Shown one piece after another: positions 1 through 64,000 of a stretch of DNA of 64,000 bases. Location: NCBI GenBank assembly GCA_000165345.1, contig CM000430.1, forward strand, positions 352,001 through 416,000, read 5' to 3'. Every line of letters begins with the position of its first letter. Within the stretch, counting starts at the first letter, position 1. The position numbers were made by a program, and so were the translations under genes. A model generated the notes under the pieces. It was not told the origin of the DNA. It worked only from the letters and a program-made list of their open reading frames with translations, and made no database searches.

Positions 1-9
1 AGTGCACTC

Positions 10-267
10 TCACGAGCAGATAGCATTTCTAATTGTTTTTGTCATGCCTTCATTATTCGTTGAAATAACATAGAACAAATATTCAAAGCTAAGTTTAGGA
101 TCTTTATTTTTTAACATTAAATTTAGTTGTAAAACAATATTTACAGAATTACTAGTATCCCTTAAGAATACCTCCCCAATATAGAAGGGATTAGACAGAG
201 GAGAATAAAGCCATGTTAACATGAATTTTGGTATTGCCCTAATATTGTATTTTTTTTTTGTACTCAC
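10..267 (-). CDS. hypothetical ORF near window edge, no recognisable domain
   Basis: 85-aa ORF in the six-frame track with no recognisable family. Confidence 0.15.
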   Translation of the reverse strand: MSTKKKYNIRAIPKFMLTWLYSPLSNPFYIGEVFLRDTSNSVNIVLQLNLMLKNKDPKLSFEYLFYVISTNNEGMTKTIRNAICS

Positions 268-293
268 TAAAATTGTTTACCAATATAATTTCG

Positions 294-300
294 GCATGCA
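294..300. promoter_or_regulatory. GCATGCA motif ~95 bp upstream of the EF-hand gene
   Basis: GCATGCACCGCCGG GC block inside AT-rich intergenic DNA. GCATGC also recurs upstream of other genes at 36123, 50873 and 62210. It resembles the apicomplexan AP2-type TGCATGCA element (established knowledge). Confidence 0.3.
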
Positions 301-392
301 CCGCCGGAACATGTCTTGTCGATTATTTACAAGTGGTAAACCGAATTTTTTGATTTGTTTTAATTAATTACAAAGTAGAATAAATCGAAATT

Positions 393-902
393 TTGAAAAT
401 GAACGAAAGTTCAACCCATATTCAGAGCAAAAAAATACCCCAAAATAGAATATCGGATATTCAAACAATTTTTCATTTATTTGATAAGGATAAAGATGGA
501 AGCATTAGTGGGTCTGACTTATTTGAGACTTTCAAATCAATTGGGCTTGACATTCCTCCACAGCAAATAGATGTGCTTTTAAATGAAATAAAAGGGCGCG
601 CAAGCACAGGTATGCAACAAGATCCAGCAATTTCTAGCTCTATTGATTGCGCAATGTTTTCTGGATTCATTAGTAGACAGCTTGACTCAGCACCTTTAAG
701 TGAACAACTAAGGGAAACTTTTTCATTACTGGATATTAACGGAGATGGCTATATTACCCCAGAATGCTTAGCAGAAGTTTGCTCAAAGCTTGGCGTATCA
801 CTTACTGATCAGGATGCAAGGCAATTAATGGTGCAATCAGATGGCCAAGCAAAAGCAGATTATAATAAATTTGTGAAGCTTATGCAACTTTCAAAGGGAT
901 AA
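393..902 (+). CDS. EF-hand calcium-binding protein (calmodulin / myosin-light-chain-like)
   Basis: ATG start. Canonical EF-hand loops DKDKDGSISGSDL and DINGDGYITPECL. Confidence 0.7.
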   Translation: MKMNESSTHIQSKKIPQNRISDIQTIFHLFDKDKDGSISGSDLFETFKSIGLDIPPQQIDVLLNEIKGRASTGMQQDPAISSSIDCAMFSGFISRQLDSAPLSEQLRETFSLLDINGDGYITPECLAEVCSKLGVSLTDQDARQLMVQSDGQAKADYNKFVKLMQLSKG

Positions 903-932
903 CAAATTTAAATCAATATATTTTTACTTAGC

Positions 933-960
933 ATGTGTGGCATAAATTTGTTCCACACAT
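933..960. repeat. perfect 8-bp inverted repeat ATGTGTGG-(12 nt)-CCACACAT, 31 nt downstream of the EF-hand stop
   Basis: Read directly from sequence. Possible 3'-end hairpin or factor site. Confidence 0.4.
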
Positions 961-1059
961 CTAGTTAAAAACTAGCTTAATAATATTAATAATGTACTAT
1001 TTCATTGAAAAAATAACAAATTTTTTTATTTGGTACGAATATAAATATTTATTAAATGA

Positions 1060-4000
1060 ATGCTTAAGATGGATGGAACTGAAAAAATAATTAAAAAAAA
1101 CAATGCTTTGCTCATTTTATTCTTAATGATTTTTTTGATAATTGAAATTGGAATTGGAATCTATATAAAATTAGAAATGAGCAATGCACGACTTAACTAT
1201 AATATTTTGTTGAACTCTATATTGGAAAACTCTAGATCCCTTTATCTTGGTATTAATGATGGTATACTGCAACTCTATTCTTGTGAAGAAAATATTGAGC
1301 AAAAAATAAAAACTGAGATGACTAAATATTTGAATGCAATTCCAAATATTGCATATTCTTTTCCTTTTTCGTTTTGTTTAAGTAACTTTGATTTTAGAGA
1401 CATCACCAGCAATATTTATTATGATTATTTATCAATTGATGTGGATTTTTGGATAACTAATTCATTTTCAAATTTTTCTGGTATTCTTAAAAGCATTGAG
1501 AACTGTATGAATAACTCTCTATCATATGCGCTTTCACAAGAGTCTGCCTTCTTATTAGAACCTATTATAGTTTCAAAGAAACAAATGTGGGCAATTCATC
1601 AAAAAATGAGAAATTACTCAATTAATATGGCAAATGAAGAATTCAAATTCGGTCAAAACACTCTAATTTGTAATAATTCAATGATACATGATTTGGAGGG
1701 TAGTCCAAGGATCACAGGAGTTTTAATCAATGGAAGCGAATATCAGGCACCTCTATTTAAAATAGATACAAAATCTCTGGATAAAGATGTTATTAATTTT
1801 GCAATTAGCGGTGATATTAACAGCGAGGAAACTGGGATTAGTCTCGATAATATCATTGAAAATACCCGATTAGTACAAAGTAGTAAAATAAAACTAAATG
1901 GAATAAATCAAATTGTCCATGAGTCAGAAGATAATGAGTTTCCGAAACATTTAAGCGAAATTAAATTTTTAAATCAATTATTTGCTAGTCCGCAAGAAGA
2001 AAACATTTTTGTAAATATCTCGAATCCAAGAATACTAGACGTTAATGGTGTTATTAATTACAGTAATGGTTTTAAATCAGCATTTAATAGAACGATTTAC
2101 ATTCCAACTTCCTCTTTATTAAGCATTGTTGAAGTATTTTCTGAAGGTATGAAGGAGTTAGAGAGAAATATGGGCAATAATTTAGTGGGAAATATCATGC
2201 TAATCCGGGTTTTTTCGATAATAATAATTCTTATTTCTTTGGTTTTTACGGCGACTATTTTTATTCCATTGATATTGATTGAGAGTGAAAAAGGAAAGGA
2301 AATATTCTCAAATTATGGGTTTTTAATAGTAGAAAGATATAAGTATTTTTCTAGGAAATACTCCCGTGAAACTAATAGTTCTCTGGGAGAATTCTATTCA
2401 TTATTTGAGAAGCTTTTTAATGTTATTCATAAAGTTTTTGAGGGCAAAAAAAAAGAAAAAAATAAGATTACAAAAATAAATGAGACTCCAATTCTAGCTA
2501 TATCCAAAAATATTGAATTGAATATTGTCTACAAACAATTAATGGGGATATTCAGGTTTAAATTATGTTATGTTTGGAAGTTTTCTATTTTAAACTCATA
2601 CTGCCTAGCGATAATTAACAATCAACAAAGTGAATTTATTGTTATTGACAATATTAACACAAATATGAATTCAATATTGGAGAATGTCTCAAAATTGATA
2701 GATGGAGATTCATCAACGATCGAAGTAATAACTAAAATTAACAGCAAAAGTATTGATAATAATGATTACTTCAAATTATTTCTATATTACATCGTCATTT
2801 CTAATTTAGTTCACTCTATTAATTCAATAATAGACAAAAACGAAAAAATCAAACTCAAGTCTGAAAAAAGATCAATCATGTTATCAATCAATTCAGAACA
2901 AGATATATCTTCATTAAATAACTATTTAAATTTTGCAAATTTCATTAATTCATTTGACAGAAATTTCAAAGTAAGAGATTTTCGTGAATGCTTTGAGGAA
3001 TTTAATATAGATAATAATGTGCTTAGTATTCTAATTGAACGATTAAATCTAGAATTTTTGATTAAACCTAATTCTAATGAACTATTAATAGATATAACAA
3101 AAAAATATAAAAGCAATCAATTAATTAATAACTCTAGTAAAAACAATTATTTACAAAATGAAACATTGGGAAATGAATTGACATTTGTCTTGATACTGGA
3201 AAATTTTGCTCCATATCAAAATTATATTTTAGAATATGAATGCTCAAAAATGAACCTCAATTTTATCAGAACAAAATATTCAAACTTAAATCTGATTCCA
3301 TTCATTAACGTGGAAGTTCTAATTATTTTCGCCAACAAAGTATTGATCAAACAAGACGAAATAATTAGATTTGTTTCGAAAATTACTAATGAACAATCTA
3401 TTATTCGTGAAATAGTTATTTTTTGGTTGGAGAATGACGAAATTATTCTTCAAGATTTGAAGTGTCATAGTAATTCAGATAAAAAAGGCTTTGATAACTT
3501 TAAATTATCAAACTCGGTGGATAAGATGAGCTATTATATAGCCAAATCAAGTCAGAGTGCTCGCTATTTATTAGATAACAATAATTCCTTAAATACTGAG
3601 TATGTGAGCAATATTCAAAAGTTTATTAAAGCAAAAATTAGTCAACATTCATTAAAAGAACCACTTTCTCATTCAAGCATAAAAAAGTTGCTATCAAATT
3701 TTGTTCCCAAGAAAACTAGAGTAGATAGTCAGTTTTTACTATCAAATTCTCCTCTTCAAAATTTTATTGATATCATTGATAATAAAATTTATTTGCAATT
3801 ATCAAAGATTAACTTCTTTGCAAATAATTTTATTTTCGAATTAAATGATTTAAAGTCTAGTGAAAAAAACTTTGATTGCGATGAAAATAATTATTTATCA
3901 AATGAATATACAGAAATGAATAACAATGGAGTTCTAATTAAAGAATTGCAACTAAAAATATCAGTATTTTCGATGATTAGACCGTATAATTTGAAAAAAT

Positions 4001-4563
4001 ATTTCAATCGAAAATCAGAAAAATTAGATTTTGTAAATTTAGTATCATTAAATGGAGATTTGAATATCAAAGATTTAGCCAACGAACTTTTATCTATATC
4101 AGAATCTGAATTAACGTCTAGAATAAAAAATGGGATTCAAGATATTTTTCAATTGCTGTCAGTTGAGAAATTGCCAGAAAAAATCGACTTATTTATGGAT
4201 TTTTGGGAATTTATTAAGAGAAATGCTTTGATCAAAAATGGGAAATTTCTGCAGTATTATTGTCCTAAATTAGTCTTACATTGTATACTTGTATTAGAAT
4301 TTTTAATTAAAAACTCAATAGGTTTGATTGAAAATATTGTCTTTGATTCCAGCAACATATTGGCACTAATTATCAGCTTTATTTCAATTCCATTTATTAA
4401 ACCTGGAATTACATCTGACATTATATCACTTTCAAATGAGATTGTTCCAATTTATTCCAATAAACTTGCGCCTTTAGAAATCCAAATATGCAGTATTTTG
4501 GAAAAAATTTTATCCTTTACAAAGTTCTCTAATTTATTTGATGATTTGGAGGTAAGTTGGTAG
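1060..4563 (+). CDS. large lineage-specific membrane protein (1167 aa), unknown function
   Basis: ATG start. N-terminal hydrophobic anchor (LILFLMIFLIIEIGIGIYI) and a second TM (IMLIRVFSIIIILISLVFTATIFIPLILI). Asn/Ile/Lys-rich. No recognisable domain. Confidence 0.5.
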   Translation: MLKMDGTEKIIKKNNALLILFLMIFLIIEIGIGIYIKLEMSNARLNYNILLNSILENSRSLYLGINDGILQLYSCEENIEQKIKTEMTKYLNAIPNIAYSFPFSFCLSNFDFRDITSNIYYDYLSIDVDFWITNSFSNFSGILKSIENCMNNSLSYALSQESAFLLEPIIVSKKQMWAIHQKMRNYSINMANEEFKFGQNTLICNNSMIHDLEGSPRITGVLINGSEYQAPLFKIDTKSLDKDVINFAISGDINSEETGISLDNIIENTRLVQSSKIKLNGINQIVHESEDNEFPKHLSEIKFLNQLFASPQEENIFVNISNPRILDVNGVINYSNGFKSAFNRTIYIPTSSLLSIVEVFSEGMKELERNMGNNLVGNIMLIRVFSIIIILISLVFTATIFIPLILIESEKGKEIFSNYGFLIVERYKYFSRKYSRETNSSLGEFYSLFEKLFNVIHKVFEGKKKEKNKITKINETPILAISKNIELNIVYKQLMGIFRFKLCYVWKFSILNSYCLAIINNQQSEFIVIDNINTNMNSILENVSKLIDGDSSTIEVITKINSKSIDNNDYFKLFLYYIVISNLVHSINSIIDKNEKIKLKSEKRSIMLSINSEQDISSLNNYLNFANFINSFDRNFKVRDFRECFEEFNIDNNVLSILIERLNLEFLIKPNSNELLIDITKKYKSNQLINNSSKNNYLQNETLGNELTFVLILENFAPYQNYILEYECSKMNLNFIRTKYSNLNLIPFINVEVLIIFANKVLIKQDEIIRFVSKITNEQSIIREIVIFWLENDEIILQDLKCHSNSDKKGFDNFKLSNSVDKMSYYIAKSSQSARYLLDNNNSLNTEYVSNIQKFIKAKISQHSLKEPLSHSSIKKLLSNFVPKKTRVDSQFLLSNSPLQNFIDIIDNKIYLQLSKINFFANNFIFELNDLKSSEKNFDCDENNYLSNEYTEMNNNGVLIKELQLKISVFSMIRPYNLKKYFNRKSEKLDFVNLVSLNGDLNIKDLANELLSISESELTSRIKNGIQDIFQLLSVEKLPEKIDLFMDFWEFIKRNALIKNGKFLQYYCPKLVLHCILVLEFLIKNSIGLIENIVFDSSNILALIISFISIPFIKPGITSDIISLSNEIVPIYSNKLAPLEIQICSILEKILSFTKFSNLFDDLEVSW

Positions 4564-4605
4564 CTTTCATAAAATTCCAAAATTAGTTATGTTCAGAAAT
4601 GTAAA

Positions 4606-5162
4606 ATGTTAATTCTAGTAAATATTTTGTCTCTTAACGAAGAAATATCATTTGGAATTAAACATTGGTTAAACGAAAGTGTAAATAATCAGAATGGCAT
4701 GGGAGCATCTCTTATTTTTTGCGAACCAATTATCAATCATATAGTACGAGATAGTAACGTACTTTTTGTATCAATTCTTTTTAATACAAGTAAGTTAATA
4801 TTAGCTATTCCAATAATTAATTATGCTTCTAAGTTTTATTTAGCCAGACTTTGTTTCAGAAAGAATACTCTATGGCATGGGTAAAAAGGTGGATTACTCA
4901 AAAGTATTGGGAAGATCAATTTGAAGAAGCACTGAATAAACATTTTAACACAAAATTACCAATTAAAGTTAAACCATTTCCTAACGGGTCAGACCTATTC
5001 AATAACCTTACTATTCAATGGTTAAATGCTATATATCAATTTGATCAACTTTATTCTGAAAATGCATATGAAGGCAAATTCTTTGTTAAAGCGTTTACTA
5101 GAATTAGAAAAAACTTTCATGCTTGGAATGATGAATATAAAAAAAGTAAATGGGATATTTGA
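4606..5162 (+). other. two overlapping small ORFs in different frames (92 aa ATG-start, 103 aa TTG-start); possible small gene, frameshift or pseudogene
   Basis: ORF-track 4606..4884 and 4851..5162 overlap by 34 nt in different frames. A trial intron (4790..4859) does not restore the frame. Confidence 0.2.
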
Positions 5163-5183
5163 AATTTCGATGAATGGATGAAT

Positions 5184-6983
5184 TCAATTACTATATATTG
5201 AAGAGACTGAAAGAAGAATATATGGGATAATTTCAGTATTGTAAATTGAAGTAATCTTATCAATGTTAATCGCTAACCAACTTTCAATTTGAGGATTTGA
5301 GTTGGATATATGGAAATTCCTCAAGTCTTCAATTTCTATTAAAATTAATGATAAAAATTCATCTGTTAGGTCCAAAATAAAGGGCTCCAAAGATTTTAAT
5401 GGGCATTGCTTTATCTCATTTAAAATATTAGCAAACTCGTTTTTGAGAATCGAAAACGGTCTAATTTGATTAACTCTCATATTATTGGTTTGAATTTCAT
5501 CGCTCCAGTCAAATTCTCTTAACTCGAATGAAAAAATGCTCAGACAAAACTCGAGCATTTTTCTATAGTATTCGACCATATAATTTTCTAGAAAAGAAAT
5601 TGTTATTAACAAAATAGGTTTTGAAAATGAGAAAACATTGTAAATTTGCAAATATAAATCTTGACAAGATGAAAATGTAATTGGAACGTTATTTAAATCA
5701 AATTGAGCAACGTAGATTGTCTTTGTAGATAATGATTTTTGCGAAAAAGATTTAATTGAGCGATTACCTAGTGCCAAATTTTTATTTTCAAGATGCTTAT
5801 TATTTACCAAAGTTAGTGACTTTTTGCAAAAGCAAACAAACCAATTCATGTAGTAATTCAACCAAGAATTAGATAGCCAAGAAAAATCACATTCACTCGA
5901 AAATAGTGAATTGAATGTTGATATAACGTTTGGCAATAGCGAATTGAATAGTGTTATGGCACATTTCAAAGATGCGCAGCAATTCAATTTAGAAAGCATA
6001 TTTGATTTATTTCTATATTCAATATCAATGAATTCACTCCTAGACTTCAAAAAAATTTTTGCAAGCATAGAACTCATTATTAAATAATCAGACTCTGAGC
6101 TGATTTTGTTATACAGGCATATTTCTTCTAAAAACCCGTGTTTTGGTTTAGTTATTTCGCTATTTAGAGTTATTAATCTTCTAAGATGGCCAATAATTTC
6201 CACAGTGTTTAGCAGAGATTGTTGATCAAAATTTAGTCGAGACTTAATTGACGAGTAGAGTGAATCTTTTACCAACTCCATTTTATGTTTTGTTGTCTCA
6301 ATAAGTGTTGAAATGAAAGAGTTCTCTTCATTTTGCCAAACTTTGTTATATGAAATTGAAGCTTCTAGTAGCTTTATGGTTGATTCAAAATATTCAAGTG
6401 TGTCCAAAGCATCATCTGTCATATTTGCAGAAACAAAGCTTTCAATAAGTTTTGGTAATTCTATTAGTTCAACTATAAGTTTTAAAATATTTCTCAAAAT
6501 AGTTAGCTTCCTAAATTGAGATAGTTTTTGTAGTAATATCGATTGGCTTGAATTAGATTTCTGAGTAACTATTGAAAAAAAATGATTGATTGTTACGTTT
6601 GCTCTCTTTTCGAAACCGATGAATTTTTTTCTAATTTCTGTAACAACTTGTTTATTTCTTTTTATAAGTTTTGTTGAATTATACAATGTGGATCTTTGGA
6701 CAGAGCTTCTTAATTTTTGTAGCTCTAAATCTAGGGACCTATACTCTGATAGAAGTTTATTCGGGTATTCCGATGCCAATAATGGTAATAAGTAGCTTTG
6801 ATTGTTAGAGGTGATTTCATCTTGAAGAGCACAATTAATACTCGAATTTACTCCTTTATATGGAGAACTTTGTTTTAAATATTGAAATCTTACATCCTTC
6901 TTTGGTATTTTATCTTCATTAAAACCCCCACGCTTTAAGTTATTTTGTAATAGGGATATTAATTCAATATCATACTCATGCAT
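5184..6983 (-). CDS. hypothetical protein (599 aa); N-terminal region weakly resembles Vps51/Dor1-type tethering-subunit motifs
   Basis: ATG start. N-terminal LLPLLASEYPNKLLSEYRSLDLELQKLRSSVQ. No firm domain. Confidence 0.4.
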   Translation of the reverse strand: MHEYDIELISLLQNNLKRGGFNEDKIPKKDVRFQYLKQSSPYKGVNSSINCALQDEITSNNQSYLLPLLASEYPNKLLSEYRSLDLELQKLRSSVQRSTLYNSTKLIKRNKQVVTEIRKKFIGFEKRANVTINHFFSIVTQKSNSSQSILLQKLSQFRKLTILRNILKLIVELIELPKLIESFVSANMTDDALDTLEYFESTIKLLEASISYNKVWQNEENSFISTLIETTKHKMELVKDSLYSSIKSRLNFDQQSLLNTVEIIGHLRRLITLNSEITKPKHGFLEEICLYNKISSESDYLIMSSMLAKIFLKSRSEFIDIEYRNKSNMLSKLNCCASLKCAITLFNSLLPNVISTFNSLFSSECDFSWLSNSWLNYYMNWFVCFCKKSLTLVNNKHLENKNLALGNRSIKSFSQKSLSTKTIYVAQFDLNNVPITFSSCQDLYLQIYNVFSFSKPILLITISFLENYMVEYYRKMLEFCLSIFSFELREFDWSDEIQTNNMRVNQIRPFSILKNEFANILNEIKQCPLKSLEPFILDLTDEFLSLILIEIEDLRNFHISNSNPQIESWLAINIDKITSIYNTEIIPYILLSVSSIYSN

Positions 6984-7061
6984 TGCTTTATTTGGGGAAA
7001 AAAAAAAAAACTGATTTATTCTACCGCTTTTCTGATAATACTTGAAAATTGGAACTTAAAT

Positions 7062-8204
7062 ATGTTTGAATTGGAAAAATTATTAGCAAGTTATAGCCAT
7101 CCAATTTTAAGAGAAAGGATAGAATATTTCGGAAGATTTCAACAGGATATTTTAGATAGTAATTACCCCAATATTGCATCATTCAACCTTTTAGAACAGG
7201 GAAATGAAACCATTTTTGACTACGATGGCTTCGTTTATAAATTATACCTTTCTTTTGCGAGTAATACAGAAGTAAACAAGAAAAACAATACATCAGAAAA
7301 CAAGGAAAATGATCTGAAGATTGTGCCATTAAAAGATATACGCAGAGAATCTTCTAAACATTTAAATTTAGTTATAGAGGTTTACAATACTCATATTAGG
7401 CAGCTTTGGAATGACGCAAAACAACTTATTGAACATTATAAGAGCATTATTAGTAATGCTATTGAAATTTATGAGTCTCACAACTTGGATAACTGTTTAA
7501 TTATTTATTTGCCGAACAATGCAATATCTGAAATATTTTCCGATTTAAATAATCGGAATGCGACAAAAAGCGCAGCTTTTGAAATGATTACCTCTTCAAT
7601 AAAAAGTTGTCTTTATTGCGGTAGCGTATTGAATACTATAAGATATATATCATTCTATTGTTTTTTGGATAACAAAACTATTTCAGAAGATATTGGTATT
7701 CAAGGTTTTTCCCTAATTTACATTACTTTACTTTCAAATAAGAAAATATATGCATTTTACCCCGATTCAAAAAATAAATATAAATTTGCAATACTAGCAA
7801 TCGAGTTTTTAGATAAATTAATTAAAAGTAATATATTAACTAGCAACTTTATTCAAGAATTATCAATTGCAATAAACCAAAGTGAGATTTCTATTTTTAA
7901 AAATATGCTTGATTCGAATGCAATATCAATATCATATTCAAGCTCGCTGCCAAAAAGTGCCAATGAAATTCTTTATAATCAAAAATCAGACAGTTCATCT
8001 GGTGAGAAATCGTTTATGATATTTTGCATCCCGATTTCTTGGTTAGACTCAACAGACGACTATATCAAATTATACTTCGCTGGGCTCATTACGTTGATAA
8101 ATAACATATTGCTGCAAATGATCCCACAGTGCAAAAGCACGATTAGATGTGGATTAAGGAAATTTGTGCTCGAATTAACTAGCCAGGAATGCGAGGGTTG
8201 CTAA
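7062..8204 (+). CDS. hypothetical protein (start taken at MFELEKLL)
   Basis: ORF-track start 6978 would overlap the divergent gene's ATG at 6983, so the internal ATG at 7062 is preferred. No recognisable domain. Confidence 0.4.
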   Translation: MFELEKLLASYSHPILRERIEYFGRFQQDILDSNYPNIASFNLLEQGNETIFDYDGFVYKLYLSFASNTEVNKKNNTSENKENDLKIVPLKDIRRESSKHLNLVIEVYNTHIRQLWNDAKQLIEHYKSIISNAIEIYESHNLDNCLIIYLPNNAISEIFSDLNNRNATKSAAFEMITSSIKSCLYCGSVLNTIRYISFYCFLDNKTISEDIGIQGFSLIYITLLSNKKIYAFYPDSKNKYKFAILAIEFLDKLIKSNILTSNFIQELSIAINQSEISIFKNMLDSNAISISYSSSLPKSANEILYNQKSDSSSGEKSFMIFCIPISWLDSTDDYIKLYFAGLITLINNILLQMIPQCKSTIRCGLRKFVLELTSQECEGC

Positions 8205-8386
8205 TACACTTTTGTACCAGTTTTAAGCTTTATTAATTTCGTAGCGCCTTAATTACCACATTATTAAGCGCCTACGAAGAATTTGTGCTGAAGCTATTTT
8301 ATGAGTACCTACTAAACAAAACTTTACGTAAACAGTAATTGTTATTCGTAACACTTGAAATCAAATAACAATATATACTCGGGACA

Positions 8387-10795
8387 ATGGGCGGATCAGA
8401 TTTCCCTATTGGGCCAAAACTTCGTATTAGACTGAAGGCAGAAAATTCTGAAACAGAAATTGGTCTTAAACACAAAAAAAGAAAAAAATATGTTTCATTT
8501 AATAACGGGGGCATTGAAGCTGCATCGGAAGATTCCAAAGTATCTCTTTTAATTGAGTGTAATCCGCCTTCTTTACGCAGAGTAGAATTCGCAGAAGTTT
8601 TGAACATTAAATTGAATCAGAACATTGATAATAAAGAAGATACAGTTGATCTAATGTCAGACGAATCGGTTGAAAATGAAGATACATTGGATTATCTTGA
8701 TAACCTTGAGATGGAGGCAAAACGAATAATTGAGAAAAACGGTTTGAAAAACAAATTTGATGGCCATATCTCAAAACAAACCGTAGAAAATAAAGACTTT
8801 AAAAATAATACCTTAAACTTATCTGATAACGATTTGCCTATTGTTGGCAATGTTGAATGCGATGAAGAAATCAAAACTAGCAATATCATTCAAGAAACTA
8901 GAAACCAAATAACTACAAATAACCGAGTTTCTTCCCCTATATATAGTAATTTATCACAAATAAACAACCAAAGTAGTCTTCCTCCACAGCCTATCCAGAT
9001 TGCCCCGAATGTTGTCCAGCAACCACTGAAAACATTTGCTAATTCTCTTTTACTTTCAAAAGAAAAATTTTCCACAAGGTCATTTACTCCATTGGATCCA
9101 AACTTGAACTCCAGGCTCCTATTAAAAGTTCAACTTCCAGAATCCATAAATCAACTATATTCTTTGGAAGGTATTACGCACGAAGACATAAAGCAAAACC
9201 CTGAAACCGATGAAACCGATGAAACTGACAAAAAAATACCAGTAGTGATTCCAACTTGTTCTGAGTGGTTTGATATGGATTCTGTACATCCTATTGAACT
9301 TGAGATGCTTTCTCCAATATTTAACAATGAGATGATTGATTTGAGGATCGATGAAAAACAGGATTACAAAGCAGAAATGAGTGGTAATGGTAATAGTAAC
9401 TTTTTAGAAGAAAAAGTGTCTTCACTAAATGATGAAAAAATTAATGAATATAAACTGATTCGGAATAAAATTATTGAAATATATAGGGAAACTCCTAGAC
9501 AATACCTCACTGTTACAGAATGTAGGAGACGTATTATATATACAGGAGATGTCTCCTTTTTACTTAAATTGCATGCTTATCTCGAATTTTGGGGTTTGAT
9601 AAATTTCCAAGCAGACATTAAGACGCTTCCCCCAAAATTAAGAAAACTTCGTGACTATAGACTTAATGATATAGATATCAAACGTTCTAACAATAAAAGC
9701 ACGCTAAACATTTCTCGTATAAATGATGAAGCAATAGATAACCCATTCATAAACTCAATGTTAGTGAATTGCGTTTCATGTGGAAAGTCGTGTATATATT
9801 CATATTATATTCTTAGAGCTGGTGTTGTTTGTGGAGTTTCAGTGGCAGTTTTAGATCGCTGTGTTTGGTGTATTAGGTGCTATTCAGAAGGGAGATATCC
9901 ACCTATTTTAAACTCTGGGCACTTTATTAAAGTGGATGCTCCTGTTGTATCATCACTGACCAATCCTGAAGAAATTCCCAGGATGGGAGCCTTAGGTATA
10001 GCCTCCTGGACTAAAGAGGAAGTGCAAAAGCTTATTGAAGGGATTGAATATTACGGTGATGATTGGGATGCCATATCTTACCATATTGGGAATGTTAAGA
10101 CGCCTCAAGAGTGTGTTGCGTACTTCATTCAACTGCCAATAGAGGAACCCTTCATGAGAAACATTAACCCATCAAAAAACACGAAGCCCTCATTTCCATT
10201 TATGGATGTGAGCAATCCTCTAATGACACAAATTGCATTAATAGCGTCAACAATAAACCCCGTGGTCGCTGCATCTGCCGCTAAATCTGCGTTAGATAGA
10301 ATATTAGAAATTGAGGGTTATAAAGAAATTTCTAAAGATGCTTCACTCATGCCCGATAAAGATGCTCATTTGGGAGACGAAGCTGCGGGAAGTTGTAATG
10401 CTAACGCCCATTTTGATTCTAAGGATGGCCAATATTTACCGCAATACATACCAAAAGTTTCTTCAGCGAAGTGGCCGAGCTCAGCACTACTGGGAGAAGA
10501 GGGAATTCAACAAGTTTGTTCAAAGGCACTAGAAAACGCTGCTCTTAGAGCAAAAGAACTTGCTGAATGGGAGAGAAATGAGGTTAAAAATATAATGCCC
10601 TACTTGATTGACAACACGATCAATCGATTAGAACTAAAACTGAGACAGTTTAGGCATTTGCAATCTATGATAGATGAAGAAAGAAATTTGTTGGAAGTAA
10701 GACTTGAAAAGATAAAGAAAGAGGACAATGAAATTAAATCTAAACTTAGTAATGCTAAGGGCCAAGTTATTTCGAAACAAACTTTAAGACTATAA
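8387..10795 (+). CDS. SWI3: SWI/SNF complex subunit SWI3/SMARCC-like (SWIRM + ZZ + SANT)
   Basis: SWIRM (IPTCSEWFDMDSVHPIELEMLSPIFNN), ZZ-type Cys cluster (CVSCGKS...CVWCIRCYSEGRYP), SANT (WTKEEVQKLIEGIEYYGDDWDAISYHIGNVKTPQECVAYFIQLPIEE), C-terminal coiled coil. Confidence 0.8.
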   Translation: MGGSDFPIGPKLRIRLKAENSETEIGLKHKKRKKYVSFNNGGIEAASEDSKVSLLIECNPPSLRRVEFAEVLNIKLNQNIDNKEDTVDLMSDESVENEDTLDYLDNLEMEAKRIIEKNGLKNKFDGHISKQTVENKDFKNNTLNLSDNDLPIVGNVECDEEIKTSNIIQETRNQITTNNRVSSPIYSNLSQINNQSSLPPQPIQIAPNVVQQPLKTFANSLLLSKEKFSTRSFTPLDPNLNSRLLLKVQLPESINQLYSLEGITHEDIKQNPETDETDETDKKIPVVIPTCSEWFDMDSVHPIELEMLSPIFNNEMIDLRIDEKQDYKAEMSGNGNSNFLEEKVSSLNDEKINEYKLIRNKIIEIYRETPRQYLTVTECRRRIIYTGDVSFLLKLHAYLEFWGLINFQADIKTLPPKLRKLRDYRLNDIDIKRSNNKSTLNISRINDEAIDNPFINSMLVNCVSCGKSCIYSYYILRAGVVCGVSVAVLDRCVWCIRCYSEGRYPPILNSGHFIKVDAPVVSSLTNPEEIPRMGALGIASWTKEEVQKLIEGIEYYGDDWDAISYHIGNVKTPQECVAYFIQLPIEEPFMRNINPSKNTKPSFPFMDVSNPLMTQIALIASTINPVVAASAAKSALDRILEIEGYKEISKDASLMPDKDAHLGDEAAGSCNANAHFDSKDGQYLPQYIPKVSSAKWPSSALLGEEGIQQVCSKALENAALRAKELAEWERNEVKNIMPYLIDNTINRLELKLRQFRHLQSMIDEERNLLEVRLEKIKKEDNEIKSKLSNAKGQVISKQTLRL

Positions 10796-10903
10796 AAATA
10801 AATTAATATAATACTCTTGTTCCCCACCGGATCTGTTTGTATTGGGTTTGATAGTTTCAGAATATTTGTATTTGACCATTGTTTGGTGGTCGGCCTCTGT
10901 GAA

Positions 10904-10988
10904 GCGTAGATGCCCGAGTCGGTCTAAGGGGCCAGACTTAAGATCTGGTGTACACATGTACTCCAGGGTTCGAATCCCTGTCTACGCA
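10904..10988 (+). tRNA. tRNA-Leu (anticodon UAA), class II with long variable arm
   Basis: Acceptor GCGTAGA/TCTACGC. Anticodon stem-loop CCAGA-CTTAAGA-TCTGG. Variable arm GTACACATGTACTCC. T-arm CAGGG-TTCGAAT-CCCTG. Discriminator A. Followed by a TTTTTT Pol III terminator. Confidence 0.85.
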
Positions 10989-11058
10989 TTTTTTCGGAAA
11001 GCCTAATTTTACCTTTCCCGCATAGAATAGTTAAAGTTGTCTAAGGTGGATAAATGAT

Positions 11059-12507
11059 CTAAATAGCGTTTCTAAATGTTCTCGTTAAAGGAGAGTAAAA
11101 ATCCTTATTACTTTTGTAATGTGGGAGTTTTTGTGCATTTCCTTTATTAAATGCAGCATTGCCTATTTTATCCTTGCCTTTAAGATTCGAGTATTTTTCC
11201 AAAGTTGGAAAATCAGAATCTGTGGCTCTCGCTGAATTTTGACTGTTTTTCTCTATATTTGAACAGCTATTTGCATGATTCAAATTTATCATTTCATAAC
11301 CTGTTGAACTGTGGTTTATCTCGTCATAAAGCAAATTAATATAATTCATATCTTTGATTGTTTTTCTCTTATTTACTCTTTTTTCTAATTCAGCATTAAA
11401 TATTTCTTTTGTTTTCGTTGAAATATACGGTAATACATTTATGCCTACAATATAAACCTTAGATCCCATAGGAATATGACTCAAAAACTTATATTTTCTG
11501 ATATTTTGATGATTTATAATAAACTCTTTTATTGATGTAACTGAAACATTTAATAGTGCCTTAGGTAAATTTTCGATTGAACCAAATTCAGTCTGAAGCA
11601 CTTTAACATAAAACGGCTCCAAGTACACTAATTGGCCATCAAATGACTGGTAGAAATAAAATATATCTTTCATATTATATTGATTGCTATAATTAGCTGA
11701 AGAGTTAATGAATCTATATTCTAGTTCTTCTAAAAGTTCAGTTTCTCCGTAATGTGATAATAGCATATCAAAAGCATCGTTTGAAAATCTTTCGCATCTG
11801 GGAGTAACTCCTTTTAATTTAAATATATTTTCTATTATTGAGATACATTCTTCAATGTAGCCAATTTCTTCGTCTGAGCCGCTTCTCTCATTCTCTAGCT
11901 TTCTCATTCTTAGCATTTGAAGATCATGTAATAATATTTCATTTTGGTCGGAAATTAATCCGATTCTTTGGAACTGAGCACCCTTTTCGTTTTTTTCCAG
12001 CAAAACTTTCCCATCTGAACTTTTCATATTGAGTTCAAAATGAATAAGCGGACTTGAAACATTTCTGTAAAGAAGGCATAGATTAATTTCTGAGCCTATT
12101 TGGACTTTTTTAACTATTTGATATCTTAATGAAACAAGCTCATTTAGCAATACATTCGAGAAACATATTGGGCATTTAAATTTTTTCGCATATTCATCGT
12201 TTTCTAAAATAATATTCATAAGTTTTATTATGCAAGGCCAACAATATATGTGTCCACAATTTGATATTTTTGGAACCAGCAAGTCTGAATCAAGGCAGAT
12301 TGGGCATTTAATAAATTCGTCACTATCAAAGTATATTAATTCAATTAACCCTACATTTCTCCAATCAAATATCATTTTATCATGTGAGAACACTGAGGTA
12401 TTTCTATTTATATTGGAATCTTTCAACAAAAATATTCTGCAATTTTGCTGAACAAACTTGAATTTACTTGAAATGGAAAGTGGTCCCTTCTTAGAAATTA
12501 AACTCAT
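11059..12507 (-). CDS. RING finger E3, RNF10/Mag2-like
   Basis: RING CPICLDSDLLVPKISNCGHIYCWPCIIKLM...CPICF matches the RNF10 RING arrangement. The ORF-track start 12537 is a TTG, so the real ATG is at 12507 (MSLISKK). Confidence 0.65.
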   Translation of the reverse strand: MSLISKKGPLSISSKFKFVQQNCRIFLLKDSNINRNTSVFSHDKMIFDWRNVGLIELIYFDSDEFIKCPICLDSDLLVPKISNCGHIYCWPCIIKLMNIILENDEYAKKFKCPICFSNVLLNELVSLRYQIVKKVQIGSEINLCLLYRNVSSPLIHFELNMKSSDGKVLLEKNEKGAQFQRIGLISDQNEILLHDLQMLRMRKLENERSGSDEEIGYIEECISIIENIFKLKGVTPRCERFSNDAFDMLLSHYGETELLEELEYRFINSSANYSNQYNMKDIFYFYQSFDGQLVYLEPFYVKVLQTEFGSIENLPKALLNVSVTSIKEFIINHQNIRKYKFLSHIPMGSKVYIVGINVLPYISTKTKEIFNAELEKRVNKRKTIKDMNYINLLYDEINHSSTGYEMINLNHANSCSNIEKNSQNSARATDSDFPTLEKYSNLKGKDKIGNAAFNKGNAQKLPHYKSNKDFYSPLTRTFRNAI

Positions 12508-12637
12508 ATTGTAAAAAAATATCTGTCTATTGATCAAAAAACCTCCTCATTCTTTATTTAAATACACGACTAAATTATTGTGATAATTAATTTCCTAAAC
12601 AAGTAATCTTTGATTTTCTTTTGTTTTGCATTGTTAC

Positions 12638-12645
12638 TTTGGCGG
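12638..12645. promoter_or_regulatory. E2F-like TTTGGCGG box in the RNF10/ArfGAP divergent promoter
   Basis: Isolated GC motif in AT-rich intergenic DNA. Confidence 0.3.
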
Positions 12646-12744
12646 TTTAGGAATATTACACCTTTTTTTCAATAAATCTTTATTTATACTCGAGAATCTG
12701 TACATATGTAAATTTGATAAATATAAAAGCATTGCCTTTCCAGA

Positions 12745-13752
12745 ATGATGAATACCAATGGGTTAAGACAAAATAGTCTTGTTCAAGGAAAAAAAGAGAA
12801 TCTATCTGATATATTGGGTTCTATTAATGGGAATAAAGTTTGTGCCGATTGCGGTGCTAAAACACCTAGATGGGCATCCATAAATCTTGGAATTCTAATA
12901 TGTATTGATTGTAGTGGGGTGCATCGTCATCTCGGTGTTCATATATCAAAGGTTAAGAGCATTTCTTTAGATAAGTGGAATAGTGATTGGATAAAAAGAT
13001 GTATGAAAATAGGCAACTATATTTCGAATAAGTACTATGAACATAAGCTTCCCACTGGGTTTCAACGCCCAAGCTGGAGTAGCCAGCAACACTCTATTGT
13101 GGAGCAATGGATTAGGGATAAATATGAATTTAAACTATATACCCCAGATAATATGATTCCGCCTTCATTACAAATTGATAGCATGGAAACTACAGTACCT
13201 AACGAAAAAACGGTATTGAAAAATTTTGAAGATTTTAATAAACCTCAAAAATATAATAATATGGTCTCCAGTAATTTGTTAGAAATCGAATTAGAAAGCA
13301 AAGAATCATCAAGCAAGGTTGAAAAAATTATTGATCTAAAGTCCAATCAATTGGGAAGCGAAACTGCAAACTCGAGTTTGAAAAACAAGCACAACCTTGA
13401 AAATCAAGCTGAGAGAGCGCTTGAAAGAGTTAGTTCATTTGAAAATTCTGAAGTAATAAAAATCAAAACTGTAAAAGAAGCTATTGAGAAGATGTATGAA
13501 AATAGCGTTGAATCGCCGCCTTCACTAAATAACTTTAATAAAGTATTAAATACAAGTATAGGAAGCATTGAGAAATCCACAAGTTCTGAAAAAATTAGAA
13601 AGATTGGTTTTGATCTAAGTGATAAATTGTCTAAAACTGAATTCAAAATTGAAGAAAATAAGAGTCAATGTATTGTTGAAAACTCTAAAAAGCCATGCCC
13701 CTTCAGTTCTATTGACGCATTTTCCATTATTAAAGAATCATTTTCTAGGTAA
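12745..13752 (+). CDS. ArfGAP-domain protein (SMAP/AGE2-like)
   Basis: ArfGAP zinc finger [46 protein letters not shown]. Confidence 0.8.
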
Positions 13753-13894
13753 TTTAGTTATTAATTTTTGTTGATTTAATATTTACCTTTAAATTTGCTC
13801 CTAGTTAATGCGTTTTTTTATTGCTACTGAACCCCATATTTTTTCGCCGCTGAACTCGATTCAGTTTAAAATAAGTCGATATTTTCTGGAAGTT

Positions 13895-15085
13895 ATGAAA
13901 GCAATAATTTTGTCAGGTGGTTATGGCTCTAGGCTCCGTCCATTAACGCTTACAAAACCCAAATCAATTGTTGAGCTATGTAACATCCCAATCATAGAAT
14001 TCCAGATTGCACAATTTGCTAGTATTGGGATAACAGAAATAATTGTAGCACTTAATTACAAGGCCAATGAACTCATTCCCACACTAAAAATAATTGAAGA
14101 TAGATATGCTGTAAAAGTTCATTTGAGTATTGAGGAAAAGCCATTGGGTACTGCAGGACCAATTAAATTAGCACAAGACTTTCTAAAAGAAGACGAACCT
14201 TTTTTTGTTTGTAATTCAGATATAATATGTAATTTTCCATTAAGAGAAATGCTTGATCTTTATCACAAGAAAAACTCTGACTCGGAATGTAATGGCGTTA
14301 TTCTTATAAAGCAAGTCTCTGATCCTTCAAAATTTGGAGTAGTTTTGCATGATGAAAATACGCTCATCGTAGAAAAATTTATTGAAAAACCTAAGGATTT
14401 TGTTGGTGATTTCATTAATGCAGGAATTTATATTTTGTCAAAAAGAATACTTGATCTGATTAAACCTAATCAACAAGTTTCAATTGAAAAGGATGTATTC
14501 CCTATCATGGCATCATCAAATACACTTTATTGCAATAAGTTCTTCACAAACAATGACAATATATGGGCAGATATAGGAAATCCAAAAGACTTCTTATTAG
14601 GAAGTAAGTTATTTATGGAATTCCTTAAATCAAATTCAATAACAGGGCATTTGTGCAATGATAAGCATAGTTCTAAGACAGAATTGCTTAGAAAGCTCCT
14701 AAATGAAAATAAACTCGAATTATCTTTCGAAACACCAGAACTTAGAATAATAGGAAATGTGATTGTTCATCCCACATCCTCAATAGGAAAGGATTGTAGT
14801 ATTGGTCCTAATGTTGTTATCGGGAAAAATTGTAAAATTGGAGATGGAGTAAGGTTAAAGGATTGCGTGATATTTGACAATACAAATATTAACAGTTATT
14901 CAATTATTTCCGGCTCAATTATTGGGTGTTATTGCAATATTGGGAAGTGGACACGCATAGACGGATTGTCTGTATTTGGCGATGATGTAAATATTCAGGA
15001 CGAGTTGTTTATCAACTCATCGACGATATTGCCCAACAAAAGTGTGACTACATCTATTAATACTCCAAACACAATTTGTTTATGA
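13895..15085 (+). CDS. GMPP: mannose-1-phosphate guanylyltransferase (GDP-mannose pyrophosphorylase)
   Basis: MKAIILSGGYGSRLRPLTLTKPK nucleotidyltransferase N-terminus plus C-terminal left-handed beta-helix hexapeptide repeats. Start moved to the internal ATG at 13895 to match homologues. Confidence 0.85.
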   Translation: MKAIILSGGYGSRLRPLTLTKPKSIVELCNIPIIEFQIAQFASIGITEIIVALNYKANELIPTLKIIEDRYAVKVHLSIEEKPLGTAGPIKLAQDFLKEDEPFFVCNSDIICNFPLREMLDLYHKKNSDSECNGVILIKQVSDPSKFGVVLHDENTLIVEKFIEKPKDFVGDFINAGIYILSKRILDLIKPNQQVSIEKDVFPIMASSNTLYCNKFFTNNDNIWADIGNPKDFLLGSKLFMEFLKSNSITGHLCNDKHSSKTELLRKLLNENKLELSFETPELRIIGNVIVHPTSSIGKDCSIGPNVVIGKNCKIGDGVRLKDCVIFDNTNINSYSIISGSIIGCYCNIGKWTRIDGLSVFGDDVNIQDELFINSSTILPNKSVTTSINTPNTICL

Positions 15086-15298
15086 TATGACATTTTTGCT
15101 ATTAGATTATTAATTTGCATAGTTGCGTATTAATTCATTATTGATGTATAACAATCCCCACATTAATTCTTTATTGTTTACATGGTACTTGTCTCAAATG
15201 CGGCAAGCATAGGATTTCATTTAATTGTTTATTTGAGGGACATTCTAGTTTACAACAAATACTTTTTTCGGATATATGAATAAAAAGACTGATGAAAC

Positions 15299-16615
15299 AT
15301 GATTTTGCTTTATGTTCTGTCTTTTTTGTTTTCTACGTTCGTTAGCTTTCCCTGTGCTTCATCGAAAGTCATACTGGATCCTTTGCAGCATGATGTCCAG
15401 ATACTAACAGCACCAAATTTCGAAAGCTTGTTGTCAAAGTACCGCAAAAGTGGTGTTACTTCTGTCTTCTTCTATAATGGTGATGATAAGGTAGCTGTGA
15501 GCGAGCTTCTAGGATGGTATAATGATGCAGCAAGAGAATTGAAGGGTATGGCTAAGGTTGCAGCAATTAATTGCAAAGAATTTAAACAATTTTGCAGCAA
15601 AATAGGTAATAGTGGTAAAATAATCATTTATCCAGTTATCCCCATTCCAACATTTGAATTTAATGGTGAAAAAAGCGTAAGGAACCTTAAGAACCAACTT
15701 TTGAGATACATTCCCAGAGATAACGTTTCAGTGATTGGAGTTCCAAATCAAGAAAGCTCTAAAGTTATCAAAATTGAGGACTTCCTCACAAGACACATTT
15801 CTGTTCCAAAAGTACTCGTTTTTAGCGAAAAGGAAATACCTCCAACAATTATTCACTCTCTTGCAAACGAGTTCAATAAAAAGCTTTTGTTCGGTTTCAT
15901 TCCAAACTGTAAGAAGAACGATGTCTCGATAGGAATTACAAAAAAATTTCAAATTTCGAGCTTCCCAACTATTATGGTATATAAAACAGCCTCGAAGCTA
16001 CCGGAATTCTATAAGGGCGAAATTAAATTCTTGCCACTGTTTGAATTCTTGAATGTATATGCAGAAACATTCGTAATGGGGGGAGGATTTTCAGATAACG
16101 AATCTCAAGATTCGGGTTCAAAACCATGGCTGTTGCAACGAATTCCTGAACTAACAGGACTTTCATATAATGATGTATGTGGAAAACACAAGAATTTATG
16201 TTTCATCTACTTAAAGAATGGCGAAATCTCTTTGGAGGAGCAGTCTATGCTGGAAGAACTCCAAGATTTGTTTACTCCTCATATTGCAGGTAGAGGTACC
16301 AATTTTAAATGGATGTGGATGGACATTTCAATGGAAGATGAATTCATGAAACTTTTTAATGATGATGGGAACAAAATTGCTCTTCCATCTGCTGTGGTTC
16401 TGGGCACTAGTAAAAGACTAAAATTCACAGTCCTCCCAAGAAATATCGAAGGAGAACTACAGACTGCAAATAAAGACACAATTAAAGACTTTCTAGATAA
16501 GGTGATCGGTGGTGATGCTAGATTTACCAATATTAAAGGGCAAAAACTACCTAAGTTTATCGAAAGGGTGCAGAATAAGAATACGAAATTGGAGAAAAGT
16601 AGAGACGAACTATAG
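15299..16615 (+). CDS. ER-resident thioredoxin-fold (PDI-like) protein with C-terminal RDEL
   Basis: Signal peptide MILLYVLSFLFSTFVSFPCASS, thioredoxin-like region, no clear CXXC, C-terminal ...SRDEL retrieval motif. Confidence 0.5.
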   Translation: MILLYVLSFLFSTFVSFPCASSKVILDPLQHDVQILTAPNFESLLSKYRKSGVTSVFFYNGDDKVAVSELLGWYNDAARELKGMAKVAAINCKEFKQFCSKIGNSGKIIIYPVIPIPTFEFNGEKSVRNLKNQLLRYIPRDNVSVIGVPNQESSKVIKIEDFLTRHISVPKVLVFSEKEIPPTIIHSLANEFNKKLLFGFIPNCKKNDVSIGITKKFQISSFPTIMVYKTASKLPEFYKGEIKFLPLFEFLNVYAETFVMGGGFSDNESQDSGSKPWLLQRIPELTGLSYNDVCGKHKNLCFIYLKNGEISLEEQSMLEELQDLFTPHIAGRGTNFKWMWMDISMEDEFMKLFNDDGNKIALPSAVVLGTSKRLKFTVLPRNIEGELQTANKDTIKDFLDKVIGGDARFTNIKGQKLPKFIERVQNKNTKLEKSRDEL

Positions 16616-17570
16616 GTTTTATAGATTATTAATTTTAGTCTCAATTTTGATTTTTTTAATTTATTCATTCTTGAGCGAATTTGATTCAGAAGTCACTTGC
16701 ATTAGGGAATGAAACAATTAAATTATTTGTCACTTCTATTTCTCGCATAACGGTATATTTAGGTTTGAACGTCATTTTACATAATATTTCGATAAGCTCA
16801 ATTATTCTATTTTTTAAATTAATGATTTGCGTCGTAAATGAATTGAGTTTGAGAGCAAAGTATAATTGCCTCCAAAGCAATTTTGACGTATTTCATTAGT
16901 ATTTAAAAATATTTTTATGGAATAATGAAAAAAAATTACATTTCTTCTTTTTATAATCTAATATTTTGTTACTTTTACATAATTTTTGGCAGCAAGCGAT
17001 ACAATAGAAATATTGAATTGCTAGAGTTATTAACTGTCGATTTAATTACTTCAAATGAAGTAAAAATCATGAATTAAATATTTCTAAATTCTTAATATTG
17101 AATGATTGATTTTTTTACAATGTTTGAATACTTTTAGAAAATTAAATAGATGAATAGTTCATCATATTGCTCATTATTTAGATATATATTTCATCTATCT
17201 GATAATTTCTTTAAAAATAATTGATTAAAGTTGTGGTTCCTATATTTAACAATTAATTTTAAATTACAATATGAAGTTATTTCAATGTTAAGATTTATCT
17301 AATTTATAATAATCATCATTAATCAATAAATCAATTTCATATTAAATTTATTTGTAATTATTACATGTCCTATTTAATAAAGAGAAATAAAAAATCATGT
17401 TGATAATGCCAGTACAAGGCTGGGCAATCATGAAGTTAATATCAAAAAAAATATATATATATAGCTTATCATTTAGAAGCATTTAGTAAGTAAATTATAA
17501 AAAGTTGCAATTAAAGGAAAGTATCTAAACTGTTCAAAAGATATATCAACGACAAAAACAAATGTAACAA

Positions 17571-20500
17571 TTAGTTTGTTGCAATAAAATTCTTGATTGC
17601 TTTGCAAATAAATATATAATCACTATTTTCAATTTTTTTGAAGAAATATTCAGTTTTTTCAATAATTTGATCGATGCCAACCCACTTAAATAAGTTACAG
17701 TAGTTAGCTGATAAAATCCACAAAATTGAAATGATTGAAAATTTAAGCAATCTTTCTAAACAATCATTTTTTAAACCTCGTTCATCAGTAATATATTCTT
17801 CAAAAATATACTCAACTATCGAATAAAGAAGTAATGTTTTACTCTTCTCAAGTTCTAGATTATTTTCTTTATAATTGAAGTATACATAAGCTTTCCAAAT
17901 ATGCAAAACCATCAAAATAGGGCATTTCAAAGTCTCTAATGGAATAATCTGTTCAATTTTGCAAACAGACAAATTTGATTTTTTTATTTTCGAAACAATT
18001 GTACAATAAATCAAACTAATATTGGGTTCTTCCAAATAAAAGTAATTCATTTCTAGCTTAGGTGTAAACGCTATGTAGTTGCATATCTGATTTTTTATAC
18101 ATTCAGGAAAACCATATAAAGCGTTTAAAGTAGAATTCATTTGAATTGGTACTGCAATTAGATGCATTTTAATTGTTTTAGAAATAACACAATTAAAAAA
18201 TAGCGAAATATTTGATAATTCAACTTCAGAGTTTGCAAATTGATTTAAATAATTAATTAAAGGTGTAAACCACATTTTTAAGAAAACTTGGTAGAAATAT
18301 TTTTCTTCTTTGTCTTTTGGAAAAAAAATGTATGATTTAGATAAATCAATGAAGCATTCAGAAAGTAAATTAAATAATTGGAATTTGGTAGATAGTTTAC
18401 AATTACAACTATTGATAATTGTTGCAATTATACTTATCTTATCCTCCAAAGATAAACTTGAATGATTAGGTTGAGTAATGAGAGTTTTAATTATAAAGAA
18501 GGAATAAAGCAAATTAGTTCCATTTTTCATGAAAATAAGTACTTGATCAATAATTGAAAACAAAAATTTCTTCGGTAAATAAGGCCAAAATGGCAATGTG
18601 GAAATAATTGATTTTTGATTATAAATTGGCAGAGTTGTTATTATACTTTGTATATTTGTTTGTTTCATATTTATAAAAAATGGCATAATACTCTTACAGA
18701 TGTTGGTTGATAGAGAATTATCCTCAAGTTGAGTTGGCATTCTATTCATTAAATAATCTTCTAATATTAATAATAAATTACATATTAAACTTGTGGGACA
18801 TTCTTTTTCTTCACCAACAGCATTATAATACAAAAAAAAGATAAGTTTTGGTATATTTGAAATCCAATACTTTGCTAATATTATGTCATTTTTTAACGGA
18901 TTAGTAATACTTTTTAAATTTAATCTTTCATTGGTAGAAACCAAAATATGTTCAATAGGGCTCCAAATTGAGAAATTTTGATCGAAGTAATATTTTTGTA
19001 TATATCCAATATTGCTCAAAATTAAAGGAAGAAACATTAATATTTTTAGTGCCATGATAGTCAGATTGCCATTTTCATTAACTATATTTGTCGTGCTATT
19101 TACTGTATGAATTAGCAATAAGTGGAATACTTCTTTGGCAGAAAGAAGGTCTTTGTTATTAAACTCAAAAAGAATATAACTAAGCTCTTGATCAAAAAAT
19201 TCGTTATATTTTATATTCTTAGTATCAAATTCATATGTATTAAGAAGACTTAATGAATCATTTAAATCAAGCAACATCGAGAGTGAGTAAAAGGTAACGT
19301 ATTTGTTGGGAGTTAACAATTTTCTTAATACGTTACGATTTAATGAGCTCACGTACATCATTTCCACTCCTTCTAAAAATATGAATTCGAAAAGTTCTGA
19401 ATGATTAATATCGAATAGAAGTTCGTTTTCATTCCTGCTTCGTGTTTTGAAATATTTTTGTATAAAAATATAATCTTGAATAATTTTGTTCATATCGTTT
19501 TTAGAGTTATCTCTCTGTATAAATTGTGGAAGGAAATAAATCCTTAATAATAATAATTTTTCGATGTGAAAAATTGATGAATTTGATTGATCTGAATGGC
19601 TGGAAGTTGAATCATCCTTTAATTCCAGTTGGATTTTTCGAACAGAATTGCAAATCTTATTCAATTCTTTATTCTGAATAATGAAGCCTTGCCCATATTT
19701 ATTTATATTATAAATTGTATCTAATATTAAAGATGTTAGAAAAGAAAGTATATATTCTCGATCATTTAAAACGAAGGTAGGAATATTAGGTATTAATGAT
19801 CTTTTTATTCGTATTGAAGAGTTGTTTTCATGTTTAAATTTTTTTTGGTTTTTAAACAAATTCATTCCACAAAGTGAAATTTGATCATTAAGTTTTTGTT
19901 CCCTTTTAGAGATTATTTCAAATGAAATGTGAATCAAAGAATCGTAAAGCTGCGATATTGAGCTTCTCAATTCAGAATTACTAACCCCGTTAAATTCGTA
20001 GTCATTTAATTTTTTCAACTTGATAAGAATTTGATTAATAATTTCTCGAATTGTAGCAGTTATTATGAACAAACTATCCAATGCATTATAAAAATTTGCC
20101 GACTGAGCTATCCTGCAGACTAACGGAGACCAACCAAGGAGATAATGTAAAGTAATAATTTTTTCCCTGTGTTTTCCAAATTCAATTAATAAATACTCAT
20201 TTAAAAAAGTTAATCCATCAATTCTAACTTCGTTCCTAATATGTGAGAGAGTATTTTTAATTTGCATAAAAATTATCTTTGAAAATGGTGTAATAACACC
20301 ATTACTTTTCGATTTGAGTAATTCCAATGTCATAGCATATATAGTTTTACGTACATGCATGTCACTATCAATCCAACAGCTTGAGGTTATATTCAAAACA
20401 CGGTCAATATTTTCATAAATAATTTTTGGATAATTCTTAGTAATTTCAAGCAAACTATCTGCTGATATTCTTCTAATGTTGTCATTTTGTTGGAAAATTG

Positions 20501-20690
20501 AGCTGAGTTTTTCGTTGAGCTTTACTGCATAGTTTAAATGAATATCCTCTAACCTTTGTTGAATACCTTTCTGAAACAAAATTTTTATTTTTTTGCTTTT
20601 AAAAGCTATTTCAGTTGAATTTGACCGTCTCTGCTTTTTTAGAGAGGTGTTTTTTTTTTCTGTTTTCAAAGTAAAAGGTTTCTTTTGCAT
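17571..20690 (-). CDS. Rix1-complex component Ipi1/TEX10-like (pre-rRNA processing)
   Basis: N-terminal basic stretch followed by ...NSTEIAFKSKKIKILFQKGIQ, resembling the Ipi1_N signature (TSFKSKSIVLPNQ), in a large HEAT-like protein. Confidence 0.5.
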   Translation of the reverse strand: MQKKPFTLKTEKKNTSLKKQRRSNSTEIAFKSKKIKILFQKGIQQRLEDIHLNYAVKLNEKLSSIFQQNDNIRRISADSLLEITKNYPKIIYENIDRVLNITSSCWIDSDMHVRKTIYAMTLELLKSKSNGVITPFSKIIFMQIKNTLSHIRNEVRIDGLTFLNEYLLIEFGKHREKIITLHYLLGWSPLVCRIAQSANFYNALDSLFIITATIREIINQILIKLKKLNDYEFNGVSNSELRSSISQLYDSLIHISFEIISKREQKLNDQISLCGMNLFKNQKKFKHENNSSIRIKRSLIPNIPTFVLNDREYILSFLTSLILDTIYNINKYGQGFIIQNKELNKICNSVRKIQLELKDDSTSSHSDQSNSSIFHIEKLLLLRIYFLPQFIQRDNSKNDMNKIIQDYIFIQKYFKTRSRNENELLFDINHSELFEFIFLEGVEMMYVSSLNRNVLRKLLTPNKYVTFYSLSMLLDLNDSLSLLNTYEFDTKNIKYNEFFDQELSYILFEFNNKDLLSAKEVFHLLLIHTVNSTTNIVNENGNLTIMALKILMFLPLILSNIGYIQKYYFDQNFSIWSPIEHILVSTNERLNLKSITNPLKNDIILAKYWISNIPKLIFFLYYNAVGEEKECPTSLICNLLLILEDYLMNRMPTQLEDNSLSTNICKSIMPFFINMKQTNIQSIITTLPIYNQKSIISTLPFWPYLPKKFLFSIIDQVLIFMKNGTNLLYSFFIIKTLITQPNHSSLSLEDKISIIATIINSCNCKLSTKFQLFNLLSECFIDLSKSYIFFPKDKEEKYFYQVFLKMWFTPLINYLNQFANSEVELSNISLFFNCVISKTIKMHLIAVPIQMNSTLNALYGFPECIKNQICNYIAFTPKLEMNYFYLEEPNISLIYCTIVSKIKKSNLSVCKIEQIIPLETLKCPILMVLHIWKAYVYFNYKENNLELEKSKTLLLYSIVEYIFEEYITDERGLKNDCLERLLKFSIISILWILSANYCNLFKWVGIDQIIEKTEYFFKKIENSDYIFICKAIKNFIATN

Positions 20691-20900
20691 TTCAACTAAT
20701 TAAATGACAATTGGTAAGATTTGACACAGGAGATTGACCGCCATTTATTGTACAGTTTAAAATGCCCGATTTTAACGGCAGAACGAACATAAATTTTGAG
20801 GATTTAAACTGTGACAGCATAACTTATTATATGGTTAATTAAATTATGGTTAACTAGATAAAGAGTATATTCAGACTACTTGATTTTTAAAAAATTATGG

Positions 20901-21946
<1,046 letters not shown>

Positions 21947-22241
21947 TTATTACTTCAATATGTTAAATTTAAAGATAAATTACAAAAAAGAAAAAAAATG
22001 TTGAGAAGTGGTTATTTTAAAATTGACTTTTCTCCCCATCAAAATTTTTAGACAATACCGGTAATTTGACTTAAATTAATTGTTTAATACGAAAAAACAA
22101 TTTAGGTTAACAATTAAATGATATACGTAGATATAGTATTTAACTCATTCTTTTCTATTATAGTGAATAAACTAAACTTTAATATTTTGGGCTATTATTT
22201 TACTGATTGTTTGCCCTGAAATGGCAAAATTTGATACTAAG

Positions 22242-23229
22242 CTAGTCTGATTTTGAGAGTATTCTATTCCTTAAAGTTTCTATAACTTTTTCATTTGCTG
22301 CAACAAAATATGGATTAATTAGAACTTCTTTATTGTAGGTAAGTGGTTCCCCTAGTTTGAACTGGGTTTCTGATCCAGAAAAAAATGTTTCAAGCTTGTA
22401 AATATCACCGCAAGTTTGCCGTATAATAATATGGCTCGCACAAGTGTCCCATTCCATACAGTCATGAAACCTTGGATAGATATCAGCACGACTTTCAATA
22501 AGTTCAATAAATTTAATCGATGATCCGAATGGAATTTTAATATTGTTTTGGAAGAATTTCTCTGAGAATAAGTCTAAAATGGGGCATTTATAATTATGAG
22601 ATTTTAGTATTCTAATCACTCCATTATTGGGAAATGGTTTATTTGATTTGGGGATAAATTCAAGTGAGGTTTTGCCACAAATTACGTTAGAAGAATTTAA
22701 TGTAGCAATTTTATAAGCTCCTCCTAAATTATTAAACGAAAAAAATGATATTCCAGTATTTGGAATCGATACAACTCCAAGGGTTGGTTTGCCATTTTCA
22801 CAAAGTCCAATATTCACAGTGAATTCACCGTTTCGCCTCAAAAATTCTTTTGTACCATCAAGAGGATCAATGAGCCAACAAATCCTGAAAAAAATTAAAT
22901 TTTTTAGTTTAGTTTACAATAACTTACTTATACTTTTGCCTATTTTCCCAAGTATCAGTTTCCGATTCTTCTGAAATTATTGGTATTTGCGGCCACTTTG
23001 AAGAGAGTTTAGCACAAATGATTTCATTCGCATTTAAATCTGCTGTTGTGACTGGAGAGTTATCTTTATCCTTGTAATTAATTCTTAGTTCCGCATCAAT
23101 ATTTTTGTAAATTTCCATAATAACTTTGCTAGCAAGAAACCCAATTTCGACAACCTCCCTAGCAGAAATGACCACTTTACTGTCTAAATTAGTTTCGTAA
23201 CACAATTTATTAAATTCATCTAAGCTCAT
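22242..23229 (-). CDS. HAL2: 3'(2'),5'-bisphosphate nucleotidase (HAL2/SAL1 family), 2 exons
   Basis: Exons complement(22242..22884, 22928..23229). Intron 22885..22927 (43 nt, GTAAGT...TTTCAG). Splicing gives ...QKYK|ICWLIDPLDGTKEF (W-DP-DGT motif), VTTADLNANEII and WDTCASH motifs. Confidence 0.75.
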
Positions 23230-23294
23230 TTTTAACTATTTAATAAAAGAAAGCGCGATTAAAGAATAATTATAATGAAAGTAAAATGAGTTAA

Positions 23295-24004
23295 TTATTC
23301 CAAAAATAACAAATAAATCATAATAACTATTCCAACAAAAAGTGAAAAGTTAGATATTAACTTATTTCTAAGTTCTTCATCTGAAGAAGCGTAATGATTA
23401 TAATGTATTTGAGTGAAAACTTACTGTTGTCTGATTGTCTGCTATTTGCAAATTCGGGAATGAAGTAACGATGGGTGTAACCCAAGCTCAAAAGAGCACC
23501 TAAAGGATTTGCGAACACCGTTATTAGTGGAGTATTATTAATTCCAAACCCAAAATCTGCATTGTGAAAATATCCATTATGCCCCCCAATATTTTGATTA
23601 CGTTGTCTAGCCTCCGGCCTTTCAGCCTTCGGTCTTGGCTTTGTTTTTTTTCTAGGATCAACATTTTCATTACCTCTACCGTATAATGGAATTACATTCT
23701 CTGAATTAACTCCAGCCTTGCAAACTGGGCAGTCTTCATAACCTCTATCTAGCCAGGAACAAATACAGCTCCAACAATACTGGAATGAGTTAGTTTACAA
23801 TGATGTATATAGTTAAGAACTTACTAGGTGACCACATCTTGTCACGATAGGCTCATATGCATTTTCAAAACAAATATTGCATTCAAAACTAGTATAGTTT
23901 TTTGACTTCTCTTCAGATCTATGATGGTGATCAGACTGTTCTCCGTTCAATCCGCTGCCTTTTGCGTCAATCTCACTATTTGAAATGTTATTTACCTCTC
24001 CCAT
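23295..24004 (-). CDS. RNF5/RMA1-like membrane-anchored RING E3, 3 exons
   Basis: Exons complement(23295..23380, 23425..23779, 23825..24004). Introns 23780..23824 (45 nt) and 23381..23424 (44 nt). RING CNICFENAYEPIVTRCGHL|YCWSCICSWL...CPVCK. The exon-3 tail FSLFVGIVIMIYLLFL is a TM helix. Confidence 0.6.
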
Positions 24005-24261
24005 AAAACCTACAAATTTGTAATAATTAATTGATTGAATTTTCTTACATATTTTCTAATATTAATCTATTAATAATTAAATAGAATGTTTGTGGCGGGT
24101 TGGTACTTGCTCTACTTTGTCACTAAATAAAATAATTCAAAATATAATCTGGTGCATACAGCTTAATAGAGTAAAACTCTCTAACCGATTAATTTTATGC
24201 ATAGTTTTCGTCACGTATATGAACATAGAATAATAATGTAGATGATTATTTAGAAGTTGAG

Positions 24262-24277
24262 TTCCCGCCCACACGTG
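24262..24277. promoter_or_regulatory. TTCCCGCC (E2F-like) + CACGTG (E-box) in the RNF5/NDR divergent promoter
   Basis: GC-rich motif pair in AT-rich DNA. An adjacent low-complexity (TAAATA)n tract lies at 24310-24356. Confidence 0.3.
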
Positions 24278-24706
24278 TCAATTGTTTTGATTTGTTATAT
24301 ATGAAATATTTAAATAAATAAATATAAATATAAATATAAGTATAAATATATATATTCGTTATTGAAGTTGAAATTAGCATTCTATATCCGCATTCCTTTG
24401 TTCAAGGCATGTATTTGTTACTGATGCTTGTATTTTAAATATTCTTTCCTCCATCTTTTCCTTTTTTGTTGAGCAGTATTAATTAAAATCTAATTCTTTA
24501 AAAGTATTAAACTTGTGCACTCGCGTTAAAATTAATTACATTGATAAATCCAATAATACTTTGTATTTATTTTATTGAAATTTTTAAAGATTCTTACATG
24601 TATTGTTTCCAAGTGGACGTACACTTATGTATGCATATTACATAAGCGATATAATATTTGAAGTAGTTTATTATATTGAGAGAAATTTCAAAGTTATACA
24701 ATAGTA

Positions 24707-26337
24707 ATGAACAATAATTCAAAAAGGTAGGTAAATAATTTGCTTAAATATAAAAGATACTTTAAAATAAACATAACAAATATTAATGTTTTTTTTTGGA
24801 TTTTTAACAGGGCTCTAAAGTTAAACCTTCTTGATAACATTGAAAATCTTAAACAAAGCGTGTTGCTGAATAAGGCATCAATAGAGACAAATTATTTGGA
24901 AAGATGCGAGAAAGCAACAAAACATTGCATTACTAAAAATAATCACAAAGATGAGAATGAGGATAACTTAAGGCTGTTGTAAGTTAGGAAGGAGCTTTTA
25001 AAATAAACTTTCATTCAATAATAGGAGAAAAAGAGTTTCAATTAAGGATTTTAAAATTCTAAGCCCAATTGGCGCGGGAGCATTTGGTATAATTAGACTT
25101 GCGGAATGCAGGAACACAGGCAGCATTTATGCGCTAAAGCAAATGAGAAAAAGTATTATCAGAACAAAAAATCAGCTTGAAAGGATATACAATGAGAGAG
25201 CACTCCTGGCTCAAAATGCATCCGACTTTGTTGTAAAGTTATTTTACACATTTCAAGATGATAAACACTTATACCAAGTAATGGAGTATTTGCCTGGAGG
25301 GGACTTGATGTCATATTTAATAAAATATGATAAATTTAGTGAAGAAGACACTAGATTCTACATGGCGCAATTGGTTCATGCCGTTGATTTAGTTCATCAG
25401 TTAGGGTTTGTACACAGAGATGTAAAACCAGATAACATTGTTCTTGATTCTAAGGGGCATCTCAAATTATTAGATTTTGGGCTTTGCAAGTTTTCTCCAC
25501 TAATTGAAGGAGACGAAAATAGAGAATACCAAACAGAAAATCATTTAAGATGTGTCAATTTAAACGCTAAATCACATAAAGATAGTAATAAAGCTTCTGA
25601 AATTTCCTTTAATGAGAACAACGAAAACAAAAGAATTAACAAAGAACTTTATCGAGGATCAAATTTACTAGAAGAAAAGAATTGCCAAAATGAAGATTTA
25701 AATACTTCTCTGAAGCATTTGGACAGAAAGACAATTCATTCTACTGTAGGAACCCCACAGTATATGGCACCAGAAATATTTCTCAGACAAGGGTATACAC
25801 ATCTTGTAGATTGGTGGAGCGTGGGAATACTGATGTATGAATGTCTTTATGGAGGAGTACCATTTAATGATGATACGCATAACCCAATTAAAGTCGCAAT
25901 AAAAGTAATGCAGTGGGAAAAGTTATTATTACTCCCACATCCATGTAGAAAAATTTCGCCCGAAGCACTAGATCTACTAAAAAATTTATTGTGCCATCCT
26001 TCAAAAAGGTTTGATGGTGAACAGATTAAAAAGCATCCTTTTTTCAATGGTAAGTTTATAAATTTCGGTTAGTTTATTGAATTTATAACTTATGATAGAA
26101 ATTGATTGGGATAAATTAAGACAATGCCCTGCTCCATTCAACAAACAGATTAATGAGAATATATATAAAAGCAATGTTACGGCAGCAGAACTAATTGATG
26201 AGTCTCCAAACAACACAAGATATGGTGTTCAGGGTTCTTCACTAGTTGATATAAATTTCTTGGATTATACTTATAGGAATAAAGATCGTAATAATGATCC
26301 TATATCAATAGGAGAGGCCATTAAAATGTGCGGATGA
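24707..26337 (+). CDS. NDR/LATS-family AGC kinase (Cbk1/Orb6-like), 4 exons
   Basis: Exons 24707..24726, 24811..24978, 25025..26049, 26099..26337. EDNLRLL|RRKRVSIKDFKILSPIGAGAFG, HRDVKPDN, DFGLCK with an activation-segment insert, HPFFNG|EIDWDKLRQCPAPF AGC tail. First exon is tentative. Confidence 0.65.
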
Positions 26338-26391
26338 TTTTTAGAACATAGAAAGCTAAAGAAAAAGCAAGTAAATGAGAAAAACTATAAA

Positions 26392-27939
26392 TTAATTATT
26401 TCGTTCTAAATCTAATATAGAATCAGTCTCAAGTATTTCATTTACGCTTGCACCGTTTTGAAGTGTTTCCGAATTGGTTAATGCAATAATTGCTAACAAA
26501 TCAGAATCTGAAGAGGAAAAATCTGAATCAAAATCACTATTTATACCCTTTTCAATATTATTTTTAAAGCTTTTTTTTCTTTTACTTTCTCCTTTTGTTG
26601 GCGAGATTTTGTCTTTATTTTGCAGCGGACTTTGGTTGTAAATGTGTGGTTTGTAATCACCGTTTACCCAATATTCGGAATTATGAATAGGTAGGGGAAC
26701 AGTATAAAAGGGGGAAATCAAATCAGAAAATTGACTCAATGCTTTAGAATGGATATCCCTTGCAGATTCAAGAGTTAAAGGAATTCTTTTTTGCAGCCTA
26801 TACTTTCCCTTTGATATTCCGGATTTCTTTTTGGTACATATTATCCTGAAGCACGAATAGAATCCTAAACTCATCATGCTATCCAATATAAGTGGATCTG
26901 TAAAGCCCTTTCCTCTTAATTTATCTAAAAGCTTTTCTTTTAAAATTTCTAGTTTAATATTTTTCTTTTCTGGAGGTTTGCTACTGTTTTCAGAGTTATT
27001 TCCAGATAAACTATTATTAAAATCAGAATGCGAACACTCATTGGTGTCAGAATCCGACCCTCCCTCTGTTCTATTATCATCTTTTGATAAGTCTTTCCTG
27101 GATTCATGAAAAGTTTCTGAAAAAATATTTTTTACTGAAGCTCCGTTGATGCCAATTTTAAAGGACACATATTTTTTTAACAGTATTTCTAATGCCTTTT
27201 CCGGGTTTATCTTCATTTCCTTTTGATTAACAGCGATTGTTTTCGTAATTCGAATTGCGGACGGTCTCCCGTTTGCTATCGAATAACCAAGTCTTTTTAA
27301 ATTGGTTGGCATTCTACTTCCAATTTTACTTGATCTTGTGGGATCTAAGGGGAACTCCACATTTTCGAAGCAAAATGGGAATGTTGCTTCTGGCTTAGTT
27401 TCTATCATTGCAATAATATCCCAATTCCTGTAAACACCTATGTTGAATAAACTCCATTCAATTTCCGCGAGTCCATTTGAACACTGAGAAATATCTATGC
27501 CTTTCGTCTTCTTCCATTGAACTGCAACAGTAAACAAGCCATGGCTTTTTTCTCCCTTATTTGTATTTAATACGTTACTTTCCTTTGAAAGCCTGCTCAA
27601 TGTACTATTATGTGGAATAATAAGCTGAGACTTTCCATGAAATAAAGTTAATTGAGTATCAAAGTCACTATTTACAAATTCGTTCGAAAAAGCATAGGAA
27701 CAAACTGTGGAAGGATCATTTTTAATGATTGAACTGTAGTCGCATTTTTTACATGAGATAGATGAGCTACAATCCGGTTCCTTTGGTGGCAGGAACGGAG
27801 TAAATACCTGTCCACCTTTACAGAGATTTCTGCAAATTCCAGTACTTACAATATCTTTGCCTTCTCTTAAAAAGGGAGGAAATCCATGAACAATCGTATT
27901 GCTAATGGATAAAAACAAAACAATTAGGATCAATCTCAT
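26392..27939 (-). CDS. secreted hypothetical protein with Cys-containing N-terminal region and Ser/Asp-rich acidic C-terminus
   Basis: Signal peptide MRLILIVLFLSISNTIVHG. The ORF-track start 27945 is a TTG, so the ATG at 27939 is used. Confidence 0.5.
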   Translation of the reverse strand: MRLILIVLFLSISNTIVHGFPPFLREGKDIVSTGICRNLCKGGQVFTPFLPPKEPDCSSSISCKKCDYSSIIKNDPSTVCSYAFSNEFVNSDFDTQLTLFHGKSQLIIPHNSTLSRLSKESNVLNTNKGEKSHGLFTVAVQWKKTKGIDISQCSNGLAEIEWSLFNIGVYRNWDIIAMIETKPEATFPFCFENVEFPLDPTRSSKIGSRMPTNLKRLGYSIANGRPSAIRITKTIAVNQKEMKINPEKALEILLKKYVSFKIGINGASVKNIFSETFHESRKDLSKDDNRTEGGSDSDTNECSHSDFNNSLSGNNSENSSKPPEKKNIKLEILKEKLLDKLRGKGFTDPLILDSMMSLGFYSCFRIICTKKKSGISKGKYRLQKRIPLTLESARDIHSKALSQFSDLISPFYTVPLPIHNSEYWVNGDYKPHIYNQSPLQNKDKISPTKGESKRKKSFKNNIEKGINSDFDSDFSSSDSDLLAIIALTNSETLQNGASVNEILETDSILDLERNN

Positions 27940-28042
27940 TCTCAATTTTGTGCATAAATTTCATGATTTAAAGTATGTTGATTATATTCGAAGTCCTGTA
28001 AAAGAAAGAAGATAGACTACCGACGCAATGAAAAATTGACAA

Positions 28043-28052
28043 GTGGCGCCAC
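28043..28052. promoter_or_regulatory. palindromic GTGGCGCCAC (TGGCGCCA E2F-like box) ~100 bp upstream of the secreted-protein gene
   Basis: Perfect palindrome followed by a second GCGCCAG, in otherwise AT-rich DNA. Confidence 0.35.
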
Positions 28053-28098
28053 TGAAGCGCCAGTTATTTGAAGAGCCTAAAAACTAAATAATCGAAAA

Positions 28099-29079
28099 TC
28101 AGCCCATTCTTAAGATTCCCGCAGCCATCAATTTTTGAATTCCATTAGCAATTGTTGGATCCTGTATAACCTGTGTAAGAGTTGCAGGATTTTGTTTGAG
28201 CTGCTCTAGAACTAGTCTGAACTGAGGATCTGAAAGCAATGATTGTATTTCTGGATCCGCAAGCGCATGAGCTACCTGCTCCTCGTCGATTTGATCAGAT
28301 GAAGATACCTGCTGTATCTTTGCCATTGTGTTTTTTAGCCCTTCATTACACTCTTTATTATCAGGGTCGCATTTTAGCCCCTCTTGATATGCATGAAGCG
28401 CTTTATGATACTCTTTTAAAAAGTAATGAATATTTCCTTTCCTAGACCAAGCTTTAGTAAACTTTGGGTCTAAATCGAGGGCCTTCTGCACATCTATTAG
28501 GGCAGATGGGTACTCTAATAGTTGCATGTAGCACGCTGCTCTGTTGCTATATAATCTGGAGTCGCTTGGATTACGTTTAATGGCCTCGTCATATTCTTTC
28601 TTAGCGGCTGGGTAATTTTTTTGTTTAAATAAATCATTTCCTTCAATGCGATGTTTTTCTGCAAGTTCAGGATTAATGTATGCTTCCTTCTCTGCTTTCT
28701 CAATTAATCTCTCAAGTTCTTTAAGAGAAGTTCTTGTGTGCCTATTATTATCCTCTAACAGACTTTTCTCATACATTTCTTTTGCCTTCTGTAACTCGTT
28801 CATTTTAATGTAGCATGATGCCATCCTATTATATGCCTTAGCGACCTTTGTAAAGTCAGCTTTCACTTCGAATCGTTTTTCCAATGCCTGCATACAGACT
28901 TCTAGACATTTTTGGTATTCACCCATCTCTAGATAGACAGCACCTTTATTGGTTAAAAACGAAATATCGTTAGGATCTATTTCAATCGCCAGATCATATT
29001 GAACCAACGCTTCATCAAATTTCTTTTGCTTATAAAGTTCGTTACCTTTATTTTTGTAGAATTCAGCAGTTTTAGTCAT
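28099..29079 (-). CDS. STI1: Hsp70/Hsp90-organizing protein (HOP/STI1)-like, TPR2A-TPR2B-DP2 only
   Basis: Aligns along its length with the C-terminal half of HOP: TPR repeats, then DPEIQSLLSDPQFRLVLEQLKQNP (DP2/STI1 domain). No TPR1/DP1 coding potential in 29080..29293. Confidence 0.7.
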   Translation of the reverse strand: MTKTAEFYKNKGNELYKQKKFDEALVQYDLAIEIDPNDISFLTNKGAVYLEMGEYQKCLEVCMQALEKRFEVKADFTKVAKAYNRMASCYIKMNELQKAKEMYEKSLLEDNNRHTRTSLKELERLIEKAEKEAYINPELAEKHRIEGNDLFKQKNYPAAKKEYDEAIKRNPSDSRLYSNRAACYMQLLEYPSALIDVQKALDLDPKFTKAWSRKGNIHYFLKEYHKALHAYQEGLKCDPDNKECNEGLKNTMAKIQQVSSSDQIDEEQVAHALADPEIQSLLSDPQFRLVLEQLKQNPATLTQVIQDPTIANGIQKLMAAGILRMG

Positions 29080-29335
29080 TTTTCAAAACAATTTCCTTCC
29101 GATTTGTTTCAACTTAGTAACGTGAAGACAGGGGTATTTGTATAAACCGCAAAAATCGAGAGGATTTAAGCATTCATAATTGTTGAGATATATTAATCGA
29201 TTTCGTGATTAGATATGGTTGAGTATTCGGTACATAAAATTTGCTTTACTTTATATCTAATTTCATTACAGACTTGCCCGGATTCAATGACTCTTGGATA
29301 TTAGACTATCTAAATTTGCAATTAATCATTCGATA

Positions 29336-32300
29336 ATGCATTTTGAAAGCTCAGACAATAAAATTAAAGAACAAATTACTTTTTTGCTTAATAATGAAAA
29401 CACAAATTTCGATTCTTCAAAAGCAGAATTAATAAAGAGCTTAATTTTTTCTTGGAAAATATTTTCAGAGCGTATGGATATAGAGAGTGCGGAACAATTT
29501 ACAAATAGATTTATTAGCCTAATTGGGGAACATGTTTTTTCACAGTATTATACTACAAATGGAAAAATTAAACGCTTCTACACTCATTACGAAAATCCAT
29601 TTATAGTTTACTTGCATGTTTTGTACTTAAAATTTAGTCTAGGGAACTTTTCTGGTCCAATTTCTTGCACAAGCCTATTAAATATCTTGTTTGGTGATTG
29701 CAATACAGAATTTTCAAGGATTTTATATAGAATTCACATTTTTAAGATTCAGAATATGCTTCTTTTGATATCCTCTTATTATTTAAATATTAATTGGGGA
29801 TATATTTACAAATTAATTCCAGGGATATCAAATTTTAACTGTTCTAATGATGCATACTACACTCGAAATATTAAGAATAGAGGCGATGACTCGGCCATAG
29901 GTTTTATCGATTCTAATTTGCCTAGATATAACATTCACTTAAGCTCGTTTTTGGTTTTAAGAGATTGTATTTATATTGTGTTTTCATTAATTTATTATTC
30001 AAAAAGCAGAGATCTTGATGACTTTATAATCGATAATTATTGCGGACTACTAAAGGACATGACTTATCAAAAAACTCTATTATTGACTGGCCCTAAAATT
30101 TCAAACACAAATAATAGACTTACAGGTTCATTTAAATTAAAGGAAAGGTCTTGTATCACCTCAGCAATACCCCTGTTATATGTTTTAATACAATTTATTT
30201 CTAACTCAAATGAAACGGAAACAGTTGTAAATGAAATCATGTCTAGGATAACTAACGAACATATAATTGATTCTGGGCAGTATTTGAAGGATAACAAATT
30301 TTGTAGCGGAAATAATTCAAGAATTGATATTTCAAGTCCACAATTTGTAATTTCTCTGAAACCTTCTTACAAGTTCCCCGATTATAATAAATGTATTGAT
30401 ATTTTACTTAAAGGAGGAGAATTTTTGTTTGTGTATCCAGCACCAAATTTTTTAAATCTTTTAATAAAGAGAATAAGAGGCAATTATACTTTTGATGTAG
30501 GAATAGGTGATTTCAGCAAAAAAAATATGAATGAAAGCAGATTAAGTGCACTATTAGAAGAATTTTTTCCGAAAGTAATGCTTAAACTATCTAAAGATTT
30601 GACACATTTGATCATTGAGGAAATATCAAATGAAACTAAGACTAGAGCTAGAGGCTTATCTACAATTAGTGTTGAGACTTATAAAGAGAAAGGGATTAGA
30701 TCTATCTTTAAAAGAAGACCCAAGAAAAAAAAAATCCCTATTGAAAATATTGTCGCTACAAGCATTGGTTATTCATCAAGGCCAGAATCTATTCCTATGC
30801 CGAGCCCTGGAATGAATATACCTTGTTTTTGCTGTATTCAAAGTGAGTTAGATGGCGCTTCATTATTTTATAGAACACTGAACATCCATACAAATAAAAG
30901 ATGTTTTAAATTACTTTCTGTTAAGACCCAAGATTTATGTGTTAAGCAATGGCATGCTATTATTAGGCAATTCATGGATTTAAAATTTCATCAAGTTCAA
31001 GCAAGTAATCCAATTTCAAAAAACTTAATTAAGATAACTAAAAGTAAGAAATACAATAAAATAGCAAATTGCTTACTTAATTCATGCAAAATAATTGATA
31101 AATGGTATGAAGAGGTTCTTCCAAAATGGGGAACACATTGGAATTGTAATTCAATGCCTGTTTCTATTCATAATTTATCTCTTAGCAGAAATCAAAATAT
31201 TAATAAGAATAGAAACGAATCTGAATATACAAAGCTTTATTTTGGAAAATATTTAAAGAATATTTCTCAGACATTTCAGCCGGATAGCTTCAATTTCTCG
31301 TTTTTTGGATCTCACTGGCTAAATCAAAATAATAGCATGCACATATTTGTGAATAGACCCAGATTAACCGTATTAAAATCATTTCAAAATTTAAAAGGAT
31401 ATTCAATGGAAAATGTTTGTTCTAGTGAGAATGGGAATAGCGTATCAAATTGGATTAATTTTTTGCAGTATAAATTACATAGTTCATATCCTTTGTACAC
31501 ATTTCCAATCATTGATAGAGGAGTAAGATTTGGAGCTCCCAATTCACAACTTTTGAGCGATCTATGGTCCATTGGAATTCCAAATGATATAAGGAATAAA
31601 ATTTGGAAAATAGCTTTGGGAAATGATTTGAAGGTATCAAATGAACTTTTTAATATTTTAAATTTACAAAGCAAATTAAATATAGATAAGAATGATGATA
31701 GTTCAACAAATTCTGTTATTTTTCGCTATGCTCTAGAAATACAGTACATTTTTTATAATAAAAAAAGGAATTCCAACATAGGCAAAAAGTTGTCACCTTA
31801 CATTGAAAGGAAAGTTGAAGTATTAAATTCCTCGGCATCATTTTACTATCCGTACTTTTTTTCACAGAAGTGCGGATTTGCAAGGGAATTTGATTACTCA
31901 ACTTTTAAATATGAAGAAGCCGATATTTCACTCCCGCTGATAAACACAGATGAGTATTTTATTGATATAAATAATGTTTATATTTCGAAAAGAATGATAA
32001 AAACAGATTCATTAGACAATGAACTATTCATTAATAGAAGCAATTTTGAACAGATCAAGAGTTCTGATGATATAAAGTTTATAGATAGTTTAAATTCTGA
32101 ATCAATGCTTGCTTTAGATTTCTCTTCATTAGAAGCATTAAAATTAAATAAGTTTATTCAATACCATGAAGTTTCTAATACTCATAGTAATTCGTTCTTT
32201 CAAGAAAACATGGATTTGTTGAAGAAAAATGATACTGGAAATCCAAGCTCGATCACGATAATTAAGGGGTTACTTGATACAATTGCAGCATTAATATCAC

Positions 32301-33076
32301 ATATACCTAACATTGGCTTCCAACCTTGCTTAATAAATTATTTGTCCGTATTTTTGATGTATATGGACCCTCCTAGCGCATTTAAATGTATGTTAAATCT
32401 GATAAATTCTTTTGATTTTCTTTTTATTTCAAGCGACATAACTTCAAATTCATTTGAAAGCATTGACAAATGTTCAATTGGATTGCTATCAGAACCTTCA
32501 ACTGGAAGTCTCCTTTTAAATTCACATTATCATAATCAATTTTTATATAATGATAATATTTGGATTTTGTTTTCTCATATTTTCCAAAGCTTTGTATATT
32601 CAAAATTACCACAGCTGTACCAGCACTTGTTATATACGATTGGTATACATTTCGAAAGTGTAGTTACTCCATGGTTCAGGCACATATTTATGGATACATT
32701 ATCACTTCCTGTCGTACTTATCATTTGGGATAACTTTCTTTTACTTGGGTTACCTTTACTTTTTCAAGCTGGTCTTTCTTTATTAAAGCTTTGCGAACCA
32801 CAACTTTTGAAGTGTGAAAACATTTTGGATACTTTGAATCTTTTATTAAATAACTGCGACTATAACTCATTCGTGATAAAGGCAGATTCATTTACAAATA
32901 CATTGAGAGAAATGCAGAAAGTATGTGACATTACAGAGATCACGTCTATTACTTCACAATACAAGTTGATTGAACAAAAAAGATGGATATTGAGGAATCA
33001 ACAATCGGTTAGGAACTATCTTCTTAGTCAAGGCTATTACTGTACCTCGACTCCCAACACTCCGAAAGGAAGATAG
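29336..33076 (+). CDS. large protein with a divergent TBC (Rab-GAP)-like domain in its C-terminal half
   Basis: WSIGIPNDIRNKIWKIALGN (TBC N-terminal signature) ... GFQPCLINYLSVFLMYM ... PWFRHIFMDTLSLPVVLIIWDNFLLLG. ORF-track start 29294 is a TTG, so the first ATG at 29336 is used. Confidence 0.45.
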   Translation: MHFESSDNKIKEQITFLLNNENTNFDSSKAELIKSLIFSWKIFSERMDIESAEQFTNRFISLIGEHVFSQYYTTNGKIKRFYTHYENPFIVYLHVLYLKFSLGNFSGPISCTSLLNILFGDCNTEFSRILYRIHIFKIQNMLLLISSYYLNINWGYIYKLIPGISNFNCSNDAYYTRNIKNRGDDSAIGFIDSNLPRYNIHLSSFLVLRDCIYIVFSLIYYSKSRDLDDFIIDNYCGLLKDMTYQKTLLLTGPKISNTNNRLTGSFKLKERSCITSAIPLLYVLIQFISNSNETETVVNEIMSRITNEHIIDSGQYLKDNKFCSGNNSRIDISSPQFVISLKPSYKFPDYNKCIDILLKGGEFLFVYPAPNFLNLLIKRIRGNYTFDVGIGDFSKKNMNESRLSALLEEFFPKVMLKLSKDLTHLIIEEISNETKTRARGLSTISVETYKEKGIRSIFKRRPKKKKIPIENIVATSIGYSSRPESIPMPSPGMNIPCFCCIQSELDGASLFYRTLNIHTNKRCFKLLSVKTQDLCVKQWHAIIRQFMDLKFHQVQASNPISKNLIKITKSKKYNKIANCLLNSCKIIDKWYEEVLPKWGTHWNCNSMPVSIHNLSLSRNQNINKNRNESEYTKLYFGKYLKNISQTFQPDSFNFSFFGSHWLNQNNSMHIFVNRPRLTVLKSFQNLKGYSMENVCSSENGNSVSNWINFLQYKLHSSYPLYTFPIIDRGVRFGAPNSQLLSDLWSIGIPNDIRNKIWKIALGNDLKVSNELFNILNLQSKLNIDKNDDSSTNSVIFRYALEIQYIFYNKKRNSNIGKKLSPYIERKVEVLNSSASFYYPYFFSQKCGFAREFDYSTFKYEEADISLPLINTDEYFIDINNVYISKRMIKTDSLDNELFINRSNFEQIKSSDDIKFIDSLNSESMLALDFSSLEALKLNKFIQYHEVSNTHSNSFFQENMDLLKKNDTGNPSSITIIKGLLDTIAALISHIPNIGFQPCLINYLSVFLMYMDPPSAFKCMLNLINSFDFLFISSDITSNSFESIDKCSIGLLSEPSTGSLLLNSHYHNQFLYNDNIWILFSHIFQSFVYSKLPQLYQHLLYTIGIHFESVVTPWFRHIFMDTLSLPVVLIIWDNFLLLGLPLLFQAGLSLLKLCEPQLLKCENILDTLNLLLNNCDYNSFVIKADSFTNTLREMQKVCDITEITSITSQYKLIEQKRWILRNQQSVRNYLLSQGYYCTSTPNTPKGR

Positions 33077-33317
33077 CTCGCAAAATATATCTCTGCTCAA
33101 ACTGCCATCCACTAGAAAATCTATGTTTGCAAAATAAAATAAGAAATCGCATGTTTACAAAATTAAAGGCCTCTCTATCCTTTCTAAAAAAAACTAAGCC
33201 AGATTAGCTTGATTAACCTAACTTATTCGACTAAAAAGTTCTTAGACTCTAAAAATGCTCATATAAAATTTCTATTATGAAACCATATCGAAGGTCATTA
33301 GGACTTGCCATAGGGGC

Positions 33318-34259
33318 TTAATTTTTAACTTTATATACGTAAATATTCGAGTCTGTTGAACCAGCAAATAGCGTTTTACCGTCATTTGACCAGGTTAGTG
33401 AGACGCACCATGGCAAACCATTCTTTATTGGAGCTGGTGGAGCGAATTCTGCAACTGGTAATTTGTGCTCCAATTCCCAGATACGTATGCACTTATCAGT
33501 TGCAGCGCATAACCAATAGTTACAAGGCGAGAAGCAAAGCGCATTTATTGAGTGGTTGGCATCCAATGAATACAGATGTTTACCTTCACTTACATCCCAT
33601 AGCATGACAACGCCATCTTTACCTCCAGAAGCGCATAAGGAACCATCCGGAGCAATAGTGACAGTGTATAATACAGAAGAGTGGCCCACTAGATTGCATG
33701 TTGGCTTGAATTCATGACTCCAAACCTTGACTATCTTATCCCATCCACAAGAAACAAACAAAGGCTGGCTTGTTGAAGGTGAAAAACGCACACATGATAC
33801 CCAGTCGTTGTGCTGACCATCTAGAAGAGTATACATACAAACTCCCATTGCATTCCAAACCTTAATAGTGTGATCGCGCGACCCTGAGATAATCTGTCTG
33901 TTATCTGGCGATAATGCAACAGAAAATACATCAGAAGTGTGACCAACGAAGTTACGGACTGATTTCCCTGCATTAACATCAAATAATCTTAGGGTTTTAT
34001 CGCAGGAGCCAGATACAACATAAGACCCATCGCTTGAAACTGCAACATCATTAACCGCTTGGTTGTGGCCTGTTAGACGAGTTTTGGCCGAACCTATCGA
34101 GTGCTGATCCTTATTAGCATCACTTAAGTTCCATACAAGGACGCTTTTGTCACGACTTGCAGAAACTACAATATCTGAGTTATCAGGAGGAGCTGCTATT
34201 GATGTTACCCAATCAGAATGACCTGATAGACACCCAATGTATTCTAACGAACTTTCCAT
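33318..34259 (-). CDS. RACK1: RACK1 (guanine nucleotide-binding protein beta-like, 7 WD40)
   Basis: LSGHSDWVTSIAAPPDNSDIVVSASRDKSVLVWNL... is full-length RACK1-like. Single exon, GC-richer codon usage. Confidence 0.85.
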   Translation of the reverse strand: MESSLEYIGCLSGHSDWVTSIAAPPDNSDIVVSASRDKSVLVWNLSDANKDQHSIGSAKTRLTGHNQAVNDVAVSSDGSYVVSGSCDKTLRLFDVNAGKSVRNFVGHTSDVFSVALSPDNRQIISGSRDHTIKVWNAMGVCMYTLLDGQHNDWVSCVRFSPSTSQPLFVSCGWDKIVKVWSHEFKPTCNLVGHSSVLYTVTIAPDGSLCASGGKDGVVMLWDVSEGKHLYSLDANHSINALCFSPCNYWLCAATDKCIRIWELEHKLPVAEFAPPAPIKNGLPWCVSLTWSNDGKTLFAGSTDSNIYVYKVKN

Positions 34260-34706
34260 TGTAAAAACTTCACAAACTTAAACTTTGTGCTCCAGGCTCT
34301 ATTTACTACGTTAATAGACGATTCAGTCAATTTTCTTCTCAGCTCTTCAATGAGACGTCTTTGCAGTTTTATAAAGACACGACAAGTACAAACTTAAAAA
34401 ATGACTTGTCGAATAATAATATATTATAAAATCACTTTTATTATTGCTGTCTCAAAAGTACCCGCCATGGAGATTAAATAATGTTGCGCTATATTTTGAC
34501 TGAAGTTATCATAAAATTAATTAATAAGAAAATTCAACTCGTTTGAAAATGTAAATATTCTTACAAAAGAGAATTTTCAATATTCTTAGGCGGCAGCTAC
34601 ATGTATTTTATTTTTGCATGTATTTGCAAGTATTACAAAGTTTGAATTAATAGTTTTTTTAGTTGCAGAATTTAGATATATGATTTAGTACTTTCCTGAA
34701 AATACA

Positions 34707-36056
34707 ATGGATTTCAAAAAATACGAATTAATTAAAGAAATAGGGAGCGGAACTTTTGGTAAGTAGTTGTTTTGTGAAATTGTATCAAAGTTATTAGTTT
34801 AGGCCGCGTTTGGATGGCAAAAGATTTTGATAGCAATGAGTTTGTGGCAATAAAAAGAAGGCCGAAATGGCAAAATATCGTAAGGTATGTTTTGGAGTCG
34901 CTTTCTTAATTGATCAATCATTATTTTTATCAGCCGCGAAGTTGAGGCGATGGAGGCAGTTAAAGGAGAAAGGGGGATTGTACAAATTAAAGGATGTTTT
35001 TATAGTTTAACGCCAGGAGGAATAATAATGCAAAACATTGTAATGCCATTAATGACAAAAAGTTTAGGCGTTTTTATTAGAGAGAATAGGGCATTAAGAA
35101 AGCAAAACTCATCACATAGAATATCTCCAGAATTGGTGAAAAATCTTTCATTTCAAATTGTTAATGGCTTAGCTGCATTACATTCATCTGGATATACTCA
35201 CCGTGATTTCAAGCCAGACAATATTTTATTGATGGATACAGATGACAGTGAAAGAAAGTTTCCTACAATTAATATTTGCGATTTAGGTAAGTTGTAATTT
35301 GATTGGTTGCTATTAATTTTCCTTAGGGTCTTCAAAAAAACTGTTGAATAACAGTATTCACATGCCTTATGTGGTAAGCAGATTTTACAGAGTAAGTTTG
35401 CATCTGAAAAATAGTAAATGTAAATTCTTTCAAGGCACCAGAATTATTACTAGGAAGCTGCGATTACAATGAGAAAATTGATATTTGGGGTAGGTGCGGA
35501 TTATTTTTGTGATTAAATATCATTTTCTTTAGCTTTGGGTTGCATTCTTGCTGAACTATTGGCACTTGATCCTATTTTTGTTGGTAAGTATATGAAAATA
35601 GAATTGCATTAAAAATCAATTTCTTAGGCCGATGCCCAGACAAATATAGAGACAATAAAGTTAATTATAACAAACAAGGAGTTGATGAACCATTTCAAAT
35701 CCTGAAGATTATTGAAGTATTGGGGAGTCCCAACTCAAATGATATAGAATTAATTAAAAAAACGGTTCCTAAATCAATAATTAAGGTACTAGATGAATGC
35801 CTTCTTAAATCTGAAGTTTCCTCAATCTCATGGTTGGAAATATTTGAAGGATTTTTCACAGACGGGTATGTTTTAATCAATTATTTCTTTAATTTACATT
35901 TTTTTAGAGAAAGATTACTAGTAGAAATTATTTCGAATTGTATTCAATGGAATCCTACTAAAAGGCCATCAGTAAGTTGAATGATAAATATCTACAAATG
36001 AATTAAAGTTGCTTAAGGCCATTGAAATATTGAAGAGTAAATATTTTGAAAATTAA
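34707..36056 (+). CDS. GSK3-like CMGC protein kinase, 9 exons
   Basis: Exons 34707..34758, 34803..34884, 34934..35286, 35327..35391, 35435..35489, 35533..35583, 35628..35865, 35908..35971, 36009..36056 (1008 nt, 335 aa). GSGTFG|RVWMA...VAIK, HRDFKPDNILL, ICDLG|SSKK...YVVSRFYR|APELLLG...IDIW|ALGCILAELL, KIIEVLGSP. Confidence 0.6.
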
Positions 36057-36178
36057 ATTTATTTTTGGATTACTATTCTCGCATAATTGCATTGTGGGGT
36101 TTTAGTTTTGCGCTTTTTTATTTGCATGCCAAAAAAACTTGATTATTATTAAATTTAGAATAATAGTTTTTTAACAAC

Positions 36179-37063
36179 ATGGATTCAGAGTTAGAAGGTG
36201 TATTAGGAATTTCTGTTGAGAGTCGGAAACTACATTTAAGTAAGTTATGTTTCTTTTGCTTAATATATGCAGATTAAAAATTAGAAAAAATTTATAAGGA
36301 AATTGGCGAAATTTTGTTAAAAGTAAAGGAGCTTACTGAAATTGATAGTGCTGCAGAAATGTTTGATTATTCAAAGAGAATAGAACATTTGATGACAAAT
36401 TTTGAACAAATTAGCAGAATTAATGATGAAAATAAATTGGTGAAGAATATTTTAATTAAAGAAATATCCGGCATTGAAGGCAACATCGAAATGCTTAAAT
36501 TGGAGTTCTATAGGATTTCAAGCCGACTTTCTGATTCACTTAAAGAGAAGGATTACTTAGAGTATGAATTGAACAAACTCAAAAATAAGTACAAATCAAC
36601 CAACGATGAGTTGAACGAAATAAGAAATAAATTATCAGCAAGAAACGAAGAATACGATGAATTTAAAAAACTAAATGAATGCATGAGAAAGGAGGTCGAG
36701 GATTTAGAGCTGGCAATAACCTTGGAGGAGAACGCAATTTCTGAAAAGAGAAAGGAACTAAAAAACCTGGAAATGGTCAGCATCGGAAAGGAAACAGAAA
36801 TAAGAAAACTTGACAAATTGGCCTCCCAGACTATTTCGGAATTAAAAAGGAAAGTCAAGATAAGAGAGATAATTGAAGACAAAGTAAACGCCCCATCACG
36901 TTCCATCCCAGTAAAAGTTCGCCACGTAAATAAAGAAAGCAAAAATTCCAACCATAAAGATTTCAAAGATCAAAACAAAATACTGATAAATGAACGAGGA
37001 AAGTTGTGCAGTTCATTACAAAACATAAAAATAAAAAGAATAATGGCGCAACACATTATATGA
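36179..37063 (+). CDS. coiled-coil protein, 2 exons
   Basis: Exons 36179..36239 and 36285..37063 (intron 45 nt, GTAAGT...TTAG). The ORF-track start 36314 is a TTG. Heptad-rich, Glu/Lys-rich. Confidence 0.45.
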
Positions 37064-37070
37064 GGGATCA

Positions 37071-38078
37071 TTAGCCACTTAATATCGGCTTAGCTTCCTT
37101 TTGATGCAAAACTTCTACTGACTTGTTATTTTCCAATCTTACTTTAAAATCCTTTATAGTTTCCTTGATTCCTGTTTTAATATCTACCGTTGGTTTCCAA
37201 TTTAAGATTCTAATTGCTCTGGAAATATCAGGTTGTCTTTTTTTAGGATCATCCATTGGAAACTTTCTGTGCGATATTTTTAAATTAGGGTCAACAAGTT
37301 CACGAATTATTTCGCCTAGTTCTAATATCGAGATTTCATTAGGATTTCCTAAATTAATTGGCATGTTGTCTAAAATCTTCTCCCTATCTAATTTCATTAG
37401 TTTATAGAGCCCATCAACCATATCAGTAATATAACAGAAACTCCTTGTCTGCGTTCCGTCCCCATAAATAGGCAATTCTTGATTGAGCAGTGATGAGAGA
37501 ATAAAGTTTGAGACTACCCTACCATCATTAAACAGCATTTTAGGACCATATGTATTAAAGATTCGAGCTATTCTTACATCAACACCATGATTTCTATAAT
37601 ATTCCATACAGAGAGTTTCCGCGATTCGTTTCCCCTCATCATAACAGCTTCTGGTTCCAACCGTGTTTACGTTTCCGTAATAAGATTCATTTTGGGGATG
37701 AACTAATGGGTCACCATAAATTTCTGATGTAGAAGCAAATACAACTTTTGAGTTTGTTCTTTTGGCTAACCCTAAAATATTCATAGTTCCAATAAAGCAT
37801 GTCTTTAACGTGTAGATCGGATCCTTTTGATAGTGAATGGGAGATGCCGGGCATGCAAGGTGATAGATTTCTTTGACTTCTAGCTTGATACTATCAATAA
37901 TATCGTGTCGAATAATTTCTAGCCTAGGGTTTTCTCTACACTGGCCAATATTAATCACATCCCCACTGAAGAAGTTATCCAGAGCAAGGACATAATAGCC
38001 CTTACTCAACAGATACTCAACTAGATGAGAGCCAATAAACCCAGAGGCTCCAGTTACAAGAACAGTAATATCTGACAT
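37071..38078 (-). CDS. UXS: UDP-glucuronate decarboxylase (UDP-xylose synthase)-like NAD-dependent dehydratase
   Basis: VLVTGASGFIGSHLVEYLL (Rossmann GxxGxxG), YxxxK, ...STSEIYGDP...RIARIFNTYGPKM...DGRVVSNFI is near-collinear with UXS1. Confidence 0.75.
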   Translation of the reverse strand: MSDITVLVTGASGFIGSHLVEYLLSKGYYVLALDNFFSGDVINIGQCRENPRLEIIRHDIIDSIKLEVKEIYHLACPASPIHYQKDPIYTLKTCFIGTMNILGLAKRTNSKVVFASTSEIYGDPLVHPQNESYYGNVNTVGTRSCYDEGKRIAETLCMEYYRNHGVDVRIARIFNTYGPKMLFNDGRVVSNFILSSLLNQELPIYGDGTQTRSFCYITDMVDGLYKLMKLDREKILDNMPINLGNPNEISILELGEIIRELVDPNLKISHRKFPMDDPKKRQPDISRAIRILNWKPTVDIKTGIKETIKDFKVRLENNKSVEVLHQKEAKPILSG

Positions 38079-38145
38079 TTTTCTTTGTATTTAAATTTGG
38101 AATTTGAAAATAACTCTCCCAGAGCAAAAAAAATGGGAAATCAAA

Positions 38146-38240
38146 TAGCGCGCGCCCTCACCCACATGATACCATAGCGCCATAGGCGGCAAAATGTGTG
38201 TAGAGTGTGTGGGTATCTTTCGCGTTTCCCCACATGTCGA
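38146..38240. promoter_or_regulatory. GC-rich island in the UXS/MORN bidirectional promoter (TAGCGCGCGCC, CCCACATG x2, TAGCGCCATAGGCGG, TTTCGCG)
   Basis: ~95-bp GC-rich block inside >80% AT intergenic DNA, read directly from sequence. Confidence 0.4.
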
Positions 38241-38430
38241 AAAATTGTAATATTCAACTTTGTAGAACAATTTCAAGTAATATAAACTTTGAGTGGTGAG
38301 ACTTTTTCATCTGTAACCATAAATCATTTCTACTTCCCAGATTTTAAAGTTCTTATCACCATTCACAAGCTATTGAATATAAATAAGGTAACATTCTGAG
38401 TGAATTATTGATTGACTTGCATAATTTAAT

Positions 38431-40035
38431 ATGGGAGGTTGTAAATCAAAGGCCGATAAGCATATTGAAAATAGGGAGATTCCACAAGCCCCAGAATTGA
38501 GAGTTGAAAAACGGCCTTTAGTTGAACTTCAGGATAAGATTACATACGAGGGTGAATGGTTAGGGGACAATAAACATGGATATGGAATTCAGAAGTGGCC
38601 AGATGGTGCCGTTTTTGAGGGAAACTTTGTCAATGGAACAGCAAACGGATACGGAGTATTCATTCATACTGATGGCGATAAATATGAGGGCGAATGGCAG
38701 AATGATAGAGCTCATGGCCATGGCACATATACGCACTCTGATGGAAGTAAATATGTAGGCGAATGGAAAAATGACAAAAAACATGGTAGGGCTATTGAGA
38801 GCTGGGTTGATGGTAGTAATTTTGAAGGAAGTTATGCATATGGCCTTAAACAAGGTTTTGGGAAATTTTCATGGCATGATGGTTCAAAGTATATTGGTAA
38901 CTTCGACGCAAACCAAATTAATGGCTTTGGAATCTATCATTGGAATGATGGGAGAGTATATACGGGCTATTGGCTAAAAAATCATATGTTTGGTTATGGC
39001 AAATTTGATTGGACCGATCATAGATGCTATGAAGGACAATACATAAATGATAAAAAAGATGGTGATGGCAAGTTTACATGGCCAGACGGTCGAGCATATA
39101 TTGGTCAATGGAAGAATGGAAAACAACATGGAATTGGTATATTTTATAATATTAAAAAGGAAGGTAAGGTTGGAGAATGGAGAGATGGAAGTAGGTTGAG
39201 GTGGATAAAATCTTCTCTAGAGAATGGCGAGTTGGTCGGGGAGGGTTTGAGTTTAAGAGAAGAATATTCTAAGCAAAGGGAAGAGCTTTTGAAAGCAAAT
39301 GATTTGTATGAAAACTATAGAAAACTTCCAAAGAATGATTTGGAGCTCCAGCAAATGAGGATATTACAAAAATTCGATGAGTACCTACTCACTTTGAGTG
39401 ACTCAGAAAAGAGTTTGGAATCAAATAAACAAGCCGCATCAGATACTTTGGTAGATTCTAATAATATTGTTACACAATTGAAGAATAACGATTCTGCCCT
39501 TGAAAACAAACATCAGGAAATGGAGAACGCTGATGGCGGAAATGAGCAGTTGAATACGGAAAGTTTGCAGATAGAAGAAACAAAAAATGAACAAGAAAAT
39601 TGTGGTGGTTCAGAGAATGTTGTTGAATATACTGCTGACTTAAGCCTTGTTGAGGAAAGCAGTGACAAAGAGGAAAAGCCTATTAGCGCCCCTCTCATAC
39701 AAGAAGACGCTCAAATCAATACAGAATTAGTGGATCAAGTTCAGGTAGACAGTAACAAAGATCGTGGGATGACTGGTGGAAATTCTGCTTTAGACTTATT
39801 AGACTGTTCTGAGAATAAAGGAGAGATCTTGGAAAATTCTGGTGCAGATAGTTCTGACTCAAAATTGGATAACTTGGAGGTTAAACCTTGTAATAATGAA
39901 GATATACAAATATCGGAACAAGAGATCAAAGGAGATTTAGTAGAAAATATAGGTTCAGAATTGAAAGCTAATTCACTGACTGAAAAGGAATTGGAAGATA
40001 TAGCTGAAAATAAAGGGTTAGAAGATTCAAAATAG
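38431..40035 (+). CDS. MORN-repeat protein with N-terminal dual-acylation motif and acidic C-terminal tail
   Basis: MGGCKSK (Gly2 myristoylation, Cys4 palmitoylation candidate). At least 9 YEGEW.....HG.G MORN repeats. Glu/Asp-rich tail. Confidence 0.75.
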   Translation: MGGCKSKADKHIENREIPQAPELRVEKRPLVELQDKITYEGEWLGDNKHGYGIQKWPDGAVFEGNFVNGTANGYGVFIHTDGDKYEGEWQNDRAHGHGTYTHSDGSKYVGEWKNDKKHGRAIESWVDGSNFEGSYAYGLKQGFGKFSWHDGSKYIGNFDANQINGFGIYHWNDGRVYTGYWLKNHMFGYGKFDWTDHRCYEGQYINDKKDGDGKFTWPDGRAYIGQWKNGKQHGIGIFYNIKKEGKVGEWRDGSRLRWIKSSLENGELVGEGLSLREEYSKQREELLKANDLYENYRKLPKNDLELQQMRILQKFDEYLLTLSDSEKSLESNKQAASDTLVDSNNIVTQLKNNDSALENKHQEMENADGGNEQLNTESLQIEETKNEQENCGGSENVVEYTADLSLVEESSDKEEKPISAPLIQEDAQINTELVDQVQVDSNKDRGMTGGNSALDLLDCSENKGEILENSGADSSDSKLDNLEVKPCNNEDIQISEQEIKGDLVENIGSELKANSLTEKELEDIAENKGLEDSK

Positions 40036-40208
40036 GATAAGAACAGGTAAATAGCGAAACAATAGATTTGAATTATATGTATATGAATTTAGTTTCGTTG
40101 TAGGAAGTTTTTTTGTAAATTTGAGATTAAAAGCATTAATACTAGTATTTTTTTTAACAATTTATTTGCGCGGATTTCTTTTTAGTTCAATTTAATAAAA
40201 TTTTATTC

Positions 40209-43200
40209 ATGTCATTTCATATTGAACAGAAGTCACTATCGTTTGAGTTGTGGGAATACTTCTATAATGACGGAGATGAAAGGCTCATTTCTAGTGATTG
40301 TTTTCAACAATCTACCGAAAACAAGTATTCTAGGCTTGTATTTGCACTTGTATCACTTTTGAATGGTAAAGATATGAAACAAAATTACTTAAAGGATTTC
40401 CACCTGGAAAAAAGTACAGCAGAGCTATATGAGATTTGTAAATACGATACTTTTTCAACAAAAAATTCAGATGATAAATGTATTTTCAATTTATTCAGCA
40501 AGCTCAAACAACATGTTGGCGATTTAAATACATGTTTTGTTGGAATAAATGAGTTCGAGTCTTTAATCAATTTTCCAGAAATTAATGAGAAATACATAGT
40601 ATATTTAATATTTTGGGTTGTAGTTAAATTTTTTGAAAGTATAAAGATTGTTGAAAGTGATAGAGAATTTAATCAAATTGTCACTTGTTATTTGAATTTA
40701 GCATACAATATTGATCATTTAATTTGGGATTTAATTGTATCAGATTATATACTTTCATTAAGAAAAAAAGGAATTATTGATGTTAATTCAATTACTATCG
40801 AGTTGAATGACGAAGTAGAATCACTTTTTTTTTTATTAGTGAGCCCATATAGTATTTGTCCGACTTTATGCAGCTTATTCTTATTGTTAAAATCAAAAGT
40901 AATCAGAAGCAGGTTTAAATATATTAATGAAAATTGCTTCTTTGTTTCAGTTATAAATCAAATTGTTAAATTGATCGCAAATACTTTGAAGGAGATTAGC
41001 CCAGATATGGCAGAGCTTTCTTTTACAATAACTGTATGCAGAATGATTTCAAATATATCGTACGATTTTAATAATGAGCTAATTCAGCAACTATATCTAT
41101 TAAGGGATTACCAAAAATGCATGATTCCAGGTTTAAAGAGAATAAATCCAATATTTGTCGACAGGTTCATTTTATATAGTTTCATTTCAATTGAACAATT
41201 TTGGATAAAAATTTCTAAGGATGAAGGATTTTTTTCATCAATAATAAACCACATTCCTCCATTAGAACTTTCAACTTCAATTATATCTCTCATGAATCCA
41301 TATAAAGAATTTTCCAAATACATAGTTATTTTAATTGTTCTTTTCTCATTGAATAATCAATTATCTAATACAGGTAATGTAAGTAAACACGCGATAGAGA
41401 TTATGAAAAAGTTAGTAGAAAATCCCAAAGAGCCTGTTGAAATACTATTAAAATATTTTCTATTCCCAGATTATACAAGAGATTCAAGCGCAAAATCAAA
41501 TTTATATATATTTTTCAGACTTTTATCAAATAATATTTGCAATTCTTCAGTTTCCTTGGGCATAGTGAAAAGCATCTGCAACTTGATTCAAATACACTAT
41601 TTTCCATTATCTGAAACATTTCTTTACAATTATTTGGAATCATTCCCCAAATTAGTTAAATTATGTAATGTAGACAAAGAAACCTCTAGATTTGATGATG
41701 AAATAAAATTAAATCTCTTGAGCTTAATGAATTTTGAAGGATGTATACTAATAGATGAAATGTACTGGCTTAATTCGAGCCTTGTACATGTATTATTAAA
41801 TGAGATTAATATTGAGTTTGAACATATTTTGCCATTTATTCATTCCATTTCTTTAAGTATAATGAATATACAATCTACCATAAACAATCAAATTTTTGCT
41901 AACTATGGTTATCCAATTAATAAAGTTAAAACTTCACAAAATAAAAGCAATTTCAAGGTTAATGAATTACATTGCCAGAAAATCATTAAATCTTCAAATT
42001 TTTTATTTAAAACGAAAAATATTGACATTATAATAATATTAATATTAGACCACATATCCGATTGGATTAAAAAGAATGATAAATGTATTTCTTTTGAATG
42101 GTTATTAAAGCAATCAACCTTATTCATTAATTTGAATATAAATAATGAATATGTGCAAGGATACTTCTCAATATTTTTTATTTATTTGTTTTCAAGAATA
42201 ATTGAAGCAGATAAATTAGATAGAAAGTTAATAACAATAAACTTTCATATTATCCCCTGGAAGGGGATATTAAGGTGGATTGATTCTTGGGAGGGAGTAT
42301 TTCTTCAGAGTGTATTAAACCCTAGAACCTGGAGGGTGATATTCTCTGAAATTACTGCAATAATTATCCCAGAATCTCTTATAATACCATCAATTCCAAA
42401 CAGTTTTTCTGAGATTCAGTCTCAGTATTTTTCTCTGAGTAATGTAAATCCTTTTAAAGAAAAAATAAATTTATGGTTAAAGGATCGTAAGAGTTTGTTA
42501 GAATCTCTAAAAAGTAAAGTAACAACATTAGGAAGCGTTAAGTCTACGTTAAAATGGCTTGAAATGTTTTATTTTGAACCAAATATGGCAGTTTATTTTA
42601 CACTAGAATGCATTTTTATACGCGAATCAGTTTATGTTAAAGAACAGCACTTTCAAGAATTATACTTTGAGATATGTTCAAATGAAGCAAAACTTAGAGA
42701 ATTTATTACAAATCCTGATACATATATCAAAAATATTAGTAACTATCTATCTGAAGAGAGTTCAATTGAAATAATTTGCAATATTTCGCTTATAATGCTT
42801 TATTTTCATGAAGTAATAAAACACAAAAACCCTATTATTAACCATTTTCAGAGTGTGGATTTTGATATTTTTTGTATTATCTGGAACAAATATGTAAATT
42901 ATAGTAGAACCGAAAGTCAATTAACAAGTAGACAGATTTCAATATTTTTTTCCAACATTTTCTGTAGAAATACAAATATTGCTCAGCAAATTGTAGAACA
43001 AGGATTTCAATATAAAAGTCTCAATAATCGTATTGATTTCAATGTTTATCTCGAAAGAACACGCTCATTTATTGATAGAATTTGCTATATTACACCACAA
43101 ATACTCTGTGAGCATACTATTCTACCAAAAATAGCAAATAAGTTGGACAAACTGCTGAATACAAGATCACTTATTGAATTGTGGGGAAAATACAACGTAA

Positions 43201-43631
43201 CCGATAGTAAAGTATTTTGTTTAGATTTTAAAATAGAAAACCAAATAATTCAGTGTGTTTCATTATTATCATGGCTCTCAAACATAATTATCTCCCCATC
43301 AAAGTCAGCCCATTATTCATCAGAAAGTTCTTCGAATGAAAAGTCAGCATTTTTACCTGTTGCAGAGAGATCTGTTGTTAGAGTTCTATGTATAACTCAG
43401 GATATAATAAATTCCAAACTTGATAGCCGAATTTACCACAATTTAATCATCAATTTTAACATCTTATTAAAACACTCTGCGCACTTTATTATTTCAGTAG
43501 CAAACTCATTTCCGCAACTAAATAAGGCATTAAAAGATACACTATCTGCATTAAAGCAATTTATGAGCGGCCACCCATTATCAAATTCTTCAATTCACCA
43601 CACTATTAATAACATTGATGAGATACTTTAA
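40209..43631 (+). CDS. large hypothetical protein (1140 aa), no recognisable domain
   Basis: Long uninterrupted ATG-start ORF, Ile/Leu/Asn-rich. Confidence 0.45.
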   Translation: MSFHIEQKSLSFELWEYFYNDGDERLISSDCFQQSTENKYSRLVFALVSLLNGKDMKQNYLKDFHLEKSTAELYEICKYDTFSTKNSDDKCIFNLFSKLKQHVGDLNTCFVGINEFESLINFPEINEKYIVYLIFWVVVKFFESIKIVESDREFNQIVTCYLNLAYNIDHLIWDLIVSDYILSLRKKGIIDVNSITIELNDEVESLFFLLVSPYSICPTLCSLFLLLKSKVIRSRFKYINENCFFVSVINQIVKLIANTLKEISPDMAELSFTITVCRMISNISYDFNNELIQQLYLLRDYQKCMIPGLKRINPIFVDRFILYSFISIEQFWIKISKDEGFFSSIINHIPPLELSTSIISLMNPYKEFSKYIVILIVLFSLNNQLSNTGNVSKHAIEIMKKLVENPKEPVEILLKYFLFPDYTRDSSAKSNLYIFFRLLSNNICNSSVSLGIVKSICNLIQIHYFPLSETFLYNYLESFPKLVKLCNVDKETSRFDDEIKLNLLSLMNFEGCILIDEMYWLNSSLVHVLLNEINIEFEHILPFIHSISLSIMNIQSTINNQIFANYGYPINKVKTSQNKSNFKVNELHCQKIIKSSNFLFKTKNIDIIIILILDHISDWIKKNDKCISFEWLLKQSTLFINLNINNEYVQGYFSIFFIYLFSRIIEADKLDRKLITINFHIIPWKGILRWIDSWEGVFLQSVLNPRTWRVIFSEITAIIIPESLIIPSIPNSFSEIQSQYFSLSNVNPFKEKINLWLKDRKSLLESLKSKVTTLGSVKSTLKWLEMFYFEPNMAVYFTLECIFIRESVYVKEQHFQELYFEICSNEAKLREFITNPDTYIKNISNYLSEESSIEIICNISLIMLYFHEVIKHKNPIINHFQSVDFDIFCIIWNKYVNYSRTESQLTSRQISIFFSNIFCRNTNIAQQIVEQGFQYKSLNNRIDFNVYLERTRSFIDRICYITPQILCEHTILPKIANKLDKLLNTRSLIELWGKYNVTDSKVFCLDFKIENQIIQCVSLLSWLSNIIISPSKSAHYSSESSSNEKSAFLPVAERSVVRVLCITQDIINSKLDSRIYHNLIINFNILLKHSAHFIISVANSFPQLNKALKDTLSALKQFMSGHPLSNSSIHHTINNIDEIL

Positions 43632-43831
43632 CAAAAGCGAATGGCGGTAATTTCAGCGCCTACTTTTTCTTAATGGTAATGTGTTGTTAGTTCTTTTTAT
43701 ACTCGATGATTTTGGGCAATGACCAAGCTTATTCTTCATAATTCAAGATTGTGTGCGTTATTTTTAAGATACCAAAATATTCTTTGAAGGTTTTGCTAGT
43801 CTGTGGGTTTTACAAATACAGGAACTTATAA

Positions 43832-44329
43832 ATGAGGAAAAAAAAGAGTTCTTCACATTTAAATAACGAAAACTCCATAGTAGAAAATATTGAACGGCTT
43901 CCTTCTCTTGGGAAGGTTCCCGAGCATGAAGGAGCAATTTTGATGAGTTCAGAAATTTCGAAAAGTATGAAGCGTTCTTCTTCTCAAATCACAGATGAAT
44001 TGGCTATCTCTTCTTTATTAAGTAATGCGAAGTTTACATTATCTGTTATAAAGATTGGTGGTAATACAAAGACCAAATATGAAAAAAATACTCATGGCTT
44101 TATCGTTGTTCATATTTTATCATGTAAAGCAGATTCCCTAATTTATTCACTGGATAACAAATACGAATTTGTAATGTCGAATGGAAGCTATGTGCATATT
44201 CCTCCTAACCATTTCTTCTCCTTCAAAAATTTATCTAATGAGTCTGCAAAGATATCTTTCGTTGTACTTCCAAAGAGAATTAGGGAAGTTGGTAGTGAAC
44301 CTGCATTTCATCGTCCTATTGTTGACTAA
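43832..44329 (+). CDS. small cupin-fold-like protein (165 aa), possibly a CENP-C/Mif2-type C-terminal cupin
   Basis: Basic N-terminus, then a beta-rich segment ...FIVVHILSCKADSLIYSLDNKYEFVMSNGSYVHIPPNHFFSFKNLSNESAKISFVV reminiscent of the CENP-C cupin (weak). Confidence 0.3.
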   Translation: MRKKKSSSHLNNENSIVENIERLPSLGKVPEHEGAILMSSEISKSMKRSSSQITDELAISSLLSNAKFTLSVIKIGGNTKTKYEKNTHGFIVVHILSCKADSLIYSLDNKYEFVMSNGSYVHIPPNHFFSFKNLSNESAKISFVVLPKRIREVGSEPAFHRPIVD

Positions 44330-45246
44330 ATTAAAAATTATATTTTATTGACTTTTTTTTGTTGCTTAGCGAGATTTCATCTGGTAAAATTCTTATTTCA
44401 ATTTGTCAAGAAAAACTATTTACAAAATTCATCAGTTTCAAAATTAAGAATATGCTTGGTTTTTATTGAGTAAAATATTATCCTCTAAAAGTAACTACTC
44501 GATATATTAATTTGTAGCTAAGTTTTAAATAATTTTAACATTTTTCAGAATAATATCTTCATTGGAAATTAGCCATCTCAGCGTAATAGTTAACTTGTTG
44601 CACGAGTAAATTTGAGTTCTTAATGATAATTATTATTTAAAATTCTCTATTTATTGATTATTGGGAATTATTATAACTGGAGTATATTTAGTTATTTTGA
44701 TTAATATTTTTAGAATTAAATTTAGCAGGTCTCAAACTCTTAATTACTATGAAATTTTGCTTTTCTAGCCTGTTATTTCTAATATCTCCGATCGTCCCTT
44801 TATCAAAAGAACAACTATAGTTTATTAATTGAAAATGCGATTAAAAAAAGATATAAATAGACTATTGTACAAGATTTGTTCAATAATCACAATTTTAAAA
44901 ATAATCGATAGATATTCTTTTAAATATTTTATGTATGAATTTTCCGGCTCCACACGATATTCGATATAAAAATGTTTTATGTCAATCAGTGATAGTTAAT
45001 TTGATTGGGGATTAAAGTTTATAGCGATCACTTCATCTCTTAATTATAATATAAAAATTTTAACAGCCTTGTCAAGTATTAAATTTAAAATGCCCCTCTT
45101 TAATCGTGCCACATTTGAAATAATTCGACCAAGCTGAATAAATATTAAAATTTATATATTAGCATAAAAATCAACAATATAGTCTTAAAATTCTATTTAA
45201 TCGCATTTATATCACTTTATCTTTCAAGTTTATGGTAATTCACTAA

Positions 45247-45953
<707 letters not shown>

Positions 45954-46179
45954 AGCAATTTTAACTACTCAAATTATTTAATCAAAATATTATATTCTAC
46001 TAGTTTTGTTATAAATTTCATTTTCTTTTATTTAACTTTTAGTCGGATTAATCATTTGTTTAAGATAGCGCCAATTAAAGTACGACGTGTAATTATTACT
46101 ATTTGTGCCATTAAAGTCGATGCACTTTGAAATAAACTGATTAGATAATTACTATTGTGTTTCTGAAATATGTAAAGAT

Positions 46180-48159
46180 ATGGACAGAAATGGTTGGAGT
46201 GAATATTTGAAGAAGCAAAGACTTCAGGACTTAAAATCCTTAGCAAAACAACTTGGTATTTACATTAAATCCAATACAAAAAAAAGTGATTGTATCGACA
46301 TCATTCTGAATAATTCCCCTGACACTCCTCTAAGTTCCAATAATCTTGATTTTATACTTAAAGAAAAAATATCAAATGATCAACACAATTTTCCTTCTGA
46401 AACATCAATTTTGTCCAATATTAGTGAGTCAACTAATTTAAATAACATTAAAATAAGTGAGTATTTTCATACTGCTTCGGATACTATTTGCGATTCATCT
46501 TGTTCCATGTGCCAAAAAAACCTTTCCGATAGTATAGTTAACTGCGATGCTTGTTACAGACCATTTCACTCTCGCTGTGTAGGTTTTGATATCAAAAGAG
46601 CTGAATTCAATAATAATCATATGATGGTTTTCATGGAAAGTATATCAAAAAAAGATGGCAAAAAATCCAAGGCTAATTTAATTAATTTTATTTGCCCGTT
46701 TTGTAGATTCTTTGTAATCGACCCATATAACAAAATAATCAAGCCACTTTTTTTTACGACTTTTTATTCTTACACAGCAATTCACAATATACATCCAAAG
46801 TATGGAAACATTAACTTTAATAACTCAAGCCATCTTCCTCACTTTACATCTAAGTATTCTTTCTCTCCAAATCTATTTTTGAATAATGATTTAGAATCTA
46901 ATGACCCGGATGCTTTCAATATTATGGTTTATTGTCTAAGACTTGATAGAATGGATCTTAATCATGAGTTCCCAAGAGTCCTATTTATTAAAGCTAATGG
47001 AAAGGTTATTCAAAACATTGAATCTCCGAGCTACGATCATATTAGAAGAGATTGTCCATTATATTTGAAGGATTATTTAGTTAATAATCAATTGATGACA
47101 AAGCAAAATGTCAATATTACGTTTAGCACATTAAATGCACTACTTAAAGACTCAGAAAATGGTGAGTTGTTGCCTATTCCTACGGCACCGTATATAATTG
47201 GCTTGTTTTTAACCAAAACAATAAGTTGCGATAATATTTTGGATACTATACTTTCTGAAGGCACATTATCCATTGAAATTTCAAAAGCTCACTTCAAAAA
47301 TATTTTAGAAAATAAGATCCAATCATCTATATATAACCAATTATATGATGACTCATCAGATGAGATAATCTGCTTGAATAAAGACCAGTATTTAAATACC
47401 TTATGCCCTTTAACTATGGATACCATTGAACTTCCTGGACGTGGCATATTTTGCCATCATATAAACTGTTTTGATATTAAAGCTTTTATTCAAATTAACT
47501 CTACAATTAAGGCATTTAACACCAGATGGAAATGCCCCTTATGTTACCAAATAATTAGACCAGGCATGCTCAAAATAGACAGCTTTGTCAAGATGATTAT
47601 TAAAAACCCCACTATACCCAGAGAAAACAATAAAATTCTGATAAATTCTGAAATTTTTGATCGAATTAAACAAAATGAAGATATACCCAGAGAAATGCTT
47701 TTAAAAACCTCGAATTCAATTAAATACGAGTTTCCAAAGGCCAACTCGTTAAATTCGCCAATTAACGAGCATCTAACTATAATAAAAGAAAAATCTTCTC
47801 AAAATTCAGATTTATCCTTGTCAAACAATATTAAAGATTGTTTTGATTTTCAAAACGAGGTAATTGACATATCTGATGATGATGATGAAAATGAGATGAT
47901 AGATGATCGTTTTATAGTTAACGATGATGAGCTCAATTCTTTGTTCAGCAACTCTGACTACATAGATATAAATAATGGAAATGCGAATTGTTCTGAACAA
48001 AGCAAAGAAACAGTATTTCAAAATTATAGCGAAGACTCAATTCTTCTAGATAATAAAAAAAAAAGAAAAGTTTCAGAGGGCCAATTTCTTAGTCAAAGTT
48101 CTGGAAGGCTAGAAAACACTTCTAATGGTGACAAGACATCGATTTCACTTAGATTATAG
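46180..48159 (+). CDS. SIZ/PIAS-type SUMO E3 ligase (SAP + PHD + SP-RING)
   Basis: SAP (LKKQRLQDLKSLAKQLGIYIK), PHD-like (CSMCQKN...CDACYRPFHSRCVG), SP-RING/MIZ (LCPLTMDTIELPGRGIFCHHINCFD...WKCPLCYQ), acidic tail. Confidence 0.75.
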   Translation: MDRNGWSEYLKKQRLQDLKSLAKQLGIYIKSNTKKSDCIDIILNNSPDTPLSSNNLDFILKEKISNDQHNFPSETSILSNISESTNLNNIKISEYFHTASDTICDSSCSMCQKNLSDSIVNCDACYRPFHSRCVGFDIKRAEFNNNHMMVFMESISKKDGKKSKANLINFICPFCRFFVIDPYNKIIKPLFFTTFYSYTAIHNIHPKYGNINFNNSSHLPHFTSKYSFSPNLFLNNDLESNDPDAFNIMVYCLRLDRMDLNHEFPRVLFIKANGKVIQNIESPSYDHIRRDCPLYLKDYLVNNQLMTKQNVNITFSTLNALLKDSENGELLPIPTAPYIIGLFLTKTISCDNILDTILSEGTLSIEISKAHFKNILENKIQSSIYNQLYDDSSDEIICLNKDQYLNTLCPLTMDTIELPGRGIFCHHINCFDIKAFIQINSTIKAFNTRWKCPLCYQIIRPGMLKIDSFVKMIIKNPTIPRENNKILINSEIFDRIKQNEDIPREMLLKTSNSIKYEFPKANSLNSPINEHLTIIKEKSSQNSDLSLSNNIKDCFDFQNEVIDISDDDDENEMIDDRFIVNDDELNSLFSNSDYIDINNGNANCSEQSKETVFQNYSEDSILLDNKKKRKVSEGQFLSQSSGRLENTSNGDKTSISLRL

Positions 48160-48201
48160 TTTCAAGTTTATAGGCAGTTCTAATATCTATATTAATATAA
48201 A

Positions 48202-50334
48202 CTAATATTTATATAAATAATTCTTGTTAACGTTTTTGTTTTGCTGAGATGTATAAAATGGAGGAGGATGGTGTAACGTATTCACTCCAACTCCAGACGA
48301 AGTACTTTTTCTACCGACCATATCGTTTAACTTAGAATTTGGTTCAATATTAGGTTCATTATAATATGTTATTTTGCTCGTATTGCTCCGATTTTGTTGC
48401 ATTTGTAGATTAATTATGCTAGTTTGATTGGAACCATGGCAATTCAATTTGAATTGGTTTGAAAGTTCTGGATTATTCGAGTATTTTAGATTCGAGGTAT
48501 TTTTACCCAAAAGTGAATTGCTCGACTCTGAGTTCGGAATTAGAGAGTAATCTGGCAGATTGTGCTTGATATTATTGTACATATATGCTCTTGGATAGTA
48601 AACGTGCGAATTTCCACCACAATTTGTACTTACTGAAAATGTGGAGTTGGCATTTTTTATTACTGCGCCTGTTGATATATACTTGGAGTTTTTAGTGCTA
48701 CTATTGGTTGCTTTCGTCGTATTATCATTTGTAGAGCTTAAATTATTTCCTATGAATCCTCCCCCTTTCTTTATTGGGTTGCTATTATTAATTGAGCTAG
48801 AGTAGTACGAAGCTGCAGATCTCATTTGCTGTATGTGTTTCTCATCAACCTTACCATTGGAAAAATTGGAAATGGCTGGGCTATTACCAAAAGAAGTCGT
48901 TTTATTAGTTGCTGAGCCAGAAATAAAGGTATTATATACTTGTGAGAAAAAGTTTCCCAGTATACCTCCTTTTTTCGAGTTATCTGCTGGTGGGTTTTTA
49001 TTAATGGAAGATCTTTTGTTTGATTGTAGTTCACTCTGGAATTTACTATAAATCGGCTCGTTGGACTTATTTGAAGTAATGTTATCGGGATTGCATTCTG
49101 GAGTAGCAAATTCAACAGCTCCAGATACTCTATTAACTCTAGGATTACTCACTGCAGTATTTGGGTTTTGAACATTTTGGTGTTTGTTACTGATCAATTC
49201 TCGTTTGCGTCTTGATATTTCTGAATATACCAAGTTTCTATAGTCATCAATCGAATGCTTAACATTATCGTTTATTGGTATAGTAATTATATGATCACAA
49301 TTTGGTTCTTCATTTGGATTGTGAAAAATTGAAACAAATGGGTGTTTTAATGCATCGTTTGCAGAAATCCTCTTATTTGGATTAAATTGTAGCAATTTAT
49401 CTAATAAGTCCAATGCTTCTTCGTTACAGTCAGCTTTTGGGTTTATTTTTAGTAGTAAATTCTTCCATTTAGTAAATATATCTCTTTTATTTGATTGTCT
49501 TATCTCAACTTTTTCTTTGAGCGACTCTATCATTGTTTTGGCAAAGGGTGATTGGATCGACTCGACATCTTCGTTAGAAGGGAAATCTATCACACCTATG
49601 ATTCTTTCAAGTTGATTCATAGTTGATGAACCTGGAAAAATTGGTTTTCCACACAATATCTCTCCCAAAATACAGCCCAAAGACCACATGTCAATCCCCT
49701 TTGTATACTTAGTTGATCCTAAAAGTATTTCTGGAGCCCTATACCATCTAGTTGCAACATAGTCTGTGAGAATAGGCTGATCATCATCGAAATTTTCAGT
49801 ATTTTCGTTAATACTTAATGGAATATTATTTGTAACACGCCTTATGTTGACAAAGCTTCTAGATAATCCAAAGTCTGCCACTTTTACATGGCATTCAGCA
49901 TTTAGAAGTATATTTGATGGTTTCATATCACGATGTAATAACCCACCACTATGTAAATATTTAATTACCTTAATAAGTTGATAAACTACATATTGTTTAT
50001 GAACAGGCTCCAAAATATTTGCTCTAATGACTGCATGTAGGTCCGTCTCCATATAGTCAAAAACCAAGTAGACATCTCTATCATTGTCTGCTCTTAAGAC
50101 ATTTAGTAAATTTACAATATTCTCGTGACCAGATAGCTCTGTCAATATCATAATCTCTCTAAATGTTCTTTGAGCATCTGTTGAATTTTGAAATGCATCG
50201 AAGATTTTCTTGACTGCAACTACTTCTCCAGTCCTACGATCAATAGATTTCCAAACTATGCCATACGCACCCTTCCCCAACTTTTTTACCAGTTCATATT
50301 TCCTCAATACATGTCTGTCAACTCTATCACACAT
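48202..50334 (-). CDS. MAPK15/ERK7-like MAP kinase (TDY activation loop) with long Asn/Ser-rich C-terminal extension
   Basis: GKGAYGIVWK, HRDMKPSNILL, DFGLSR, LTDYVATRWYRAPEILLGS. ~350 aa kinase domain followed by ~360 aa low-complexity tail. Confidence 0.8.
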   Translation of the reverse strand: MCDRVDRHVLRKYELVKKLGKGAYGIVWKSIDRRTGEVVAVKKIFDAFQNSTDAQRTFREIMILTELSGHENIVNLLNVLRADNDRDVYLVFDYMETDLHAVIRANILEPVHKQYVVYQLIKVIKYLHSGGLLHRDMKPSNILLNAECHVKVADFGLSRSFVNIRRVTNNIPLSINENTENFDDDQPILTDYVATRWYRAPEILLGSTKYTKGIDMWSLGCILGEILCGKPIFPGSSTMNQLERIIGVIDFPSNEDVESIQSPFAKTMIESLKEKVEIRQSNKRDIFTKWKNLLLKINPKADCNEEALDLLDKLLQFNPNKRISANDALKHPFVSIFHNPNEEPNCDHIITIPINDNVKHSIDDYRNLVYSEISRRKRELISNKHQNVQNPNTAVSNPRVNRVSGAVEFATPECNPDNITSNKSNEPIYSKFQSELQSNKRSSINKNPPADNSKKGGILGNFFSQVYNTFISGSATNKTTSFGNSPAISNFSNGKVDEKHIQQMRSAASYYSSSINNSNPIKKGGGFIGNNLSSTNDNTTKATNSSTKNSKYISTGAVIKNANSTFSVSTNCGGNSHVYYPRAYMYNNIKHNLPDYSLIPNSESSNSLLGKNTSNLKYSNNPELSNQFKLNCHGSNQTSIINLQMQQNRSNTSKITYYNEPNIEPNSKLNDMVGRKSTSSGVGVNTLHHPPPFYTSQQNKNVNKNYLYKY

Positions 50335-51169
50335 GTTTTTTTATTTTTCAATTATTTCTTAATGTAATTTTTACCAAAGGAATTCAATTGAGTTAAAAAT
50401 ATGGCAATAACATTTAGTTTAATAATCCAAGCCAATAATAATATCACCTATTCACACAAAAAGGATATCAAGTATTCTTGGAAAGTAATTCATAATAATA
50501 GAATTAACCAAATTTGAGATAACCTTTAAAAATAAACCCAATTTGAGCTTATTCTCTGTACGGATTCATGAAATAATAGTTATTCTCACGCCAGTAATTT
50601 ATGAGAAACTTTGGATTATTCCAAATTATTTAAACTTTGAAATTTGATCAATTTAGTTTGGAATTATTTTGCTTTTTCACGAATGCCTTATTCTAGAATA
50701 TAATAAATTTGTCAACGGCTCACAATAGGGATTCACACGCTCCAGCGCCCATGGTTATACGTAATAATATTATACAAAAATGCATAATTTTTATTTTAGA
50801 TCAAAACAAATCAGTTTTTTCTTACTAGTTTGTGTTAAGACTTGTTTTCTTCAGCTCGTTAAGCATATAAAAGCATGCAATAATAAATTGCCAGACTAAC
50901 TACTTTAACAACCTAACTATGCAATGTAAATATTACCTTTATGAATTTATAACCTAGATATTCCTACAGAATACTAATGACCTATATATATCAATCGTTT
51001 TTTTGGGCTGAAGAGCATAATTTTATCTGCCTCTTTCGAGTTTCCCGAATTTTTTTGCTTTCCTCTAGCGGAAGAACAGGAAAATTCGGAATTCCAGTCG
51101 AACAATTTTTTTCAATCTTCAACTTGTTGAGAACATTGCAAAATGACCATTTTGGGCACTCACAGTTTT

Positions 51170-51484
51170 NGNCANTACATTNAATANATCAACNNTACTT
51201 NNAGNNNNNNANNTNNNGNNANTTTNNCGNNGGAGATNGATTGTNNAGNTAGNANTNANCTNGTTNNNTTAATNNAAANNTCAATTNNGGAATCTGANTN
51301 NTNTTNNNANTANNANTANNNNTAANNGNANAANATTTNNANGNNNTTNNTNGAAGTTNANTANNTAAATCNNCAGNNNTTGAAAATGANTTNNNANNAT
51401 CGCTTNNTNNNTTTNGNNNNTNNTNGCTNGATTTGCAAGCNCNTGAAANNTNNNANNNCNANATANNNNTGCNAATNNGGANAN
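51170..51484. other. block of interspersed ambiguous bases (n), low-quality assembly region
   Basis: n characters interleaved with called bases. Overlaps the 3' end of the minus-strand 990-aa ORF (X residues in translation). Confidence 0.9.
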
Positions 51485-54253
51485 TTTCTGTGGATCCATA
51501 TCTATTGGGCTTTCAAATTCGATTTTTTCACTGTCTTGCGACAAATAATTTATTTCAAATTCACTTTTTATTAACAAGCCTAACATCTCCATAGCTTCAT
51601 CATCTATTTTACTATAGTTATTCAATTGAGAAAATATAACATTTTTAATCACTTCATAAATATAAGGATTGTATGGCACAATAATTTTCAAAAAATTGTT
51701 GTAAATTTGTTCCAAAACAATAAACAAATTGTAAATTGAACCAAAAACTCTTCTTATTCTTTTGCCCGTTTTCTTATTTACAAACTCTCTCTCTTCTATT
51801 AAATTGCCATCTAGATCAGTCCCATCATAAATAAATTTCGACACCTTGTCAACCAGTTTGACTTTATTGAACAAATTCTCCAATGTTGAATATGACCCNA
51901 ATCTGATTCCTAATTCAAAAATAGTTTTACACTGAACTGAAATGTGGCTATTTTCTCTTCTCTTTATGAATACATCTAAAAGCCATACCCAAAATTCAGT
52001 ATTCAAATAATTAATTAATTCATGCTTTTCGTCATAAAGTAATGTTGTTTTAATTATCGTTAATAACGAAACCATATATGCTGTTTNTTTACTGTTTGTA
52101 TCAATCTCAAATTTTGAGATAATAAACTCGCAAAACTTAGTTAAATACGGCTTGATAGCGTTAATAATTTTGGTTTTCAGGCACCCTATGACATTAATGT
52201 TCACAGAAAAAGCAAGATTTATTACTTCTTCCAATATACCGAGAGATCTCAATTTCAATATGTAAATATTTTCGTTTATTATGTTATTAGAATTGTGAAC
52301 TGATAATTCACAAAAAATCTTTAGCATTGATGAATCAATTATTAGATTGTTCAAAAACTGCTTAGACTTTTCTAAAATTTGATAAATTGAGAAATTTTTA
52401 ATCATATCTCCATCATTTGTCGCTAATATCAAACAATTATTGACTTTAGTTCCATAAATTGTGTCATCTTTATTTTTTCCAATAAAATTTGTTTCTCCAT
52501 TCAGTATTTCATTTGAATTAAATCTTTTTCCAGAATTTTCATATTCAAAATTATTGTTCACGCCTATTTTTTTTTGAGAAGTTTTAAAACTTGAATTGTA
52601 CAATTGATTACCTTCTGTTATAGAATGTTCAATATCAACAAACTTGACTGAATTAGAAATTTCACATTCTGCTCCGCACGATAGATTTAGATTTTTGTTC
52701 AAGTCATTCTGAAAATATAAACTTCTTAGATTGTTTAACTCGCTAGAAAATGTGGGCCATTTTATTCCAATGCTAGTCATATTTAAAGGTAACCCAGTAT
52801 GCTCTGGCTTCAAATATTCTACTAATCTAAAAATAACCTCAATTATTCCGGAAGCTACATTTATAATATCGGGCCTAAACTTGAATTCTGGTTTCTCTAC
52901 AAAATCTTCTTGGTTATAACTCATTACATCCAAAAGGGGAGAAAGTAAATTCTGAATAAAGTCCGACTCAATAACCCATTCATATATTATTGGCGAAATC
53001 CCAACTTCTAAAAGATGTTCTTGAATATACGGCTTGTCTGTACTAAATTCGCTAATAAAGTTCACCCGGTTTGATTCCAAATACTCAAAATCCAGTATTG
53101 AGCTTGAATATTCTCCAAATTTTGATTCTTGTTGGCAATTATTCCCAATAATTCCAAAAAACCTTAAAAAAAAATCCTGTATAGAGGAATAATTAATGAA
53201 CGGTATAATTACCAAAGGCCCATTTAATTGAAGAAATATTGAAGTGAATTCTTTTTGATGTTTTGAAAAGCAAATTTCTAATAGTCTGCCTATATAGAAC
53301 GGAGTTTGGTTGCTGTCACAAACAATGGGATTATCCTTAAGCAAATATGAAATTGGATGCTCCTCTACTAAATTGTCACAGTTAGCAATTAAGCTCATAT
53401 TTTTTAAATAGTTTACTATCTTCATGATTAATTTCGGAATTTGTTCCTCTGAAAATATACTGATTATTTCCTTAGAACTCTCCAGTTTAGAACACCTGTT
53501 TGTATTGTTCGATTCTAGATTAAACTCAGGAAAATTCTGCCTTATTAACCAAGCATAATCAACTTCAGAAACGGCTCTCGAAATAGGCAGCAAAAATGAA
53601 CTTGCTTTTTCATTCAAATTGATATTTATAAATGGTTTTTCAGAGAATAATATGTTGTTTGGACTCACACCTAGTAAATAATAATAAAGTATCGATGAAA
53701 TTACATTGTAATTCTGGAAGTCGCACTCAAGTTCCTTTTCATAAAACAAATTACTCACAGGAAGTAAAATATCTATCATTGAATCTATAATAAGGCTTCC
53801 AAATCCTTCAATTAAGAAATTTGAAATGCAATCTTGAAATAGAGTATAAAAATATAATAGATTTTTGTTGCCCCCCCCAGAAGAATAATGAATTTCTGCT
53901 GCATGGTCTTTCAAGATATTCAATATTGATGAAATTATTTTTTTTTTAGTATCAATTTCGATATCAATTTTACTTAAATTTGGCCCATCAGCTACAATTA
54001 ATCGGTGGCTTTCTAATCCGGCATCATGTAAGTTTCTTGTACAAATAGTATTTGTTTGGCTATCCCTTGATGAATAAAAATTTATGGAACTGCCATTTAT
54101 TTTTGAGATGTTTATCTCGTTATGATATATGGAAGCTTCATCCAAATTATTATCGGAGGCATTTAAATTAAGTTCTTCTAAGCTCTGCCTTGATATTATT
54201 CGCATGTTTTCATTAATTTTACGTTTACCTACCATTTCATTATAAAACTCCAT
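51281..54253 (-). CDS. large hypothetical protein (~990 aa), C-terminus unresolved because of ambiguous bases
   Basis: ATG at 54253. Long ORF with no recognisable domain. Confidence 0.4.
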   Translation of the reverse strand: MEFYNEMVGKRKINENMRIISRQSLEELNLNASDNNLDEASIYHNEINISKINGSSINFYSSRDSQTNTICTRNLHDAGLESHRLIVADGPNLSKIDIEIDTKKKIISSILNILKDHAAEIHYSSGGGNKNLLYFYTLFQDCISNFLIEGFGSLIIDSMIDILLPVSNLFYEKELECDFQNYNVISSILYYYLLGVSPNNILFSEKPFININLNEKASSFLLPISRAVSEVDYAWLIRQNFPEFNLESNNTNRCSKLESSKEIISIFSEEQIPKLIMKIVNYLKNMSLIANCDNLVEEHPISYLLKDNPIVCDSNQTPFYIGRLLEICFSKHQKEFTSIFLQLNGPLVIIPFINYSSIQDFFLRFFGIIGNNCQQESKFGEYSSSILDFEYLESNRVNFISEFSTDKPYIQEHLLEVGISPIIYEWVIESDFIQNLLSPLLDVMSYNQEDFVEKPEFKFRPDIINVASGIIEVIFRLVEYLKPEHTGLPLNMTSIGIKWPTFSSELNNLRSLYFQNDLNKNLNLSCGAECEISNSVKFVDIEHSITEGNQLYNSSFKTSQKKIGVNNNFEYENSGKRFNSNEILNGETNFIGKNKDDTIYGTKVNNCLILATNDGDMIKNFSIYQILEKSKQFLNNLIIDSSMLKIFCELSVHNSNNIINENIYILKLRSLGILEEVINLAFSVNINVIGCLKTKIINAIKPYLTKFCEFIISKFEIDTNSKXTAYMVSLLTIIKTTLLYDEKHELINYLNTEFWVWLLDVFIKRRENSHISVQCKTIFELGIRXGSYSTLENLFNKVKLVDKVSKFIYDGTDLDGNLIEEREFVNKKTGKRIRRVFGSIYNLFIVLEQIYNNFLKIIVPYNPYIYEVIKNVIFSQLNNYSKIDDEAMEMLGLLIKSEFEINYLSQDSEKIEFESPIDMDPQKXSXXAXXXXXXXFXXLANXXXXXXXXXAXXXXHFQXLXIXXXNFXXXXXNXXXLXXXXXXXXXRFXN

Positions 54254-55025
54254 TCTTACTTCCTTTTAAGAATGGAATTATTATAAGGAATAAGTATTTC
54301 TAACCTTTTAAACTGTTTTTTATGCAAGCTGTGGAGTAAATGTTCCCTACTAACTTTTTATTAATAAAATGTTACCCCACACAGGAAATATTAAAAATAA
54401 AGTATGTTCAGCGCACTAAAATCAATGTTATATCGACACTTTCCTGGGTAGACTTAACTTCGTTCGCCACAACAATCTCTTCCATTAATCCGACAAGAAC
54501 ATCATTTTATCCTATTACCAATATTTACTCATGCAAAGAGACGAGACAGTTGATGGCGCCATATAAGGTTCGGAAATGTTTTCTTTTTCTTTTTTGCATT
54601 TGTGATAAACAATTTGATGGATTTGTAAGGTAATGGATATGTTAAATGCTAATGTCGTATAATGACCGCTAATCATCAAGCTGCTCACTAGCTTTTGAAT
54701 TGATACTTTTAAAAATGATTTAAGATCGTAATATAAGTTAATTTTAGATTAACCAAATCATCTACAAAAATATGTTTTCAACTATTTTACTTTATTATTT
54801 TTAATTTTAATTTATACGGTTCAAACAATGAAATAAATTTATTTAATGAAGTTGTCTGATAAGTCTGTGTCTCCACCATTATGTCGAAATTACATGATTA
54901 ATTGTAAAGTAATAAGCATCCTAAAATAAATAACCAGAATAAAATCTGCTAATTTTTGTTGAAATTCACGAGATGCAAACTCATTTCTAGATTAGTATAA
55001 ACACTTATTATATTTCATTTTAAAT

Positions 55026-56138
55026 ATGTTTAAAGGAAACGTAATTGATTTTAATCGTTATTCAACATTAATTGATGAAAGACTTAAAATTAAATCAAAA
55101 GAAAGGATGCGTCCAAATGACTTGTTCTCGGACCCTTATTATCAAAAATCTGACTTTGAAAAAAATTGTATTGATACAATTTCAGAAAATACAAGTAAAA
55201 ATATGTTAAAAAATATATGGAATCTTAGTCAAGAAAAAGCAAATATAAATCCATCTGAAACTTCCTCCAATTGTAATAAATTTTATAATTATGAAAATTA
55301 TTTGGGGATCAAAAGAAGTGGTTGCAAAAATACCACTGTTGAAAAGAAGTCAGAAAGTAAAATGGAAGAATTTATTAAAAATACTTCTGCAAGGAAGCAG
55401 AAACTATTTAGAGAATTTTCAACTGGAATTGTGCTAGGAGATGAGGGAGATTCGAGGGAGAAAATGTTTTCCTACGTTTCTAATATATTGAGCAATCAAA
55501 ACAACAAAGAGAAGGATGATAATGAAAATTTTAAGTTGGCTTACCCTTTTTATTCAAATATTTTCAACATTGAAAATCATACTTGTAAATCTGAGCTAAG
55601 TAAAAGATTCTTGCTTGAACGGCGAATAACGAATAACTCCGATATTGGAGACGAGTGCGCTGCAATGCTACTAACTCCTGGAACACTTAAATACTATAGT
55701 TTTGATAGAGAAACTAAAACTTACAACGCAATTAAAGATTTAAGCAACAATAACATATCTGATGAATACAATTTGGACAATGTTACTCCAAAATTTACTC
55801 CATTACAAAAAAATTTGAGTTCTAAACTACATGGAAGTGACTTCTATAATAATGCGGCAATTAGAAGTTCAGAAACAATGTACATAATTAGATTCCGCCT
55901 GAAAAACATTAGCTCTCAAATTAATGAGAAGATTATTAAAAATGCTGCTGCAAATTGTGGTGCGTTTGCCTATCAAATAATGTTTGAATTTGATCCAATT
56001 AAATGGTGTTCTAAAGGTATTGCAACAGGCATGCTTAGATATTCTGGCGATAGCTTAGATGCTTTTAAAAGAGAATTAATCGAATTATTCAAGATTGAAG
56101 TTGAGATCCTTAATGGAATTCAGGAAAGTTCAGAATAA
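55026..56138 (+). CDS. hypothetical protein (370 aa)
   Basis: ATG-start ORF, no recognisable domain. Confidence 0.4.
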   Translation: MFKGNVIDFNRYSTLIDERLKIKSKERMRPNDLFSDPYYQKSDFEKNCIDTISENTSKNMLKNIWNLSQEKANINPSETSSNCNKFYNYENYLGIKRSGCKNTTVEKKSESKMEEFIKNTSARKQKLFREFSTGIVLGDEGDSREKMFSYVSNILSNQNNKEKDDNENFKLAYPFYSNIFNIENHTCKSELSKRFLLERRITNNSDIGDECAAMLLTPGTLKYYSFDRETKTYNAIKDLSNNNISDEYNLDNVTPKFTPLQKNLSSKLHGSDFYNNAAIRSSETMYIIRFRLKNISSQINEKIIKNAAANCGAFAYQIMFEFDPIKWCSKGIATGMLRYSGDSLDAFKRELIELFKIEVEILNGIQESSE

Positions 56139-56207
56139 AAACAAACCAAAATGTTAATTCGGCCTAATAATAGAATAATTGAGATAATATGCGAAATTCA
56201 GTAGTTT

Positions 56208-56909
56208 CTACTTCTTAATGTATATTATAATGACAACAAATAATATAAATAAGACTGAAACGACAAAATTTTGTCTCTTTTTCAAGTTGATAATTGAATT
56301 TACAACACTTTGAATATTGCTTATAGATTTCTTTCTCATTGTGCGCGTCTTATCAAAAATTAATTTTAAAGTATGATTTTGACCACTTAATGAATGAGTT
56401 GTATTCATTGCCTGATCTATCATTGAATTTAAATTTAAAACTGAATCTTTAATTATATTCTTTTCCCTATAAAACTGAGATCTTTCGAATGATTCAGTAC
56501 TTTTATCTATGTATAATTTCTGATACTTATTTCCGGACGGAGTGTTTGATTTTGAAAAAAGGTTCACCCTTTTTTTTCTAGAGTCGATATACTTGCAAAT
56601 ATTATTATAGTCGTGCTTCAAATTCTGAAGAAGTGAACTATACCTATCGGTATTCATACCATCATTATTTAGTATATCTACCTCTTTCTCAAATGAATCA
56701 AAAAGGCAGCAAATATCATTTTTTAAGCTCTGAACTTCAATCTCCCATTTATGTTCACTCATAATAATCCCTCCTTCTTTCGTTGTACCTTTTTCTTCTT
56801 CATCTAGAAATGCATCTATTTCTAGGTTCCAATCATGTGATTTTAGTGTATCTAACTCTCCTAGTTTAGTTTCAAGAGCATTCTGAATACCCCTTAAGCA
56901 AATACTCAT
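56208..56909 (-). CDS. tail-anchored coiled-coil membrane protein, possibly a Sec20/Use1-type SNARE
   Basis: Single C-terminal TM FVVSVLFILFVVIIIYI with 2-residue luminal tail, preceded by a heptad-like segment. Assignment weak. Confidence 0.35.
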   Translation of the reverse strand: MSICLRGIQNALETKLGELDTLKSHDWNLEIDAFLDEEEKGTTKEGGIIMSEHKWEIEVQSLKNDICCLFDSFEKEVDILNNDGMNTDRYSSLLQNLKHDYNNICKYIDSRKKRVNLFSKSNTPSGNKYQKLYIDKSTESFERSQFYREKNIIKDSVLNLNSMIDQAMNTTHSLSGQNHTLKLIFDKTRTMRKKSISNIQSVVNSIINLKKRQNFVVSVLFILFVVIIIYIKK

Positions 56910-57174
56910 GTTTAAGTATTATAGTACCAGTTCATCTTATGTGGTAGACGTAAATACGAAATTAAAGATTTTTTTTTTGTGTAATCGTAATTTTTTAAGA
57001 AAAAAAATTCAAGAAAAAAAGTTTAACCGCATAATTAAAACAAAAAATTGCTTTTGAGAACTATTTAGAACGTTTCAACTACTACTACTAAATCCTGCTG
57101 GTAACATTGTTTTAATTAAATTGATCAGATTTATGTGGCAACGGATTATTAATAATAAGAATCGCATTGTACAT

Positions 57175-58155
57175 CTATAGATAAACAGTAGAGCCATTTA
57201 CCCACTCTGAAAATTCTCTTTCATTTATTCCACTCTTTTGGTTTTCGTCTAAAGCATTGTATATAATGCTTAAATCAGTAACTCCAAACTGTTGTCTTCC
57301 GTTAGTATAATCTGCTGCCATTCTACTAAATTCTTCAAATTGCATTCCGTACACTGGATCTGCGATCGCATATCTTCTATATACATCAGCTACAGTTGAT
57401 GTTTTTGTTGTGATAATATTTTTCCTAACTCTTTCAAGCCTTACACTTTTTTGCAAAGATATCAATAATCCAATAATTGCAACCCCAGCAACTGCAATAG
57501 AAGTCAGAAAGGCCAGAAGTGCTAGTACTCCTGCCCCTCTCCTTTGAGGCCAGAGTGTAGTGGATGTAAGGCAACTAAGAAATAAAAGGCAAAGGCTCTT
57601 TCCTGTTAAATGGGTTAAAAACCTTGCTTCTTTCCTAATCAATGCTCTACCTCTTGCCGACCAACGTGGGCTTCCAGGAACATCGAGAATCATCAATAAA
57701 ATTCCAAATAAGAGTTGGAATAGGGAATTGATCATATTTGCCGGCTGAATATTAAACAATGAATTTGTAGCAGCTAATACGCCTGCTGCAGAAGATGCAC
57801 CAGCTCCAATGAAAAATAGAGTCTGGTATCGACAATTCAAATCTTGGAGAGTCTTTTCTACTCTTGCCCCGCCTATAATTATTTGATCGGCCAAAGTTAC
57901 ATCCACTTTGGAAGAGCTCTTAACGCCAACTATAAACCTCTCGCCTACAAAAAAAGTTTGTAAGTATTAACTTTTTCAACCAAATAGATGTACTTTTCAT
58001 TATAAATACAAAATGGTAATTAACTTTCAGAGTTGCATAAAATCAAAACAGTTAAACTTTTATTAGTAGATGTCACCATAGTATCTATAACATCTCCACA
58101 TGCAAAGTACTCTAACGACTAACTTACCTGAAATCCCACCTTGTGTTTCATACAT
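57175..58155 (-). CDS. 4-TM membrane protein with C-terminal EF-hand-like loop, paralog A (2 exons)
   Basis: Exons complement(57175..57944, 58128..58155). Intron 57945..58127 (183 nt, GTAAGT...TTTTTTTGTAG). The ORF-track start 57906 is a GTG. The spliced N-terminus MYETQGGIS|GERF... parallels paralog B's MYGNRD.... Conserved YQTLFFI, PG.PRWSA, LTGKSL.LLFLSCL.STTL, LSIIYNALDENQK.GINEREF. Confidence 0.55.
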
Positions 58156-58462
58156 TTTGTATCAAATCTATTCGCAATATCAAGTTAAATGTCCAAAGAA
58201 GTGGTATGATAACTATTGGTTAGTATAGCATTAAATACTAATTCCCTCGATTTCAATTCTATCACACATTCGCAAAGACTTTGTACTGGAAAAAATACCG
58301 CCTAAATTCATTCATATATTTACTAAAAAATAGGATTAAAATTCAAATAAAAATAATTAGATCTAGTCAAAAAAAAAAGCAAGCTATTGCCACAGAAATG
58401 TTCATAAAATATAATATAAGGATTTAGTAGCAAAACACCCTAATTTATTTCTACCAAACAAG

Positions 58463-59266
58463 CTACACTAGTGTAAATCTAGATGAAAAAAATTCAACAA
58501 ACTCCCTTTCATTAATTGATCCTTTTTGGTTGTCATCCAATGCATTAAAAATAATGCTCAGCTCATCTTGAGAAAATTGATAATTGTTATCTGTTCTGTC
58601 ACTTATTAATCTATTGAACTCATCGCCAAGCATTCCAAATAATGGATCAGAAAGAGCATAACTTCTATATATTTCAATAGTATTGCAAGCTCCAACACTT
58701 GTATAACTCGATATGACACTCTTCTTAATTCTATTCAGTCTTATTCCTTTCTCAAAAGAAATAAGGAGACCCAATACTGCAACGGATGAAGTAAGTAAAC
58801 AAACCAAGAATGTTAGTAAAAATAATCCAGGAGATTTTGACTTTGTTTTCGAAAACATAGAAATTATCATTGGGCCCCTATTATTTGTTCTCAGAGTGGT
58901 TGAGCATAGGCATGACAAAAACAAGAGGGAAAGAGATTTCCCTGTTAACTTTGATAAAATCCTTGCTTGACGTCTAATATCGCTTCTAAACTTTGCGCTC
59001 CATCTTGGTTGCCCAGGAATATCCAACAATAATAAAAGCACTCCTACAATTAACTGAAGGCAAGAATTTACAAAGTTTGTGATCCTTAACCCAAATAATG
59101 AATATATAGCAGAAAAAAATCCTGCTATAGACAGAACAAGAGTCGCAATAAAGAATAATGTTTGATATTTCACATTAAATTCCGCCAAAGTAGCATCCAC
59201 TATCTCCCCACTGTGCTCTATCTTCTCTTGAAATACTCCTATTTCCTTATCTCTATTTCCATACAT
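58463..59266 (-). CDS. 4-TM membrane protein with C-terminal EF-hand-like loop, paralog B
   Basis: Single exon, 267 aa, collinear with paralog A. EF-hand-like DDNQKGSINEREF. Confidence 0.6.
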   Translation of the reverse strand: MYGNRDKEIGVFQEKIEHSGEIVDATLAEFNVKYQTLFFIATLVLSIAGFFSAIYSLFGLRITNFVNSCLQLIVGVLLLLLDIPGQPRWSAKFRSDIRRQARILSKLTGKSLSLLFLSCLCSTTLRTNNRGPMIISMFSKTKSKSPGLFLLTFLVCLLTSSVAVLGLLISFEKGIRLNRIKKSVISSYTSVGACNTIEIYRSYALSDPLFGMLGDEFNRLISDRTDNNYQFSQDELSIIFNALDDNQKGSINEREFVEFFSSRFTLV

Positions 59267-59284
59267 TTATATTCAAAATAAGTA

Positions 59285-59327
<43 letters not shown>

Positions 59328-59516
59328 AATTTAATACTCAGTTCAAGTATAATATATATCATGGAGCACGCCTTGCATCTCAATAATGTAATTCAGTGGG
59401 CTGAATACGTAAATAGCCATGCCGTATATGCCTACAATGATTGCTTCCGAGTAGGCAAAAGATCTGCCTGTAATAAATTTTATTTTTAGTCGAATTGAAA
59501 CATTTAAGTGAGTTTG

Positions 59517-60134
59517 CTAGCTAGATACAATGGCATGTTCCTTCCAAAACTCTACCGACTCTAAGTATTTTTCTCTTTTCAATGGGACCCCACTACCTCC
59601 CTCTTCTATTAAAGTATTTCTAAGAATTGTTATTGGCTCCATTGGGACTTCAAAGCTTTCATTTTGCGCCTTAATTGATATTATATACCAGTCCGGGTTC
59701 TTTTCCCTATCATCTAGAATATCTTGTAGACAACAGTTCATAATGCTTGATTCTTTCTCACACTGTTCTTTACTATAAAGAATGATATCTAAATACTTGC
59801 TTTTAATTAGTTGTGATGCGGGTGGGGAATCCTTTGGGAACCACCTTGACAATACTGGAATCTCTTCGTCTCTCCTCGAAATATACCCTGTCTTAATATA
59901 TTTTTCGTTTTCATTTGTGATCTTTACAATTGATTGCTTTGCTTCTGTAAAATTTGGAATAAAAATATGTTTGCAGAAATCTGCATACCCATCGACTAAT
60001 GTAGGATTATTCTCGATAATGTAATTATTTACGTTCCTCAAGAATTCATAAGGACTCATTCTTGGGATATAACTTCCTCTGTATCCCTCCACAAACTGTC
60101 TTAGAGCAAAACTATTAACTCCCAATAGTTTCAT
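59517..60134 (-). CDS. hypothetical protein (205 aa)
   Basis: ATG-start ORF. A Maf1-like beginning (MKLLGVNSF) is not supported by the rest of the sequence. Confidence 0.4.
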   Translation of the reverse strand: MKLLGVNSFALRQFVEGYRGSYIPRMSPYEFLRNVNNYIIENNPTLVDGYADFCKHIFIPNFTEAKQSIVKITNENEKYIKTGYISRRDEEIPVLSRWFPKDSPPASQLIKSKYLDIILYSKEQCEKESSIMNCCLQDILDDREKNPDWYIISIKAQNESFEVPMEPITILRNTLIEEGGSGVPLKREKYLESVEFWKEHAIVSS

Positions 60135-60232
60135 AATTCTTTATTTCTGGAAAAAAAAGTTGTTAAAAACCTATATCTTAATATTGCTTTAATTGCGCCG
60201 AAGGAAAAGAGAGTTGAATCTGAATAAATAAA

Positions 60233-60787
60233 ATGGGAAATATTCTTTATTATCTTATCGGCCAACGGAATTATCACTATTATGATGAGATTGCATTAGA
60301 TTGTGGAGTAAATATGTTTTCTATTCAAAAAAATGTCGAACAAACAAAGATCTTAAAATATAAAAGTTTATCAATGAAAATTTCCGAAGCAGAAAGTTTA
60401 TATAACAAACTAATGGACATGAGATATCATACAGAACAAATTATTGATAAGTACAACTCTCTTACAAGATTATTTGAAGGGATCCACTGTAAAATTTGTT
60501 ACCTGGACTTTGCTCAGAGATGGGTTTATCAGCAAGACTGCAATAAATTTTACAAGTACTGTATAGAATTAGAAGCTAGGATCGCTGAGCAAGATGAATC
60601 AATAAAAAGAAAGTACTTGGAATATTGTGATTTTGTCCAATTATACAGTATTAAGTCAGGAAAGATTAAGTATTTAAATAAATATCCAGGTCTAAAAACA
60701 TGCCTCTTATTAAGTAGAAAATGTCCGAAATGCTACGAATCTAAAAAAATATCTCATTCGCAAGCAAAAGTAAGTATCAATAATTAA
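60233..60787 (+). CDS. hypothetical Cys-rich protein (184 aa), N-terminal MGN (possible myristoylation)
   Basis: ATG-start ORF with several CxxC pairs (CKICY, CPKCY). Confidence 0.35.
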   Translation: MGNILYYLIGQRNYHYYDEIALDCGVNMFSIQKNVEQTKILKYKSLSMKISEAESLYNKLMDMRYHTEQIIDKYNSLTRLFEGIHCKICYLDFAQRWVYQQDCNKFYKYCIELEARIAEQDESIKRKYLEYCDFVQLYSIKSGKIKYLNKYPGLKTCLLLSRKCPKCYESKKISHSQAKVSINN

Positions 60788-60930
60788 TACATTTCCCAAA
60801 CTAACTCACTATAGAATACAGCATTTATGGCCTTTAAAATTAGAGGCATACTTTCATTTTATGAATACCAATGGGATGAAATCAAATCTTGTAAATAATC
60901 CCTTAAAGATAAAATTTAGATTTATATTAG

Positions 60931-62151
60931 CTATGCATCTATAAAGCTATTATCTTGTTGTAGAAGCTCGTCCTCAGAGTATACTAATAAATGTATAATA
61001 TCTTCAATCCCACTAATTATTTCATCTTTTGATTCATATAAATGCCATACTCTCAAAACTTCATATGCTCCCAACTCTCGAAGGAAAGTCCTCCCATTAA
61101 CCGTTGAAATTAATACTAATATACAGTCAAATACATCTTGAGATATATTTTTATTAACAGGGCCGATTGCATTTTTTTTAATAAACTCGGAAACTTTGTC
61201 TTCTGCAGCAGAATCTGTGAATTCTTCATAATCACCCCCACAATTTTTTTTGGGATTCCCATTGTCAAATTCGTTAAATGAAATATTATCAGAATTCGTT
61301 CCTTCGCGCTTTGAATCAAAAAAAATCGTCTTATTTTGGAGTTCGGATAATATATTACTGCTTTTCCTATACCTTAGATTTAGATGGCTTTCATTAGGGT
61401 AAACCAAACAACATAATGATGGAATTACATTACAATCTTTTTTTGATATAATTGTATGTAAGTTCTTATCTAGGCAAACGTGCGTAATAATACTCATTAC
61501 ACTCTTGGTCATTATCAAATCATCTTTTCTTGATGTTGCTAGCATTAGTTCCGAAACTTTGTTCAATAATTCAATACCTAAATTACTATCAAATAAAAAT
61601 ACTCGCCCTTGACTACAATATGTACAATTATTTAAAATACTAATGATCATCTCTTTCTCCTTCTCATCCCTAGAGTTAGAGAGGCATTCGAGTAAATAGG
61701 TTAAATAAAAACTTTTACTTTGTCTAGACTTATCAAAAAACTTTTCTCTCCCTTTTGAATAACGTGTCAAATTTGAAATAAGCATCAAGTTTAGAGATAA
61801 ATGATAGGGTACAGTAGAATTTGATTTGATCTGCTCTCTTAAGTTATCCATTGAATATTCGATTGCGCTCCAATTTCTACATAACTCTTCTCCTATTTCA
61901 GACTTTTGAGACAAATTTATCAAAATTTTCAAAGCACATTCTGATATGCTGGAAATATCGTTCCCAATAAGTAGAAGAATGCTTCTGAAATAGTTGGGGT
62001 TATTTGATAAAAATTCTGATAGTGATTCCATTTCACTCTGATCAAGGAGTAGCTCCATACTTCCTTTAATTACCTCATCTTTTCCATCACGTAAGAGATG
62101 AAATAATTCTTCATAAACCCCAAATAAATTTATTTTATCATCTTCTTCCAT
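60931..62151 (-). CDS. hypothetical alpha-helical (ARM/HEAT-like) protein (406 aa)
   Basis: ATG-start ORF. GCATGC at 62210 and GACGCCGCCATG at 62183 lie just upstream. Confidence 0.4.
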   Translation of the reverse strand: MEEDDKINLFGVYEELFHLLRDGKDEVIKGSMELLLDQSEMESLSEFLSNNPNYFRSILLLIGNDISSISECALKILINLSQKSEIGEELCRNWSAIEYSMDNLREQIKSNSTVPYHLSLNLMLISNLTRYSKGREKFFDKSRQSKSFYLTYLLECLSNSRDEKEKEMIISILNNCTYCSQGRVFLFDSNLGIELLNKVSELMLATSRKDDLIMTKSVMSIITHVCLDKNLHTIISKKDCNVIPSLCCLVYPNESHLNLRYRKSSNILSELQNKTIFFDSKREGTNSDNISFNEFDNGNPKKNCGGDYEEFTDSAAEDKVSEFIKKNAIGPVNKNISQDVFDCILVLISTVNGRTFLRELGAYEVLRVWHLYESKDEIISGIEDIIHLLVYSEDELLQQDNSFIDA

Positions 62152-62758
62152 TGATTACGATTTATTGGTTTTGAAGAAACTTAGACGCCGCCATGTTAAA
62201 AAAGACCTCGCATGCTTAAAAAATTAGATTGACGATGAAAAATAAATTAGTAATTAATTAAACATCAGAAAGTATTATATCGTTCACTAATTAGTTTGAT
62301 TTGATTATTATATTTTGTATTTAGTCTACTTCATTTTGTCGCCTTTGGAAATAGAAACTAATATATCGAGTTTCAGACTATTTAATTTTCTAATAGGTTA
62401 ACGAATTTAATAAGAATTCGTGCAAAAAGTACATTAAATTTGAAAATGATTATAGGAATGGCTCTCAACTATGATTTATCAAATTATCATTCTATGTGCC
62501 TCAAAAAATATTTCATGTAAGCCCAATTTAAAAAAAAATTTACCCAGCACAACAATTTGAAGAACTCATTCCGTGCGGAATGATCCAGCGATAAATTAAA
62601 ATATTAAATTATATCTTTGCAGAAAAAATTTTAATATAGAAGAAAAGCATTTATTTAATTGGTAATGTACTTAAAAGTTAACTACAGAAACCATACTTTA
62701 TACAGAGGCAATAATTATTGAAATCTACAAAAAAAACGTAAAAGCGAGCAATCAATCA

Positions 62759-63538
62759 TTAGTCTATTTGCATAGAGGAAGTTTCTTGAGATTCATTAAT
62801 TTGTTCTATAGTTGGCGGTTGCTCTTGGTTAATAATTTGAAGATATTTTATTTTTTCTTCTTCTAATAATTCATTATAAATGTCATTTCTTCCTAAAATT
62901 GCCACATCCACATTTTCTTGATTCATTTCTTGTTCAGATGACAAGCTTGATCTTAATGCTCTTAAAGTATGTAAAATCAATTGATCCTTGCTACAATTAG
63001 CAAATTCTTTAAAATGTTTTTCCAAATAAGTTTTGCTAGCTTGAGATCTTGACCCTATTGCAATCGAGTAATATTCAAAGCAATTCCCGGAAGGGCATGT
63101 TTCAAATAAATGCGGGCCGCTTTCATCAAATCCTGCCAAGAGCAATCCTACGCCAAATGGCCTTCTGCCGTATTCTTGTGTATTTACCTGGGATTTCAAT
63201 ACAAGCCTGTTAACCAAAGTGTTCAATGGTATTGGTGAATCATATGTGAATGAGTAGTTTAGACATTCTGATCTAAGGTAGTTACAAATTACTTTAGCGT
63301 CTGCAGTAATCCCTGAAACTGCTACGCCAATATGGTTGTCAATTTTGTATAGTTTCTTTTGGTACCCAGCGAGCCTGCTTGTACTTCTTTTTATGCAAGC
63401 AAGAACAACTATCTCATCGTTTCTTGCTCCAACTACTGCAGTGCCTTGTTTAACTGCTTCCATTGCGTATTCAATCTGGAAAACTCTTCCTTGTGGAGAC
63501 CAAGTAACAACGTCCGTATCATATTGGTTTCTATACAT
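62759..63538 (-). CDS. PSMA1: 20S proteasome subunit alpha type-1 (PSMA1/alpha6-like)
   Basis: [32 protein letters not shown]... is collinear with PSMA1 ([32 protein letters not shown]). Confidence 0.9.
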   Translation of the reverse strand: [259 protein letters not shown]

Positions 63539-63676
63539 TATTGAAATACTTATTAAAAAAACTAAAGTAATAAAAAGGATGTATTCACAACTACTAAATT
63601 GTTGTAAGAGTGAACAGAAAAAGTATCAAATACTCTAGAAACCTATTCTAGTACAATTCTATTTTTAGAAAACTTA

Positions 63677-63701
63677 GGGGGGTGGCGGCAATATTCGCGG
63701 G
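63677..63701. promoter_or_regulatory. GC box GGGGGGTGGCGGCAATATTCGCGGG ~140 bp upstream of the proteasome alpha-1 gene
   Basis: G-box plus TTCGCGGG (E2F-like) in AT-rich DNA. Confidence 0.3.
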
Positions 63702-64000
63702 TTAATAATTAATGAATAAAAAGTCTAATTAAAATAAGTATAGACTGGTGCCTAAACATTAAACTACCTTTTTGAACACCAGGACATTAGTTAATTAGAA
63801 ACTAGAATAAAACACAAAATTAACTAATTTGATTCATTTTGAAATATTGTGTGAATTAATCTTGAGAATGCACCTTCTTAAATTAGTTAATTTTGAAAAT
63901 TTTTATTTACTAAGTTCATGTAAAATTGATACTTCAATCAAATTATTCCTTATTTGGCTTTTAAAACAGATTTTATATATCTTCATAAGACATTCTTTTT

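What the first reader, a model, noticed from the sequence alone, without database searches (positions are those of the whole stretch)
28099..29293. HOP/STI1 homologue lacking the TPR1-DP1 (Hsp70-binding) half
The 326-aa protein aligns end to end with TPR2A-TPR2B-DP2 of HOP and begins with its own ATG. The 215 bp upstream, before the next gene on the opposite strand, has no coding potential or splice signals. Canonical HOP uses TPR1 to bind the Hsp70 EEVD tail. A naturally short HOP is known in C. elegans but is unusual, and implies altered Hsp70-Hsp90 client hand-off.
Basis: partly seen in the sequence, partly recalled or inferred. Interest (0 to 1): 0.5.

Follow-up and report, generated by a model that had tools for sequence, protein, structure and literature searches.

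The report
Naturally short HOP co-chaperone of Cryptosporidium
This is the real Cryptosporidium parvum gene for the Hsp70-Hsp90 adaptor HOP/STI1, which in the whole genus lacks the first two of the five usual domains; that is a modest curiosity, because the part that remains is the known minimal working module and similar short forms exist in nematodes, Perkinsus and dust mites.

Summary
Window 28099-29079 (-) is an intact single-exon ORF of 326 aa, identical to the annotated C. parvum 'stress-induced protein sti1-like protein'. It aligns from residue 8 to 324 with human HOP 228-541, which is TPR2A-TPR2B-DP2. There is an in-frame stop two codons upstream. Only 256 bp separate it from a divergent RabGAP gene, and nothing like TPR1-DP1 occurs elsewhere in the 64 kb. 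At least eleven Cryptosporidium species or genotypes carry the same 325-326 aa protein. Gene order was the same in the three other species whose loci I examined. The gene is under strong purifying selection (dN/dS 0.04). Other apicomplexans, gregarines included, have the 540-570 aa five-domain form.

The retained module looks fully canonical. All ten carboxylate-clamp positions are kept, and 86 of 90 highly conserved columns match the consensus. The AF2 model (pLDDT 91) superposes on Hop in the Hsp90-Hsp70-Hop-GR complex.

TPR2B is itself an Hsp70 site, and TPR2A-TPR2B-DP2 is the published minimal functional unit. An altered client hand-off is therefore possible but not implied. Short HOPs also arose independently in Perkinsus and its environmental relatives, in Dermatophagoides mites and in C. 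elegans. My verdict is a new member of a known kind, of low to moderate interest.

The parts
28099..29079 (-). Complete single-exon CDS of the short HOP/STI1 (326 aa plus TGA stop at 28099-28101)
   Evidence: ORF list. The sequence is identical to C. parvum EAZ51382.1 / QOY43048.1 (P0151). The exact protein is called as a 326-aa gene in two NCBI assemblies and many Logan runs.
28678..29079 (-). TPR2A domain (residues 1-134), the predicted Hsp90 MEEVD-binding site; clamp residues K9, N13, N44, K81, R85
   Evidence: Aligns with human HOP 228-~355 and with the TPR2A structures 1elr and 3esk. Clamp mapping. Seven helices in the AF2 model.
28300..28677 (-). TPR2B domain (residues 135-260), the predicted Hsp70 EEVD-binding site; clamp residues R144, N148, N179, K209, R213
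   Evidence: Matches 2lni (human TPR2B) and 4gco (C. elegans STI-1 central domain; TMt 0.94, 44% identity). Clamp mapping.
28285..28299 (-). Short linker between TPR2B and DP2 (residues 261-265, within the SSSDQID segment)
   Evidence: Non-helical stretch in the model. It is 92-100% identical within the genus.
28102..28284 (-). DP2 domain (residues 266-326), five helices, the predicted client- and Hsp90-contacting domain
   Evidence: Pfam PF17830 at 265-319, E 2e-15. Five helices in the model. Human DP2 contact and pocket positions are conserved or replaced by the common alveolate residue.
29080..29335 (.). 256-bp divergent intergenic spacer upstream of HOP; in-frame TGA at 29083-29085; no coding potential
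   Evidence: 30% GC against 38% in the CDS; 4-8 stops per frame. The equivalent spacer is 203 bp in C. muris and 180 bp in C. ryanae.
29336..33076 (+). Divergently transcribed neighbour, a RabGAP-TBC protein (1246 aa); it bounds the HOP promoter region
   Evidence: Pfam PF00566. Annotated as 1246 aa in the public assemblies, with conserved position and orientation in C. muris, C. ryanae and C. ubiquitum.
26392..27939 (-). Downstream neighbour on the same strand: a 515-aa protein without Pfam match, syntenic across the genus

Best explanation
The locus is the single, genuine HOP/STI1 gene of Cryptosporidium parvum (chromosome 2). The common ancestor of the genus lost the N-terminal TPR1-DP1 module and kept the rigid TPR2A-TPR2B-DP2 module.

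Inferred mechanism:
- TPR2A clamps the MEEVD tail of cytosolic Hsp90.
- TPR2B clamps the EEVD tail of cytosolic Hsp70.
- DP2 contacts Hsp90 and the client.

The protein would therefore still assemble the client-loading complex and hold Hsp90 in the semi-closed state. It would lack the flexible TPR1-DP1 arm that, in yeast, recruits Hsp70-client and removes Hsp70 after transfer.

Shown here: gene structure, domain content, conservation, selection, and an intact set of binding-site residues. Inferred from the homologues, not tested here: the binding partners and the hand-off.
For: Gene structure:
- Intact ORF with an in-frame upstream stop.
- No TPR1-DP1 coding sequence anywhere in the 64-kb window, nor in the 13-kb orthologous loci of C. 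muris and C. ryanae.
- The 325-326 aa form is found in C. parvum, hominis, meleagridis, ubiquitum, canis, felis, muris, ryanae, xiaoi and chipmunk genotype I. For C. tyzzeri only a 75-aa fragment is on record.
- The gene order WD40 / RabGAP(-) / HOP(+) / orphan / kinase is conserved.

Orthology and selection:
- The sequence nests as one clade among full-length apicomplexan HOPs.
- dN/dS is 0.042 between C. parvum and C. ubiquitum.

Intact functional sites:
- All 10 clamp positions are kept.
- 86 of 90 columns that are at least 80% conserved in 94 full-length HOPs carry the consensus residue. The only genus-fixed differences are M273L and I281L.
- DP2 contact residues are conserved.
- The AF2 model has pLDDT 91.3. 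Its best fold matches are 7kw7_E (TM 0.74 over 324 columns) and yeast TPR2A-TPR2B 3uq3 (TMt 0.87).

Literature:
- TPR2A-TPR2B-DP2 is the minimal functional module, and the only part of Hop seen in the GR-loading complex. There TPR2A holds the Hsp90 tail and TPR2B the Hsp70 tail (PMC8629791; PMC4403447; PMC9138868).
Against: - No transcript data could be consulted.
- The C. parvum genome outside the window could not be scanned at DNA level. Absence of a second HOP or of a stand-alone TPR1-DP1 gene rests on protein-database searches. One of these returned only short proteins and is of limited power.
- The EEVD tails of C. parvum Hsp70 and Hsp90 were not verified here. They are only implied by papers that aligned those proteins.
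- C. elegans short Hop was reported to bind Hsp70 and Hsp90 competitively rather than simultaneously (PMC8629791). True bridging by a TPR1-less HOP is therefore not guaranteed.
Confidence: 0.8

Rival explanations
1. The short HOP is a competitive, binary adaptor as reported for C. elegans. It binds either Hsp70 or Hsp90 but does not bridge them, and client transfer relies mainly on direct Hsp70-Hsp90 contact. The hand-off would then really be altered.
For: The architecture is the same as CeHop, for which only binary complexes were reported (review PMC8629791). TPR2B binds both tails with low selectivity. The TPR1-DP1 arm proposed to recruit and recycle Hsp70 is absent.
Against: Yeast TPR2A-TPR2B-DP2 alone forms ternary complexes and gives about 80% GR activation. 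In the human loading complex only these three domains are engaged. The Cryptosporidium module is sequence-canonical at every functional position examined.
Confidence: 0.3
2. TPR1-DP1 is not lost but encoded elsewhere, either as a separate gene (split HOP) or within a second, full-length HOP paralogue.
For: The rest of the genome could not be scanned directly. One search was a weak test, because it returned only proteins of 338 aa or fewer and just 14 hits.
Against: No full-length Cryptosporidium protein appears among the 120 best hits (at least 361 bits), where other apicomplexan HOPs score 400-520 bits and six Cryptosporidium clusters (one per species, or per set of close species) appear with the short form only. 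No Cryptosporidium protein is among the stand-alone TPR1-DP1-like hits, and the one NCBI cluster there is made of Daphnia fragments.
Confidence: 0.05
3. The short form is an annotation artefact: the true gene has upstream exon(s) encoding TPR1-DP1.
For: Introns do exist in this genome. For example, the Hsp40 gene 7 kb away has a 9-nt first exon and a 56-nt GTAAGT...TAG intron.
Against: TGA lies two codons upstream. The spacer to a divergent gene is only 256 bp, but about 660 nt of coding sequence would be needed. No TPR1-like translation occurs in any frame of the 64 kb. The same boundaries are found in the four other species' loci examined and in independent annotations.
Confidence: 0.02
4. 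The gene is a decaying remnant of HOP without function.
For: Two of five domains are gone.
Against: dN/dS is 0.042, with 83% amino-acid identity to C. muris although synonymous sites are saturated. The ORF is intact in every species examined, and the clamp and DP2 residues are kept.
Confidence: 0.01

Closest known systems
C. elegans STI-1 / CeHop (non-canonical Hop lacking TPR1 and DP1; Gaiser 2009 and Song 2009, as summarised in PMC8629791)
   Same: The architecture is the same: TPR2A-TPR2B-DP2 with its own start codon, about 320 aa. The C. elegans TPR2A structure (4gcn) aligns from query residue 1, and TPR2B (4gco) superposes with TMt 0.94 at 44% identity.
   Different: The loss is independent, nematode against apicomplexan. 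The Cryptosporidium protein nests among full-length apicomplexan HOPs. No biochemistry exists for the Cryptosporidium protein.
TPR2A-TPR2B-DP2 module of yeast Sti1 / human HOP (engineered truncation; PDB 3UQ3, 7KW7)
   Same: End-to-end alignment with human residues 228-541. Clamp residues and DP2 contacts are conserved, and the predicted fold superposes. This module is the published minimal functional unit.
   Different: In yeast and human it is part of a five-domain protein with a flexible TPR1-DP1 arm. Here it is the whole protein.
Full-length apicomplexan HOPs (PfHop, Toxoplasma, Babesia, Eimeria, gregarines)
   Same: They are orthologues, with 52-62% identity over the shared module.
   Different: They carry 214-245 extra N-terminal residues, namely TPR1, DP1 and a charged linker.
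Perkinsus spp. HOP (334-335 aa; some copies annotated 'PfPP5, putative') and the 337-338 aa environmental relatives
   Same: They are also TPR2A-start short HOPs of alveolate parasites, about 50-52% identical to the query over its full length. The environmental relatives have very compact genomes.
   Different: They form a separate clade, sister to dinoflagellate-type HOPs, and share an insertion (NSxxPGGxSxEK) in TPR2A. The truncation is therefore independent.

Membership tests
HOP/STI1 (Hsp70-Hsp90 organising protein) | TPR2A domain with the two-carboxylate clamp (human K229, N233, N264, K301, R305) | tested here: met
   K9, N13, N44, K81 and R85 are all identical. The domain matches 1elr, 3esk and 7kw7.
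HOP/STI1 (Hsp70-Hsp90 organising protein) | TPR2B domain with clamp (human K364, N368, N399, K429, R433), rigidly joined to TPR2A | tested here: met
   R144 (R in 70 and K in 43 of 122 sequences), N148, N179, K209 and R213. The model superposes on yeast TPR2A-TPR2B 3uq3, TMt 0.87, rmsd 3.0.
HOP/STI1 (Hsp70-Hsp90 organising protein) | C-terminal DP2 (STI1/HOP DP domain, five helices) | tested here: met
   PF17830 scores 56.9 bits against a cut-off of 29.1. The model has five helices at 266-319. Contact residues are conserved.
HOP/STI1 (Hsp70-Hsp90 organising protein) | N-terminal TPR1 domain (high-affinity Hsp70 tail site) | tested here: not met
   Absent from the protein, from the 256-bp upstream spacer and from the whole window.
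HOP/STI1 (Hsp70-Hsp90 organising protein) | DP1 domain and charged linker | tested here: not met
   Only one DP match, at the C-terminus. There are 0 residues before the TPR2A start, against 214-248 in full-length homologues.
HOP/STI1 (Hsp70-Hsp90 organising protein) | Orthology: groups with HOPs of related organisms rather than with other TPR co-chaperones (SGT, PP5, CHIP, Tom70, RPAP3) | tested here: met
   HOPs score 360-670 bits. SGT, PP5, CHIP and Tom70 chains score 50-67 bits on one TPR domain only. An NJ tree places the genus inside the apicomplexan HOPs (no bootstrap was run).
HOP/STI1 (Hsp70-Hsp90 organising protein) | Binds Hsp90 MEEVD and Hsp70 EEVD tails; inhibits the Hsp90 ATPase | not testable with these tools
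   Inferred from conserved residues only. The partner tails in C. parvum were not verified here.
TPR1-less 'non-canonical' Hop (an architectural class typified by C. elegans STI-1) | The whole protein is TPR2A-TPR2B-DP2, translated from its own start codon | tested here: met
TPR1-less 'non-canonical' Hop (an architectural class typified by C. elegans STI-1) | Common descent with the nematode short form | tested here: not met
   The Cryptosporidium clade sits among full-length apicomplexan HOPs. The class is a convergent architecture, not a clade.
TPR1-less 'non-canonical' Hop (an architectural class typified by C. elegans STI-1) | Competitive binary complexes with Hsc70 or Hsp90 | not testable with these tools
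   Reported for CeHop; unknown here.

The most novel reading that the evidence does not exclude
Loss of TPR1-DP1 is a recurrent, adaptive simplification of the Hsp70-Hsp90 relay. It has happened in Cryptosporidium, in Perkinsus and its environmental relatives with highly compacted genomes, in nematodes and in dust mites. In Cryptosporidium the loss would be compensated on the Hsp70 side, for instance by its unusually long GGMP-repeat tail. That tail has eleven repeats, the most among the Hsp70s compared in PMC7926355, and GGMP repeats aid PfHop binding. The parasite would then run a mechanistically distinct, possibly binary, hand-off that differs from the host's and could be targeted selectively.
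Probability: 0.2. Interest if true: 0.5.

Novelty: new member of a known kind. Interest (0 to 1): 0.28.

Why it matters
It gives a second, independently evolved and genus-wide natural example of the minimal HOP, in a human pathogen, beside the C. elegans example. Together with Perkinsus it shows that the TPR1-DP1 arm is evolutionarily dispensable. That supports the view from yeast truncations and from the cryo-EM loading complex that TPR2A-TPR2B-DP2 is the functional core. It also offers a natural system in which to ask what TPR1-DP1 adds. For Cryptosporidium biology it marks a host-parasite difference in the Hsp90 machinery, although not a large one. The gene is already annotated in public databases, and the architecture can be read off any domain scan, so the gain in knowledge is modest.

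Tried and rejected
1. Hidden upstream exons. I checked the in-frame stop, the stops in all frames of the spacer, and tblastn of three TPR1-DP1 queries against the window and against the C. parvum, C. muris and C. ryanae loci. All were negative.

2. Stand-alone TPR1-DP1 gene. A database search with the TPR1-DP1 of the closest full-length relative (P0006) returned only 14 short proteins and none of the full-length HOPs. The tool evidently favours hits of similar length. The only NCBI-derived cluster was Daphnia fragments. This is a weak negative.

3. Intermediate-length homologues as evidence for stepwise loss. P0118 (396 aa) is a partial isoform of a 572-aa Siedleckia protein. Several other 370-510 aa hits lack a start methionine or sit on contigs barely longer than the gene, and none was taken as evidence of stepwise loss.

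4. Compensatory remodelling of the retained module. I looked for genus-fixed changes at conserved columns and found only M273L and I281L.

5. Promoter and terminator consensus scans, and the GGCGCC motif, did not exceed chance.

6. Literature. Five full-text searches for Cryptosporidium with HOP/Sti1/TPR1 found no paper describing this truncation. Johnson & Brown 2009, the survey most likely to mention it, is not held.

Only indirect literature support exists.

Full report
WHAT IS THERE. The window is AT-rich (about 30% GC) and gene-dense. The ORF at 28099..29079 on the minus strand starts with ATG and encodes 326 aa. Pfam finds six TPR stretches and one STI1/HOP DP domain at residues 265-319. 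Against all PDB chains the best match is human HOP in the Hsp90-Hsp70-Hop-GR complex (7kw7_E, E 5.6e-102). Query residues 8-324 align with chain residues 228-541 of 543, which is TPR2A-TPR2B-DP2. The TPR1-DP1 part of human HOP aligns only as a weaker paralogous stretch onto the query's TPR2B-DP2.

ORGANISM AND ANNOTATION. The protein is identical to the C. parvum 'stress-induced protein sti1-like protein' (EAZ51382.1, QOY43048.1/CPATCC_000751, WKS76481.1, KAL5369978.1). It lies on ~992-kb chromosome records of two NCBI assemblies. The gene is thus already annotated, everywhere as a single exon of 326 aa.

IS THE SHORT FORM REAL? Five lines of evidence say yes.
- A TGA lies in frame two codons upstream of the ATG. 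The three minus-strand frames of the spacer carry 4-8 stops each. The spacer is 30% GC against 38% for the CDS.
- Only 256 bp separate the ATG from the ATG (29336) of a divergently transcribed RabGAP-TBC gene. TPR1-DP1 would need about 660 nt.
- tblastn with TPR1-DP1 of Toxoplasma, Gregarina and Plasmodium finds nothing in the 64 kb except paralogous hits inside the HOP ORF itself.
- A real intron in this window looks quite different. The Sis1-type Hsp40 gene 7 kb away has a 9-nt first exon (21938-21946) and a 56-nt GTAAGT...TAG intron.
- The form is genus-wide. C. hominis, meleagridis, ubiquitum, canis, felis, muris, ryanae, xiaoi and chipmunk genotype I all have 325-326 aa proteins. For C. 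tyzzeri only a 75-aa fragment is on record.

In C. muris, C. ryanae and C. ubiquitum the gene sits in the same order (WD40 / RabGAP, divergent / HOP / orphan 515-547 aa / kinase), with spacers of 180-262 bp and no TPR1-like sequence. The loss therefore predates the split between the gastric and intestinal lineages of the genus.

IS IT FUNCTIONAL? dN/dS between C. parvum and C. ubiquitum is 0.042 (dN 0.036, dS 0.87). Against C. muris and C. ryanae synonymous sites are saturated, while the protein stays 80-83% identical. All ten carboxylate-clamp positions are kept: TPR2A K9/N13/N44/K81/R85 and TPR2B R144/N148/N179/K209/R213. R144 is the majority residue among 122 HOPs. Of the 90 columns that are at least 80% conserved in 94 full-length HOPs, C. 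parvum has the consensus residue in 86. The only genus-fixed departures are the conservative M273L and I281L. The DP2 residues that contact Hsp90 and the client helix in the human complex (listed in PMC9138868) are conserved or carry the residue common in alveolates. An AlphaFold2 model built on a 56-sequence alignment has mean pLDDT 91.3, with 7+7 TPR helices and a five-helix DP2. Its best structural matches are 7kw7_E (TM 0.74 over 324 columns), yeast TPR2A-TPR2B 3uq3 (TMt 0.87, rmsd 3.0 A) and C. elegans STI-1 TPR2B 4gco (TMt 0.94). There is no sign of decay and none of compensatory remodelling.

PHYLOGENETIC SETTING. All other apicomplexan HOPs retrieved are 535-571 aa and carry 214-245 residues before the point where the Cryptosporidium protein starts. 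These include Plasmodium, Babesia, Theileria, Toxoplasma, Eimeria and Cardiosporidium, and the gregarines Gregarina, Porospora, Protomagalhaensia and Siedleckia. In a simple BLOSUM62 NJ tree of the shared module the Cryptosporidium sequences form one clade among these (no support values). No full-length Cryptosporidium HOP appears among the 120 best hits, where one would be expected to score like the other apicomplexan HOPs. A search with a TPR1-DP1 query found no stand-alone Cryptosporidium protein, but this search returned only short proteins and is a weak test.

HOW IT MOST LIKELY WORKS. This is an inference from homologues. In Sti1/HOP, TPR2A binds the Hsp90 MEEVD tail. TPR2B binds the Hsp70 tail and is the high-affinity Hsp70 site in the context of TPR2A-TPR2B. 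DP2 is needed for client activation. The TPR2A-TPR2B-DP2 fragment alone gives about 80% of wild-type GR activation in yeast. TPR1-DP1 is proposed to recruit Hsp70-client and to remove Hsp70 afterwards (PMC4403447; PMC8629791). In the cryo-EM loading complex only these three domains of Hop are visible, with TPR2A on the Hsp90 tail and TPR2B on the Hsp70 tail (PMC9138868). The Cryptosporidium protein is exactly this core. The economical reading is therefore a working Hsp70-Hsp90 adaptor without the recruiting arm. The main mechanistic alternative is the behaviour reported for C. elegans Hop, namely competitive binary complexes. I cannot exclude it and give it about 0.3.

'Lacking the Hsp70-binding half' is inaccurate, because an Hsp70 site (TPR2B) is retained. 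'Implies altered hand-off' is possible but not implied. 'Unusual' needs qualifying. An exhaustive HMMER search of 1.84 billion cluster representatives lists six clusters of 325-350 aa whose match starts within the first 15 residues among the best 150. These are Perkinsus marinus/olseni/chesapeaki (334-335 aa), two Dermatophagoides proteins (325 and 333 aa), two unnamed metagenomic ones, and one (P0397) whose 90% cluster also holds a 574-aa Pelomyxa HOP and so may be a fragment.

A 337-338 aa environmental group related to Perkinsus sits in an extremely compact genome, only 60-94 bp from a divergent upstream gene. Its Rpt5 neighbour is 77% identical to that of P. marinus. This group shares a TPR2A insertion with dinoflagellate-type HOPs and is sister to them in the tree, so its truncation is independent of the Cryptosporidium one.

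NOVELTY. Nothing in the searchable literature describes the Cryptosporidium truncation. The survey most likely to mention it is not held. The gene itself is annotated and the architecture class is known, so this is a new member of a known kind.

LIMITS.
- No transcript evidence was available.
- No DNA-level scan of the rest of the genome was possible.
- The partner EEVD tails were not verified here; the support is only indirect.
- The tree has no support values.

Noticed in passing
L007:8001-9014 (ENA ERZ27275342 k141_7679323); also L009:444-1460; proteins P0089, P0099, P0106, P0112, P0113, P0117, P0299: There is a second, independent lineage of short HOPs. Perkinsus marinus, P. olseni and P. 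chesapeaki have 334-335 aa forms, and a metagenome-only relative has 337-338 aa forms. The relative has a very compact, apparently intron-poor genome with 30-130 bp spacers, and its HOP lies 60-94 bp from a divergent gene. The neighbouring Rpt5 is 77% identical to that of P. marinus. Some P. marinus copies are annotated as 'serine/threonine protein phosphatase PfPP5, putative', which looks like a misannotation.
   Followed up: partly
proteins P0400 (325 aa) and P0348 (333 aa), Dermatophagoides farinae / D. pteronyssinus: House dust mites carry two short TPR2A-start HOP-like proteins. P0400 looks like a metazoan STIP1. P0348 is 46% identical to the Cryptosporidium protein and resembles protist HOPs in the TPR2B region, which raises the question of contamination, symbiont origin or gene transfer.
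   Followed up: no
window 20901-21946 (-): A Sis1-type Hsp40/DnaJ gene (J domain, G/F-rich region, DnaJ_C, no zinc finger; 329 aa) lies 7 kb from HOP. It has a 9-nt first exon ATGGGTAAG (21938-21946) and a 56-nt GTAAGT...TAG intron (21882-21937). Two components of the Hsp70 system thus lie close together on chromosome 2; there is no evidence of co-regulation.
   Followed up: partly
window 25143-26337 (+): A protein kinase gene appears as two ORFs (25143-26072 and 26092-26337). In the NCBI assemblies these are joined into one 483-aa product, but the gene calls on the Logan contigs leave them as separate 309-aa and 81-aa genes. The likely cause is a short intron containing the stop.
   Followed up: no
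window 26392-27939 (-): A 515-aa protein with no Pfam match has a hydrophobic N-terminus (MRLILIVLFLSISNTIVHG) and a Ser/Asn-rich, low-complexity middle. It is conserved in position in C. muris (547 aa) and C. ryanae (525 aa). It may be a genus-specific secreted protein.
   Followed up: no
window 28044-28062 (+): A palindromic TGGCGCCA...GCGCCA element lies in the 158-bp spacer between the HOP stop and the start of the downstream orphan gene. From my own knowledge, GGCGCC-type (E2F-like) motifs are typical of Cryptosporidium promoters. There are only two GGCGCC sites in the window, which is not more than chance (40 of 100 shuffles).
   Followed up: partly
literature, PMC7926355: C. parvum cytosolic Hsp70 is reported to have eleven GGMP repeats before its C-terminus, the most among the species compared. 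GGMP repeats contribute to PfHsp70-1 binding to PfHop. This may be relevant to a HOP that has lost TPR1, but the link is untested.
   Followed up: no

Follow-up and report, generated by a model that had tools for sequence, protein, structure and literature searches.

The GC-rich block between the divergent UXS-like and MORN-repeat genes of Cryptosporidium parvum is probably a pair of back-to-back promoters including an unusually constrained 27-bp core

The locus analyzed here is the segment 38079-38430 of a 64-kb stretch of DNA (the whole of this stretch is called the window hereafter). This 352-bp gap extends exactly from the start codon of a UXS-like gene (38078, minus strand) to that of a MORN-repeat protein gene (38431, plus strand). 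The UXS-like protein, a UDP-xylose-synthase-like short-chain dehydratase/decarboxylase by product type, is an exact match to C. parvum EAZ51386 / CPATCC_000746, and the MORN-repeat protein is an exact match to C. parvum EAK88790. Three proteins of the window were compared in all, and each is identical to a C. parvum protein. A previous sequence-only reading had pointed out a 95-bp GC-rich block (38146-38240) in this gap, and all the motifs that it quoted were recovered in place. The genes and features of the locus are the following:

37071-38078, minus strand: UXS-like gene (UDP-glucuronate decarboxylase / dTDP-glucose 4,6-dehydratase-like), 335 aa, Pfam GDP_Man_Dehyd and Epimerase
38146-38156: GC box TAGCGCGCGCC, the first of the motifs quoted previously
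38161-38168 and 38229-38236: two copies of CCCACATG
38175-38189: TAGCGCCATAGGCGG
38195-38206: TGTGTG(TAGAG), a CACACA-type copy found only in the C. parvum clade and C. felis
38195-38213: GT-rich run
38207-38233, plus strand: 27-bp core GTGTGGGTATCTTTCGCGTTTCCCCAC, inverted GTGGG...CCCAC halves around a conserved T-rich centre, the right end being a G-box
38218-38224: TTTCGCG
38234-38272, plus strand: spacer conserved in length and not in sequence
38273-38280, plus strand: conserved octamer TCAAGTAA, candidate initiator-like transcription-start element of MORN
38273-38430, plus strand: putative ATG-free MORN 5′ leader, proposed on the basis of ATG depletion
38431-40035, plus strand: MORN-repeat protein gene, 534 aa, N-terminus MGGCKSK, Pfam MORN

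The claim that GC motifs are denser in the block than expected from composition holds, since the block has a GC content of 0.55 and carries eight CpG. This is the maximum number of CpG among the 13,868 non-coding 95-bp intervals of the window, whose mean GC is 0.29 (sd 0.066) and of which 0.5% have a GC of at least 0.50. The only other non-coding stretch of the window that is equally GC-rich is a tRNA-Leu gene (10904-10988). This tRNA-Leu(TAA) gene is 85 nt long, is followed by a T-run and has TTCCCCAC 77 nt upstream. Both occurrences of CCCACATG in the 64 kb are within the block. The block is therefore real and well beyond chance. However, its flanks are 74-75% AT and not more than 80% AT as had been claimed.

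The locus was compared in C. parvum and ten further Cryptosporidium taxa (C. hominis, chipmunk genotype I, C. ubiquitum, two Logan assemblies, C. felis, C. bovis, C. xiaoi, C. ryanae and C. andersoni), all retrieved through their MORN orthologues. The UXS/MORN pair is divergent (head-to-head) in 11 of 11 taxa. The two genes are separated by 336-376 bp in each of the ten intestinal taxa and by 1846 bp in C. andersoni. Although many substitutions distinguish C. parvum, C. hominis, chipmunk genotype I and C. ubiquitum, these four taxa share a gap length of exactly 352 bp. Between clades, the intergenic alignment is reduced to a few islands, the remainder being mostly unalignable. At the N-terminus of the MORN protein, the C. 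parvum clade has MGGCKSK, the C. bovis clade MGSCASK and C. andersoni MGNCRSK, with a conserved Gly-x-Cys pattern that we take to be typical of myristoylation and palmitoylation.

Phylogenetic footprinting, which the sequence-only reading had proposed as a check, revealed a core that is conserved in the 11 taxa along with the divergent gene pair. The core has 22 invariant columns out of 27, and its ends, GTGTGGG and CCCCAC, are invariant throughout. In C. andersoni, it reads GTGTGGGTATCTTTccctcgGCTTTaCCCCAC, with identical ends and five additional nucleotides in the middle. The orthologous DNA compared (6.6 kb, mostly coding) contains a single 10-mer common to all taxa, TGTGGGTATC, which is located within the core, and, outside of the core, a single 9-mer common to all taxa, an A-run. 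The synonymous background is saturated: at the four-fold sites of MORN, C. parvum shares only 26-32% identity with C. felis, C. bovis, C. ryanae or C. andersoni, and none of 62 such sites is invariant. Furthermore, the MORN coding sequence does not contain any run of at least 6 nt that is invariant across taxa. Therefore, the near-invariance of the core while neutral sites are saturated indicates strong selection on it at single-nucleotide resolution.

A search for the core pattern elsewhere in the window found no match, even when three mismatches were allowed, and shuffled sequences gave none either. A metagenome scan for this pattern gave no match, and a full-text literature search for the core 10-mer retrieved only unrelated primer sequences. 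The centre of the core, GTATCTTTYGCGTTT (13-15 nt), is as conserved as its ends and matches no known motif, and the length of the near-invariant sequence (27 bp) far exceeds that of any single known Cryptosporidium motif. The left end alone, GTGTGGG, is over-represented in the window (4 occurrences compared to 0.99 expected), three of its four copies being in non-coding DNA. A coding micro-exon or an upstream ORF at the core was also considered and rejected, since the 5-nt insertion of C. andersoni disrupts all frames and since neither the upstream ATG nor the ORF that it opens is conserved. Elsewhere in the window, GTGTGGGGTAAC (54371-54382, minus strand) resembles the extended left half of the core; it is located 118-129 nt upstream of the start codon (54253) of a minus-strand gene encoding a 990-aa protein, in a divergent intergenic region that also includes a GGCGCC box (54555-54560).

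Downstream of the core, the exact octamer TCAAGTAA is found at a syntenic position in each of the 11 taxa. In ten of them, it is separated from the core by 37-39 nt (38-40 nt to CAAGTAA), the distance to CAAGTAA being 24 nt in C. felis. CAAGTAA/TCAAGTAA precedes the MORN start codon by 148-159 nt in 10 of the 11 taxa, the stretch from TCAAGTAA to this codon spanning 148-232 nt over the whole set. This stretch does not contain any plus-strand ATG in the 11 taxa, compared to a total of 32.9 expected from composition. The depletion does not extend to CAT in the same stretch (44 compared to 32.0 expected in the 11 taxa), and ATG is at its expected frequency upstream of the core (36 compared to 34.0 in the 11 taxa), TCAAGTAA marking the 5′ limit of the ATG-free zone. 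Strand-specific avoidance of ATG is a signature of scanned mRNA leaders. Since ATG is absent from TCAAGTAA on, and on the plus strand only, this stretch is likely the MORN 5′ leader, which would place the core just upstream of the transcription start. Furthermore, 8 of the 11 taxa have an ATG no more than 8 nt past the 3′ end of the core (C. parvum CCCCACATG), where it opens non-conserved frames of 7-21 codons. Considering both these core-adjacent ATGs and the ATG-free zone that begins at TCAAGTAA, transcription of MORN is predicted to begin in the interval from the 3′ edge of the core to TCAAGTAA.

The second copy of CCCACATG provides, in the C. parvum clade, the ATG of an upstream ORF of 21 codons (38234-38299). 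Neither the length nor the sequence of this ORF is conserved in the C. bovis clade, and C. felis and C. andersoni both lack its ATG. The Logan contigs that carry the gene are all genomic; one of them (L013) begins inside the intergenic region and is unspliced.

The main motifs reported upstream of C. parvum genes are E2F motifs (TGGCGCCA, [A/T][C/G]GCGC[G/C][A/T], GGCGGG), the G-box, CACACA and TGCAT (PMC3734150, PMC4117751, PMC12246861). On protein-binding arrays, the ApiAP2 domains of cgd8_810, cgd2_2990 and cgd1_3520 recognise the G-box, G[T/C]GGGG (PMC3734150, PMC4117751), and CACACA is a target of four AP2 domains of C. parvum; AP2 domains are also able to dimerise on DNA (PMC4117751).

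Two E2F-like GC elements were identified in the block. The first one, TAGCGCGCGCC, is located 68-78 nt upstream of the UXS start codon and contains the E2F-like cores CGCGCG and CGCGCC (38149-38156). A GC box (GCGCGCC or GGCGG) is found 70-103 nt from the UXS start codon in the 10 intestinal taxa, GCGCGC drifting to GGCGG in the C. bovis clade, and a GCGC box is located 82 nt upstream of this codon in C. andersoni. The second element, TAGCGCCATAGGCGG, is 16-20 nt upstream of the core. Ten taxa retain the GCGG of its TAGGCGG, with A or G in front, and in C. andersoni TTAGGCGCCCAA is found 26 nt upstream of the core, so that a GC box precedes the core by 16-26 nt in 11 of 11 taxa. Compared to the published 8-nt E2F motif of C. 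parvum, [A/T][C/G]GCGC[G/C][A/T] (PMC12246861), the first element matches the 6-nt centre SGCGCS at 38149 and 38151 and lacks the A/T flanks, GGCGG (38185) is one mismatch off, and AGGCGCCC of C. andersoni matches at 7 of 8 positions. SGCGCS is over-represented in the window (7 occurrences compared to 2.65 expected), with several copies within about 100 nt upstream of start codons. TTTCGCG had been considered as an E2F half-site. However, it reads TTTTGCG in most taxa and is not kept as an E2F-like string; therefore, this label does not explain the conservation of the position.

The right end of the core, CCCCAC (38228-38233), reads GTGGGG on the minus strand, an exact G[T/C]GGGG. It is invariant in the 11 taxa and is the only G-box in the intergenic region of each of them. 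CACACA has two copies in C. parvum (38195 and 38206) and none in C. bovis, C. xiaoi or C. andersoni. Since it is missing in the C. bovis clade and in C. andersoni, this motif does not account for the conservation. The CCACAT of the first copy of CCCACATG (38161-38168, plus strand) is kept in 10 of the 11 taxa and was not found in C. andersoni.

The neighbouring promoter, that of the next gene, provides a point of comparison. Its sole footprint conserved across the 10 intestinal taxa is TTTGCGCGGA (40165-40174), an E2F-like box located 35-44 nt upstream of the start codon (40209) of a gene encoding a 1140-aa protein without Pfam domain; C. andersoni carries TTTGCACTAA at this position. As this neighbouring promoter also has a conserved E2F-like box, GC boxes appear to be the normal conserved unit in this region.

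The block had been proposed to be a cis-regulatory module shared by the two divergent genes. Both the footprinting in 11 taxa and the ATG-free leader argue for its cis-regulatory nature; sharing by the two genes is borne out only partly, given the arrangement found in C. andersoni. The two genes are less than 1 kb apart in 10 taxa, while in C. andersoni the GC-rich island is split between both genes. The core and one GC box are found there 270-300 nt upstream of MORN, whereas UXS is 1.5 kb away; the core, the GGCGCC box preceding it and TCAAGTAA are all located 230-330 nt upstream of MORN. Since the core remains associated with MORN and UXS has a GCGC box of its own, the block appears to consist of two separable promoters back to back. 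The extra DNA that separates UXS from the MORN core (about 1.5 kb, AT-rich; 655-2170 of the C. andersoni-like contig L009) is absent from the ten intestinal taxa, the whole 1846-bp gap of C. andersoni having a GC of 0.26. Neither an ORF of at least 60 aa nor an Rfam match was found in this 655-2170 segment.

Taken as a whole, these data suggest that the block is probably promoter DNA, made of two core promoters placed back to back and including an unusually constrained MORN core. According to this model, the left part (38146-38156) would be the E2F-like GC box of UXS, at the usual distance of about 70-100 nt upstream of the start codon, and the right part would serve MORN through the second E2F-like box (38175-38189) and the 27-bp core (38207-38233). 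The core, with its inverted G-box-like half-sites GTGTGGG and CCCCAC around a T-rich centre, would be a DNA-level target of sequence-specific factors, the leading candidates being G-box ApiAP2 proteins acting as a pair on the core and E2F/DP on the neighbouring boxes. Transcription of MORN would then start about 10-40 nt downstream of the core, at or just before TCAAGTAA, and would produce an ATG-free leader of about 150-190 nt in the ten intestinal taxa and a longer one in C. andersoni. The genomes of the intestinal taxa, which are compact, would thus accommodate both promoters within 95 bp. What is observed here is the conservation, the geometry, the depletion in ATG, the way the halves come apart in C. 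andersoni and the matches to known motifs; the binding factors, the exact transcription start and any effect on expression are deduced from them. Some observations do not fit this model easily. They include the length of the core (27 bp), its unmatched centre and the 5-nt insertion of C. andersoni. Such an insertion corresponds to half a helical turn between sites that would be rigidly coupled, and a flexible pair or a hairpin loop therefore fits better than a fixed dimer. Furthermore, the agreement of the E2F-like boxes with the published 8-nt motif is limited to its 6-nt centre, and AP2 motifs are reported to be absent from sporozoite open chromatin (bioRxiv 10.1101/2025.01.17.633476).

Four other explanations were weighed against the promoter model. 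Short GC-rich strings do arise in AT-rich DNA, but this general fact is all that speaks for a fluctuation of composition devoid of function, which is refuted by the top CpG count of the block among non-coding intervals and by its genus-wide conservation while neutral sites are saturated; the probability left to it is negligible. The sequence-only reading had also envisaged a small structured RNA gene. An independent non-coding RNA gene (an unannotated snoRNA or snRNA-like gene) lying between both genes would be consistent with the tRNA nature of the only other non-coding island of equal GC, with the few snoRNAs annotated in C. parvum (PMC12246861) and with a minus-strand T8 after the block (complement of A8, 38126-38133) that could be a terminator for polymerase III. 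However, the covariance-model search proposed to check it (Rfam 15) gave a single match at gathering threshold in the window, the tRNA at 10904, which was also the only gene found by ARAGORN, with none in the block. A permissive Rfam scan of the block (E up to 10) and of five orthologous loci retrieved only a weak, low-complexity match to a viral RNA, the unrelated Epstein-Barr virus RNA, whose score in the block is 24 bits compared to a threshold of 58. Folding stability is ordinary: compared to dinucleotide shuffles, the z-scores are -0.84 and -1.17 for the two strands in C. parvum and range from +0.6 to -2.1 (mostly 0 to -1.3) for both strands of the 11 taxa, with no consistent strand. RNAalifold predicted 5-10 pairs on either strand, none with a compensatory change; they come down to the invariant 5-bp GTGGG/CCCAC repeat, to which the minus strand adds a mostly unchanged 5-pair helix. 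By inspection of the block, the only candidate C box was AUGAUAC at 38166, which is not conserved in the C. bovis clade and is not followed by any CUGA (D box) within 150 nt, and no H/ACA arrangement was seen. Comparisons made by eye with known small RNAs (U1, U2, U4, U5 and U6 snRNA, RNase P/MRP, the telomerase template with its TTTAGG repeat, C/D and H/ACA snoRNA) gave only short chance resemblances, none of which survived the Rfam scan. Furthermore, the pattern of conservation between clades, short islands separated by unalignable spacers of which only the length is kept, is unlike that of a contiguous transcript under structural constraint. Overall, a small RNA gene is not supported by these data, and we consider it very improbable.

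Two explanations remain. One of them is that the core acts as RNA, in a transcript starting upstream of 38207. It would form a hairpin in the MORN 5′ leader, with a 5-bp GUGGG/CCCAC stem and a conserved U-rich loop of 15-20 nt, bound by a protein and involved, for example, in a stage-specific control of translation or stability. The invariance of GTGGG...CCCAC in 11 of 11 taxa agrees with such a hairpin, as does the location in the would-be loop of the sole change in length (the 5 nt of C. andersoni); invariance over 27 nt is also typical of RNA elements recognised by their sequence, and C. felis and C. andersoni do not have any ATG from the 5′ edge of the core to the start codon. However, in 8 of the 11 taxa, the ATG located at most 8 nt after the core would open non-conserved upstream ORFs of 7-21 codons in such a transcript. 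No covarying pair was found, the extension of the stem is inconsistent, the stability is no greater than that of shuffled sequences, and the fixed spacing of 38-40 nt to TCAAGTAA suits the geometry of a promoter better. An RNA-level core is thus rather unlikely. The other explanation is that TCAA|GTAA is the donor of an intron of 53-64 nt in the MORN leader (38277-38340 in C. parvum, ending with ttcccag), the core being located in or just before a short non-coding first exon. The conservation of GTAA and the presence, in most taxa, of a pyrimidine-rich tract and an AG 53-64 nt downstream (tattatacag in C. andersoni, ttgccctcag in C. ryanae) would fit this structure. However, the site reads GTAAWW (GTAATA, GTAATT or GTAAAT) and does not follow the local donor consensus, as positions +5 and +6 are G and T in all six of the neighbouring kinase introns (four with GTAAGT, one with GTATGT and one with GTAGGT). 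Moreover, its conservation is mostly on the exon side (TCAA), unlike that of real donors, and Logan SRR31860986 has CCGG in place of the acceptor CCAG. Lastly, the depletion in ATG runs through the putative intron, where it would be needless if this sequence were spliced out. A leader intron is therefore unlikely.

The promoter model relates the block to systems already described in C. parvum. As in E2F/DP sites, its CGCGCG/CGCGCC (38149-38156) and GGCGG (38185-38189) match the centre of the motif, and its boxes are within about 100 nt of the gene start at a conserved position, the neighbouring promoter being comparable; unlike these sites, they lack the full 8-nt motif with its A/T flanks, and their sequence drifts from GCGCGCC to GGCGG. 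Compared to the ApiAP2 G-box, the right end of the core is exact (minus strand) and its left end, GTGTGGG, is an inverted near-copy; however, the known motif is 6 nt long, whereas the putative site found here is constrained over 27 nt and has an unmatched centre of 13-15 nt. Bidirectional promoters, dominated by E2F, make up more than half of the open-chromatin peaks of C. parvum sporozoites (bioRxiv 10.1101/2025.01.17.633476). The locus resembles them by its head-to-head genes 352 bp apart with a single GC-rich island between them and differs from them by the 1.5 kb that separates the halves in C. andersoni. Since the halves can be this far apart, the elements are adjacent but not necessarily shared. 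Proximal sequence elements of the snRNA type are long conserved elements placed at a fixed distance upstream of the start. The position of the core, about 40-70 nt upstream of the predicted start, resembles theirs in layout only; there is no sequence similarity, and the transcript downstream of the core would be the leader of a protein-coding mRNA and not a conserved small RNA.

The general picture is unchanged, as conserved GC-rich boxes are expected in the AT-rich promoters of this genus. The kind of element is already known, this new instance being unusually constrained. Tentatively, the core could be an ultraconserved non-coding element, present once and throughout the genus, that is more constrained than ordinary transcription factor sites, although we regard this as doubtful. 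It could then be recognised by a factor not yet described whose footprint is long (for example a multi-finger or paired-domain protein, or a boundary-type factor acting at the head-to-head pair), or it could be an RNA-level control element of the MORN leader; in both cases, it would represent a new class of regulatory element for Cryptosporidium. To our knowledge, very few cis-elements of Cryptosporidium have been defined beyond over-represented short motifs, and almost none has been functionally tested. The locus offers a compact promoter with clear boundaries and a predicted start, whose core is more constrained than any neighbouring coding DNA. Owing to these boundaries and to the natural experiment provided by C. 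andersoni, it is a convenient test case for deciding whether E2F/DP, G-box ApiAP2 or other proteins drive such promoters. It could also be used as a small defined promoter for transgene expression.

Other observations were made in the window. A fused GC-box / G-box-like string, CCCGCCCACACGTG (24264-24277), is located within a 3.4-kb stretch (21744-25142) that is devoid of any ATG-opened ORF of at least 120 aa and contains a 199-aa ORF with a TTG start (22242-22841). The protein kinase gene located upstream of UXS (34740-35640) has at least six very short introns (about 40-50 nt), and its annotation differs between two C. hominis assemblies, with a product of 235 aa in one and of 604 aa in the other.
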